Shown here piece by piece: positions 1 through 64,000 of a stretch of 64,000 nucleotides of DNA. Location: assembly GCF_000181795.1 (NCBI RefSeq), contig NW_003526944.1, positions 5,417,816 through 5,481,815 of the forward strand, written 5' to 3'. The notes below the pieces were generated by a model. The model saw only the letters and a list, made by a program, of their open reading frames with translations, was not told the DNA's origin and did no database searches. Numbering within the stretch: position 1 is the stretch's first letter; every line of letters begins with the position of its first letter. This DNA comes from Trichinella spiralis (lineage: Eukaryota). The position numbers and the translations under genes were made by a program.

Positions 1-984
1 TCATCGCCTCCTAGCCACGTGCTGGCCTTCACGATTTGCCGAGATGACGTGGTGAATCCATCTGATCCACCCTCGACGGACCAGATGGCCATTCTGATCC
101 GCCGAAGACGTAGCTTCCGCACCAGATGGCGTGCGTTGCTAGGCAGATGTGAACCGTTACGCCTACAAAGCCTTGCCGCCTCATGCACATCAAATTGCCG
201 TCACACCTGATACTCAATATTAATGTACTGTTCTGCAGAACCAACTCATGTTTGCATACTTACCGTATGATTTACAACTCATCATTATTGATTTAATGTA
301 TTATGCCTACTTATCTTTTCAAATAAAACTCACTACTGTAAGTTGCTGTTTTTTGCATTCCATTTAAAACATTCTAATTAACTATTAAAAACCCTGCTGA
401 AATATGTAGTTACGAGTGATGTTATTATACCTAATTAGAAAATATTATGACCCACTTTTGGGTTTACATTGTATGTTAATCATTTATTAAAAAACTCTCA
501 CTGCTAAAATATGTTGTTTCGAGTGACGTTATTTAACCTAATTAAAAATTAAAATACTCAGTTACTATACTGTTGCATTTACTACTCTATACAATACTAC
601 TGTTGCATTTACGTTGTCTTTTAAACATTCTAATTAGCATATTAAAATTAATCTCATATTTAATACATTGTTTTCCTAGATATTACGGATTAATAACATT
701 CTATTTATAGAAGATTACTTCCTATTTATAAAAAGATTATACTCGTTGCACCTTGTCTAAGCTAATTGTTTATTTCATTTATACGAAGTTTACTTTTGCC
801 AGTACCTAATTAAAGGAGACCCCGATTAACATTTTTATAAGTTAAAAATTTATATTCAAACAATAGCTAATTCACCAATAATTAATACATAAAATTATGC
901 TAATTTAATGTTTACCATATTACATCCCTTTAAACTGTTTACATTACACTGTTTTAAAGTAGAAATATACTTTGACATTACATT

Positions 985-2141
985 CTTTATAGTAAAAAAG
1001 TGCTTTAAACTAAAAAAATTATATTATTATCAGTATTAAATTAAGGAATAATTAGAATCTTTTATATGATGAAATGTAAATGAAGAGCTGATAAACTTTT
1101 CTACTTTGAAGCAGTGTAATGTAAACAAAAACTGAATTTGCCCAATTATTAGATAAATGAACATTAGATTTTATATGTCATTTAAGTTCCTAAATGAATA
1201 AATTAATGTATAACATTTTAAAAAATTTAAACTGTTTAGCATGATTATAAGGGGAAACTCTCGATGGAGATTAATTTCAAAAGTATTATGCCTAAACTGA
1301 TGAAAGGTGCAACGCCAAATGAACTAGTTAAAGGTGTGACGGCAAATCTGATGTCAATCATTGGCCAAGTGTCAGAGCCGGCGTAACAATAACACAAACG
1401 CATAGCGACGCTTACCGTTTCTCTTGGGGAGTAACGATCACCACTAGATTGGCACCGAAACAGAGTCTCGGCACTACGTCAATTGCGAATTTGCATAACT
1501 GCCTCTAGGACAGATACGTCTTACGAATTCACATAGATGTTGAAATCCCATTGCNNNNNNNNNNCATTGCAATCTTTATGGTGAAAAAAGTGTTTGAACT
1601 GAGAGATTATAGATTATCATGTATTAAATTAAGGAATAGTAGAATCTTTATATGATGAAATGTAAATGAAGAGCTGATAAACTTTTCTACTTTGAAGCAG
1701 TGTAATGTAAACAAAAACTGAATTTGCCCAATTATTAGATAAATGAAACATTAGATTTTATATGTCATTTAAGTTCCTAAATGAATAAATTAATGTATAA
1801 CATTTTAAAAAATTTAAACTGTTTAGCATGATTATAAGGGGAAACTCTCGATGGAGATTAATTTCAAAAGTATTATGCCTAAACTGATGAAAGGTGCAAC
1901 GCCAAATGAACTAGTTAAAGGTGTGACGGCAAATCTGATGTCAATCATTGGCCAAGTGTCAGAGCCGGCGTAACAATAACACAAACGCATAGCGACGCTT
2001 ACCGTTTCTCTTGGGGAGTAACGATCACCACTAGATTGGCACCGAAACAGAGTCTCGGCACTACGTCAATTGCGAATTTGCATAACTGCCTCTAGGACAG
2101 ATACGTCTTACGAATTCACATAGATGTTGAAATCCCATTGC
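985..2141. repeat. Near-identical ~570 bp direct duplication (~985-1554 and ~1573-2141) flanking the N gap at 1555-1564; probably an assembly artefact
   Basis: Both copies run from ...attaaattaaggaat to ...gttgaaatcccattgc and differ mainly at their starts. Confidence 0.85.
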
Positions 2142-2949
2142 ACAAGATTTCAAACAGCGTCCATTACCACACAAATGGACAGGGTCATCTCTTTAAAACC
2201 GGTCTCTGGCCAGTACGGGACTAGGAGGCTCCGCCGAGGGAAGTCCCCGTTAACGGGCAGGAGGGCGGGGGGCGGCGCGGGGGCGGTCGGGCTGAAAAAA
2301 AACCTTGCTTGAGATCCCATTGCTGGGATCCGAGCAAGGCGGCAGGCCTCTGGTACCGCAACCGGGAGAGGAAGAGGTGAGCTTTGAAAATATGGACTTT
2401 CATCATTTGATACGGTTAGGGTCGCGTCGTGCAGTGTAACCCGTCGAACTCCTGCACACCACCCTATCTCACATTCCTCCTATCCTTGCACTGCTATTCT
2501 CAAACATTTACTTATTCTAATACTCAAACTATAGCAGTGCTACAAACTCACTATGCTCAAAATGTCCTTTGAAATGATCGTCAAATTATTCAATCATTTC
2601 TCTTTCCGCAAATGAACCCTAAACTCAACTCGACAAGGCATGGGACGTGAAAACGTTCAAATGCGGAAAGCCACTCAAATTTATTATAATAATACTCATG
2701 ATCTACATCCAGTTACTCTAATTAACAAACATCTGAATTAAATGCTCGATAACTTACAGCTCGAATTTATATAAATTACAGACTCAAGAACTCCTCAGTG
2801 AAGTTTAACTAATTAGCCTAACTCAAAGAATTATACTTACCAAACTTACCCCTTGTCTTTGGGATGTCTTCTTTTATCTTCTATTCTTCTGTATCTAAAT
2901 GTTGGAGAATTAATTTAATGAAGTAATGTTTTAATAAATAAAAAAACAA

Positions 2950-3625
2950 AGCCGGTTTTAATGCTCTTCTTCGTCTGTCATCGTATTGAAACGCCATTGT
3001 TCATTCGCCGCACATCGTTCGCCTACAATCATTTGAAATGAGTTTCTGGAGCGACTAATAGTCGCCTCTGGAAAATTTACATAAAGTTCATTTCTACTGA
3101 TTATCAAGTATGAAACGAATTTTCATTTAGTTAAACCAACACTCTCATATAGTTCAAGTCATATAAGCACTAAAGCAAACAAATTGACATATGGTGAGGG
3201 CAAATTTGCATACAAACTAGATAACAGCCGCATGCTTGAAGAGATNNNNNNNNNNCTTTGGAATGACTGCATATATCCTCTAATCATCTGCATCTAATTG
3301 CTGAATAATTTGCTCCTTTTATTTCTGCTTTGCATAATATGTGAAAGTACCGATTTTAATGCTCTTCTTCTTTGTCATTCTATTGAATCGTATTGTGTTT
3401 CACCGCACATCCTGCGCTGAAACTTCCCGAAATGAGTTTCTGGAGCGACTAATAGTCGCCTCTGGAAAATTTACATAAAGTTCATTTCTACTGATTATCA
3501 AGTATGAAACGAATTTTCATTTAGTTAAACAAACATTATTCAAGTCATATAAGCACTAAAGCAAACAAATTGAAAATGTACTCAAATTTGCATACAAACT
3601 AGATAACGCCCATGCTTGAAGAGAT
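2950..3625. repeat. ~290 bp direct duplication (~2950-3245 and ~3350-3625) flanking the N gap at 3246-3255
   Basis: Identical core gaaatgagtttctggagcgactaatagtcgcctctgg...catgcttgaagagat in both copies; ends are more divergent. Confidence 0.8.
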
Positions 3626-5752
3626 AACATTCTATCATATCTTAAAGCATATCTTGCTTTACATTTAACGCGAAAATGAATTGATCAGATGTCGTTCAAC
3701 CCTGCTATAAGTCAACAGTCTGTGTGACTGGCGCTCTGCTAATCTGATGGCAATTTTCAAATGGCCCAATTTGCATAAAAGTCAGGCAATGCTCATGCAG
3801 CCAAATAAACCGGCGTAAGTAAGTTGAATGTGCTACACAGAGATGAATTAGGACATAATCTCAACATAATATAAACAATGTGCCCACGTTGGCTGCGCCG
3901 CTTGATCAACAAAATTAACTGGATGAAAATTTTGATTCATTTATTTTCTTGATGATGTAAAATTTTAAAAACAATATTAAATGATAATGAAATTAAATAA
4001 TTTATGTATGAAAACAGTATTTTTCTGACCTGCATAATAGAGAACACTGTGCGCTTAGTGATATTCCACCTGTTCAATTCAGAATGAAATTGAATGCTAT
4101 AAGCAAGTGAAAATTGAAAAACTTATCGTCTTTTACAGTTAAATCTAGATTATTACGCAAAGTAATAAATTGAAAAATGAATTTGATCAGAGCCTACAAT
4201 GTATAGATTTATGTACTTAAGAATTCTGTATAAAATTGTTGTGCATATTTATTCAAAACCTACGTAAATACAGAAAAATACTGACGCTGAAATATACAAA
4301 GCACAAAAAGTATGAGTACAAAAAGTTTTGACATTGAATTTTTTTCTGAATACAGCTTTTTTCCCTTGCAGTTAAGTTACGCACCGCCACCGCTAATCAC
4401 ACACCAGTGAAACGAGATATCAAATATGGATGCAATGTTCGTTCTTCTCTGATGAGGTCGTTTCTTTCAAACCTTCTTATCAGTAATTTGGCAATTAGTA
4501 TACTGTATAGAACTGTATTTATAATTATTAATTATATTTCCATGCTTTCATTTTTGAAATATACTTCAACTTAATAGATGATGATGTGCATAATAGATCG
4601 ACACTTTGCACGCAGAATTAAAAATTCTTTAAGTGAGATAGAAATTCTTATAAAGATAAATTTTCACCTCACTTCAACATGAAAAGAAAACAAAAATACA
4701 GTTTTACTTTGAAAAATATCTTACTTACATCTAACATATTACAAACTTCACTAACTTAATTAAACAAAGGAATAACTCCTGTTTATAGAATCATCCCAAG
4801 CCAAACGTTACAGAATCAGCATAGAAAAAAATCGCATTTACCCTTTGTGTTCACATGTTTTACTTCGTGTTGTCTGCGTTTTCACTTTTTCTTTATCCAT
4901 TTTTATTCCTGCAAAAGTGATATTAAATGAAAAATTTTGATGCTTTAAACACATAGTAAAAGATGCAACAAATATGAAATTGAATTTTCAAATATATCCA
5001 ATTAATTATTTTCAATTAAATGATAGTTATTTACAAAATAAGTATCAAATGCTTTGAAAAAAACGAAACCAAAATAGAAAAATATGATGCCTTTCAGCAA
5101 TTGAAAACTGACTTCAGTAGTTACTGAACGCCACTAATAAAATCAGAGAATCTTCATAGGGCTGCCACTTGCCAGAAACCAATACAAGATTACTGAGAGT
5201 AAGGAAATTTTTAAAGGACTCTGATTTGCATATTGTGGCGTTAGAAATGGGTTTTAGTGCATTTGAAATTATTCTCAAAGATGAATGCTAACCTGCCGCT
5301 GATGTAATGGAAATTATAGATATTCATGTACAAAGAATTAGTAATGTAGCAGATAGAAACGGTTACATTAAACTTATTTGAATCTGATTTGAAAAAACAG
5401 TTCAAATGTCTTGTAAAATTCACCCAATGATAACTATTTAAAAGTTCAGAAATCACCTTCACTTTCAGAGATATCATCATTTAAAAATTCTGTCAAAATA
5501 TAACTTTTTGACAGAATACGTCATAACAAAAAATTTACTTAATTAAAATATGCCATCGCATGTCTGAATCTGAGATTTGAAAATTCAAAAATGGCCTACA
5601 TAAATAAAACCCATGGCGAAAGCTTTTTAAAAAAATATATAAGCGCACTCCCATCACGCGCTGTAAACAAAATTAAGCAGAGAATCAACATTAAGTAATT
5701 TATCGAAAATTTCTAATTATGTAAAATTTCAAAAATGTTAACACAATGCGAT

Positions 5753-5894
5753 AAAAGGATAGAGGAACATGCTGAACACGCTTGCATCTTTATCAAACTT
5801 CACTCTCTATCCAACTCGTGCCCATTTTATAAGGGTGCACAAGCCGGCATATCAACCTTCAGTGGAATACGAACATGCGGACGTTTCCACTGCC
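5753..5894 (-). ncRNA. Candidate structured ncRNA, array copy 1 (unknown family)
   Basis: 5' GGCAGUGGAAACG...CGUAUUCCACUG hairpin; stem CCGGCUUGUGC/GCACGAGUUGG with 3 G-U pairs; 3' GGAUAGAG...CUCUAUCC followed by UUUU; TTTAAATA at -30..-23. Confidence 0.6.
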
Positions 5895-6249
5895 AATTTC
5901 AAGGAAAACTTTTATATATTTAAAATTAAAAGTATAAATCATTAATGCTTTTTAATTTTTTATTTCTGACCCAAATTTTTGGAATTTTATAATATTTTTA
6001 TTTAAATAATGCCCATTGAAATTCTTTTCAAATACACATTCTTTTCACCACAAATACTGAAATTCTTTTCTTGCATATTTGAAATGATTATTATTCTTTA
6101 AAGCAGTTTCATTTTTGATAAAACCTTTATATGAAAAAAAAGTGTGAAATACCTGCAAAACGCAATGTTGAAATGTTCGAAAATTAAATTTATATACGCC
6201 TTATCATCCACAGTCCACCGCACAGTGTTAGCAATGCTCAGCGCACGAG

Positions 6250-7086
6250 TTATGACAGACAGAAGGAACAGGGACTGCGGAAGGAGTGCTTTGGAAAGTT
6301 TATTAGACATAGATAATTTTTATCCTAAAATGGAACAAACTTTAATATCCGACAATATGAGTACTTTGGAACCACGTGCAGTGTGCATCAATGCGGTTGG
6401 AAATAAAGAATGTTCTGAAGCAACATCTGAAACTGTTCTTGAATTTTTACTAGAAAACCTTAATGAGAAAAGCAGTGGCATTTCCAAAAAGTTGTTCAAT
6501 GCGATGAAAAATAGAATAGAAGAAAGCAGAAGCGTATCACTGTGCGGCTTATTGTATTACATTAATAATCTTTCTTCAAACTACGTTTGCTCATCAAGTT
6601 CAAGTTGTATACTAACCTGGATGAATAAACGAGGCATGAAGGTTACAGCGAAGGAACTGCCTGATAGGATGTTCAAAATCCAGATCAGAATAAACATTAA
6701 CGGATATGGTAATGATAGCGAAAAAAGGGATCTTGATATAAGTGAAAGTATCGCGGACCAATTTGATACACTGATCAGAAAAGGAAAGTATTTTAAATGT
6801 GACGCGATGGATAGTTGTTTTGGTAAAGACATTATGCAAATTATCAAGAACGAAATGGTTTCCTTCGAGCCGATAGCAACGTCCAAGGACAATACAAATA
6901 TCATACGATGCACTTATAACAGTACCAACGACATCCTGTCAAGCTGAGGGAAGCTTCAGCGCAGCTGGACGTTTCGTTACAATATTACGATCGTCTTTGA
7001 AAGACAAAACGATTGATACGCTTTGGTCACTACTTTCACATCTTATGCAAAGCAGAAATAAAAGGAGCAACTCACTTAGCAATTAA
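6250..7086 (+). mobile_element. Frameshifted C-terminal fragment of a hAT-superfamily transposase
   Basis: ORF 6144-6947 contains LEP...LEFLLENL...LFNAMKNRIEESR...GLLYYINN. A shifted frame from ~6920 reads VPTTSCQAEGSFSAAGRFVTILRSSLKDKTIDTL, matching the hAT dimerisation motif P-x-T/S-S-x-x-x-E-R-x-F-S...R-x-x-L. No TIRs seen. Confidence 0.8.
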
Positions 7087-7492
7087 ATGAATTTAATAAA
7101 TGGAAATATTCAATTAATTGGATCAATTAAAAAAAATGGAATGCCTTCCAGCAATTTAAAATAGACTTCAGAGGGCAAAAGTCACCAATTAAAAATTCAG
7201 GTAAAATGCAAACTGCCGGGCTGCAAGCCAACACAAAAAAATTTGTTCAGACAAAACGAGCCTACAGATGTCAAAATTTGAAAATTCAAAATTAAAAAAT
7301 AACGCACATAAATGGAACTCAGGAAAAAAGCTTTTCACATAAATGTAAAGACTTTTGCTTATTGCTTTAAAAAAAATTAAACAAACAAAAAATGTAATTT
7401 ACCAAATATTTCAGATGATGCAAAATTTCAGAAATAATAATGCAGTGATAAAATAAAGTTGAAAAACTTTCCGCACAGAGTATTTTGGTTGG

Positions 7493-7645
7493 AAAACAAT
7501 GCAATTCAGTAATGAAACAAGATATTGAAAGGTTTCATATCTCTGTTCTGTTGAATGGCGGACTTGTTTGCTTCACTTTGTAAGAGTGCGCAAACCACCA
7601 CGTCAACCACCAGTGGAATACGAACATGCGGACGTTTCCACTGCC
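7493..7645 (-). ncRNA. Candidate structured ncRNA, array copy 2
   Basis: Same 5' hairpin; stem GUUUGC-GCACU/AGUG-AA-GCAAAC; long 3' hairpin at 7504-7556; TATAAATA at 7668-7675; ends at UUUU. Confidence 0.62.
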
Positions 7646-8613
7646 AATTGAAAAATATTAATTTTAATATTTATAATTAGAGCATAGTTTTGTTTTTCAT
7701 AAAAGATTTTTTATGAAAGAACAGCATATATAATAAAACTAAATGATGGAAGTGCTCATAAGCAAAATTACTATACGCGTTTCTGACTAATGTATTGCTT
7801 TAAAAAAAAATATTCTTTTCTCCATATCAGATGCTACTTCGACTATATTATAAGATTTGCAACATGAAAATGAATAAATACATTTTATTCAAATACTATT
7901 CAGTAGTTTCTTAGCTCAGCTTAACTCTCTTATTTTCGCTCATTACTCTACATGTAATGAATAATATTAATTTGCGACAATTAAATTTCACTTAATTTAT
8001 TCAATTTTTGAATATAAAAAATTGTAACTGGTGCAGAAATATTAATTGATTTCAGTAATTCGCTTTTAAAAATAATTGGTTTATAATATATTTGTTTTCT
8101 TTTAAAAATATAAATACATGAACAAACCGCTGTTGATTTTAAACATAAAATTTTACACAGAACAGATCTATTCTTAATAATGCTTAATATAATCATGTTC
8201 AATGATTATAAATTAGCGGACGTAATTGAAATAATAGCAATTCATGTAAAGTAACCGGATAATTTAGAGAGTGCATTGCATTAAAAAAGAATAATCATGT
8301 GCAAAAAATAGAGATACCGTGCCAAATTCAACCAATGAAAACAATTTGAAAATTCAAAGATGACCTTGATATTTAAAATTCAGTCAAAATATAAATTACC
8401 GGGCAGAAAACGCCATAACAAAAAATTCACTTAGACAAAACACGCCCCGCATGTCTGAATTTGAGATTTGAAAATTCAAAAATGACCCACATAAATGGAA
8501 CTCATGACAAAAACTTTTCACAAAAATGTAAAGACTCTGGTTTTTCGCTTTGACAAACAAAATTAGCAAATCAAAAATGTAATTTATGAACTTCTTTTAA
8601 TTATGTAAAATTT

Positions 8614-8789
8614 AAAAGAATGCAAATGCCAAGTGTGAAACGAAAGCACTTATCAGAAGTATGTGCTTTTTGGCGTACTAGGAATTCTGCTAGCATTCCT
8701 CTTTGGCTACATCTGCGCGCATTGTAAGAGTGCACAAATGGCCACATCAACCACCAGTGGAATACGAACAAGCGGACGTTTCCACTGTC
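8614..8789 (-). ncRNA. Candidate structured ncRNA, array copy 3
   Basis: Same 5' hairpin (starts GACAGUGG); stem CAUUUGUGC/GCGCAGAUG; TATAAATA at 8812-8819; ends at UUUU. Confidence 0.6.
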
Positions 8790-8983
8790 GAGTGAAATGA
8801 ACTAAGTTTCATATTTATAATTAAAGCAAAGTATTATTATTCTTGATTTTATTTTTGATTTTTAATAAATTTGTTTGAATACAGTATATTAAAAAATACT
8901 AATATCATGTCAAGAAATTAATTTTATAATAAAAATTTCAATTTACGTCTAGCATGAAAATAAAAATATTTCATTTTATCTTT

Positions 8984-8987
<4 letters not shown>

Positions 8988-9013
<26 letters not shown>
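8988..9013. repeat. (TA)n microsatellite
   Basis: Perfect TA run. Confidence 0.95.
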
Positions 9014-9014
<1 letters not shown>

Positions 9015-9501
9015 GATTTTTGCTGTTTTCTCTATGAAATTTATTTGAAACGTTGCAAAGCGTAGATTGCTTGCAGCCCTTCAGTGCTTTTTGTGTCTAA
9101 GGAAGACTGCTCCTCTAATGTTAGAGGTACTCAATCTGAACATCAACCACCAACTCAATAGCAATTAAATGAATTTAATAAATGGAATTATTCAATTAAT
9201 TGGATCAATTAGAAAAATGGAATGCTTTCCAGCAATTTAAAATAGACTTCAGAGGGCAAAAGTCACCAATTGAAAATTCAGGTAAAATGCAAACGATGCA
9301 GACTGACACAAAAAAATTAGCTCAGACAAAACGCACCCACGCCTGTCAAAATTTGAAAATTCAAAAATGACGCACATAAATGGAACTTAAGCAAAAAGCT
9401 TTTCACATAAATGTAAAAACTTTTGCTTATCGCTTTTAGAAAAAAAATTAAACAAACAAAAAATGTAATTAACCAAATATTTCAGATGATGCAAAATTTT
9501 C

Positions 9502-9681
9502 AAAAATAATACTACGAAGTGATAAAGAAGTGTCGAATACTTTACCCTAGAAGTGCTCTGTTGTGTCACTGAGGGACATAAAGCATCTTTGCTTTCGTCC
9601 TTATTTCCACACTTTGTAAGAGTGCAGAAACCCTGAAATCAACCACCAGTGAAATACGAACACGGAGACGTTTCCACTGCC
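9502..9681 (-). ncRNA. Candidate structured ncRNA, array copy 4
   Basis: 5' hairpin with a G-C to G-U change; 11-bp stem GUUUCUGCACU/AGUGUGGAAAU; TATGAATA at 9704-9711; ends at UUUUU. Confidence 0.6.
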
Positions 9682-9922
9682 AATTAATATAATATAATTT
9701 TTATATTCATAATTAGAGCAAAATATTATTATTTGCGACATTTATGTTTGATTTTTAATAATTTTGTTTGAACACAACGTATTAAAAAAGAAATATCCAT
9801 GAAAAAGTTAATTTTTTAAATACATATTTAAATTCATGTGAGCATGAAAATAAAAATATTCCATTTCATTATTAACATATGATTTTTGATATTTAATGTA
9901 TCAGTTCCACTTGAAAAGTTGT

Positions 9923-10090
9923 AAAACGTTCACTGGTAGGTAGCATTTCAGCACTGCTTGCAATTTCAAGGGGGCATTAAGCTGGATGCTTGTACTTCTT
10001 CACAACACCTCCTTTTGTCGTGTTACCATTGGAAGTATTCAAACCGCCACATTATCCAACAGTGGAATACGAACATGCGCTTTCACTGCC
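9923..10090 (-). ncRNA. Candidate structured ncRNA, array copy 5 (divergent subfamily)
   Basis: Shortened 5' hairpin GGCAGUGAAAGCGCAUGUUCGUAUUCCACUG; TATACATA at 10113-10120; different second and third stems; ends at UUUU. Confidence 0.45.
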
Positions 10091-11915
10091 AGTTGTAACG
10101 AAATAATTTTCATATGTATAATTATGCCAAAATATTATTATTCGTGACATTTATTTTTCATTTTTAATAAATTTATTTGAATACAACATTTAAAGGACAG
10201 AAATATCATATTAAAAAAATTTATAATCAAAATTGAAATTTACTTGCAGAATGAAAATGAAAATATTTCATTGCATCATTTACATGTGTGATTTTTGCTA
10301 TTTTCTGTATGAAATTTATTTGAGAAGTTATAAATGGTGAATTTTCCGTTCGTGTTCAGCGCTTTTCCTGTCGAAGACCATTTCTACTCAAATTTTAGAG
10401 GTATTCCAGTCACCACATCAACCAACAATGGAATACAAACAAGGGAACGGCTGGACCAACTGTAGCATTTAAACTGCTTTTATATTTATAATTAAGAGTA
10501 TAAATTATTGTTGTCATTTAATTTTTTATTTTTAACCCATTTGTTTTGAATTGCATAATATTTTTATTTAAATAATTGCCGTTTGCATATATTGAAATTC
10601 TTTTCTTTTATATTTGAAAAGATTATTATCATAAAAAGCACAGCTTTGTTTTTGATAAAATTTTTTTTATGAAAAAACGAGTGAAAATAATAAAACTAAA
10701 TGGTAGAAATGCTTGCAAACAGAATTAATGTACGTGTTGCTGTCTAACGTATTGTTCTAAATTAAGAATTAAATGTGGAGGAAAATCTGCACAAAAGGAA
10801 AATATTGTTGTCTCCATATTTGATCATACTTCGACTATATTCTTAGATTTGCAACATGAAAATCAGTAAATACATTTTATTCATATGTTATTCCACAGTT
10901 CCGTAGCTCAGTTTAACTCTTCTATTTTCCCTGATTACACTACATGTCATGAATAATATTAACTTGCAACAATTGAATTTCAATTTTTGAATATCAAAAG
11001 AAGAATTTACATTTAGTCGTAATCGTTGCAGAAATATTAAGTGATTTTGATTTTCAAAAAATCCATGCAATATAATACGGTTGGACTAGTTATACGTTAA
11101 GCGAATGAGAGGTGCTAGCAAAGAAATGGATTTTAAGCAACGCTGATTTTCACAGTATACGCCTAGCGTTCATCACTTGAATTCAACGCTGTATTAGATT
11201 TCCTGCTGAATAAATAATAAATTCTTACAGCATCTCAACCAAATGTAGGATATAAAAAATTCAGCTTCTGGAAGATGCTCATTTTTTCCCCATGTTATTT
11301 CACTTTTAATAATAATTAGTGTATATTTGTTTTCTTTTCAAAAACTTAAATACCTTAACAAACGGCTGTTGTACAAAAGCATGAAATTTTGCATAAAACA
11401 GATCTATTTTTAATAATGGAAAACAGAATCATTCTCAATGATTATAAATTCAATATCTATGTTCAACAGTATTTTGATGTAATTTGAAAATGAAATGTAA
11501 TTTACAGAAATAGTCAAGTTTCTATTATTTAGAGATAAATTTGTTCGTACTGTTGTAAAAATTGATTACTCAATTTCAATCAAACTTTTGATGCTTGTCA
11601 GGCATTTTTTTTGAAAACATCTTCAAAATGCACTGGGAATCATTGAAATGTCACTTTGTTTGTTGAAGAATAAAAGAAATGTTAAATGTGATTGTAGAAA
11701 GTTTTCCAGAAATAGAAAAAAAAATTTAAGTTATATTCAAATTAATTTATTATTAAATGAAATATTTTTTTTATCACAATGCCTTCGAGAAAAAACAATT
11801 TGGCTATCTGGTTGATGAAATTCGTTAAAAATGCAAAACAATATATACAACAAACAACAAATTTCATTTGATTACGACTTTCAACTTAAATTTTATGAAA
11901 AATATCTATCCAATT

Positions 11916-14900
11916 CTAATCATCAGAATCGTTTGAATCGGAAGAATTTCCAATGTCTATATCCCTGTCTGGATCTTCACTTACATCTAAGGCAACTGAT
12001 GAATTTGCAGCAGAATGATCTCGTTTCAAACCTTCCACCATTTTTGAGCATGTCGGTTCAGAATCATCTTGAACAACCACCGTTTGTTGTTGCTTCTTCC
12101 ACATTTTCGCTAAAGCCAATAATTTAAGATTTGCAGTGCCTGCTTCGTCTGCCGGAAATATATAATCGTAATATTCTTCCCAACCAATTTCAGTCTAAAA
12201 TATTGAATAAAAAGAAAAACAAAAATAAAAGAACTATTTTTAAATTCAAATAATCATACCCCATTTTCTGCAAATGCTTTTCTTCTTTTCTTCACTCGCT
12301 TCGGCATTTGCGATTCAACAGCATTCAAACTATCCGCATCACCATGTTCCTTCTGCAAAAAACAATGAATGACACTCAAATTAAAAATCCACTTCACTTA
12401 CGTATTAATTGTTGTGCAAAATTTCACAATATTATACATTCAATTGTAATGGTAAATAAAAATAAAATTCCATACAAATCACATTTCTTACTTCGAATTC
12501 TCTCCACGTTTGCAATAGCAAAACTCGTTCTTCTTTACTTTCACAATTTTGCAAAGCTCTGTTCGCTTCTTGGTACACAGATCTGGCGCGGCCAACGTTA
12601 CCATCGTCTTCAACAGAAAGCTCAAAACGAGCAAAACTAATCCAAACCTATATTAATTTTTAAAAAAATCAAAAAATAACAATTAAAAAGTACAAAATAA
12701 TTTATTTCTACCTTGACTTGCTGGGTTTTTGAAAGTAATCGCTTATACAACTTTCTGGCCAACCCGTATTCACCTTGTCCAATTTCAAAATCGATGTACG
12801 ATTTCCACAATATTTCCGGCATATCCATCGTCTCCCACGAAATGGCTAAATCATAAATCGCCCGAGCACGATCAGTATCACCCAAAAGGGTTTCCAATTC
12901 TGCATACTAAACATCAAAAGCATAAGTATGAATTTGATGTATAATTCATTTCAAAAATCACTTACTTTAATCCAACTTGCACAATTTTCAGGACAAAATT
13001 CAAGCAATTTGCCATACAATATTCGGCAACGGTCAAATTCACGAAGCCTCAATTCTAAATCAATGTACTCACGAAAAAGTTTCTCTTTTGGACACCTTCC
13101 AATAGCATTTCCCTGAAATTAGATTTATCGCAATAAATACAATCTTATTACGAATACGTTCACGGCATGTAAGTATGTATACTAAAATATGCATACTAAA
13201 ATTTTTCTCGCTGCCTTTACATCCAACTGTCTTATTTCGAAATAGGCAAACAATAGCCAAACTTTAGCAAAAGTGAACTTTTTGTGCGGAATCACTTCCA
13301 AACACATTTTGTAAACTTCTCTAGCGCGTTCCATGTCGTTGGCTTCCAGTTCTTCATAAACAGCATAATTAATCCATAAATAAATGTATCGTTTCCAATA
13401 AATTTTCACCTAAAAAAACAAATTCGTAATATAATTTGCAATTGCAATTATTGTATATAGATATTTTTTTAATACAGGTTTAGGTGGAACATTAGAAACA
13501 GCTCTTTCGTAAGTGTCACGTATGAGATCAGCATCGCACTGCTCACTTTCCAATAATCTTAAATAATCAAACCAGGCGTCATAATTGAAAGAATTCTTTT
13601 CCAATTCTTCTTCATAATGTCTTCTCCGCTTGCCGACTATCACATGTTCAATCCCAAATTTTTCGCCATATTTTTTCTCATGAATAGCATAGGCCTTTTG
13701 TATTTCGGCAAGTTTATCTTTCGGCAAATTGTCCAAGGCATATTTGTAAATTACTCGAGCACGATCGTGCTAAAACTTTTTTGCAAATTGCATAAAAATA
13801 ACACAAATAAAGTAAAAATAAATTAATAAACCTCTTTTTGATTTTCTTCAAATTTTGCAAACGCTATCAAAATATTTTCGTTCATGTGCTGCAAACCAAA
13901 GTATTCTACAGCACGCTCAAATACCATACGAGCGTTGGTTATTGATTTTTGACGCTGTTCAAATTTCGCATAACGAATCCAATTCTTCGGATCCGGATGA
14001 ACATTTATAAATCGCTGCCAAATATTCCTAGCACGATCCACTTCTTTGTAACGCATCTCGAAATTGATGTACGTATTCCAAGCTTGTTCACCTGGTTCCC
14101 ATTCCATCCAACGCTCAAAAACTTGCCTAGTTCCAGGAATATTGCCAAGCATCTCTTCCATATAAGTGTACTTCAACCAAAACTGTATAGCACGTGGTAA
14201 AATAGAGATGGCACGATCCCACACATTGCGTGCGTGATTGATTTGCCGATTGCGGATTTCCATTTCAGCGTACTGCAACCACAGTGTTATGTTCCTGTGA
14301 TCAACATCCAGAGCTCGTTCGAACACTGACCGACTTCGTTGCATTTCTCCCTGACTTTCTTCCCATTTCGCATATTTAATCCAATTGCAAATGCTATTTC
14401 GATTTTTACGTATGCAATCTTCGTATTCTTTTCTCCGTCTGAATTGATACTCTTTCAATTCTTCTGGATCGCTGATCTTTTTCTTTGGAGGCTGAAATGA
14501 AAACAAAAATGAAAAATAAAATAAAATATAACCAATCAATCAACTGAAAATTGTAATACCGGAGGTAAAATTTCCAAATCTCGTTCTTTTGCTTCACGAA
14601 GAAGTTGTTCCGCAGTTATCTGAATTGGTGCTGGTGCTTTGTTTTTCACCTAATACAAAATAAATTGAAAATTGCTTTACAAAAATACATTCCTATATAT
14701 TTATATGAATTTTAAACAAATTCCGAACACTTACCGTTAATTTTGAAAAAAACATTTCACTAAATAACGCAATATAAAAATATACAAAAACACACAGTGC
14801 CGTCAAATTAGTTCAGTTGCAAGCTGTTTATTTGATTAAAAATTTTACCTGCAACCACTGCACTACAACATACCTCAAAATTTAATATATACATATATTA

Positions 14901-15438
14901 ATACACACATTAAAACATTTAATAAATGTAAAACTAACCGAACAGAAAACTGACATTTCGTATAGTATACTAAATGCAACTAAAAATCTCACACGTAGAA
15001 CAGAAACATGCAAACTATGAGTTAGCTAAAAAATCGATCTAAAAAATTCATATTATCACAACTATATGTAAATTAAAATTTATAAACAGATTATTTAACA
15101 GTTCATGACATTTCCATATGTAATAAAGCAACATATATCTGAAAAAGTTCACGAAATAGAAAAAATAATATAGATCAAAACTTTCTACTTCAATTACGTT
15201 ATATTTATTACGTCAGATAAATATACCATTAAAAACATTTCAATTATTATAATAAATATAACGGAAATTTCAATATATGACAAAAATTATAAAAAAAAAC
15301 CAAACAAACAGTCACATTTATATTTTCATAAAAGCGTAAATATGCATCATAAAATTAAAAAGTTCACATGCATTTTTAACATACCTTCATTGCTTTTTTA
15401 GCTAAGCGTGTCAAACTATCTTGGGCGTTCGACTGCAT
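11916..15438 (-). CDS. CRNKL1: Crooked neck-like splicing factor (HAT/TPR repeats; Clf1/Syf3), multi-exon
   Basis: Exon 1 15438-15385 ([18 protein letters not shown]); exon 2 14649-14560 ([23 protein letters not shown]); exon 3 14491-13832 ([27 protein letters not shown]...); further exons include [10 protein letters not shown] and end at stop 11916-11918. Confidence 0.97.
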
Positions 15439-16593
15439 GATCTACAAATAAAGCTTTACTGCTTCAAAAAACAAAACTGTAACTACTTATAAACACTACA
15501 GTAATGTGAGTAAATTAAGTTATTCTTACTGTAGATTATAAAATTGACAAACATCAGATAATAATTATAAAATTTCAACATTTAAATAATATTAATCCTA
15601 AAAAATAAATTATTAGTAAATTAAAAGTTAAATTTTATTTACATTACAATACAATGACATGCTATTAAAATCGCTATTACACGGAAAACAACTGTCTGGC
15701 TTGAGCAACTACGATGCACAAAAGTGGTTGTATTATTGCTGTGTGCGCCAGTGGTAGTGAAATTTTTCAAGCCAGATAATTGTTTTTACACTTATATTTT
15801 AATACACGCTGCTAAAAACACCGCTCCAGCAAATTTCGTCATTTCTGATCGTGATTACGTAACGCTGAGATATAGGTCGAGGACGCTACCGAGAAAATTT
15901 GAAGGGTGCGTCTGGCGGCTTACGTAACACGGTTCTGTCTGACCACACGGAAGAAGATACAGTAAACTGGCAACAAAAACCCTTGACCGCTGATCATGTC
16001 GATGCGAAGCGTGCCTTCGTTCCATGGATCCGGGGCAGTGACAAGAAAGCAGCCGCCAGAGATACCGCACAGCAACTTCCGCACAGCTCTAGCTAGATAA
16101 ATGAAACGAAGAGAGTGACAAGTAGCAAAAGTAGTAGTGACCAAAGAGTCGCAGAAGTGTAGAAAACGAACCCAGAAGAGAGTGCAGCCGACTGTTACAA
16201 CGAACAGCTGACGAAGAGAGTTTTCAACAATGACAATGTAATAAAAGAAGCTGAATATAACCTGTGGCTAATCAGTACAATTCATTACTGATACCATGCA
16301 GTACAGTGTCGCTTCACGTCTTGCAAGTGTTATTTGTGCATTGAATGCTATTCAAATTTATCTCTTACTGGATAAAATTACACAGAATAAACTCAACACT
16401 TTAATGCTGACTTTTCGTTTTGCTAGAAGCTAAAGATTAGCAAACGTACGACAACAATCAAATGCTCTCAATTTGCACATTTTATTCCGTTTATTAATCA
16501 TAATTGTCCGTTTTCTGTAATGTTTTCAATTAAACGAATTCAGTGAATTTATTTAATGCCATTTCAGTTAACCACAATATAAAAGGTGAATGA

Positions 16594-17259
16594 ATGAGCG
16601 CAGACAAAAGTTCACCAGCTGCATCTTCGTTTGAATCTAGTTTAGAAGTGCCAAGAGCTGCATCAGGTAAAAATGACAGTTTGACTTAAATTCACAAGAT
16701 AATTCGAATTTTAGCATCTGTAGAAAATGAATCCAGCATTTTGAACGTATACAAACAAAATTTGCCTGAAATTCAATCTTCATGCAGAGATTTGAGCTTT
16801 TACAGCGCAAAAAAGTAAACTAAATTAAATTAATTTAAATATAAATTTTGATGAAAGTCTAATTGTTTTCAGAAAACAATTAACGTCTTCATATCTACAT
16901 ACAAAAAACAGTTCGATAAACAGTCCTTATTCTACTTTAACAGCTCTTTCTCCTTGGAGATCGAGTACTCCTATTCTTCCTCAATTATTGAAGATGAAGC
17001 TACCACAGGTTTATTTTCATCAGTAAAAAAACAACAACAATTGAAAGAGTGAATTTATTTGCTTTAGCCAACTCTGTCATCTATTGGATATTCGAATGAT
17101 TCACCGATTTTACATTATCAAAGAAACGTCCACTTCATCAACAGTGAAGAAATTAATTTTACGTCTGCAGAAGCGCCGGAAAGCAATACTGGAAAATATG
17201 CCGGCTTATGTAGTCCATTCAAAAATTGTATAAAATCTCCACGTCGATATACATTGTAA
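16594..17259 (+). CDS. Hypothetical 166-aa Ser/Pro-rich protein, 4 exons (16594-16666, 16715-16814, 16873-17008, 17068-17259)
   Basis: Three short GT-AG introns with consistent phases give an uninterrupted ORF MSADKSSPAASS...KSPRRYTL*; upstream TTTCAG acceptor (~16562-16567); AATAAA at ~17283. Confidence 0.75.
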
Positions 17260-17559
17260 TGGATACGTTGTATTTGCAGATTAATAAATAAAAATTCTTT
17301 TAATAAACAAAGAATAAAATTACATACCTAATTCAATTAATACAAATTATTTTGCTTTAAAATAACAATATCCATTATAAATATATTACCTAATAGAATT
17401 ACAAATTTTTTCAACCATTCATTTATGAATTTTCATCATATGCGAGCACTTTAGCAATCAGCAAGATTCCCAATGAATCAACGCTTGCAAAAGCAATGTG
17501 TTTAGCTAATGATTCCAAATTCATATCCACATAAAATTAATAGATGACGCAGCAATCTG

Positions 17560-18440
17560 CTTCAGATTCATGATTTTCAAGTTACTGTAGACTGTATCTC
17601 AGTTCCGCAGGAGATTCAATTCACTCATTCATATCAACAACCAACCATTTCGACTAAACTCGAATGGATGCTGACTTCGAACGAGTTTGACAGACCTCAC
17701 ACAGCTGATTCACAGAACACGCCCACTGACGCTTGTAACAACACCAACAACGCACGTGACTAATTGCTGTACAAAGTATCTCTACGACAATTTCGAAATC
17801 TACCTACGGTTTCGGATGGGCGTTGTCCAACACTGTTTTCTAGCAAGTTCTAGCAAGACTGGAGACCGACTCTGACAAGTTATGATGCTCTTCGCTGTTT
17901 TCAGCTGAACCAAACCGCCAGGCAACATTTCGACGATCAATCCGAGCTTCTTTCGATGATTTCGCGGGGAGGCTGAGCGTACGGTACTGTGGCGTTGATC
18001 CGATATTCTTCACCTCTACCATTAGCACAATAGGCTAATAAAGTGCAACTGGTACCGCCAGCGTCTTATCACACTTGTACGTTCAAGTGTCTCCTTTGTC
18101 GTTTCTGGGCGAGAGGATGGTTCACATCCAATGAGGAACTTGGAGTCTTCTTCATTCGGAATGGTAAGCGGTCCAGAGTTTGCTTATCCCCGCCTGCAGA
18201 GCTAGTTCCCAAAGCCTAGTGGGCAGTGTTTTCCTGCACCGTCCCCTCCAAGGAGCCCTTTCTGTGTAAGATTCTGGCTCCATTGGATGCGCCGCTTCGC
18301 CAGTTCTTCTCTCTGCTTCTCGGTGAAAAGCGAGAAAGCGTTGGCCTGGTTGAACGTGTCCGAACGTTACCGGACTGGATAATCGCCGCGCACCTTCTCC
18401 TCGCGACAAATCAACATGGGGCTGCGAGAAAGCTGTCAAG
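17560..18440 (-). mobile_element. Degenerate BEL/Pao LTR retrotransposon remnant (integrase region)
   Basis: Frameshifted peptides FVARR (18396-18410), IIQS-N, ELAKRRIQW (18280-18306) and TERAPWRG match the BEL/Pao integrase pattern RFxARRG...SDN...W...PxAPWxGG; locally raised GC; outer limits uncertain. Confidence 0.75.
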
Positions 18441-18593
18441 AGTCAATATATTTAAATTTTATATTTTTATGATGGAATTTAATTATAAAGTATTTATCAG
18501 ACATATAAGGAAAATAACAAGTCTAAAAAATTGGTAATGCTTTTCAATTTCGGTTAACAATAAAAAGTAAAATTACTACTGCAAGATTAGTGT

Positions 18594-19283
18594 TCATTCT
18601 TCAGAGCCAAATAGTCGCTTCATATTTTGTTCTGCAGTCAAAGTCCTGCAACAAAAATGATTAACTGATAATAAGAAAGGTCAACAGTAAAAATCACCTT
18701 CGATAAAACTCAGAATCAACATCGAACTGATCGACAACTTCCATATTCCTAATATGTCTAAGCCTCTGTATACTACAAAATATTATTGTGTGTAGTATAT
18801 TCAAGTGTATATTACAGGAAAGATAAACATCTTACTAATGCTGAATAAACTGCAAAACAGTACCGGCAAGAGTAACAAAGAAGACCACTCTAATAATATG
18901 CACATTCACATCTGTAGCATCATCATCAGCTTTCGTTTGACTTGTTGACTGACGAACGTAGTAGTAAAATGGACTTTGATTCCAAGAATTCCAACCGTAA
19001 CTGTAGGACGACTGATAATTCTTATTGGATGGTCGTTCTCTAGAAAATAAAAAAATTTTGCAAACCAATATGACATCAGTATAAATCGAACCAAACCGAT
19101 TTTCATGAGAATAATTTTGAGCATGCAATTCTGCATCATATTTACGCCGACTTTCTGGCTTAGAAAGAATCGAATATGCTTCAACAATTTTTACATATCG
19201 ACTGCTGCACGTCCTGTCGCCTTTGTTGACATCTGGATGATACTAAAAATGAAAGTGCAATTAAAAAAATAATACGGAAAATT

Positions 19284-19337
<54 letters not shown>

Positions 19338-19428
19338 CCTTTTTGGAAAGATCGACAAATGCACGCTTGATCTGTTTCAGCGAAGCATGACGACTAACGC
19401 CAAGAATATCATAAAAATTTTCGTTACT
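18594..19428 (-). CDS. DnaJ (Hsp40) domain protein with C-terminal hydrophobic helix, DNAJC4-like; 5' exon not resolved
   Basis: NFYDILGVSRHASLKQIKRAFVDLSKK|YHPDVN...AYSILSKPESRRKYD; hydrophobic IIRVVFFVTLAGTVLQF; last exon TLTAEQNMKRLFGSEE*. Confidence 0.88.
19287..19330. repeat. (TA)n microsatellite inside the DnaJ intron
   Basis: Perfect TA run. Confidence 0.95.
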
Positions 19429-20116
19429 ATAAAATGCTTAACTGAAAAAATAACAAACTCATTGATCTATTCATAACGTGATGATTATTTTTTCGATATG
19501 TTAAATAATTAATAAGTCTGATTAAGCTATATACTTTGAGTTTCAAAATGTAAATAACAACAATGACATAAAGTGAAATGTCACATCGTTTAATGCCCTA
19601 CTTGGTAGACAGCTGACCGGATAATATTTTATAAACTGAATTTATTAACAGCCTCTGACGTTTCAAAACATAAAACATCGAAAATTTCCAGTGCAAAAAA
19701 ATTAATTTCTAAATAATACAACACCAATTAATAAAGTAATGCAGGTATTAATTCAAACTACAGTAATTAAAGAAGCAGTAATCTGCGCATCATGATCAGG
19801 CGTAAATTTAAACACAGCATTTTGTAAAATGTAATAATATTTAAAATTAGAAGACAGCCGCTTTGCAACAATCATTATGAATTTTTCTGTGGCCATGAAT
19901 TTTAAATCAACCATCTTTTTTATTCATTCCATAAAACAATTATAAATGAAACAACAACAAAATAAAAACAAAAACGAATCACAAGTAACTGTTTAATTGA
20001 AAATTTTTCAATTGAAAGAAGAAAACAAATAATTCCATCGTTTTTCGGCCTCCCAATTAACAACTTGTTCAACATATTCATTATGAGAATTTTATTGCAA
20101 GCCATTTTTTAAGCAT

Positions 20117-22654
20117 TTAAGCACTGTATCTCCAATTTGGATATGGCTTGCGATCACTTTTATACTCGTTGTAGATCAGTTTGATCAAAAACAAATGGAA
20201 AAGAATTAACAACACGCCAAGTGAAAACCAAAATGCAGGAGGAAGACCGCCCAGACGATGACCATGTTTGTGTAAAGCAATGATGTGATGCTCGTGAGCT
20301 GGGGCTAAAAATGGGGAAAACGAGAATACATTTCTAAAACCATTAAAGCTATATAATTAAACTACCGTTTGCTACTTCGCGGACATGGATCGACATTTTC
20401 AAACGTTCAATGTGTTCTCGTTGATCAGTAACGTATAAAATAGGCGTCGCTGGAACTGTCCGTTTGACAGGAATCAGTGTAGAACTTGAACTGCATAATA
20501 AAAATTATAACAATAATAATGACAACAGCAATATTCACAAGCAAAAGAATAATTTCAAATTAATTTTCTAAATGATAAAAACCTCAATTCAATCGGTGGA
20601 TCCAAGCATCCGGCATCGCATGCGAACAGCTCTTTACCCGTGGGTGACGTTCGATTGACACTGGCATACATGATGGCTCTGTTCTCATCGTTCACCATTA
20701 CGCGAATATTCACGTATGTCGACTTTGTAAAATAAATGTTTCGAAAGAAAAAATCACTTAAATGATATGAAAATTTTGTGTAAACAATTTCAGTGTATAA
20801 TGATTTTACAAATCTAGTCGTTCACCGATGCAAATCTTGCGGTTGCTGATCAAACTCTAAATGATGAGCAGTGTGCTTCAAAGCTCCAAAGCTAAGCAAC
20901 AACGCTTGTACAACACCAGTAGCACCTGCGAGCAAATTACTCATATAACTACAATAAATTGAAAAATCAAAAAGAAAAAAAACAATAATCAACCTTCTAA
21001 CAGTAAATTCCCACACCCATGCTCAACCAATGTGTAAGACCAGAGAGAATTTATTGATAATATTGTTGAAACCGAGTTCAGCTTCGCCCACAATTTGCTT
21101 GGCAAGAGTCTTAAAAAAAGTAATATAAATAAAGGATATATTTTAAATTAAACTGAAACTGAATTTACGTTGAATGTGAAGAATAACAATGACTGGGACG
21201 ATTCGAAAATTCCATCGAATTATCAGATTGTAGCTCATAATGACAAAGTATGTAATACATTGTTCCATTTATCATGTCTCCATTCAACCCATTCGGGGCT
21301 TTTGAATAGGATATACTTAATCCACTATTCCAAAGCTGAATGCAATCAATCAAACAGTGATAATAAATAATAATTTTCTCCATACCTGATTCCAAGCTTG
21401 GGTGTGCTCTTCAATTATAGGATGATCGTCCAATGCAGTGACCGTGTAGAAAGCCTTGGAAAAAAAATCATCACACTGCTAATATTAAATGCCAAATTGC
21501 TCACTTTCAATGCAGAATGAACGGCGTCAGACTTCAACTTATCCTTGTTCACATCTTCAGAAACAGTGTAACGTGTAACGAACGAAGGAATGAGCAACTG
21601 TTCAATCCTTAGTGGGAATAAAGAAATAATTTTAACAATTAATTAATAACGCCGGAATGAATGAACAAAATAACACTTTTTTGAGCTAACGTGAAGCAGT
21701 TTCGCAAAATTAGACAATATCACGGACATTCCAACTTTTCCATTTGCGGATCCCGTATACTGAAAAGCGGAAACTTGTGACTGAGACTCAACTCTAAATA
21801 ATATTTTAAAAAATAAAAATTCAACTGCAGCTTAATTTAAATATGAATAGAATAAATGAAAATTATCCTAATCACCTTGACTTGGTAAATCTTTGTAAAG
21901 TATCATCATCGCGATGCAAATGCAATATTACTGTGTTATCCTTAAATTAAAAAAATTATTTAGAAAGGCAAAGGAACCATTCACAAATTTACTGTAGGAT
22001 TAGAAATTGATATGTGTTGTATGAAGACTGATGGCCGGGTACGATGAACAAAATACGTCGTCACTACTTGCACACACTGATCTCCCTGAATGCAATTTTT
22101 ATAAATAAAAAAAAACAATTTATTGTTTCGATAAATATGTCATGCGTACCACATCATAGCATTGCAATTTCACCACTTTCCCGTCTTTAAAGTGCACAAT
22201 GTAGGCCCCTGTAAAGCAACCATCAGAGCAATAATCAATATTAAAAAGTTGAATATTTACCTAACATCGACTTGTATTGGGTCTGAAGCGCCACGTCAAC
22301 AATTGGCCGAAAGCCAGCATCCAGAAATTCATCTGTCAAGCCTCGAATGTACATTTTTCCCTTTTCAGATACGTCAACAGTAATATAACCATTGCCAGTA
22401 TAGGGCAACCACACAGGCTTTTCATCTGCAATTTCATCAGCGTAAACAATTACTGCATCATAAATGTCAGCATCGGCTTTGAAGCTTTGCATGATATGTT
22501 CAAACACAACGGAGCATTTTCCATCGTTCAAACTTGATTCGTTCGGATAAAAAAAGTAGTATCGCAGCAATAAGAACATACCAAACAGAACAAGTGAACA
22601 AAAAGCATACTGTCGACGACTAAAACTGTCATAATTAAAATATAATTTCATCAT
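20117..22654 (-). CDS. KIAA2013: KIAA2013 homolog (N- and C-terminal transmembrane segments), multi-exon
   Basis: N-terminal TM plus [38 protein letters not shown]-terminal [44 protein letters not shown]. Confidence 0.88.
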
Positions 22655-25600
22655 CAAATAAAATCAAGTGCCTGCAATATTAAACAATAACACTTTATTA
22701 ACGATTATTTACAGTAAGAAAACTTGGATAAAATCTTTCATCACAATCATCGCATTGACTATTTATATGCAATTTTTCTAAATTTGGACATAAAAGTAAT
22801 CAAAAAATGTCACATTAAGAATGAAAAATTATATACTGAAATTTAACAAAAAGCAAATTTCAGAAACTGTAAAAGCATCCACTAATTAATCAACAAACAG
22901 AAAATTTATATTATTTTCATTTAACATTCTGTTCACGAGTCAGTTTGTTCCACAACGTTTCTGACATTGAAGACAAATTTAGCAAGACTCTCAAAGCAAA
23001 AATTTCAAGACAAAAGAGATTTTAAAAATAGCGTAATTAAAACTGCCACTTTCTCCATTCAGTACAGAATTACTTTTTAACAAAGTTAGCAACTGCTGCT
23101 GCAGTGCATGGTTTTAAAAAAATAGCCTTGCACTCTTCAATGCAACAAATAAAAGCATCAATTTGAAATTAATTTTTAAAAAATCAAAAGAAAATGATCC
23201 ATTTTTTACATTACCGTAGCAAAAATTCTGAAATTTTCAATCGAGGGAAAATTTTCATTGCTCTGCTTAGCTTCATCCAAAAAATAGAAGGATACAAATC
23301 ACAGCCCATTTGCTTTATTACAAACAAGCATTAACATCTAAATGAATAAAAATTATTAGGACATTGGTAATAAGGATGAACAGGATCTTTGGAGCAACAA
23401 CATTTCATTAAAGCTTTATACAACAAAATGCATTAAATTCGTTCGAAAATTAAAAAATTAAACATGAAAATTAACAAATCAATTCATAAAAATAAAAATA
23501 TTTTGTAAATAAATACAATTTACCGATTCTAAAATAAAAACAATCATCAATGCAGCAAAATCATTTCAAAAGCTGAAATTTCATACATACTGTAAGAATT
23601 AAGTGGCAAAGGTGTTTAAAACAAAACATAACAAATAAATAATGTAAAATCGATTTAATTCATAAATTCAATTATCTAAATGAAATATTTCATAAAATAT
23701 AAATGAAAAGAAATAAATAACAAAATGCAATATTCAGAGATACGCTTTAATGTTGCTTTTAAATAAAAAATATTGCATCATAAAAATAAAGAATTTTTAT
23801 AAACGAAACTGTTGATAATATGATACTTTTCTAATGTCTGGGGAAAATGTACTAATATTTTACAAAATAAAAATGAAAAACCCTTCGCAACATAATAAAA
23901 TTTAATAGTAAACCTGGGGCAAATGCTGTTCTATTACGCGGAAATTAAAGACTAAATTTTAGAGTGCATTTCACAAGAATTATTTTTATTTTGATTTGTT
24001 TTTTATTCTTTTTTCTTATTAAGCATGATTTTTTTCAATTTTTTTATACAAAATCGAATATACCAGGATATCAAAAAATGAAAATGAACAAAGACCTGCA
24101 GACTTTTAATATTACTGTAATTGTTGCAAATGTAGGAGAATTTCAATTTTGAATTAAATTTTTATTCTTCATTTTCTAGCTGTGCTAAATGATCTTTTCA
24201 AATGGTTTAGATTCAATTAATTTTACATATGTAATTGCCATGTTTAAACGTGCTATGTGGCATTTTTCACTATTCAGCACTCAGCTAGTATATAGTGTAA
24301 GCAGTGTTCTCGCATTTGACGGAAATTGCATCAATTACGGAAAGCATTCAGCGTCGTCGAGTTTCAATAGTTCATTTTATTTGAAAAGCTCAACCAACTA
24401 TTGAGTAATAAATGACGCTAATTATTCTTCTTCAAAAAGCCAGCGCGTCGTAGAGTTGAGCATTTTAAGCAGCAACAACAATCTCTTGTGAAAGAATCAT
24501 CAAATTACATTAAGAAACTGTCTTTTATTCGTCTAACAGCATCATAAATGAGTCAATTATGCTAAAAAACGGAAAATATTATTATCGTTCTTCAACATTG
24601 ACATGAATATTGAATTTTTAATTTTTTGTTTTATAAAATATTTAAAATAGTGATAATTATTGTAGTTGTTGGTTGGTTGAATTGTTCGCTCGGTCAAGCG
24701 TAACAAATTGCAAGCCAACGCGACCGGCTTTTTGTCAATTTAGCCTAATTTTGACCCTAAAGATTGTGTAGGAATGTGTTGACCTTGTCGGCAGTTTTGC
24801 TTTTACTGTTTGTTCACTTTGGTCATTGTGGTCAATCCACTTGACCAAAATTGATTGTCAAAAAGCGCAGCCGGATCATTGCCTGATCGTTCACATCAAA
24901 AACAATACCGCCAGATTTATTCCATCTATCCTGAGATGTTATGCATCTGCAAAATTTTTTATTTTACTTAAACTCGCTTACATGTAAGCACAACTAACCA
25001 TAAGCATGTAAATTTTACATTAATAAAAATCGAATAAATATATGCATATATTCATTTATTTTCTTTATAATATATTTGGCATTCTTTTTTGTTCTTTATA
25101 TCGACGTATAAATTTTCAAGTATTGCTTTATTGTCAGTGATTCTAATATTTAGCCATTCATTAAAGCTATTCATTAAAGCGTTGCAATCAACACCTCAAA
25201 TGACGGACGAGCGTAATTTGTGACCGGTCGTTACTTTCGTTAACAACAGCCGGCCAAGCAAGCAATCCAAACCCCGGAATTAGCTCGCTTGTTCTTTCTG
25301 GCAAGCCAATGAAATATCGAATTGAAATTTCATTTTTAGCTAATAACCTAAGCCCAGAAATAATCATCGTTTCATCTTTCTAGCCAAACCAACAACATGT
25401 ACGTATGTCTTCCATCCATTTTACTGACCAACGATGTACTACCCTAATTTCAATAAATATAATTTTCTTTTAATGGAAAAATATAATGTTTTGATTAATC
25501 ACAATTATGAGATACGACAGAAAATTATACATGTATAATTTTTCATCCAGAGTATCATTTGTATATACATCTATGTGATTGCTGTTTTCAAAAAGCAATA

Positions 25601-26819
25601 GGAACAATGTTCAAATTACACGTTCAAATGCATTGTCATATCATCATCATCATCATCATCATCTATCATATCAATTCCATTATCAGTGAACAATATATTC
25701 CAGAAATATTGTAAATTTGATATTTAATTTTCATTCATCATATTCACAATATGCACATAAACACTATACACAATTTAACAAATAATGTTTGCCATTAAAA
25801 ATTTCATTTTGGTCATTAATTAATTTTCTAATTAAATTTTAAATAAATAATTTTCATTTTTTAATTTACATTATTGTAAAGGAAAAGAAGTATTATTATA
25901 AGAGAAAAGTAGTTCAAATATTGAAAAAGAAAAATTGCTGAGAAATTGAGCGAAAGAAAAATTAAATGCACAAAGTACTTGCTTCATGTAAAGAACTGAA
26001 TATTTTTTATCTTGAACAGTATCAATCAATGATTGATCATTTTTTTCACATTTGATTGAAAAAATTTTTCTACAAATGCTTATCAATTATTAACCAAAAA
26101 TTTGATACAACGATTCATATTTTGATAATAAATTTTCCAATTACCAATTTTAGTTTATTTTATTGTCGAATTTGCATAAAGTAAAATTTGCCTTCAATGT
26201 TTTCCATTGTAATAGAAAGAATAGACTTCGGATTTGTTCAAAAATCACTCCAGAAACAAAAAATCACAGCATAGCAACAGAGTTTTCGTTTTGTAATTGG
26301 AATATGCAATACAAAAAAAGCAGTATCCAGCTGAATTTTAAACTTGATTTTTTACAAAATTTACAAAATGCTGACGACTATTTATTCAATTATTCACAAG
26401 GACGTGGCGTGGAAAAAAGTAGGAAAAGTGTTTTTCAGCGGAAAGGAAAAAAATTAAAAGGAAATAAATATACCACTGACCTTTAATAGAGTTGTTCATT
26501 GTTATGTACTTTGCAACATGCACAATGACAAGGAAGAGAACATTTCAAAGCTTGTGCTCGCCTTTTCGTCATTTTATACATTAAACATTTTTTTAATTTC
26601 CCAATATGAACAGCAATTATTATTATTATCAATAATAAATTATTACCACTAGATGTATATGTATTTATTAACAGGGAAATTCGAGGTGGTGTCAGTGAGG
26701 TAAAAAAGGAGAGAAAAAATTCTTTAGAACAATAATATAATAAAGCAGGGCAGGGTCGGCGCCATCGAATCGATACGCTGTCGGAACCCTCCCGTGCGTC
26801 AGGCCGCTCAATTAGCCTT

Positions 26820-26862
26820 CGGCGCCGCCCCGCCCGCCCCCTCAATTGGTGTCGACCAATGA
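26820..26862 (+). promoter_or_regulatory. GC-box and CCAAT cluster upstream of the collagen gene
   Basis: ccgccccgcccgcccc and ccaat lie ~200-240 bp upstream of ATG 27065 in an otherwise AT-rich context. Confidence 0.35.
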
Positions 26863-27064
26863 GAGTTGGCGCGTTGAATTCAACTGCCCGAGTAAGCTGC
26901 TGCTGGCACAGAGCACATACGACCTATCAAATAAAGCTGATTTTTTCGCCGGAAGATGAAGCTCTGCTGGGTTGAAAGCAGCAAAACAACAGTGGAATAC
27001 TGAAGTGACGGAAGAAAAGCATTTGATAATAAAACACAAAAAATAACAGCTTGCATTTTGAATA

Positions 27065-30000
27065 ATGCAGCCAACGTGCGACGAAATGGACAAGCTGATG
27101 GCGCCGGCCAAAACGGCCCCCAAGCATGAATCCATGAAGCAAGAAACCGAACGGTGCCAAAACGGTCTCAAGTTCACTTTGCTCTTCATCTCCACTGCTT
27201 TACTGTTTATAATTTGCATAAGTTGCGTTGGATTTTTGATTGTCCGTCTATCGAATCTTGAACAACGTCTTCACATATTGGAAATGAACTGCCCACCACA
27301 TTTACTATTAAGTCTAGAACATCTATCACTTGAAACTTTGTCAAAAAATCAGACGGTAATAAATTTATTATTATTAAAAATTTGTTTATTTATATCTTTT
27401 TCTTTTCAGCTTGATCGACAACAGATCCGTAAATGGCTTGGCGTTGAAATGTGCAATTGTGCACCTCCAAGATTACAATCAGGTAATCATACTTTCATAA
27501 TCGTATACTATCAGCATTTTTGCTTCGTTGTTCGTCATCTTGTGCAGTTTTCCTCTTTTTTTTTAAATTTCATTTTTTCTTCTTTTCATAGGAATTATTA
27601 ATATTTTCAAAAAATAATTATGCAATGTAGTGATGAAATGCAGGTTCTGCGTAATCGATCAGTAATATTAGCAATAGCAAATGGGAGAGAGAAAAAGAAA
27701 GAAAGAGAGAAAGAGAGTTCAAATCACCAAATGTTTTAAACCATTTGGCGCCGGCTTGTCAACGTCGGCTAAAGCAAAAGTGCTTCCGGCCGAATTTTGA
27801 TGGCAGCTGGCGCCTTCAGCTAAAACACCGAGGTTAAGCACAACTTCTTCAGCTTTCTTTGCCGGCAGCAGCGTGTCGTAATCTGATGTAGGCGGATTAC
27901 GCTACCCTGAGCAATTTGGTCATATAATAATAATAATAATAATAACAGTCTCAGCTGAGACTTGATCGCACCGTTTCTGTCGGGCTCATTTCCTTCAATT
28001 TTCCTTTTTTTCCTCTTTTTTGCACAACAACAACGACAACTATAATTATCACCACGAACTGTCTCGGCGGTGATTCATTTCGTGCTTCTCAAACGCAGAT
28101 TAAGTCAGCTGTCCACACAGCTTGACATGAACACAACGTCCATTGCCGAGTGTAAAAGTTTTCCTCTGTGTGAGAAGCAACAAAAAAAAGTAGTATTAAA
28201 GCTTTTTTCTCGACAATGACAAATAGGTCAACCGTCGTACAGCTTAGCAATGTATTATTATAATTTCGCTTCGATGAAGTGGATGTAAGAGAGGAGAAAA
28301 GCAATCACCAAGCCTTGCTTGAAACTTCTGTGACATAATCGAGTGGAAATAAGTTGCTATTATTTGGAAAATTATTATTCATTTGTTTTTGCTTTTTGCA
28401 TGCTTTTCCCAGTTGCTCTTGATTGATATGCGCTTGAATAATTTTTCCTTTTGTTCTTCAATTAACACTTACACATTTACCATATTGTCATTATTGTATA
28501 CAAGCCTGTATGGAAAAAAGCCAAGTTGAGGAGAGGAAAAAAAAGATGAAATTTACTCTTTTGTTCACTTTGACACACAGTATGATATTTCAAATCAAAT
28601 TAGCTAACAATAAAAATAAACAACAGTCTGTGACCTGAACAACATCAGTAGTAGATCTGGGGTAATTCTTACTGTCACAACAGTAAAAGGTAGTTTTCGA
28701 TGGATCTGTTTTCAACGTCACAAAGCTGGAGAAAAATCAACAGAGACCCCAAAAAGCGTTAGCCTAGTAGTAGAATGCTCATTTTTATGCTTGCAGTTGT
28801 CAAGGAAATTTTCGTTTAAAACAGTTGGCCTTTAAGCAAAGTTTTTTGCTTTGTTCTCTGGTAAATACATTTTTTTCCAAAAAAATTATAACCAAACATT
28901 TCAATGTTTGCCAAGGGAATTTTTTTCTTTTTTTAATTTCAAATTTCAAAAGATTCATTTTGCAATAAGTGAAATCAGTTTTGAAAAGTTGAAATAAAGA
29001 AAATTCGTTGTTCTTTTTATGAAATTTCAAATCAATCTGCCATTTCAGTCGAATTTGTGCAGTCGCGTCTGCAGCAGATGTTTGCAATTTTTCATTAATA
29101 ATCGCGGCATCGCTTTCAATTTTGGAAAAATGAGACACAACTTCTTCTACACAATACCTTTCTTTTCATCATTGGTTGCCATTTTTTTCGCAGTTCACCA
29201 TTTGTTAATTCAATTTTCTGCTTGCACATTCTTCTCTCTTCCAAAGCATATATACATATATACATTCATCAAAATTAGAACAAAACAACTGCTTTCAGAG
29301 TTATACGAAAATTATAATAAATGAAACAAAGTAATGGATAGAATTGTTCAGTTGAATATTGTCTAGCAGTTTGCCCACAACAATAGCGAAAGAAATTAAG
29401 AGCACAAATAAAAACTGATATTCCACCATCGGTAAGCTGTATCACGTTTCTGTGAAACATCTGCCCCAATCTGCCGCTTGTAATTTTCTCTTCTCAACTC
29501 AGATCAACGGAAAAAGTGAACTATTTCCCGGTTGAGACTGTTGACCGTCAAGTGGCGTCCAAGTGGACATTGCCAACAAGGTTGCATATTTTTGTGGCAA
29601 ATGACCGCTGAAATTGACCACTGGAAAATATTTACTTTCAAATTCAAATGACGTTTTACAACCAACCTCGTGTCGACCAGACCGAATGTATCTGTGTGTG
29701 TATATATGTATGTACACGTATGTGTGTATTTTTATTGTTGTTCCAATTGCTGCAAATGTATGCGCATATTGTTCAGCAGAACAACTACGCGAATTGGCTT
29801 TATTAGCCGTTGACCAGATTGCAATTATAAAAAGGAGAAACAGAATAAAAAAAAGAAGAACCGGCACTGCGCATATGCTATGCCTGTGTGTTCTAGAGAT
29901 ATTCTCTTTCCGTCTAGATGTACAACATATATGTGTACAGATTATGATGATAATTGGAGAAAAAAACTGTACAACATTGAAAGCAGATGTGACATTGGAT

Positions 30001-33000
30001 GAGATTGACTGGAGAACCCTACAGTGAAAGTGAAGTAGCTCGTTAGTGGCAATTCGGTGAACAATGGCAAACAAATCGACAGATCAATTCCTGTGTGTGC
30101 TTGTACAGTATCCGTATCCGTATGTTTGCTGGCCACCGATGGCGACCCGAGCCGGCTGTATCAAATCAGCAGATGAGCAAAATGTAGCTTTGTCGACCTC
30201 TCCGAGGTCGGGGTATTGTGCAATTGGGAAAAAGGTCGGCGATCACTATCTGACCAGGCACGGAACGGCGCCGTTTTTCTAAGGACGTGAGCGCGACTCA
30301 GTTCACGCGCCGGGCGCGAACTAACAATCATTATCCCAGCCTGAGCTGAGGGGACCAAAAGCGTACCGAATCTCTGAGATAATCAAAGGCCGTTAGCCAT
30401 TGAACGTCATTGTCGTCCAAAGCACCTGACACTCACTTTCATCCGACCATTTGGACCAGGAAAAAAACCCCATTATACACCGGTTGCATGAATGTACAAA
30501 GACGCAGCTGGCTGCTAACAGCTGCTGCTTACATTAATATAATTTTCACCATCTTGAAGCAACAATTTTGTTAGCAATTCACTCTTTTTCTTCTCCTGTT
30601 ATTCTGCTCATGAAAAGGCAACATTTTTCTATATAGATTTTTTTTTGCAAAAGTCACAAACCAACTTCTTCACTTAATAATCACTGATTTCTATCGTCAT
30701 TCATTATTTTTGACAACTTTATCAAATGGGAGACAACGACGATAAATATTTATCTGAATGTTTATCGTATGACAACTATTTCTCCTCAACTGACAACGCA
30801 AAAGGAGATTGACCAAAGGCCAATTCAAACCAACAATACCAACCAGGCTTATCTAGATCATCTGTTCAATCAGATGATTTTCATTTGGTCAGTTTTTTAA
30901 TAATATAAAATTAAATGATGAAAATGGAAAAGAAAATGATGATCCTCGAAACAGTTCCACCGTTAATAAAACAACACTTCTTCAATAATAATTCAGCATA
31001 ATCAAAAACTATTCATTGATAAAGAAGTAATTAGAAAACTAATAAATAAAAATTGTCAAGAAGAAACTGCTATCCACGTATAAGCGTAGATGTTGTTTTG
31101 ACAAATTAAAATGTATTCTTTTTTTTAAAATTTGCAACATTTTCCATATATTCAAATTGTATAAATTTCTTTTATTATTTTCAGGATCTCGAAACGCCCG
31201 CGGATTAAGAGTAAGTAGTACAACAATCTAATGCAAATAAATTCACGGAATTCAATTACATTTTTTAGCATGCAGAAAAAACACCTGAAGCTAATGAAAT
31301 CTCAGTAAGTGATACAAAATTTAATAAAAACTCTTCAAACCATGCTATAGTAGTAGTGGCAGCAAAATGTCAAATTACTGCTGCTTCAGATAACAACTAA
31401 ATGAGCACTAATAATCATGTGTTTTTCTGTCATTGTCTAGGGTGCTCGATCAACTCCCGGTAGATATGGCCCAGCCGTAAATAGCAATTTAGTGCCATTT
31501 TTTCAAATTCTATATGCATTTTTTGTAGGGTAATCGAGATGTTGGAAAAATAATTGATCATTATCAGTTCAGTCAATTCGATTTGGAAATGCTCCGCGGA
31601 CCACCTGGACCACCAGGACCAAGTGTAAGATGCATTCAACTTTGAGTTTCACTTCATGCAAATAATATGATAACAATTATCTTTGAAGGGTCCAAAAGGT
31701 TCTCGTGGATATCCCGGCTTTCCAGTAAGTTCAATTCCGCTTAAAATTATCAAATATACACGCACTTACATTCTTTTTCATCACGTTTTCAGGGTCCCAT
31801 TGGTCTTGATGGTCCTAAAGGAGATCAAGTACGCAGTGTTTTACAATATCCTATACAGCGGATATCATAATTATATGAGTTTTCAGGGTCCACCAGGCAT
31901 GAAAGGTGATCAAGGCGAAAAAGTAAAATGCATCAATTTCAACATTAAGCAATTTAAATTAATAACGAAAAACCTTTAACATTATTTAGGGAGATCAGGG
32001 TCAACGAGGAGCCATAGGACCGCCGGGTCCAAAAGTGAACATTTTACTGAGAGCTCTACATTAATCAGTATTTCAAATGACTCATTTTTAGGGCGAATCT
32101 GCACCTTCTCTACGCGAATACCGGCTTTCACGACGGGTAATGACACTTTTAAAAGCTTATATTTTTTAAATAAAATGCTTCTTCACGTTTTTATGGTCTA
32201 TTTATTTAATTTCACTTTTCCTATTTTTTCCATTTATTTCCAAAACATAATACAACTTCAGGACAACGCTGTGATAGCAGATGATACAGATATGGACACG
32301 ATTTATTACAATTTTCCGATGAAGATGATAAAGGTTTAAAATCAAAATCTGTTTTGTGACAGTTGTTCGTATTTGTGAAGATAGATGTTCAATTGTGTTC
32401 TCTTTTAACTATATATATATATATGCATATCTTTATATATACATGTGCTTTTATTCTACTGTTTTTAGTAAAAATGTTTTCTCAACAATTTTACTATTTC
32501 AAACTGCTTTCAGGGAGAACCAGGACCTCCCGGACCGCCAGGTATTCCAGGCAATAAAGGTGAAAAAGGGGATCGTGGTTTGCCAGGCTACGATGGTCGT
32601 TCAATCATGGGCCCGAAAGTATACCGTTTCATTTTATATTGCATTGTCAATCGTCGTTGAGAGAATTTGTATATTTTTTTCAGGGTGAACCAGGTCGTCC
32701 TGGAAATCCAGGTATCCAAGGTCCAGCAGGTCCTCCTGGAAAACCAGGGTCGAAGGTAAGAAAAGTTTTAAAAACAAAAAATAGTCGTTGCACGATGCTT
32801 CTATGAGTTGTTGTACCATACAGTGTGGTTGTTTGTTTGTGTACTTTGTAGGGTGAACAAGGAGTTCCAGGCTTGCCAGGCGTTCCAGTGAGCTCTTTTA
32901 AATTGATTTTGCTGTTGTTGTTTCGTGTTGTTCAGTATCGTGATTTAAAAATATTCAGGGTGAAAAAGGTGCTGTCGGTCCTAGAGGTCCAGTCGGTCCG

Positions 33001-35893
33001 CAGGTACGGCCTTTGCTAAGGACCGCATTCGCGCACCAGCCGGATCTAAGCAACCTTGCCCAATACGCGCAGCATTTGCGCGGTCCACCAGGTATTCCAG
33101 GGGATCCAGGTCCTCCTGGACGGCCTGGTGCGAAAGGAGAACGAGGAGTGCAAGGATTTCCGGGAATCCCCGGCGTGCAAGGTCCCAAAGGAGCACAAGG
33201 AGAAAAGGTGACAAATACCCCATTCCATCAGTCTTTCGTTGCATGTATCATCAGTGTTTGTTTTGTCAAAAATGTCAAAAACCACTGTTTGCATTTTAAT
33301 TCTGCAATATTTTGCTCAGAAAATTATAAAAAATCCATTTTCAGGGTGATAAAGGTGAACGGCTTCCACTGCCAACGGTAGGCGTTGGTGGTAGAGCAGC
33401 TTTTATCGAAGGTCCTCCTGGTCCTCCAGGTCCACCAGGACCAAAAGGTGATCGAGTAAGTGAATTATTTTTTTTTATTCTTCTAATATTTCTTTTTTCT
33501 CATTTCGACAATGTTTCAGGGAGATTCCGGACTACCGGGAATGAAAGGAGACAAAGGTGATCGAGGTCGTCGAGGAAGAAAGGTAATCCTCTGCACCGCT
33601 TGTCTGCTTATTATGCATAATTGGTACTGCACATCGATTGCACGACTATACACCGTCGCATGTTCATTTCGGCTGCCTTCTCTTTCTTTTTCATTTATAT
33701 CACAGTTATTTAAAAAGGAAATGCGCAATATCGCGTTAATGCTGATAGCTTTTTTTGGACATGAAACACAAAAACTAAACACTAGAAAACAACTTACTGA
33801 AAAAATAGCCAGCCAGCTTCAGGATATCGCCTATACTCTACTACAGCGTAAGTGCTGAGGAGAAAATTCATGTCTGGCTGTTGTGCAATTTTGTGGTGCC
33901 TTTATATGTCATTGTGTTGTTGTTTTCTTCTCTTTTTCTACATGTCTAACATATTCAATACATTTTACCAGATCCAAGTAGTCACTCCTGTTCTTTTTGC
34001 AGGGTCTTTCGTGCGACATAAGCTTCATTGACGAAGAGCAACTTTTCGCAAGACTTGTTTTGAAATTTCCTAAAGGAGCTGCAGGTCCGCCAGGTCCTAA
34101 AGGTGATCAAGGTCGTATAGGTCCTCCAGGATTACCAGTAAGTTATAAACTGCTTTGCTCAAACGGACAGAGTTCAACCAAACGAATGAATACTTTCATT
34201 TGATCAAGGGTCCACAAGGTCCGCCTGGTCCAGAGGGTAAAATCGGTCTGCCTGGTTCTCGCGGCGCGCCAGGCTCACAAGGTTTACCTGGTCATGCTGG
34301 AACGAAAGGAGATCGAGGTTTAATTGGTCCACCGGGTCTTCCAGGACCACCAGGCTTGCCAGCTGCAACATTCGGCACTGATCATCAGGTAAAATAAAAA
34401 TTAATTTCAATAATGGAATGTTTAATGTTGAAAAATTCAGCTTTATGAAATTCGTGGACCGCCTGGACCACGAGGAAGCCCAGGACTGCCTGGGTCACCC
34501 GGTTTAAAAGGAGAACCTGGCGAAAAAGGTGCCCAAGGTCCTCCAGGAATAATGGGCTTACCGGTAAGCTGGAACACTTTTTAATTCTGCTTTACCTCCA
34601 CAAAATAAAAGAAAACTCCACAAATTTAAATCCATAATTATCACTGTAAAATTACAATATAAATATGGTTCGAAATTACATTTGCTTTAAATATTAACAG
34701 TTCATACATACTTTGAATTAAGCCATATTATTGGAAGACTTTTCTACATACTGAAATTCCACCATTCCTTTATTGGAATGTGAATAACACATGAAAAGTA
34801 GTTTTATTGAAAATACAATTTTTATACCATTAAAATGTTAATTTATTTAGCAAAATATTAACACAGGGCATAACACATTTCAAAGTTGTTTATCCTAAGT
34901 TCCAATACCGCAGATTATATACTTAAGACATTACTGATAAATTTATGGAAAATTCTATTAATTAAAATAAAAAAGAATCACTTACATTGGAAACAAGTAA
35001 GCATTTTTCTGTTGCTTAATATGATTGGAAGTTGCGGTCTGGCAGCGTAAATGGATTCCAGCTCATTTCGACAAAAATCTATTCCAAATAGCAAAACGGC
35101 ATAGAACATCCGCAACAGTTGGGATGGATGCATGGAATAAATTTCTTTTTTCTCTTTGAAATAATGACCATCTACTTTACAGGGTCCTCCAGGGCCAATG
35201 GGCCCCAGCGGCATCGCCGGGACGACGGTAAGTAAACCGTTCGCTGACGCTTGACAAGTTGCAAAGGAGAGCTCGAGGCAGTCTGGCATGTTGTTGTTCT
35301 TGTTGTTGTCATTGTTTGATGTTGTTCTTGTTGTTGTTCATCATCACAATCATCATCATCATCATCATTACCATCTTCTTCTTGTTATTATTTGACAATT
35401 GTAGATCTTCCTTGATTTTTTCTTTTTTGCTTAATCCAATTAACAATAATCATACATTTGCAGGGAAAGGATGGTCTTATTGGACCAAAAGGCAGCAAAG
35501 GTGATCAAGGGCAACAAGGTCCACCAGGATTAAAGGCAAGTTTATCTGCTTGAATTGAAAAAAAAAAAACTTTAAAAAGCTATTTTCAGGGTTCACCAGG
35601 GCAAAAAGGTGACAGAGGTGGGCCAGGTCCGCGAGGTCCGCGCGGTAAGCCAGGCTTCCGTGGAGCCAAGGGTGAACAAGTAGTGAAAAACAATGGCTAA
35701 GTTTTATTTTTTGAAGTAACGAATGCAAAATTTGTTCCAGGGAATTCCAGGTTTAGATGCACCATGCCCTCTCGGACCAGACGGTCTTCCATTACCCGGT
35801 TGTGGTTGGAAACCTTTCAAAGTATTGTCACCATTTTTTCCTTACGAATATACATATATATATAATGCAAATGCATTACAGACAAGTCCGTGA
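27065..35893 (+). CDS. col-99: Membrane-associated collagen with interrupted triple helices (MACIT; collagen XIII/XXIII/XXV type), many small exons
   Basis: Short cytoplasmic N-terminus, TM ([24 protein letters not shown]), [13 protein letters not shown] coil, Gly-X-Y exons ~31600-35760, and the diagnostic C-terminus [21 protein letters not shown]; last exon TSP* ends at 35893. Confidence 0.9.
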
Positions 35894-36652
35894 TCATTGT
35901 CGACGCTCAGGAAAAAGACAACTACAAAGAAAAAAAATTGCCAAATTTGAATCAAAAAACAAAAATCTACCGACCACCCGATAAAATATCCCGCATCACT
36001 GTTGCTTGTTCGTCGTACAAACAAAATTGCATTAATCACCATTCCCATCCACCTGTCGTTACCTTCTGGCGCCTCTTCCTTTCCAAAGCTTGTCGATTTT
36101 CGTTCGTTTGTGTTGCTGTTTTCTTTTACGCAACTTTTACAATCAATAAAAAATAATAAACAAATAAATTAATAGCATGAAATAATACCACCAATAATTT
36201 TTTTTCTGGGATCTTGTTAAAAGTATAAAATTCAACTGAAATTTCAGTTAGGCACATCATGCGCGCAGCGGCTGGCTTCAATACTTATGCATATATTATT
36301 CAGTATTCTAATAAATAACACGCCTGTGCAAACTGTTCAGCACAAACTAATTACCGGCGTGTTGAACAAAAAATCCTCAAATAGGAAATAAATAAACAAA
36401 TAGCAATAAGGGGAAAACGTGGCGCGCAAGATGTTTGCAGATGTCAAACGTTGCCATTGTGAAATACCTCAAATTTCTGAGCAAGACAAAAAACAAATTG
36501 CGAATAGAATTTAAATACGGATGAGGTTCAGAGCAACAATGGCCACAAAAAAATCGCATTAAAAAAAAAGAAAAAAAATATCATCGGTAACGTATTTATA
36601 AAATTTTCTTCCTTCCATCAAATCAGCTTCAGTGGCTTCAATAGAGACCGGC

Positions 36653-38445
36653 TCAATCAATGTACTGCGCAAGCCAACGGAAGCCTTCACCGTAGCCTTG
36701 TCGTTTCAACACGCTACACATAAATACTTCAATTGGGCGAGAAGACATTTCCGCTCGACTTGTGGCATTCTGAAGAAAAAAACAAACAATTTTCCAATTC
36801 CAAGCAATATCCATCCATTAAGTATAAGAAAAAAACAAGAAACTAATTTAATAATCTTTTCCATTAAACAAACAACAACATATTATGGTTAATATGTTAG
36901 AAATAATTGATCACATTCCCCTTCCCCATTTAAAATTATTTCCCAAAAAGGAAACATCAGAAATTACTATTCATAAAAACTGCATTCTGTTACACAATGA
37001 ATATAAAAAAACAAAAAATGCATATTTGCATTGCTAATGAAACATTTGGAAGTGAAAAATTAAACATTACACTTCCTTTCACTTCTGTCAGTTTAATAAG
37101 CTTGTATTTTAATGCAAACAACAAAAAAAACCAATACCTTGCCTGTCGTCAAACCATACAGACCCATCACACTTTTCAATTGCTCTTCTGATATTGCAGT
37201 AGCTTTGTCTATTTTATTTCCAAGCACTAACACTGGACAAGATGCCACTTGTTCATCCATCAAAAGACTCTAAAGCAAACATACATAATGAAACATAAAT
37301 TGTTTCATTAAACAGTACAAACATACTAAAAAAACGAAAGAACTTGAGCATCATAATAAAATGACGATTATTCAAAATACTGTAAAAAGACAATGTACTC
37401 GTAAGTCAATGAAATCTCACCTCCAATTCAACTTTTGCTTCACCCAAACGCTCAGTATCAGCTGCATCCACCAAAAATACTATAGCGTCGACAGCTGGAA
37501 AATAATCTTTCCATACTCTACGAGCTGAAAAATTTTTAATTCACCAGAACCAAAATCATCATTTACAAAATGGCAATAATTGATTTATTCATATAACGAT
37601 AAATAATTATCGTCACAACCATTCATCATAAACTGTGCATTTATACGGAAAATACAAAGGTTACATACCTTGAGCGTGACCACCTAGGTCAAATGTAGTA
37701 AACTTCATTCCCCCTAAAGACAGTTCTTCCGATGCTATACAGAAATATGTAAATAGTAAAAGTTAACATTTAAAACAATATAAGTATACTTGGATGCAAT
37801 GTTGGAACGTGTTGCGCCATACGATCATCTTTCAACATATGCAACAATGTCGTCTTACCGGCATTGTCAAGTCCAAGAAAAACTAGCTTTCCTGACTTTT
37901 TATAAAGACCTAAAATTCTTCCACACGATATTTTTTAAACTATGCAACAATAGCAAAAAAGACTAGTTTCAGTATTATTAATGTCATAATATAACACAAA
38001 AAATTTAATCAGCAATAATGTCATTAAACTTATGGTTAACAGAATCAGGCCAACACATTGAACATAAACATTCTAAATATTCGTATATACATATGCATAT
38101 ATGAATATGAAAACAAAAATATAACCAATAAAAGAAAGAAAAAATAAATCAAATAAAATAAATTCATTCAGAAATAAGAGTATATTCAATATCAATTGAA
38201 CACCGGACAGTTTTCGAGAGAATATGAGTTTCATCATAAATCAAAGACTTCGATATCTCTACAACTTAAATAATATTATAAAATGGGTGAGTATTCATAG
38301 CCTCAATTATCATAAGTTACAGTTTAATTAACAAAACACAAATATAATATTTCTTCAACAAACTAATTCTGCAACATAATAAAAACTTTTTGAGAAATTT
38401 ACCTAAGAAATTGAGTATACCAGTTAGCCAATCCCACATCCACAT
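36653..38445 (-). CDS. SAR1: Sar1 small GTPase (COPII), 6 exons
   Basis: [35 protein letters not shown]...[17 protein letters not shown]...LGNKID...[23 protein letters not shown]. Confidence 0.98.
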
Positions 38446-40220
38446 TTTTCTTCTTATAGATTAACAAATTTCACAACCTAACATAAAAAAATTCAGGCAC
38501 AAACTGTTAACACGTTCAATACTACTACAACACGTCAGTAGTAATATACAGTATTTGTATCAATAATTCAAGTAAGCAGGTTATAAACTTTCGGAAAAAT
38601 ACATCTTTCATTAAAATTGAAATATTATTATCAATATTATACATTTTTAAATACTACATAAGGTATTACTTAAAATTCTTCTGCATCACATTCTAATCAA
38701 TTATTTCATTGTAGACGTTCTAAAAGTAAAATAAGTGAAAAAAAATATTTTTTAAATATATGGCCGTAACCTGTGTTGATAAAACAACTACAGTTTATTT
38801 GCTTATTTTTTCTTAGATAAATAGCTAATTATTATTTATTTAGATGTAAGAACATTAATGACATTTAAATAGGATGCGTTCAACACAATTTGAACCTGAC
38901 TATCACATTTAATATTATACCAGTAGTGTTTTTCTAAAAAATAAATTATTTTTAAATTAAAAAATTAAAATATTTCATATTTTAAATAAATTAATTGTTT
39001 ACTGGAAGTTTTACTGTTTTTTACTAGAAGTTTACTGAACCAATTTTTGAAAATCACCTGTTAAGTACAAATGTCATAAAATGTCCTAACCTAAAAATAA
39101 AAATAACAGCAAAAACATAAATGAAAACACAAAAAAAAATATTTTTTGAATTTTTTTCAAAGAATGAAATTTCTGCTCAAAGTTGATTTCCTTAATACTA
39201 TATGAAAATACGTTTAAATTGTTTTAAAAATTTTTGCGTCTTGAAATTTCATTGTACAATATTATTTAAATGTTTTGTATTTAGCAGGAATTAATAATTA
39301 AGAATAAATTTGAAATGATCGCCATTATTAGCACAAGGATCCATTTGTTCCATTGACTTGATGGGACAACTAAATCAGCTGGTTACAGTTCATTTTGATA
39401 AAACTTGCTTGTCAGATTTTACCGTTGTTTGCACTATTGTTCAGTTGTTGACCGCAATCTTTCGATATCGCAAACTATAAGGCAGAGGAATTCATTGTTT
39501 TTTTTTGGCAGATTTTTTTTTCTAAGTTTTAAAAATTTGTTATATCTTTTGCACACATTTGATTGCTCGCCGTCACTTTAAGTTTGTTTTAATAAATAAC
39601 AACGTTTGCATGGATTATAATGCTTTTTGAAACGTTTTTTTTATTAGAAATTTATTTTCATTTGCAATGAGCATTTTATTAGATAGTTTTTAATGAAACA
39701 AAACTTTGGGTAAGAATAATGCTTCATTATTATTTATTCATTTGTTTTTTTCTGAAGAGTTTCCAATTGACTGTAGTTTTGTAGTTTAATTTTTGTTTTA
39801 ATGTGATTTGTGCAAGCATGATCATCTTGCATGGTACTGACAGAAGTGGTATAAATGTGCCGAGTTTTGTTTGTTTTGTATATACGTTCAATATATTTTA
39901 AAAAAATATTATTTTATTGTTTTATAACTAGTTCGTTTATTAAACGACCGCGGATCGATCGTTGACGGTGATGGATCTGCTGCTGATCAACGTTGCTGCT
40001 TGAGGTCGTTTCATCTGATTTGCAGTCGTTTTTGTTCGATTTTCTATTCGCGAATCGTCGCATGTGATAGATTTAAAAATAAGAATTTTAAGCTTGAAAA
40101 TGTGTAATTATTTTTGCATAATTTAGTTGCGATAGTTTCAAGTATTTTTTGAGACAAATTCCATCCAGAAGAGCCTGTTGTGTGTTTGTGTTTGCTGTTC
40201 GCTTGGAAAGTTAGAGAAAC

Positions 40221-41406
40221 ATGACTACTGGTAAAGATTTTATTTGAAAAAAATTATTTATGTAAAATAATTTACATACTGTATTGTTAGAAGCGCCTCC
40301 TACTTTTGGTGAAGAACAAGAGTTAGCGTCGCGCATGTTGCAGATACAGTCAAAACGTTTTTATCTTGATGTAAAAGAGAATGAACGCGGTCGTTTCATC
40401 AAAATCGCCGAGGTGGGATTCTTTTCAACTGTTTTGATTGAATTTGAAATTATGTTTACTACGCAATTATTTATTGATTCAGGTAGGCGCCGGAGGACGC
40501 AAGAGTCGTTTGCTTATGTCAATGGCAGCGGCATCGGAGTTTCGTTCTCGTCTCGCCAAAATGGACGAATATTACCAGTCTTTATGTACGTGTTAACTAA
40601 ATTCCTCCACTATTCGTCATTCAACTTATTTTCTTTCCTCTCCATTAAGGCGAAGCGGACAGTACGCTTGCATCTGAAAATGGTTTATTAAAATCTGATA
40701 TCATTTTTCAAAGCACTCGTCGCTATTATTTGGATTTGAAAGAAAATGCTCGAGGGAAGTTTTTACGGGTATGCACATGCCGTTTCTTTCTCAATCTTGT
40801 CTTTTGTTTTTTCACTGTGTAAATATCTTACTGTAGTCTTGGTGTTTTTTTCCGTTTCATCATTTTTTCTGATGTTCAGGTTACTCAAGTTATGCGAAGG
40901 CCAGCGCCGAGATCCCAAATTGCAATTCCGGCCCAAGGCATGGCAAAGCTAGTGGAAACGTTGGATGACTTGTTGAACAGTTGCAGGATTTTTTTTTTGT
41001 TTTCTTGCGTTTTTCTTTTCATGCGGTATATTTTAATGTAGATTATATGATGAAACTGCCACAAGGCTTGCGTGTGCACATGGACAATAAAGTTTTTTAC
41101 TGTGACGTACGGCAAAATGCCCGTGGTGTGTTTATGCGCATTTCGGAAGTAGGAGATTATTTTCTCTCCAGGTGAATGTCAATGTTTTATTTATGCATTA
41201 TTATTTTTCAGGTTAGGCCAGACATGCGCAGTTCAATATTAATTCCAGAAAAAGGCTTTGTAAGCTTTAGAAATTATTTCATGGACGTGTGCGAAGAGTT
41301 AGCTAAGGATGCAGTGAAAAATTCACTACCTGAAGGTGACAATGCAGTCGAGTCGGATAAAGAAGGCGGTTCTGCTTCAAAAACGATTGCTTCATCTTCT
41401 GCATAA
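40221..41406 (+). CDS. PURA: Pur-alpha family nucleic-acid-binding protein (three PUR repeats)
   Basis: [73 protein letters not shown]. Confidence 0.95.
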
Positions 41407-42299
41407 TTCTATTCTTTTTCACTCAAAAAGAGAAAACTGCATTTATAGTTTTTGCTATTGTAAATTATAGTTTTTGTTTTGTTTTTCAAATCTATATTTT
41501 TTTGTTAATTTGATAATCCAGTTTTCATTTTATTAATTTTTTCATCTACCTTGCCTCCTTACTTATTGGTAAACGTTTATTGAAATAGTTTTCTGTATTA
41601 TTCCATATCTTTAGATTTTTGCTACTTAGGTTGTATGTGCTATTCTTATTTTTCTATTGTATTGAACGGGTCTTGACGATAAAAAAAACATGAGCTGCTT
41701 TACACTGAATAACCTTCATAATTGTCTTTATTTATTTACGTATCTTTTGTCTGTCATTTGATTTTTTTGCATTTATTATGGCAAATGCACATATTAGATA
41801 GGAGGCTTTGGATTGATTGATTTGTAAGAATTTTCAAGGTTTATTTGTTTAAGATAAAAATGTATTGTGAGATGGCACTGCCGAGTTACAGATTTTTTCT
41901 GTCCTTGAAAATTTCTTAATTCGGTTGATGTCTGTGTGTCTGTTGTGTGTACACCTTAAATTTCAGAACTTTCCTTTATGATTTTTGAAATTCATTTATT
42001 TGTTGTGCGCCTCCCTCGTCCGTCTATTAGCTTCGACTGTTATATCTTTTTCTTGGAAATTCATAATTTCTTTTCACTTTTCCAAAAAGCATCGTCTTTC
42101 AGTTTTCGGCTGTGTGTAGTGTTCGTATGTTTCCTCTTTGTGTGTTGCGCGTGGCCTGGTGCTTTGGCGCGAGGAAACAAACGCATAAAAATAATATTTG
42201 TTATAGATTTGATTGATATACTGTAGACTGATCATTAAACTTGATTAAAATACACAGTATCTCCAATTTGTTGCCTTAGAAAAAAAACCAAATTTGAAT

Positions 42300-44319
42300 G
42301 ACAATATATTTACATATATCCAACTTATTCAGTCGACATTGGAATAAGTTGTCATCTTCAATTGTCGATGATTTGTTGCAAAATTCGCAATCACTTTCAC
42401 TGCTGCTGCTGCTGCTGCTGCTTGAATTCGAACTAGCACTTGAAGAAGGTATTCCAGATGACTCATCAAAATTCACTTGATCGCATATTTTTGCTAATTT
42501 AAATTAAATTTGCTAAAACAATTATCAACTAACTACTGCCGATCTGAAAGAAAAATACAACGTCAACAACAGCTTTCAACTGTCAATACCAGTGTTAATA
42601 GCAGCTAATTTTGGTCTAGACCGAAATATCTTTGCGTTGCCATGCGATTGGTAAATTACTAACAAAGCAGTAATTTTGTGCGTTACTGCAACAGGAAAAT
42701 CCAAATTGAGCACTACATGCCACCATCGACCCAGCATAAATATCGTTTCACCAGGCTTTTGCAAAACTTCTACCTACAAAAGAAAATTAAATGAAATCTA
42801 AATTGAAATTTCACATATTCAAATGCCTGCAAATTATTGACGTAAAATATGAGTGTGCAAATCTTCCAGCAGTACAATTACAGTTTACCTAATTAACATA
42901 ACATTAAAGATGGATTTAATTTCATTTTCTTATAATTAAAATCAATTTAATTCCACCGTCGTTGTTAATCAAAAGCAAAATACCATCAACAGTGTAGAAA
43001 AAAATTTTGTAGTTATTTTCAAATCAAACAACATTCGAAATTATCAGAAAATTAAAATAGAATATCATCTCAAAAATGCAATATTCTCATTTGCTGCTTT
43101 TTCAGAACTAATAATAACACTGAAAAATAACAACCCGTAATACAAATGTAATATATAAAATATAGTTTACGATGTGAGTCGACACGGCTTTGTGTCTTTG
43201 GATAAACAAAATCAAACCAAGTAATTTTTTCAGATCAGTGCTTACCACCATCGCCTGGCTTGAGCTTTACCAAATTTTCTGGTGGATCCGGTAGGAACCA
43301 GACGCCAACGCTTATGATAAAAAATGAGAGCATTCCATGCATGAATACCTAAAGGATCGATACGGATAAAGGCAGTTCCAGATCGAGATGAGCAGGACCC
43401 ATAACAAACCACCTATTAGGAGGTGGACGCTTTTCACCCGCATAACGAAACAAATTATCTTCAAAAAACTTTGGCACTGAATAATTATTAAGCAACTTAT
43501 TGCACTTTTTTCTCTAAAAAATTTTCCATCAATAAATATATGTACATCGAAGTAAAATTCCTTTTTCAAATATATTCTTAAAAATTGAAATTTCGTAAAA
43601 ACGCGAACATTTTGAAAAAATTCCTGCAATTTACCTCACCAAAAGTGCTATCAAATATGTATAAAGGACTACCATCGTTTTGTCTTTTAATATATTCAGA
43701 AAAACATTTCATTTTTATTTTTACGGAATAACAGTCATCATCTTCACTACATTTAAAAAATTGTTTGCTATATTTCCGTAAAAGTTTCTAAAAAATTGAA
43801 TAAAACTATTTTTTCATACTTTACTCCCATCTGCAAAATTATTAATCTGCATTTAAAAGAAAATGTAAAATATTTTTTCCCAAGTAAATAAAGAAGAATT
43901 TTCTGAAACATCAAACAATCATGAAACAATCAATACATATAATAATTCAATTTAATAAATACATTAAAATTTAAATTGAAAAATGAGAAACCTCTACTGT
44001 CCATTTTTCATGCGCTGCCCAACCGCACTGTTAATTGGTTATCACGACTGGATACGATTTGCTTCCATAACGCAACACAAACCCTTCAACAGAACATTGC
44101 AAACCGTCTATTCATTCAATACTGCCTATAAATAAAGACCCATCCAAGCAGAATCGCCCGGCTAACTGTAGCAACCGCTATTCAGAAACAGACAGTTCTG
44201 AAAATACATGTCTGAAATAAGCAGAAACGTAATAATTTAACAGTGTCCCTGCTTCAAAACTTGCCGGATCTAACTTTGGCTTGAACGCCGTCAATTCTCT
44301 TATGCAACTTCTTTTCCAT
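42300..44319 (-). pseudogene. JMJD6: Unprocessed JMJD6/psr-1 pseudogene
   Basis: Recognisable exons ([71 protein letters not shown]; poly-Ser tail). In-frame stops at 44112-44114 and 44031-44033, frameshifts near 43390 and 42680, and the HxD motif reads RID. Confidence 0.85.
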
Positions 44320-44470
44320 ATTGAGCTATAGAATCTTGAAACCTAATTAAACGACAGAAACAAAAAAAAATAAAAGAATCACAAACTGAAGTTTTAAACT
44401 AAAGATAAATTTGTTTCAAAATTTTTAATTTTCAATATCGCACAGTGAGAATCCAATCAACCGATATTAA

Positions 44471-45054
44471 TCATTCAGTTTCTTCAGTACGAAGTTTAGC
44501 ATGACCATTGGTTAGCCTAATGCTCAACTGATTCGCTTTTTCTACGATAGCTTTCCGTTTTTTTGCAGATACAGAATGCGCAATTTCTGCACAATAAAAG
44601 CGATTTTGCATTAACAGCATATCCAATTCCTTAAAATTAAAATTCAACTAATTATTGCAATAAAGAAAACAATAAAAAAACATTTACTCTTGCGTTGTGA
44701 ACTAACACTTTACGGAAACCATTTGGAAGCATATGCTTCGTAACGCGTCGACTTCCATAACCAATATTCGGCATCCGACGCTGTCCTTTAAACTTCCTTC
44801 GAACGCGATTGTCAATACCTTTCGGTTTACGCCAGTTGGGCTAAAAAATAAATATTTCAAATCCATGAACATGAATACAATTGAACAAAACGTTAATGAA
44901 AACTAAAATTAATGCCAACCACTCTTAAATACAAACATCAACAAAGTAACTTTTTAACCTTCAACTTTCGGTAACGATCACACTGATGACGAGTAAACTT
45001 CTTCGTTCGTTTTTTTACTATTTTATATTTGAAAGCTGGAGTGACCATCGCCAT
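44471..45054 (-). CDS. RPL32: 60S ribosomal protein L32 (eL32), 3 exons
   Basis: [18 protein letters not shown]..|[27 protein letters not shown]..|[26 protein letters not shown]. Confidence 0.98.
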
Positions 45055-45889
45055 TGCTATGCACTAAATTAATTTGATTTATTAAACAAAGCAGGGCAAA
45101 TAAATTTAATTTTTGATATATTAATAAGAATGCATCGTTAAAAAAAACAACCAAAAAATGTTCAACTGCAATTTTACTTTATTACAATTTAACATCATAA
45201 GCATGATTTGGAATACAGTCTAATATCGAAACGCAGGTTTAAAGTTTTGTGACATGACAATTTTATTTAAAAATGTATACAACTTTAGCATAAAAATATG
45301 AATTAAAGTAGGTAATTGATTAAAAATAATAATTAAACAAGTAAAGAAAAGAAATTCTGCATGCAAAACGAATACAAAATAACAATTTTAAAACAAATCA
45401 TATAATAACAATTATTACTGCTTCAAAATTGTGTGAAAATTTTGTTTACAAGTAATTTAAATTTAAGATTTACTGACAATTTTTATTTATTGTTATTTCT
45501 GAAATGTATGCATAAAATTTACATAAATAAATTGAAATATTAGATGCGCTTATGATAAAAGAATTTAAAACTCAAAAATATAATTTTTTAAGAAAAGCAC
45601 ATTGCAATTTGTGTATTCTATTTACAACAAACAGTAATTTAGAAAATTAATTTTAAGTGAACACTGTAGTTGAACTTAATTTTATTACTGATAATTTTAC
45701 AGTATCGCACGTGTTCAGTTCAAGTTTTGTACCTATAAAAAGCTGGTTGTAATAGCTTGAAAACTATAATTGAAATTTGAAAATAACGAAAGTATTCTAA
45801 AGCTGAAGTTTACAATGGGTATACCTGTTTTCATTGATTTATGCTGTATATAAAGTATTCATTTTAATAAAAAAAAACGTTCCGAATCA

Positions 45890-45892
<3 letters not shown>

Positions 45893-45933
<41 letters not shown>
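45893..45933. repeat. (TTA)n microsatellite
   Basis: Perfect trinucleotide run. Confidence 0.9.
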
Positions 45934-45934
<1 letters not shown>

Positions 45935-46154
45935 GATATCAATATTAATTAATCTGTTTAAAATTTACAACAGGATAAAATTTTATAATATTATTGAGTT
46001 TAAAAATTTGTGAATATATTTATGTGAGAAATTTAAATTGATATATTTTTATTTCACAATCAGATTTAACGTAATTCAGTAAACTACCTTCAGTGGAGAA
46101 CTGACGCCATTATATATTTATTGTTATGCAATTTTTGATTGTTTAGGAAGCAAT

Positions 46155-47430
46155 ATGAAAGTACGAGTGTTCGATTTTCGTCCTCCTGCCGATCATGTGA
46201 AAATTTTGTTGAATTATTTGAAAAGTGTAGTGAAGGATTGCAATTTGGTTGCTTCTGGAAATGAGGATGAAATTTCAAGTGATATTTTAAAAGTGATATC
46301 AATTCTTGGTGAATATGTCGAAAAGAAACCAAATGAAGCTGATTTGGAATCGGTGTTGATGTCTCTTTCTTCACTTATTCCATCCGTTCTTGAAGCCGAA
46401 GAAAGCAGTAAAATTGTGGAAGAATTGTGTAAAAAATTTACTGAACCAGTATTTCGTGATAGAGAACAAATAATTTTTCGTGCTATTACTAATTTGTTTT
46501 ATGCAATGGAAGATGTTCACCCGGTTTCTTATCGGCATCAGTATAAGCTTTTCATGGGAATGTTAAATTTAAGTTGTCATTGCAAACCGTCTAATATTCC
46601 ACTGCGAATAATTTCGTTAGAACAAGCAAGTCAATGGCTTAATCAGTGGAAATGCAATCTTCAAGAAAGACGGGATTGTTTTCGATTGTTGCATCGTACT
46701 TTGTTAAATAGTAATCAGGGATTTCTATGAAAAGCTATATTTTGAATGAAGCATTTTATTTCAGGCGAAGAGATTGGAGCGCCAGCGAAAGTGATGTACG
46801 AACTTCTTAGTTCTTATACTACTGAAGCGGACGCTTACATTGCCGGAGATGATGCTCGAGAATGTGTTCGTTCTGCAATAAACGATCCGCGCACGTTTAT
46901 TTTTAGCCATTTGTTTAGTCTTCTACCTGTGCAACAGTTAGCCGACGAACCAATTCACAGATTATTGACAATATTTGATTCCGGCTCATTGGACGATTAT
47001 ATAATGTTTTACGAGCAGAATAAGCAATTTGTTGACGAAACAATGGGCTTGTCAAATGAGCACTACTTGTACAAGATGCGTGTATTGACGTTCATGACTA
47101 TTGCTGAAAAGAGGAAGGAAATTTCATTGAGTGAACTGATGAATTTGTTAAAAATGGAAGATGAACGCAGCTTAGAAGAGTTTGTTATAAAAGCCATACA
47201 ATCAGAGATGGTTAAAGTAAGTTTTTTATTTTTTTTGATGCAATCTTTGATGACAATTTTAACAGGCTCAGATTGACGATGCTGCAAAAATTGTTCTCCT
47301 ACATGGCGCTCAGTCACGTTCTTTTGGCAAGAGGCAGTGGGAAGAAGTGCTGAATGGATTAAAGAAGTGGGAAGATGGAGTCCGTTATGCGGAAAAATAT
47401 TTCGATGTTGCTTCTGAAGAAATGGAATAA
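46155..47430 (+). CDS. EIF3M: Translation initiation factor eIF3 subunit M (PCI domain; cif-1-like), 3 exons; a possible 4-nt first exon ATGG at 45815
   Basis: AKVMYELLSSYT..DARECVRSAINDPRTFIFSHLFSLLPVQQL..KMRVLTFMTIAE..QIDD..RSFGKRQW; introns at ~46710-46764 and ~47217-47265. Confidence 0.93.
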
Positions 47431-47821
47431 TCTGCTTTTGTGAAAAGTATTTTTAAATGATTAAATTTTGTTTAATCTATATTTCAAGTGATTTTGAACA
47501 CTGTGGAACGAATGTTAAATACATTTTGATTTGGCATTTATAGTTTGAATAATGAAATTATATACTGCTAATTATAAATTTCATTTTAAAATTCATTATC
47601 ACTATATTTAAATGGTTAATGGTTCTGTTTATTTGAAGTTGATCAGTGATAAGTTAATTTTAATGGAGTTGTAACAAATTATTGTCATGCTATATAAAAT
47701 GATAAGTTTTCAGAAAAGCTATGAAATCAGATGAAACTTTGATCAGAAACTTATTCGCAATAAGCAGTTAATAGTGAAAAAACAGTGAAATTTTAAATCA
47801 AAATAGAACTGATTGAAAAAA

Positions 47822-48112
47822 TCAGTTCAAGCGTATTTCCGCTTCTACCCAACTTGGGATTTCACTGTACGGCTCGATGTATTCTTTCCGGGTGTAGTTG
47901 GAATTGTAAACGTAGCCGCCAATTTTGTAAATCTTTGACACAACCCACGCTCGATTATTCGACCAAAGCTGTTTTCGCTCAGCAGTGGCCGTCGGATGCA
48001 CTGGATGCGGAGGCAATTGATCCATCGGCACCAATTTAACAATAGGCGGTTTGCCAAAAGTCACTTTCGGCTTTTGAGAGTTCTTCCTATTTTTACAGAT
48101 TTTATTACCCAT
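47822..48112 (-). CDS. Hypothetical 96-aa basic protein with a predicted N-myristoylation signal
   Basis: Single coding exon MGNKICKNRK...; a probable 5'UTR intron (donor GTGAGC ~48174, acceptor TTTTATAG just before AAAATG); GC content above the flanks. Confidence 0.6.
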   Translation of the reverse strand: MGNKICKNRKNSQKPKVTFGKPPIVKLVPMDQLPPHPVHPTATAERKQLWSNNRAWVVSKIYKIGGYVYNSNYTRKEYIEPYSEIPSWVEAEIRLN

Positions 48113-48845
48113 TTTCTATAAAATCAAAATTGCCATAATATCGTGAATGGAAAAGAAGAAAAAAGAAAGCTCACCGACCTCTTGCAAACCAAAAGAAAAA
48201 CTGAAATAGCAATAATAAATCGACAGTGCGGAAAGTTTTATTTAACTTTAAAATGTAAAAGTTATTTCAAAGCGAAAAACATTAAAAAAGGATAATTCAA
48301 ACATAAAAGAAAGAAAGTTTAAAATGCAAAGGCAACAGCACTGCAATTGTCAGTCAGACAATTAAATTTAAACAAAAATGAATTCAAAAAAAGTCAAAAA
48401 AGCATTACAGTATTTTTTCTTGAAATTCTTGCTTTTCCAATTTACTGTAATTTTCCAAAAAAATGATTATAAAAAATGAAAATAATCGTGTAAAATTAAA
48501 TTTTAATAAAAGTAGAAAAGAAAATTTGGCTATTTTTATAAGTTATATAGTTTTATTTGGAAACGTATTTCATCAAAAGTTGATCAAATATGAAATCAAG
48601 TGAATAAGCATGACGATGTAGTTTTGCTGGCAGTTTGCATTTAGATTGTTTTTAATTGAAAAAATTTCAATTTGAATAATTAAAATAATAACAATTTCCT
48701 TTAATCAGTAAGAAATTTTACAATGATAATTCTACTTGACAGCTTGAAACATACGGTGGACTACGGTATTTTGCAGATACAATCCCACTCGCGGCTGTCC
48801 GGCTGGTTTGTGGTTGAGTTTGCAGTGTTCGCGTTTCGAGTTGTC

Positions 48846-51800
48846 ATGGTCGCCAACTTTGCCCGCACACTGGTCACTGTCTGTATTGGTAGTGGAATTT
48901 TGTTTTTATTTTGTATTGAAGAAAAAAAAGTGAAATTATTTTTTTTGAATTATTAAAAGTCAAAAAAAAGAAATTTTGTTTTTTTTTTCAAAAATTTCAT
49001 CAAATCGATTGTATATTTTGTATTTTTTATTTCCAGTGTTGGGTGTGAGTTCTGCACGTGGACCGTGCGTGGAGGATGAGTCGTTCTATTTCAACGTGCA
49101 GCCGAAAGGGATCACGGTCCGTGAAGGGAGCCGGGCATTTTTGGAATGCAACGTCAGTTCCGACTGCAACATGCAATTCCACTGGGTGTTGAACGACGAA
49201 ATTGTGGTGAACAACACCCGTCGCTATCAGAACGGTTCCAATTTGGTCATCACCCGAGTGAACCGTTCCCTGGACTATGGGGAATTTTTCTGCATCGCTA
49301 CCATCGCTACAACTGGCCTAGCTAAGCAAAGTCAGCCGGCTTCACTGGCCATTCTGTGTAAGTTACATACAATTACTCAATAGTATGATCGATTGAAGGG
49401 GGGGGGGGGAAATTGTCTTTCTTTCATTTTTTTGAATATTCGAATTTTGATTTCATCCATATTTCAATCAGTGAAGTCAGAAAAAACCCATTACATAACA
49501 AAAAGAAGAAGAAGAATAAGAATTTAAACATAAAATAGCATCGTCGTCATAAATAATCATAAAAGTATGAGCAAGCAGGGGCAAAGGGTGTGTATTAGGG
49601 ATTTGAAAATTAGAAAAGAAGAAAAAGTATGCAGCAGCATATTGTTTTGTTTGTTTGATTGAATGAAGAAGATTTGAGAAAGAGGCCGTAGTGCTTGGTT
49701 GGTTGGTTGGTGTGGCATATTTTCTCCAAGCAATAATATGACTGATGACCGAATGACTGGAGCGGCTTGGTTGAAAGGGCCGCCAGTCGGTTGACACTTG
49801 GCAGGCGGCGGCGATTCATTAGCGCTGGCGGCATCTTTGAAGCTTTTGAAATAAGCGAAAAATCGATCGTTTGTGTGTTTGGCTTGTTGAAGAGAAGCAG
49901 AAGAAGAAAGATGGAAGGAAGAAGAAGAAGAAATGTATGAGACCGACAGATAGACAGGCACGCCCACTTTTGAGTTGCAGTTTAATTTTCCAGACAAAAT
50001 AAAACAGTTAAAATAATAAATCAAATCAAATCAACCCCCGCCCTTGTAAAGAGACATAATAATAATTTGCATTTTTATCGGCACATTTATATGATCGTGA
50101 AAGTTGATGATTTTGATTGAATTTATCACTTGTTTGAATAATATTCTCTTCTGATAACTTTTCAACGACGTTATCTGAAATACAAAGGCGGACAGTGTTT
50201 GCTTGTCAACAATGTTGCAAAATTTTATTTAGGGGGGGGGAACCCATGTCATCCAACAAACAAAAAGCTTTTTGCTATTTTCTCTGTTTCGCATGATAGA
50301 AAACAAAATGTTTTATTTTAATACCGAAACAAACAATATTAATTGTGATAGTAGAAATTATAATAATTTTTTTTCTCTCTCTCTCTCTATTATTATTAAA
50401 GGTGTAATTTGAAAAAGTTCACCAGTTGCGAATGCGTCAAAGCGAGAAAAGTGTAATAATATCGTTTAAAAAAGTGCATTTTTGTTGAAACTAGTGCAAA
50501 ATAATGTTGGTCAATTCAATTTGAAAATGTGTATTTTTTTTTCTTTTCTTTATTACCAATTCAACAGTTCTAATGTAGTTGTACAGTTATTATTAATTTT
50601 GTTAAAATGGGGAAAGTATTTCAATTTGAATTTATTTTAATTTTCCTCTTCTTGTTACACAATTTGAACACGTTGCTTTAAAGATTAATCGACAACAATT
50701 GTAATTGATAAATGAGAATTTTTACTTTAATAATAATCATTGTTCAGTGTGATGATGATGATGATTAAGAGGAGAGGAAATGTGAATTTTTGATGTCGAT
50801 CAAAAATTTCTTTTTTTTCTTTTGGCATATGTCACCAGTTCGTCAGTCAGTCGTTTACTAAAACTAGCCGCATAAAGCCGGCAGACAAGCAAGCAAACAA
50901 GCCTGCTGCTAACTTTGATGGGAGGAAAAAATCCATTTTGACCCTCGGGTGAAGTTTTGCGCTTTTTCTTTTCTTCACGTAACAACCGAAACATCGGCGC
51001 TTTTTGAAGGGGAAAATTTATTTAAACAAATGATCTCATACAAATCGTATAAGTTGGCTCGTAAAAAAACAAAGAGCAGAAAATTTTTTTTTAATTTTGC
51101 AATAATTTTATCTGTTTGTCCATTTTTGCTTGCTTGCTGCTGCTGATAATAAAAGATAATGCGTTGAAACATTTCAATAATTTTTTTTTAATTTGAAATT
51201 TTTAGTTTTACTGTAGATTGTATCATTTGGAAAAAAAATATATGTAACTGATATTATTGTAATTGTTTTTCTTATTTCTGAACGTTGCAAATGACGAAAA
51301 ATAAGTTCACCTCTATCTTTTGTTCAGAAGATAATATTTTTTCCAATGTTAAAACTCTGTATTGTTTTTATCATTCAAATCAACCGTATATATCAGATTG
51401 ACTATAAATGCATATGTATGTATATATCTATAATCTAGCCTGATTGTACTTATGAAAATAAATATTTGCATTTTTAAAGGGCTGAAAGAAAACGTATCAG
51501 TGACCGCGCTGTCGTCGGCTGAGATGAGGGGCGAGTTGCAACTGCGTTGCGATGCCGAAGGATACGATGAACCGTTGTACCGTTGGTATCACAACGGTCA
51601 TCGTCTCAGGCGTTCGGAAAGGGTGACTTGGCGAGGTCGACGATTGACCGTCCACGCTGTCACTGTCCACGATAACGGAGTTTACAGTTGCGAAGCGGAA
51701 AATTCCGCCGGCATCGTTCGCAGTTTCGAAGACTACGTCCTTTCACTGCCAGGTAAAAGAAAAGCAGGAACAATTGTTTTTTTTTATTCGTTTTTCCAAT

Positions 51801-54800
51801 GTATACAAAAAACATTACAGTACGTTGAAGATTTCGGAAATCAGCTTTATCAATTGATAAGTTTGAAAAATTCATCTGACAAAAACAAAAAAGATGAAAA
51901 AACAAGTTTTTAACGGATTAAGAAAATTAATTTAATGAAAATAACCCTTTTTTTCATAATTTACAACGTAATCATCGTTTTGCAAATTTACAAAACAGTA
52001 GTGTGAAATCAGTAGTTATTTTCTGTACAAATTGTCATTTCACAGAAAAAGTGTAATGCATGTGAATGTTTCTTTGAAAAATGGCTATAATTTTGTGCGG
52101 GTTTAATTTTTTTTAAATTATTTTCTAAGAAAATTGTAATACAGTTTTTTGTCATTTTTAATTTTTTTTACTGCTTGCTGCTTTTGCTGCCGATCGATGA
52201 TGGTGATGACCAAGTGTGATAAGAGTGAAAGATGTAGGTTGTAAATTTTTTGTTTCAAGAAAAAAAAAAGAATTGTTATTCAGAAAAATAATATTATAAT
52301 ATACTTGTTGTTGTGTGTTCGGTTGATAAAAGAGGGAAAATTGATGCAACGTCGTCAATAGTGGAACTTAATTATCCAATAATTCATTTTTCAATTGGAG
52401 CCGGGTGAATTTTCATTCGTCTGTCTGTCTGAAAGAAAAAATTATGGCATTTTTATTTTTCAAACTTTCGACATCAGTGAATTCGTCTGTGGAATAATAT
52501 TAATAGAATTTTTTAAAGTGTTCGTGGTTGTTGTTGTTTTCTGCTTATTTCTTTTCCACTGTTAAGCTAATATATACATATATATCCTAAACCTGTCAAC
52601 AGCACCAACAACACATCTGCTTGTTGCAATACGTGGTGAGTCGGTGGGTGTGTTTTGGTTGAATTTTCGTTTTTATTTATGATTTTTTCCCCAAGCTATA
52701 AATTGCCCATAGCAGAAGCAGCTAAAGTCGGCTTAATGATTGAAAAGAAATGATTAATCGGCTAGAAAGGTCGGCAAGCATTCATCTTTGTCCACGGCAC
52801 CAGATGGTGTCGGCTAGATGGAACTGAAAGAAAAAGATCATCATGACTGGTGGATTAAAATAAACGATTTGTTGTCTCTTCAGTGGGTGTGCCAGTGTGT
52901 GCATGTGTTTGTATATGCGTGCGCATGTGTGCTCGTTTGTCATAGAATGATATGTGAATTTTTTCTTTTTGTTAATTATTTGAGCAGTGATAACGAACCA
53001 CCTATAAAAAAAAATTTTTTTTTTTCGAATTATCGGTGAAAAACTGGCACACTATTTTGAATTGTTAAAACTGTTTTTGAAAGGAAACAAAACTAGAAAT
53101 TAAACAATTTCACTGGTATTATTATTCATTGAAACATCTTAATTGTCACAGTGTAAAATTTATGACGTAAAATCTCTACCAATATACAGTACATGCAAAA
53201 CTTATATTTCTTGAAATATTATTTTAAAACGATATATTATTTTGGCCGATTGGTTGGTAAACAATGATACTGTGTAGGTATTTAATATAATTGTGCTGCT
53301 TTATAGATTTATTTGAATTCAGTCGAGATATTGAATGAGTTATTTCTTCAGGAGCTGTGCCAAAAATTGTCACTGTTCCACAAAACATTATTGCTCCAGT
53401 TGGTTGGTCAGCTTTGTTTGATTGCGCTTATGACGGAGCGGAGAAATTATATTGGAAAGCTGGCAATTATCCAGATTTACTTATTGGCACAGATTCTTCT
53501 CAGAGGTAACTTTTTTTTGTTACAAAATCTTTACAAATCAATGTTTTCAAATGTTTTTATTTTTCAGTTTTGTTTTGTCTATTGATTGTTCAATTTTTTT
53601 TAGAATTTATCAGTTAGCTAATAATAGTTTGTTGATCACCAGTGTGCTAGCCAGCGATGAAGGAAATTACGAATGTGTCGGAGAGGCCAATATTAAGTCA
53701 TCTTTGCCGAAAAAGCAAAGCTACAGCGCTCATTTAGCTATGCCGAGTAAGTAGCTTTTGATCTGGTATTTTTTTAATGGCAAATATAACAGTTGGGAAG
53801 ATGGTTTTTGAATGATGACTAATTTGAATAAATAAATAATTACATTTTCAAATTAAGTGAGGTTCTCAACAGTGGCGAGAATTTTTTCTTCACTTTTGCA
53901 AGAGCAATTGAAAAATTAATTATTCAAATAATTTTAAATATTGTAATAATTTTGAAGCATTGGGTCTTTTTCGTGGTACAAATTTCGAACCGGTGCGTGA
54001 TATTTACGTGGTCGGCCAAGGTAAAAGATTCGAAATTGCCTGCGTGCCACCCAGCGGTAGACCGATGCCAAAAATTCACTGGACTCGAAATGGTCAACGG
54101 GTTTCTGATGTTGGGCGTGTTCGTTCAAGTGACGATTATTCGTTGGTCATTGATTCGGCTCGTCTGAGCGACAAGGGCGAGTACGATTGTGTGGCGGAAA
54201 ATATGGCTGGAGTTCAAAAAGGCAAAATCTACGTTCACGTTTCTAGTGAGAGTTTTCTTAATTGTTTGTTTGTTTGTTTGTTTGTTTTATTTGTTTTTTT
54301 AGAACCGCCGGTAATTGAACGACACCCGTCGTCTTTAGAAGTGGAAGAAGGTTCAGAGGCTAGACTGGATTGTAGTTATCGCGGTAATGAGTACCCTGTG
54401 ACGGTGGTCGATTGGGAGAAAGATCAGTCGGTCATTTCGGTAAGTTATCTCCAAGTGCAATATAATGTTAGTCCCAATATGTTGAAATGTATGTATGTTT
54501 GTTGGTTTGTTTCATTTATTTGTCAAGCCTGTTCGACCTCGGTTAGCCACGGTTAGACGTAAGCAGTTTCCTGACAACGGCACGTTGCTGATCTATTCAG
54601 TTAGCATGGCCGACTCAGGAGAATACACCTGCGTGGTGAAGACTTTGGAACAGCATCCGGTCTATTCGCAGCCGGCTATACTTCGCGTTTTGGAACGCTT
54701 GAAGTTCTCCCCAAGACCTGTGGACCGAAAATTGGAGTTGAACAGCGACGTGCAGATCCCTTGCCGGGCGGTGGGCCACGCCCCGACCAAAGTGAAATGG

Positions 54801-57062
54801 CTGCGTCTGTCCCGTCTCTCCACTGACGGTACGGAAACTCAATATCAGCAGCCGTTGACCAACTTGTCGCCGCACATTCGAGATAAAGATGGTATGCTTT
54901 ATTTTCACAACGCCCAGTTCGACGATGCTGGCTATTACATGTGCGTGGCGGTCAGTTCGCAGGGTGTGATAAACGTCACAATCAAGATTGAAGTTGTTGG
55001 TAAAAAAAAGTTTATCTGTTTCATTATTATTATTATTATTATATTTTTATTATTTTCGCAGTTGCTCCCATATTTGACCTTGTTCCAAACAATGTCACTG
55101 TTGAAGAAGAACAAAACGTCTGGTTACACTGTGCAGTTCGTGGCACCCCTTCACCTACTGTAAGGTGGTACTTTGAAGGCACTCCAGACAGCGAATGGTT
55201 CGAACGAAAATTGAATGAATTTTATTTATTTTATTTGTCTTTTATGTTAATTTTATTAAGGACCTTTGCGCATCGTAAATATTCAAATAATACCTTACTT
55301 TTGATAAAGCCGACCGTAGAACAAGCTGGCAAGTACAATTGCATGGCTGGTAATAAGGGTGGTTTCAAACGCCACGAAGCGTTGATTTGTATTCGATGTG
55401 AGTGTTTTTTATTCTGTTTTGCTTTGATTATTGTGTTTTAATTGTTGTTTTCTTATCTTCTTCTTCTTCTTCTTTTGATTTCAGTGAAATTGAGCAATAT
55501 TTCACACTGTGGTCGACATATAGGTTTGCAGAGATCGTTTTCTGATATTGATTCGGCGGAATTGATGAAAAATGAAAGAAATGGGATGACGTTGGCGACC
55601 ACCGGCATTGCTTGCGGTGCCGCAGCTGGTTACATTTTGTTGGTGGTGTTTTTAGTCTCGTATTGCGGTTACAGAAGACGCCGAGGCAGGCTTATTAAAG
55701 CCAACCAGGGGCAGTCGACCACACCGTTGCAAGTGCAAATCGTCGAACAGCACCTTGCCGGCAAAGGAGCCGTGTGTTCGAGCTTGACCACTTCTGCTCA
55801 CAGCGGCGGAGAGTTGTTGCTGAAAGGAGGAAATTATTCTAGCAATGGTTCCACGACCAGCCAGCCCGTCAGGGCGACACTGAGCTCATCTAAGCGAGCC
55901 CGGTTTGTCAACACATTCAAGCATTTGCAATTTCCACGCGAACAGTTGCGTTATCGAAGCACTCTCGGCTCGGGCGTTTACGGTGAAGTGTATCTGATGT
56001 TCAAGACTGAAAATCAACCACAAGAGCAACAACAACAAGAACAAGAACAACAGCCCAATGACGGTGTGTTCGACAATGCAACAGCGACAACGACAACTGC
56101 TACTACTACTACTACTACTACAGTAGTGGTGAAAAGCTTGCTTACAAAAGAAGAATGGGTCCAGGCGGAATTTATGCAAGAATTGGAATTGTACGCAAGA
56201 TGTGATCATCCGAATGTTGCCAAATTGCTCGGCGTTTGTGCGTCTGCGGAACCAATTTTAGTCATATTCGACTATTTGGATTACGTACGTATTCGAGCAA
56301 AAATTGTTGTTTCGATTTGCTTATTCGTCGTCGCGACTGTATTTTCAGGGAAATTTGAAACATTATTTGCAAGCATCTCGTCATTACAAATCTCCGGTTT
56401 CTTTGTCGCAAGCATCCTATCCACCACCGTTGACAAGAAGTCAGATTTTTAGCATTGTTTATCAGGTGATGATGATAATTTTCCATTTTCAAATTAAAAT
56501 TCCAAGTAGAGAAAATGTCATTTTTTTTATTGATATTTTCTTCTTGTTGCAGGTTGCTGAAGCGATGCAGCACATCAGCGACCGTCGTTTTGTTCACAAA
56601 GATCTCGCGGCCAGGAATGTGCTTTTATCATCCAAATATTTCGTCAAAGTGACCCACTTGAGTTTGAGCAACGATCAATTTTTAGCCGAATATTACACTT
56701 ACCGTAATTTGGTGCTTCCGTTGAGATGGATGCCGGACGAAGCGCTGTTCGACGATGATTGGTCGGTGAAAAGCGACGTCTGGTCGTTTGGAGTTTTCAT
56801 ATGGGAACTGTTGACGATGGGCGAGTTGCCCTACCAATCGTGCAGCAATGACGATGTGATCGAATATTTGAAATGTCGCCAGTTGAAATTAACTTTACCT
56901 GGAGGTCCTGTTCCGTCGATTTTGAGGAAATTGATCGCCGACTGTATGGCTGTGAATCCAAAAGACCGACCGTTGTTCAGTGAAATACGAGAACGTCTTG
57001 CAATGTTATCATTGTCATCATCGTCATCATCGTTCGTTGAACAAGAAACTGAATTGAATTGA
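48846..57062 (+). CDS. PTK7: PTK7/off-track (CCK4) receptor tyrosine pseudokinase with ~7 Ig domains, TM and kinase
   Basis: Signal-peptide exon at 48846; Ig exons at ~49038, 51480, 53352, 53958, 54303, 54528 and 55062; LKFSPRPVDRKLEL; TM GIACGAAAGYILLVVFLVSYC; kinase HKDLAARN, VKVTHLSLSND in place of DFG, PLRWMP, SDVWSFGV. Confidence 0.93.
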
Positions 57063-59402
57063 AAAATTTATTGAGGAATTTAAAAAAAAAAGAAAAAATC
57101 AGTCATTTATTCATTATCTACCAATCTCTCTCTCTCTCTACATGCGAATGGAATACGCATATATTTGCATCTCTCACCGTTTTTTCTCTTTATTTAAAAA
57201 TGCCAAAAGTTAATCAATCAATTTCATCACGTAACAGAATTATCGCTCATTTTTTTGTTTGCTTCTTGTTTGTTTGTTTTTTGTTTGTTCGTTACACAAA
57301 CAATTATTATAACAATAAGCTTCTTGCATGGAAAATTTATTCTGTTGTTTTCTCTTTTTGTCGTCCTGTATCGAAAGTTGTTTCAAAAAACTCTTATGGT
57401 CTCTGTTGTCAACTGCTGCTACGGCTGTTGGTAGCTGTTTTGTTATTATTTTATTCAAGCCTGTTTATTTTTTTTTAATATGAAATTATGATTACGTGAT
57501 TGATTGCTATTTTTTCATCTGTTTTTTCCTATTTGGTTTTTTGTACTTGTTCACATTTCCTCGCAAAAGCTATTTGTTGTTCGTTCAAATGCTTCAATCA
57601 ATGCTGTGCCATTTTTTTAAAAGTATTTTTAATTTGAATATTCTGCTGTTGAACGTTTGTACCTTTTTTTTATTCTATGTTCTTTCTTTTTGTGCTGGTT
57701 CTTTGATGTTTATCACTTAACTCTGGAAGAGTGTAAATTTGTTGTTCACTTTTGTTAATACAGTGCTTTCCTTGCATATATACAATTGCTTTTGATCATG
57801 TTATTACATTTATTGCACATGCTGTATTTGAAATTTTTTTTTCCATGACACTGCAACACGTTGATGATTTTTATTTAACTGCTTTCCAAATTTGAACTTT
57901 TTTTTTCATTTTTTCTTGCCTCGGTTTTTGCTTAAATGGAAAAACAGTCACTGCTGCTACTTTATTATTATTATTATTGTTGTTGTTATTATTTATGATG
58001 ATTTTTCACTTTTAGAGACTAGACTATTTTTTTTTCTTCTGCATCTTCGAAAGTACTTTATAAAATAAGTTTTTGCTGTGTAATAATGTGCTTTTTTTCA
58101 ACTGTTTCGGTTGACAAACAATAAATAAATAAAACACTGGGTCCTGATTTGTTGACATTTCAGTTATAATTTTGAAAGAAGTATTGCCAATTTGTCTGCG
58201 TAAATATGTTGGACATACAACAACAATATTGTTCTGTAAAATATATATTGAAAAGTGACCAGTGAAAAAAATATGTTAAATTTGAATAGCAGCGTAAATT
58301 TTGTGATGTAATTTTTTTGTAATTTGTAAATTTTTTGCTAATTTTGTAAATTCGCATTATTTGAAATCTGCAATTGTTCACTGTCATATTTTAAAATGTA
58401 GTATATTATTGATTTTCTCAATATTTTACAATAAATGCACTGTTTTCTATTAGAAATTCTGTCCTTAACGTCTATCTAGTGTAAAACTGTAAACATAAGA
58501 TAACTGTACTAAAATGAAATGTAAATAAAATTGCAATAAAACCACTGGTCAGATTGTAACAAATTGTCCGTATTTTTCAAAAAAAGCGTAAAGTTTCTCT
58601 AAAAGTCAATCATGAAAAATGTAATTGATTTTATCAGCATTTGCTGCCCTCAGTGAGTCAATGTATCATATTTTCATAACAGTCTCATATATTGCACTTT
58701 ATATTATTATAGCAAAATTTCGCTGAAATGAACAAGCAAAAACCAGAAAAATTAAAATTATATGAAAGTAATTTGTAGCATTCATTATATGACAAAAGTA
58801 AGCCACAATTCGGCAACAACAAACAGTAAACGTTGCATAAATTTATCTCAAAGCCCATATACAGTACTACGTTTAGATATAAAGGTTCAAATAAAAAAAT
58901 GTTTGCAAAAAACATTTCAAAATTTTAATTTTAATTTTTGCTTCAGTATACCGTCTGTTAAAAATATATTTACAAGATTAATTCAACTTAATTAATGAAT
59001 TTTGTTGTTTAAGATTAAGACTACGAATTTCATTGTAAAAATAAATTTAAAAGTATATTAATAACATAAAAAATGATTTAAATTGTAAAAAAAAGTCCTT
59101 TTTAAATTGTACATGGAATTACTCATAAATATGAAATGAGCGTTAATTACTTTTTTGATAATCGCAGTCGTTTAAAAAATAACTGAACTAAAAATAATGC
59201 TAAAAAATAAATCTTATAATGTTAAAAGATAACTAATTTGATCATTTATTTAATATAAAATATTAAAACAACCTCAAAAAATTTGAAGTTGCGAAATGTA
59301 AAAAAATACAGTACTGAATGTCATTACTACCTGCGTTATATATAATTAAATGTATTGTTGAGTTGACGTTGGTAGTAGTAGTTTGCCTTAACTGTTTGAA
59401 CC

Positions 59403-62400
59403 ATGACTACAAAAATGACGCCAGCTAACATGTATCGCGTCGGAGGTGAGCAGTTTTTACGTGTGAAAATAAGTTATAGAGTTAAAAAAGGCTGAATTGC
59501 GGTGCTTTATTATAGACTACGTTTACTTTGAAGCGCACTCCGGCGCCCCGTTGCACATTCGACGAATTGACGAACTCAGCAAAGTAACACGACCGTGGAT
59601 GAATTTTAGTGTTTTAAACTTTTTACCATTATGTTTTTTTAATTTTTAGACGCCTGCTGGAAATGTGGAAGCTCGAGTTCTTGTTTATTGTAGACGTCGG
59701 GATTTGCCGGAAAAATTGCTTCGTTCGCTGACTATGTGCAGTCAGAATAGTGGTATGTCCATTTTGACAAATATATTTTCAGCCAGAAATTAATTTACAA
59801 CTTTTATTTTTTAAATGCTTCATGACTTATTTATTTTTAAGCGTTTAAAAAGTATGAATTATGTTTTTCAACTTTATTTTTTATTTCGTTCATTATATTT
59901 TAGCTTTGCATTGTTGTCTTGATCTCGTGTTATTGTTATGTATTTGTTTTTTTTAAATAATTTTGCTAATTGATTTATGGTAAAATTCTCTCTCAGTTTT
60001 AAATATTATTATTATAGATTAATTTTTTTATTGTTTTTATTTAAGCAAAACAGAGTTCTAAAAGTGCTGATATTGGACAACCGCAAGAGATTGATACCAC
60101 TACTGCTGCTGCTAGCACTGATAGTGCTGCGGTTGATATTACTACTGATACTGCTGCTACTGTTTCTACTGTTGCTGATGCAGCTGAACCTGTGAATGTC
60201 GAAGCTGAAGGGAAAGAAGGAGAATTGATGACGGTCGAATTAAATCCAGCAACAACCGACGCCAATGTTACTTCTACTTTGGATACAGGCGTTGCAGAAA
60301 CCGCCACTGAAGAACTGAAGAAGGAACCAATTCCCGATGTACCGATTGCGGCTATTGCTGGTCAGGATATTCTCAGTGATGAAGAAAAGCACATGCTTGT
60401 TCATCGAGAATTATTTTTGACTAGACAATTTGAAACACTTCCTGCGACGCACATCCGCGGCAAATGTACGGTTTCTTTGCTCAGCGAAGTTGAAAACGCG
60501 CACACATACTTAAATAAAGAAGTACGTTTGTCATTTCAAATTATAGTTCATTTTTCTCATTATTCTTCTTTTGAACTGTCGAAATGTATTAACAGAAGTA
60601 TCTCGCAAACACATATTTCAGAAGTGAATTTATTAAATGAATTTGTTCATAGGTAAATGAATGAATTAATGAATTATAATGAAAGTAGTTTCAGAGAGTA
60701 ATTCAAATTATTGTTTTATCAATTGTAGTGTTTGCTTAGTTGGTATGCTTAGTAGTAGGTATAAATTAATTGGTGTTGATAAGATGTCTGCGTGTTGTTG
60801 TGCATGATTTTTCGACTAATAATGGTTGAATGATTGAAAATTTTTAGGATGCATTTTATTATTCGCTGATTTACGATTCACAGCACAAAACTGTCCTAGC
60901 AGACAAGGGTGAAATTCGGGTTGGTCCTGAATTTCAAGCTGATGTTCCCGATAAAATGGACGACAATGACAATATGGCCGATGAGCCTGAACGTGAAGTG
61001 TTGTTGTACAATGGACTTAATGGGCTGTCGGATGCTCAAATTGATCAGTATTTGGTGGTCGCCAAAGCCGTGGGAACGTTCGCCCGTGCGGTGGACATCA
61101 GCAGCACTGTGAAGATACCGAATTTGCATATGAGCGCCGCTGCTGCTTCGCGCGACGTTACGACGATGCAAGCGTTGAGCATACTGCACAAGGCGAACTA
61201 TGACATTGGCAAGGCAGTGTGTATGATGGTACCTCCGGCGAATCGTGATTCGTCGTCATTCATCGATGAAAACGGGACCGGCATGAATACAATCAGCGTT
61301 GGAGGGCCTCTGATTAGCCGTGACCAGTTGGAAGAGTGGTCTGCATCGGAAGCGAATTTATTTGAAGAAGCTTTGGAAAAATATGGAAAAGATTTTTCTG
61401 ACATTCGCCATGATTTTGTATATTACTTTTTTAAAATTGCTTTTATAGTTGTTTATAAAATTGTTTTTCTTAGCTTCCGTGGAAACAATTGTCCGATATT
61501 ATTGAATATTATTACATGTACAAAACTACGGATCGTTATGTGCAGCAAAGACGCGCCAAAGCGGCTGAAGCGGAAACTCGATTGAAGCAAGTTTACATAC
61601 CTGCGTATACAAAAGTCAGTCCAAATGTGATTGCCACATCCGCAGGCTCGCAGCCATCGTTTACTTGTGAAAGCTGTGAAAGTAAACGTTTTCTTTCGGC
61701 TAAATTCTCGATCACATTCTTATAAATTTAATCATATACTATTTTGTTTTAATTTCTTTTAAGCCCAGAGATCCGAACAATGGTACGCGTGGGGTCCGCC
61801 TGCTGTGTCGCAGATGAGACTTTGCAAAGATTGTTGGTCTTACTGGAAACGATACGGTGGACTGAAACGCAAGCATCAATTTGGTATTATTCTTCGGAAT
61901 GATAGTTTAATTTTTTAGCACTAATAAAAAATATGGCATACATATGTTTTACTTTGTATTTAATAGAAATTTTTGACAAAGAATTTGCAGTGGATACTTC
62001 AGACTCTAATGTGCGTGATAGCCAAGGTGAATATTTTCAGATATTTGTTTTTGTACTCTTGTATTATAGATCGATTGGAGTTTTATATATATATACATTG
62101 AAAACATCATTTCCTCCTCCTATGAAGCAGTTTTTAATTATTTTACTATTATTTTTCAGATGCTACAGGCGAAGGTGGACGTCAAATGCGTTGCGCAGTT
62201 GTAAACTGTAATCGTAGTTTTGCGAATATACAACTGCTCAATCAGCACTTGCGTCGTGATCACAGTGTTGGTTATTCAACGTCTGCCAACGGTCTCGGTC
62301 ATGTACCGAATTCGGCTGGCATCAGACTTATCAGCGGCGCCCATTCGACCAAGGTGCCCGTTAGTCAGCCACGACCACGCACATCGATTTATATGCAGAC

Positions 62401-63664
62401 ATCGTTGTGGTGTCGTGTTGCCAGACGTATGGCACCGAAAAATTTGTTCAACATTCGCCATTTTGCTCGTCATCCATGCGAACCGATTAATGCTAATGCA
62501 ATTGCTGTAATCATAACAATTATTATTATTATTATTATTATTATTAGAATTGAATTTGTATATATATATTTTTTTAATTTCATTTATTACAGGCAAATTG
62601 TCAAGCGCAACATCTGACCAAAGTTCAGCTAGTGGCAGCGCAGTTGATTCACAGTTCGCAGTTGTTGGCCTCAAAACGTTAGTGTGATGTTTTGTCTGCT
62701 TGATAACGCCTTGTAGCTTCTTTCGTGTGTGCGTGTTCAGTTTCTGTTTTTGTAGCGTGTGCTGTTAAGGTTTTCTTATTTTTTTATTTTTACCATAACA
62801 ACTGTTATTTGCGTGTGTGATGATGATGCTGATGCTGATGCTGATATTGCTGCTGATGAGCATAGTAGTAATAATAATAATAATAATAATAGTGTAATAA
62901 TGATCGTATTTCTTCCATAACCTATCAACAACCAACCGATTTTGCTTTATTTTGTAACATATGATAATTTTCAACATTATGTACAATATGTTTATGTTAT
63001 ATTCAGTCGTGGAGTCGTGGAAACTTGGTGATGCGTGCAGTAAATTAAAAATGGCATTGTTTAATTCCTTTTTTCTTTTGTTGTTCAGCCTTGCAATGGG
63101 AAGTTGTTTTAAATTTTGTTATTAGCTGTGTGTTTTGCATAAATCATACGCTACTTTAGATTTTGTTTGTATTTGAAATGCAACTGTTTTTCTTTGGGAA
63201 AAACATCAGAGCATGTTGCAACTAACCTATCTTTTTGGCTGTTTGTTTATTTATTTATCTATATGTATACTTAAACAAAAATGTGTATGTAAATTTTTTT
63301 ATACATGTAATATTGTGCTTAATAACCACTTGGTTGAGTTCACCACACGTGAACAATTTCAGGATCGTAGTTGACAAATTGCTTGTGCTTTGGTCATGTA
63401 TTTATTTATTAATTAGTGGGATTTTTTTTGCAATAGTCTTTTTAAAATGTTTGAAGAAAAAGAATGTTTGATGTTTGTAACGCGTTGCGCTTGTGCTTGT
63501 GTTTAATGCGACTGAATATTGTTTTTAAATATGAAGAATTATTATTCATTTCAGCCCCTCGGTCGGTGACGCCTGCCGCGCAAAGGGGCAAGAATCGTCA
63601 TAGATATGCCGAACAGAAGCCTGTCAAGCGCAACATTGGAGTGGAAATTTTAGCACATGCAACA
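59403..63664 (+). CDS. MTA1: Metastasis-associated protein MTA (NuRD subunit; BAH-ELM2-SANT-GATA); 3' end probably beyond the window
   Basis: [106 protein letters not shown]. Confidence 0.95.
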
Positions 63665-64000
63665 GTAATAAATAAATAAATATATATAATATATACATGA
63701 ATATTGACATGCATTTTTATATGCATGCACAGATTTAGTGTGCACAGATTTACTGTGCATTTGATTGAAATAATTTTTAGAATGGTCGACATGCACTGAT
63801 CAGTTATGCTCAGTGGGTGAACGAATCGATCGATTGTTATCTTTATCCCAAAGGTTTGGTTAAGTAAGCTTTTGAAAAAGTGATTATAGTAAACGCATAA
63901 TTCATACATATAATTGTTATTAAGTTGTAGTTAGATGTGATTTATTATTAGTAGTAGTAGTAACAGTATACAGTAGTGACAGTTTTACTGCTGATTTGCT

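Follow-up and report, generated by a model that had tools for sequence, protein, structure and literature searches.

A tandem array on the minus strand of Trichinella spiralis DNA that likely holds genes of an undescribed non-coding RNA family

The stretch of Trichinella spiralis DNA analysed here (64,000 nucleotides of contig NW_003526944.1, hereafter the window) carries a head-to-tail array of related units on its minus strand, five of them intact, one decayed and one truncated and headless. The gene crn lies on this strand too, about 1 kb upstream of where the array starts, and a crn exon shows 100% identity to the Trichinella crooked-neck cluster. A first-pass annotation of the window had placed minus-strand heads at 5894, 7645, 8789, 9681 and 10090, and we located all five at these positions. 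It had overlooked the decayed sixth unit (10460), the headless seventh (about 9150), a TATA-type element and the duplications themselves, in which a module of about 1 kb was copied together with its flanks (69–79% alike between units). The family would have expanded by local duplication and lost copies by decay. No reading frame common to the units was found, and the tandem duplicates are likely genes of one undescribed family of non-coding RNAs. The features are collected in Table 1.

Table 1. Features of the array, as positions within the window
Feature	Unit	Positions	Strand	Remarks
Conserved 5' hairpin	1	5860..5894	-	
Conserved 5' hairpin	2	7611..7645	-	
Conserved 5' hairpin	3	8755..8789	-	
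Conserved 5' hairpin	4	9647..9681	-	one G-U
Stem 2	1	5811..5847	-	11 bp, 3 G-U
Stem 2 and outer extension	2	7550..7607	-	
Stem 2	3	8704..8744	-	
Stem 2	4	9603..9631	-	11 bp
TATA-type element	1	5916..5928	-	-34
TATA-type element	2	7667..7679	-	-34
TATA-type element	3	8811..8823	-	-34
TATA-type element	4	9703..9715	-	-34
TATA-type element	5	10112..10124	-	-34
TATA-type element	6	10482..10494	-	
Structured domain	1	5753..5894	-	to first U4 (+139)
Structured domain	2	7493..7645	-	to first U4 (+150)
Structured domain	3	8614..8789	-	to first U4 (+173)
Structured domain	4	9502..9681	-	to first U5 (+176)
Downstream U-rich block	1	5426..5616	-	
Downstream U-rich block	2	7137..7324	-	
Downstream U-rich block	3	8334..8508	-	relatives transcribed on minus strand
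Downstream U-rich block	4	9217..9393	-	
Unit of second subtype	5	9923..10090	-	to first U4 (+165); shorter loop, other stem 2, without downstream block
Decayed unit	6	10381..10460	-	hairpin 5' arm gone, linker retained; model score 19 bits
Headless unit	7	9060..9153	-	consists of linker and body, resembling units 5 and 6; approximate borders

The most conserved part of the units is the head, a 35-nt hairpin (hairpin 1) that in unit 1 has 8 bp, a bulged A, 3 bp and a 10-nt loop. Four copies, compared in 6 pairs, have a mean identity of 0.92 over the head, compared with 0.57–0.77 for the flanks and 0.53 for unrelated DNA, and the CAGUG/CACUG core of the hairpin is invariant in all five intact units. 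The head consensus proposed earlier held apart from two copies: the one at 10090 reads GGCAGUGAAAGCG, with a loop 4 nt shorter, and the one at 9681 reads CGUAUUUCACUG, where a G-C pair has become G-U. The GGUUGA linker described in copies 1–4 is present, separated from the head by a 2-nt spacer. An invariant hairpin with such a linker would bind one common protein.

Behind the linker lies a second stem whose sequence drifts while its pairing is kept. The four arm pairs previously quoted for it were confirmed. When every copy is folded separately, 31 of 32 cells between +51 and +58 are paired, including 7 G-U pairs; a G-C to C-G swap between copies is real and lies at +55. In a simulation of neutral drift the chance of keeping at least 31 of 32 pairs was 6e-5 to 0.03, and in a weaker energy test it was 0.004–0.11. 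The proposed bias towards folding on the minus strand was borne out for the stem-2 region in 4/4 copies (-18.9, -15.8, -16.9 and -12.0 kcal/mol, against -8.8, -12.1, -13.5 and -5.7 kcal/mol on the plus strand) but not for hairpin 1 alone, which folds about equally on both strands. The strand-specific covariation claimed earlier is suggestive, but statistical significance was not reached on one fixed MAFFT alignment, since the 3' arms stand in different registers and the alignment holds only four sequences. Of 500 shuffles, 33 reached the three double changes observed and 102 the observed share of paired cells. Whole-domain folding z-scores were modest (-2.6, -3.0, -2.1, -1.5 and +0.2), and folds of +1 to +190 consist of local hairpins only. 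Identity among copies in the body (+71 to +160) is 0.53–0.56, with a baseline of 0.53; the later hairpins would need only to remain double-stranded. The build of the units is unusual: the head is fixed, the body remains folded although it has diverged faster than the flanks, and the tail is U-rich.

Upstream of the head, a 13-nt TATA-type element, TAATTATAAATAT (at most one mismatch), starts at -34 before the G start in all five intact units. It has 10 matches in the 64 kb; six of them stand in front of units, and a seventh, also on the minus strand, follows shortly after the cluster on its downstream side. Identity among copies is 0.80 for the TATA block. Each unit would thus have its own TATA promoter, starting the RNA at the G of the head. 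This spacing, together with the geometry of reads on relatives described below, supports the 5' ends that had been predicted at that G, and we consider a start there very probable. At the other end, the earlier statement that the units hold no internal U4 run proved accurate, the first run of at least four U falling at the positions in Table 1, near which GC content drops from about 0.4 to 0.22–0.30.

Minus-sense RNA was found from other family members of the same species in two sequencing runs, X7 and X8; an X8 contig agrees with crn along 717 nt with no difference, indicating that the RNA is from the same species. The strand was calibrated on minus-strand crn, where all X7 reads were first-mate plus. 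By this measure the head at 8754 had 66 first-mate plus reads and 2 first-mate minus, and summed over members the head was more than 10 times deeper in total RNA than crn, the neighbouring mRNA for a splicing factor (depth 2–5 in X7). At 93% likeness, three heads together had 26 X7 reads (10, 8 and 8). Every loose end listed for these reads lay 3' of the aligned part, the median lengths being 115, 102 and 104, as expected of 151-nt reads that begin about 6 nt inside +1. Furthermore, an X8 contig of 412 nt and depth 95.5 ends at +3. Three subfamilies thus appear to start at the head, although an automated search for a shared read-start position found none in either read comparison. Each of the four distinct 3' continuations listed for the head reads forms, by eye, a second stem (AUUGUGCA/UGCACGAU; UGGGUAU/GUAUCCA; AUUCG/CGAAU with UACC/GGUA; UUUGGUU/AAUCAGA), and three of these stems contain G-U pairs on that same strand. 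These data support the earlier proposal of a multicopy, structured RNA family on the minus strand, with relatives transcribed strand-specifically and without a match in Rfam, and we are confident that it is a real transcribed RNA family under selection.

Expression of the five window copies themselves, also expected by the first-pass annotation, was not borne out, as their own bodies had no covering read or contig in the two informative runs. X7 reads aligned only partly to the units (42/42 in one comparison and 229/234 in the other), and the nearest X8 contig over any unit body was about 87% alike. The window copies may be silent or stage-specific.

The transcripts of the relatives are long. 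The U-rich block 280–470 nt downstream of the head was covered by 56–62 plus reads against 1–3 minus, a depth like the head's 66; it was matched by 13–17 contigs, one of which (depth 47) joins block and head. Transcripts of relatives extend for 400–500 nt and cross many U-runs, so that a short Pol III product would not account for everything seen. We lean towards a Pol II-type primary transcript of 400–500 nt or more, in which the first 140–190 nt, folded and GC-richer, would be the working part and the U-rich tail a trailer.

The main alternative is that the units are Pol III genes of the U6 type, with an RNA of 140–180 nt that ends at the first U4–U5, the longer reads being Pol II read-through of neighbouring genes or units. 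The G start with TATA at about -30, an A-rich stretch at about -70 to -45 that is loosely similar in several units, and a first U4 at +139 to +176 in 5/5 units, near the GC drop, all fit such genes. First and second mates are near-equal on heads and block (20 and 22), fitting short fragments. The sbRNAs of Caenorhabditis elegans offer a parallel, being described in the accessible part of PMC4450293 as encoded by numerous genes that each have a putative promoter for Pol III. Read-through is also plausible with crn about 1 kb upstream on the same strand and some reads crossing promoters: at lower likeness, among the loose ends listed, 16 reads extend upstream of the head (median 65 nt), 5–6 more align upstream, and promoter-side DNA is covered by contigs of depth 15 and 39.5, so part of the RNA signal is read-through. 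Moreover, libraries under-sample RNAs below about 200 nt, and the long form may for this reason be over-counted. Against this, read depth on the block is the same as on the head, one contig joins both and the 412-nt contig ends at +3, which argues against the size of ~140–180 nt and the Pol III origin first proposed. The polymerase would need to traverse many U4–U8 runs, no pile-up of 3' ends was seen among the read ends listed, and A and B boxes are unmatched at the head within one substitution. A short Pol III RNA is possible but unlikely, and the long Pol II-type transcript is the form we prefer.

Comparison with known RNA classes gave no assignment. Rfam 15 returned no hit at the gathering threshold in the 64 kb; at E up to 10 there were six sub-threshold hits between 5000 and 11000, none on the head or stem 2, and one of them, to Dictyostelium Class I RNA at 7139–7215 (+), scored 20.6 bits against a threshold of 41.5 and was rejected as noise. 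By ARAGORN there were no tRNAs, and by comparison with the consensus no B box was found within one substitution in any of the five units and no A box at the head; a tRNA or tRNA-derived SINE was rejected, there being no cloverleaf and no internal box at the head. The RUGAUGA box of C/D box snoRNAs was absent from 5/5 units. A telomerase template (CCUAA/UUAGG) was absent from +1 to +520 in 4/4 units, the TTAGGC repeat being taken from PMC9071541, the accessible part of which does not give Trichinella's own repeat. A spliced-leader RNA was also considered. None of the 15 known leaders (21–24 nt, all ending in AAG) matched the head by eye, an AAG/GU donor-like junction occurs in one of five units (at +36), and no Sm-type site lies before +159, with late matches in 2/5 units in AT-rich DNA. 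Head reads run into second stems of the family type (consensus agreement 0.86–1), not into mRNAs. With no leader match, no joining to mRNAs and AAG/GU in a single unit, we rejected this class.

The array could instead consist of non-autonomous mobile or repeated elements, SINE-like or rolling-circle, whose hairpins are kept for mobility and whose transcription is incidental. Tandem units of about 1 kb with flanks 69–79% alike and at least 13–17 related contigs elsewhere would suit such elements, single-stranded DNA would also tolerate G-T pairs, and the head loosely resembles tRNA A and B boxes. However, strict boxes fail at the head. Homology extends far upstream of the start and includes a TATA whose spacing is fixed, an element that retroposition would not have carried along; the TATA region is matched by contigs of relatives as well. 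In none of the five intact units do the first 600 nt hold an A-rich tail or AATAAA, the 25 longest of 196 pairs include no long terminal inverted repeat, and the RNA is strand-specific and well above crn depth. We regard a mobile element as improbable.

Another reading takes the family for the Y RNA/sbRNA branch that is missing from clade I, rearranged until the upper-stem module alone was left as a local hairpin; the family would then support initiation of DNA replication. GGUCC is the motif of the bulged-C lower stem, the Ro60 site, and is absent from the first 200 nt of all five intact units, whose folds show no bulged-C lower stem and leave the 5' and 3' ends unpaired (+1 to +190). The CAGUG/CACUG core contains the A/GUG-CAC/U upper-stem motif in 5/5 intact units; a random 8-nt arm would contain it in about 4% of cases, by a test made post hoc. 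According to the accessible parts of the sources, vertebrate Y RNA activity in vitro requires no more than the upper stem (PMC4726728), and a Y RNA of T. spiralis has yet to be described (PMC7445429). In contrast, UUAUC is not at the start of the loop, occurring only at +141, +157 and +195 in three of five units, far from hairpin 1; no Rfam hit falls on the units at E up to 10; and both length and long transcripts conflict with 100 ± 20 nt. The AGUG-CACU stem being the only common feature, we rejected membership, and such a branch seems quite improbable. A looser version, in which a clade I counterpart keeps nothing but the AGUG-CACU helix for replication initiation, now situated 5' in an RNA that has diversified and is longer, is very improbable. 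The muscle cells in which Trichinella larvae live re-enter the cell cycle, and the larvae release unprotected RNA inside them (PMC7445429, accessible part); were this version true, such RNAs could also act on host nuclei.

Least probable of all is a precursor role for the long transcripts (as primary microRNAs, or as 5' leaders or outrons of downstream genes), with hairpins as processing signals: the transcripts are long and U-rich, stem 2 of unit 2 spans 58 nt, UUCAG is followed by ACAUG in two of four blocks, and 213 novel microRNAs are reported for T. spiralis, but hairpin 1 has just 35 nt, stem-2 arm sequences are not conserved, no unit is matched by eye by any of the 20 abundant novel microRNAs that Table 2 of PMC3212509 lists, an acceptor-like AG is missing at that place in the other two blocks and the frames that follow are not common, and X7 shows no splice joints while 13 of its reads cross the acceptor-like place unspliced.

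An undescribed, lineage-specific family of structured non-coding RNA genes is the best explanation overall, at roughly an even chance. The family has no counterpart in Rfam or in the literature searched. Its fixed 5' hairpin would be a docking handle for a protein, common to all members, and a putative role as scaffold or decoy in an RNA-protein particle is about evenly balanced. As all members carry the 35-nt handle, one oligonucleotide could serve for northern blots, pull-down and knock-down. The family comprises seven or more units in this one cluster, besides at least a dozen transcribed relatives elsewhere. It would illustrate how a parasite evolves a new RNA gene family, in a clade (clade I) of nematodes whose structured RNAs are barely mapped.

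Several known systems share parts of this arrangement. Dictyostelium Class I RNA and primate snaR, both lineage-restricted and multicopy, expanded by local duplication and have a conserved 5' motif, a variable body and their own upstream element. The family described here is likewise locally duplicated with a conserved 5' motif, a variable body and an upstream element of its own, but its units match neither by sequence or model, and architecture and lineage differ. tRNA-derived SINEs have a GC-richer conserved head, an AT-rich tail and many copies, as these units do; unlike them, the units have an external TATA and upstream flanks duplicated with the unit, and no poly(A) tail. Trichinella spliced-leader RNAs, in the same genus, and nematode SmY RNAs are also multicopy, polymorphic genes for small structured RNAs, with 15 leaders and up to 48 genes given for Trichinella in the accessible part of PMC7986045. 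Finally, the family resembles sbRNA and Y RNA, as described in the accessible parts of PMC4450293 and PMC4726728, in its many diverged genes with their own putative upstream promoters, in combining a constant stem with a variable remainder, and in the AGUG-CACU helix motif. In contrast to them, the motif lies here in an 8-bp local 5' hairpin with a 10-nt loop rather than in a stem that closes the molecule, the variable part follows 3' of this stem, and the transcripts of relatives reach 400–500 nt.

The units belong to a real and undescribed family of Trichinella genes for structured non-coding RNAs, and the family is transcribed. We found that the window is AT-rich animal DNA with introns. 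A crooked neck (crn) exon of 222 residues in it fixes the genus as Trichinella: it is 100% identical to a protein cluster of 27 members that bears the name Trichinella nativa crooked neck-like protein 1, and the Trichuris protein is 82% identical. The units are clustered about 1 kb downstream of the 3' end of crn, on the same strand. Intact units begin with a conserved 5' hairpin (the head, or hairpin 1, 35 nt in units 1-4; +1 is the predicted start G), followed in units 1-4 by a GGUUGA linker, stem 2 and the rest of the body.

Positions of crn and of the units in the window
Feature	Position	Strand	Remark
crn gene	11479-14539	-	mRNA 3' end extends to at least 11479
Unit 1, intact	head starts at 5894	-	
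Unit 2, intact	head starts at 7645	-	
Unit 3, intact	head starts at 8789	-	
Unit 4, intact	head starts at 9681	-	
Unit 5, intact	head starts at 10090	-	
Unit 6, decayed	10460	-	
Seventh unit, headless	near 9150	-	

The first-pass annotation was right about multicopy minus-strand units. The repeated unit is far larger than the RNA it proposed: between units, blocks of 200-640 bases aligned at 69-79% with the flanks included. There are two subtypes: units 1-4 have in common a U-rich block 280-470 nt downstream, and the remaining units, without this block, pass directly into the upstream region of the next unit. As that annotation had suggested, we built a covariance model and searched the window with it. 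Of its 11 matches, six fell on units: the four copies used for training, unit 5 at 39.8 bits and unit 6 at 19 bits. Another four, on the plus strand, merely mirror hairpin 1, and the match at 37504 was noise. Profile searches of the 64 kb revealed no further intact unit. Furthermore, a 13-nt element, TAATTATAAATAT, begins exactly 34 bases upstream of +1 in all five intact units, which places a TATA at -30; only 10 matches to it occur in the 64 kb, six of them preceding units. An orphan TAATTATAAATAC element lies at 4515-4527 on the same strand as the units, and about 110 nt past it a minus-strand segment (4385-4415) is reminiscent of the linker and of the head's 3' half. Neither the covariance model nor the profiles scored this site, which is possibly a very old unit.

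The window has several other features. Between units 2 and 1, a plus-strand frame of 270 codons without stops (6135-6947) has 65% identity over 83% of its length to the T. spiralis hypothetical protein T01_9761 (710 aa, PF27039), its sole match at E up to 1e-8. The window's piece, which has no Pfam match, is probably what is left of a lineage-specific gene or element whose copy entered the array and decayed. An inverted repeat of 82 nt (3268-3349 and 7031-7112, 82% complementary, 3.7 kb between) may mark the termini of an ancient DNA element. Two tandem duplications, 976-1554 with 1565-2141 (97% alike) and 2857-3245 with 3256-3625 (79% alike), are each divided by a run of 10 N, and the former may be an assembly artefact. 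Ordinary genes occupy 40266-62617, where Pfam detected a PurA protein, a tyrosine-kinase-like receptor with immunoglobulin-like exons, which we take to be PTK7, and an ELM2/Myb protein.

Conservation was compared among the four full units in 6 pairs, the pair at 9681 and 10090 being left out because its two segments overlap. Identity was 0.92 at +1 to +35, 0.80 in the TATA block, 0.73-0.77 at +36 to +70 and 0.53-0.56 at +71 to +160, with 0.57-0.77 in the flanks and 0.53 in unrelated window DNA. The head is kept above the level of the flanks and the body has diverged to below it. For hairpin 1, folding z values lay between -3.2 and -3.4 in three copies and between -1.6 and -1.9 in the other two, and either strand folds about equally well. 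Stem 2 (+51 to +58) is paired in 31 of 32 cells over four copies, 7 of the pairs being G-U, and the minus strand is the more stable in 4 of 4 copies, which bears out the strand bias noticed at first pass. In a neutral-drift simulation, a rough null with a star tree and no indels, the chance of such pairing was 6e-5 to 0.03 (0.004-0.11 by energy alone). The covariation claimed for stem 2 held in part: both arms change at +51, +52, +55 and +56, and covariation measures on the fixed alignment, reached by 33, 102 and 178 of 500 shuffles, were not significant. Because pairing is kept, yet this covariation is not significant, selection on the structure of the units is likely rather than formally shown from the window alone. 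By eye, three of the four downstream blocks contain a small GACA...UGUC hairpin on the minus strand (8435-8456, 9317-9346 and 7235-7272) that includes G-U pairs as read on that strand, and an expressed relative retains it with a different loop.

Six sequencing runs from 2 studies were listed as containing the 5-kb stretch, none of them on record as RNA. The RNA evidence comprised a raw read run, X7, and RNA-like contig sets, all labelled as the same species; two of the sets, X14 and X17 (9 and 3 contigs), gave no match and were too small to inform. At 93% likeness, X7 yielded 42 reads, every one partial. They covered the heads of units 1, 2 and 3 by at most 10, 8 and 8 reads in a single orientation, and continued 100-115 nt into sequence absent from the 5-kb stretch. 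Three such continuations and a fourth from the contig set X8 each form, by eye, a second stem at the expected place, indicating further members of the family. We repeated the alignment at 84% likeness, reading about 18% of X7 and adding the final exon of crn as a control. X8 is of the same species, since one of its contigs matched crn across 717 nt with 0 differences; for X7 the assignment depends on its species label and on the full-length alignment of 5 reads out of 234. The X7 reads on minus-strand crn (depth 2-5) were all first-mate plus, which fixed the orientation of the run. The head had 66 reads in the crn-type orientation versus 2 in the opposite one, in agreement with the predicted minus-strand transcription of the family. 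The expectation that the five window copies themselves are expressed was not borne out in X7 and X8: no read or contig covered their bodies, and the contig that came closest along a unit body was about 87% alike. Silence, expression at certain stages, or transcripts shorter than the libraries capture may explain this. An exact 176-nt contig at 10832-11007 (depth 3) hints at crn read-through towards the cluster.

The loose ends listed at the heads for X7 at 93% likeness were all on the 3' side, with median lengths that fit reads beginning about 6 nt inside +1, and an X8 contig of 412 nt (depth 95.5) has an end at +3. Combined with the TATA spacing, this geometry supports a transcript start at the G of the head, as first predicted. 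The picture is not clean: 16 X7 reads at 84% likeness ran upstream beyond the head and 5-6 others aligned upstream, promoter-side DNA was covered by contigs of depth 15 and 39.5, and no shared start place was among the places listed. The downstream block was read from the same strand as the head (56-62 versus 1-3 X7 reads) and was found in 13-17 X8 contigs, one of which (depth 47) links it to the head. RNAs spanning both traverse many U4-U8 runs, which Pol III is not expected to pass, so a long, Pol II-type transcript is the main form seen, rather than the possibly Pol III-transcribed RNA of about 140-180 nt initially proposed. A short Pol III form, which such libraries would under-sample, is possible, and we regard a short Pol III version of the family as rather unlikely.

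Because the head barely changes, the GGUUGA linker is single-stranded and the body varies freely yet stays paired, we infer that one putative protein partner would recognise the near-invariant head in all members, and that the rest of the RNA would give shape or stability. We put the chance of this mechanism at about even. That the units are instead a mobile element is improbable.

Comparison with known families gave no Rfam match on the units, either at the gathering score or at E up to 10, and ARAGORN found 0 tRNAs. By eye, none of 15 known Trichinella leaders resembles the head. An unlikeness to tRNA and SL RNA had been noted at first pass. The units lack an early Sm site, a C box and a telomere template, and a small common protein was rejected, as the longest ATG frames (30-48 codons) differ from unit to unit. 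A relaxed head pattern matched 16 metagenome loci, none with a CGUAU bulge or an upstream TATA by eye, and these were set aside as chance hairpins. Six loci (L002, L005, L008, L013, L014 and L016) matched with a 38-nt span; all of these except L016 share one GC-rich hairpin set in similar flanks. These loci have no relation to the nematode family and perhaps represent a terminator or repeat of bacteria.

We found no description of the family in the literature, exact-motif matches being unrelated by title. The head motifs were absent from the supplementary files of PMC7668243 that the search covered (11 of 12); for PMC4323106 it covered 12 of the 13 files, one in part, and gave unrelated matches only. 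The available parts of PMC7445429, PMC4726728, PMC7668243, PMC7986045, PMC3212509 (including Table 2), PMC9071541 and PMC4450293 do not describe it. A mention may lie buried beyond the text covered, for example in subscription papers, in the complete 213-microRNA list of PMC3212509 or in supplementary files of PMC7445429.

According to the available text of earlier reports, the hallmarks of sbRNA and Y RNA are a terminal stem, a lower stem with a bulged C and an A/GUG-CAC/U upper stem (PMC4450293, PMC4726728); in sbRNAs the loop also carries UUAUC (PMC4450293). Of these hallmarks the Trichinella units have just the upper-stem motif and are therefore not members, and derivation from a Y RNA or sbRNA is about as improbable as a mobile origin. 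In vertebrates the upper stem by itself is enough for Y RNA to be active in vitro (PMC4726728); by analogy, the head may work like a Y RNA upper stem. No Y RNA has been described in T. spiralis (PMC7445429). That the RNAs are precursors is very improbable. The family belongs to a general kind already known, that of multicopy RNA genes which lie in clusters and have individual promoters upstream, and the architecture is the family's own.

Follow-up and report, generated by a model that had tools for sequence, protein, structure and literature searches.

Nematode sbRNAs and Y RNAs, as far as the accessible portions of PMC4450293, PMC2527325 and PMC4726728 describe them, come from multiple genes with their own presumed Pol III promoters, end in oligo-U, carry a GUG-CAC stem and combine conserved stems with a variable domain; sbRNA loci show an upstream GTATA element together with an oligo-T end (excerpts of PMC2527325). 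We analyzed a stretch of 64,000 nucleotides from Trichinella spiralis (the window) that harbors a cluster of units alike in these respects but differing in architecture, the variable domain lying 3' of two side-by-side hairpins, whereas that of sbRNAs and Y RNAs is a loop enclosed by paired ends; the cluster RNAs also have neither the bulged-C terminal stem nor UUAUC. According to PMC7445429 (in part), Y RNAs, common in the secretions of other nematodes, have not yet been described in T. spiralis, where the only search for them used BLAST with C. elegans and human queries. For a candidate Pol III RNA family that BLAST of this kind would miss, the cluster fixes the coordinates, the strand and the predicted ends, so that existing small-RNA data and one Northern can test it.

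The closest working analogy is TMER4 of MHV68, which acts independently of miRNAs as a scaffold plus a stem-loop of nonspecific sequence, as stated in the accessible text of PMC4838037. Unlike the MHV68 TMERs, the units described here have an upstream TATA, no tRNA-like element and no A box followed by a B box, are cellular rather than viral, and carry 3' hairpins too weak for typical pre-miRNAs. EBERs and adenovirus VA RNAs (same excerpt, PMC4838037) are structured Pol III RNAs of similar size (160-172 nt) that act whole, but those are viral, and the cluster has no Rfam match. The UM2 tRNA-like promoter-snoRNA transcripts of C. elegans (PMC2527325, in part) likewise place a constant transcribed 5' element ahead of differing downstream RNAs that end at oligo-T; the cargo of UM2, however, is snoRNA and its A and B boxes are separated by 33 bp, whereas the tails here contain neither box C nor a terminal ACA.

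We lean toward the view that the cluster encodes a new Pol III-type structured RNA family that acts whole, with a protein-binding 5' domain and a 3' domain that is at most constrained to fold. We surmise that the units form a tandem small RNA gene family in which Pol III would read from an upstream TATA to the first T4, yielding predicted RNAs of 142-179 nt in which the two conserved 5' hairpins are likely a protein-binding module and the 3' tail is likely constrained only to loose folding. The RNA would then serve as a ribonucleoprotein scaffold, like Y/sbRNAs, EBERs or TMER4, and not as a precursor of copy-specific guides. Of this picture, the repeats, the fixed TATA spacing, the T4 and the pattern of divergence are shown by the sequence; the folds are predictions, and transcription, the polymerase, protein binding and the mutational mechanism are inferences. 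That the units are transcribed, summed over all the readings that imply it, we regard as quite probable; the scaffold itself is probably a genuine RNA of Pol III type that belongs to no established class. If real, it would extend the structured RNAs of clade I nematodes by one family and offer a naturally occurring example of a 3' domain that outpaces the adjoining flank in divergence.

Copies, predicted ends and flanking signals

The element lies on the minus strand in four intact copies (copies 1-4), one partly decayed copy (copy 5) and two remnants (copy 6 and remnant c3b), as follows:

5753..5894, minus strand: copy 1, predicted RNA of 142 nt to the first T4; variable part 5757-5813
7493..7645, minus strand: copy 2, predicted RNA of 153 nt to the first T4
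8614..8789, minus strand: copy 3, predicted RNA of 176 nt; variable part 8618-8704
9503..9681, minus strand: copy 4, predicted RNA of 179 nt; variable part 9507-9600
9923..10090, minus strand: copy 5, 168 nt predicted; TATA block 10113-10120; variable part 9927-10031
10375..10463, minus strand: copy 6, degenerate, the 5' arm of hairpin 1 gone
9056..9160 (borders approximate), minus strand: remnant c3b, 5'-truncated, without hairpin 1 and TATA block; aligns with copies 5 and 6

A sequence-only reading of this DNA had placed five copies at 7493..9610; copies 2-4 do lie there, but copies 1 and 5 fall outside. The hairpins that it quoted exist, all 10 motif halves looked up being found at the expected copies on the minus strand. 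A core 16-mer occurs 6 times in the cluster (5860 to 10441) vs. 0.46 expected in the whole window, with one match at 3 mismatches outside the cluster (56978). In a covariance model built from copies 1-4, those four matches are by construction (copy 1, 105 bits); copy 5, which is outside the model, scored 42.7 bits (E 1.8e-11) and copy 6 scored 14.3 bits (E 0.024), and of the remaining 7 of the 13 matches, 5 are echoes on the plus strand of hairpin 1, while 2 are weak and lie elsewhere (E 0.064 and 0.82). Copy 5 retains the TATA block, a shortened hairpin 1 and the T4, its hairpin 2 is broken and its whole-RNA folding z is +0.93; it is either a decayed copy or a subtype. The comparisons that follow are based on the four intact copies, all of them paralogs.

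Pol III genes with external promoters are usually marked by a TATA near -30 and a T4 end. A TATA-like block begins at -30, counted from the G of GGCAGUGG, without gaps in copies 1-5; in the intact copies it is found at:

5917..5924, minus strand: TATA-like block (-30..-23), copy 1
7668..7675, minus strand: TATA-like block (-30..-23), copy 2
8812..8819, minus strand: TATA-like block, copy 3
9704..9711, minus strand: TATA-like block, copy 4

The block is 78% alike vs. 61% for the spacer behind it (10 pairs), and the first T4 follows +1 at a distance of 138-175 nt, T4 runs and TATA-like words being common anyway in DNA of 70-85% AT. Inspection by eye revealed no PSE-like motif upstream that is common to all copies. 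The fixed -30 TATA, the T4 and the pairing kept in hairpin 2 (see below) support the earlier proposal that each unit is a small-RNA gene of Pol III type, constant in its 5' part and variable in its 3' part. In the RNAalifold structure, the 5-6 nt that precede the predicted +1 also pair with GGUUG, conserved behind hairpin 1 (7640-7651 and 7603-7608; likewise at the equivalent positions), and the true 5' end could therefore lie a few bases further upstream.

The two conserved 5' hairpins

The scaffold stands out by GC content (0.44-0.52 vs. 0.15-0.25 in the flanks) and is predicted to fold into two hairpins, given here for copy 2:

7611..7643, minus strand: hairpin 1, RNA positions 3-35, 11 pairs
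7554..7600, minus strand: hairpin 2, RNA positions 46-92, pairing retained across divergent copies

The first 45 nt, comprising the region of hairpin 1, are 84-93% identical among copies 1-4, above the 63-87% of the downstream flank. The pairs of hairpin 1 are invariant in these copies except for one G-C to G.U change in copy 4; since they are unchanged, they provide no covariation information, and hairpin 1 could be a DNA palindrome. By z, the plus strand scores better for this hairpin in copies 1-3, and in copy 4 the hairpin is outcompeted in the full-length prediction (ensemble probability 0.02).

Hairpin 2 is 62-78% identical among copies 1-4. In whole-RNA ensembles, 31 of the 32 cells in columns 51-58 are paired, with double-sided changes in 4 of the 8 columns and 7 G.U cells that would be mismatches if read on the other strand, in a table that leans towards pairing because it was taken from each copy's own predicted fold. 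Pairing between a copy's own arms averages -15.9 kcal/mol vs. -9.4 kcal/mol with arms swapped, ranking first among 24 assignments, and the plus-strand arms average -10.0 kcal/mol; the folding z ranges from -1.7 to -3.6 on the minus strand, the plus strand being weaker in each of the 4 copies. Depending on the copy, 8-31% of shuffles reach a 6-of-6 register as well. Registers differ between copies by small indels, and RNAalifold, run on a plain MAFFT alignment, credits just 2 of 25 pairs with double-sided change and returns a covariation term of +0.56, which is unfavourable. We rejected transcription of the plus strand, since both the better folding of hairpin 2 and its G.U pairs belong to the minus strand. 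Neither a pseudoknot nor a Y-like internal helix is conserved among the copies, and both were rejected.

Three of the seven units are decayed or truncated, hairpin 1 is without covariation, a stretch of the flank looks like a repeat family, and template switching can make and mend stems in one step (PMC8794818, in part); these features would also fit a non-working relic, be it a tandem repeat in decay or a remnant of SINE type, that contains a DNA palindrome and whose hairpins are made and rewritten by template switching in replication. We nevertheless consider such a relic unlikely, as judged by the following: 1) conservation of the first 45 nt exceeds that of the flanks; 2) the one-strand G.U pairs of hairpin 2 are unlike the product of reverse-complement copying; 3) the TATA spacing is fixed across diverged spacers; 4) neither an A-box-then-B-box order in the first 60 nt nor an A-tail was found; and 5) the copies were duplicated along with their flanks, not inserted singly. 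The tRNA-, 7SL- or 5S-derived head of a SINE with internal A/B boxes was likewise not found: with consensus patterns, an A-box-like word is present only at +37 in 2 of 4 copies, and no B-box within 1 mismatch. As regards the target-site duplications of dispersed single insertions, the copies, which stand in tandem with shared flanks, have only AT words of 6-8 nt in common within the window.

The variable 3' segments and the downstream flank

Returning to the reading of an RNA that acts whole, the variable segments, measured from hairpin 2 to the re-alignable flank, span 53, 100, 61 and 72 nt in copies 1-4, with a GC content of 0.32-0.44. None of the 6 pairs aligns better than chance (z -1.1 to 1.8), but the earlier description of the segments as unrelated needs qualifying: the 3' end of the copy 4 segment aligns with copy 2 DNA past the first T4 of copy 2 (p=0.022; z=3.0), and the copy 5 segment consists of sequence found in the remnants copy 6 and c3b plus an insertion of ~36 nt between AAGCA repeats. 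Beyond the segments, the copies share a flank:

8320..8642, minus strand: downstream flank common to copies 1-4 (shown for copy 3), starting at 5757, 7454, 8642 and 9528

This flank aligns in 6 of 6 pairs, at 68-87% over the first 100 nt (z 7-14) and 63-79% over the next 150 nt (z 7-17.5). With the tails at chance and the next 250 nt at 63-87%, the previously noted contrast between flank and tail is real for the downstream flank; it does not extend to the upstream flank, where positions -200..-91 align at chance level in 5 of 6 pairs and similarity is confined to the vicinity of the TATA block and to the pair of copies 3 and 4. Because the tails diverge faster than the flank, relaxed constraint alone is insufficient; the pattern calls for a hotspot of mutation, homogenisation of the flank or diversifying selection. 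A homogenised flank together with hairpin-prone tails could give this contrast without selection for different cargo. We propose that the tails turn over by insertions and hairpin rewriting, with template switching, which creates and repairs stems in single events (PMC8794818, in part), as a candidate mechanism.

The segments had also been said to still fold, which holds only weakly, in combination. With segment borders set when the hairpin positions were already known, folding against shuffles gave z of -2.11, -1.52, -0.95 and -1.47 in copies 1-4 (p 0.043, 0.09, 0.18 and 0.09), -0.90 in copy 5 and +2.13 in copy 6, with a combined Fisher p of 0.013 for copies 1-4 and 0.030 with copies 5 and 6 added. 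Taken together, the tails thus narrowly exceed shuffled sequence, the comparison on which the sequence-only reading had staked its case, but singly the z's are modest, with only 1 of 5 segments at p<0.05; z<=-0.9 was also seen in 6 of 20 flank windows, and a z of -1.5 is reached by 12.7% of 150 background windows. The tails display no minus-strand preference in copies 2-4. One window in the downstream flank of copy 4 folds at z -2.65. An imperfect palindrome of ~40 nt is found downstream in the flanks of copy 4 (9388-9424) and copy 2 (7325-7361) and is not kept in copy 1.

The copy 2 hairpin had been singled out as a good pre-miRNA:

7504..7556, minus strand: copy 2 variable hairpin, 53 nt, -9.1 kcal/mol, GC 0.28, MFEI -0.61

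A typical cut-off for pre-miRNAs lies near an MFEI of -0.85. In the full-length copy 2 RNA, moreover, the outer 5' arm of the variable hairpin is taken by hairpin 2, and we view this predicted hairpin, the best candidate among the tails, as a poor pre-miRNA; the tails of copies 1, 3 and 4 have short or branched stems only. Matches of the tails to the rest of the window do not exceed chance matches of 11-15 nt, and no shared guide box adjoins them.

These properties bear on a payload reading, in which the constant 5' part would drive expression and processing and each tail would be its own small RNA or guide, TMER-like and possibly secreted. Tails that cannot be aligned next to a well-aligned downstream flank are what diversifying selection would give, the combined folding p points the same way, and T. 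spiralis is reported to produce and secrete abundant ~22 nt RNAs (PMC7445429, in part) and to possess 213 novel miRNAs (PMC3212509, in part). We find this reading doubtful, however, and the earlier assignment of the 3' part as a miRNA or guide payload did not hold up: 1) the copy 2 hairpin is weak, its base being competed away by hairpin 2, and the other tails have the stems described above; 2) there is neither a tRNA-like leader (by ARAGORN and Rfam) nor a shared box beside the tail; 3) Rfam yielded no miRNA or snoRNA match, snoRNA scores being far below gathering only; 4) tail folding shows no strand preference in copies 2-4; and 5) by eye, the tails match none of the miRNAs listed in the text of PMC3212509 itself (15 conserved, 20 novel). 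Some tail could already figure as a 'novel miRNA' in T. spiralis miRNA lists, and if the tails were processed cargo, the cluster would be a cellular counterpart of viral tRNA-miRNA cassettes. One may speculate further, with equally low expectation, that this intracellular muscle parasite evolved a TMER/EBER-like cassette in which a constant Pol III chassis receives different 3' hairpin modules, by exchange or by rapid rewriting, with selection on each module for a partner or small-RNA product of its own; some modules might even act inside the host cell.

Known RNA families and the surroundings of the cluster

Over the whole window, Rfam returned 0 matches at gathering score and ARAGORN 0 tRNA genes; over 5500-10700, Rfam searches up to E 10 gave 6 weak matches, all far below gathering, with no Y RNA or sbRNA among them. 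The presence of multiple copies with a TATA-like element, an oligo-U end (both in sequence only) and constant plus variable parts, as well as an AGUG that pairs with CACU in hairpin 1 of copies 1-4, in line with the A/GUG-CAC/U upper-stem motif (PMC4450293, in part), would suit rearranged Trichinella Y/sbRNA homologs that bind Ro60 or support DNA replication, but we judge this quite improbable, given the Rfam result, a 5' end that pairs inside hairpin 1 (-9.1 to -12.9 kcal/mol) rather than with the 3' end (-4.0 to -5.4 kcal/mol) in 5 of 5 copies, UUAUC missing from the scaffold in 5 of 5 (copy 4 has it only at position 157), and a sole candidate for the bulged-C lower stem that is internal (RNA 10-19/36-48), competes with hairpin 1 and reaches -8.5 (copy 2) and -7.0 (copy 3) but merely -2.7 (copy 1) and -3.2 kcal/mol (copy 4).

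Other families fit no better in the features looked for. Of the snoRNA boxes, TGATGA and an ACA before T4 were each found in 0 of 5 copies. Spliced-leader RNAs carry a splice donor followed by an Sm site, AT4-6G (PMC7986045); on the minus strand, a purine-flanked Sm site is missing from 5 of 5 predicted RNAs, as is AGGT from their first 35 nt. Rfam models of self-cleaving ribozymes (HDV-like, hammerhead, twister and others) gave no match, and a possible pseudoknot helix is not conserved. Pattern scans of metagenome and viral contigs, collections not expected to contain Trichinella, yielded 0 matches. Six motifs of the window had 0 occurrences in the main texts of the searched literature and topic searches brought up no description of this family, within a scope that leaves out most subscription papers, including the original sbRNA survey.

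Turnover of the cluster itself may have proceeded by unequal crossing-over, leaving decayed copies and patchwork flanks. The upstream flank of copy 4 is closest to that of copy 3 (76-79%) and its proximal downstream flank to that of copy 2 (87%), and these mixed affinities, judging from the alignments, point to unequal exchange between copies. Contig sets from four low-depth sequencing runs, of unrecorded kind and patchy depth, were compared with 5400-15000; they contain no intron joints, leave the crooked-neck exons uncovered and were left out as expression evidence. Several distinct contigs match 8320-8505 in the distal flank and run on into other sequence, with a summed depth of 15.6-20.6 vs. 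0-4 elsewhere, depth here being no measure of copy number; this hints at a repeat found elsewhere in the genome. The same segment contains a direct repeat spaced 122 nt (8343 and 8465), has many variant contigs and looks like an unnamed repeat family. Contigs that match 7676-8216 but differ in up to about 13% of their letters, with an insertion of ~34 nt at 7804, suggest that further copies of the region upstream of copy 2 exist outside the window. A single contig joins 7653 to 10818, a weak link because one side of the joint spans just 21 letters.

Between copies 1 and 2 lies an ORF on the plus strand (6135-6947, 270 aa stop-to-stop) for a Trichinella-only hypothetical protein with several paralogs; over 6234-6944 it shares 100% identity with such a protein of T. 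spiralis, it has no Pfam match, and it may be a mobile-element fragment inserted in the cluster. Near-exact local duplications at 1500-1555/2088-2142 and ~3030-3245/3430-3625 sit beside N gaps (1555-1564 and 3246-3255) and are possibly assembly artefacts. Exons of the splicing factor crooked-neck (CRNKL1; 13410-14539, minus strand) flank the RNA cluster, the exon at 13826-14536 being 100% identical to the Trichinella crooked-neck protein, and provide a usable synteny anchor in other Trichinella species.
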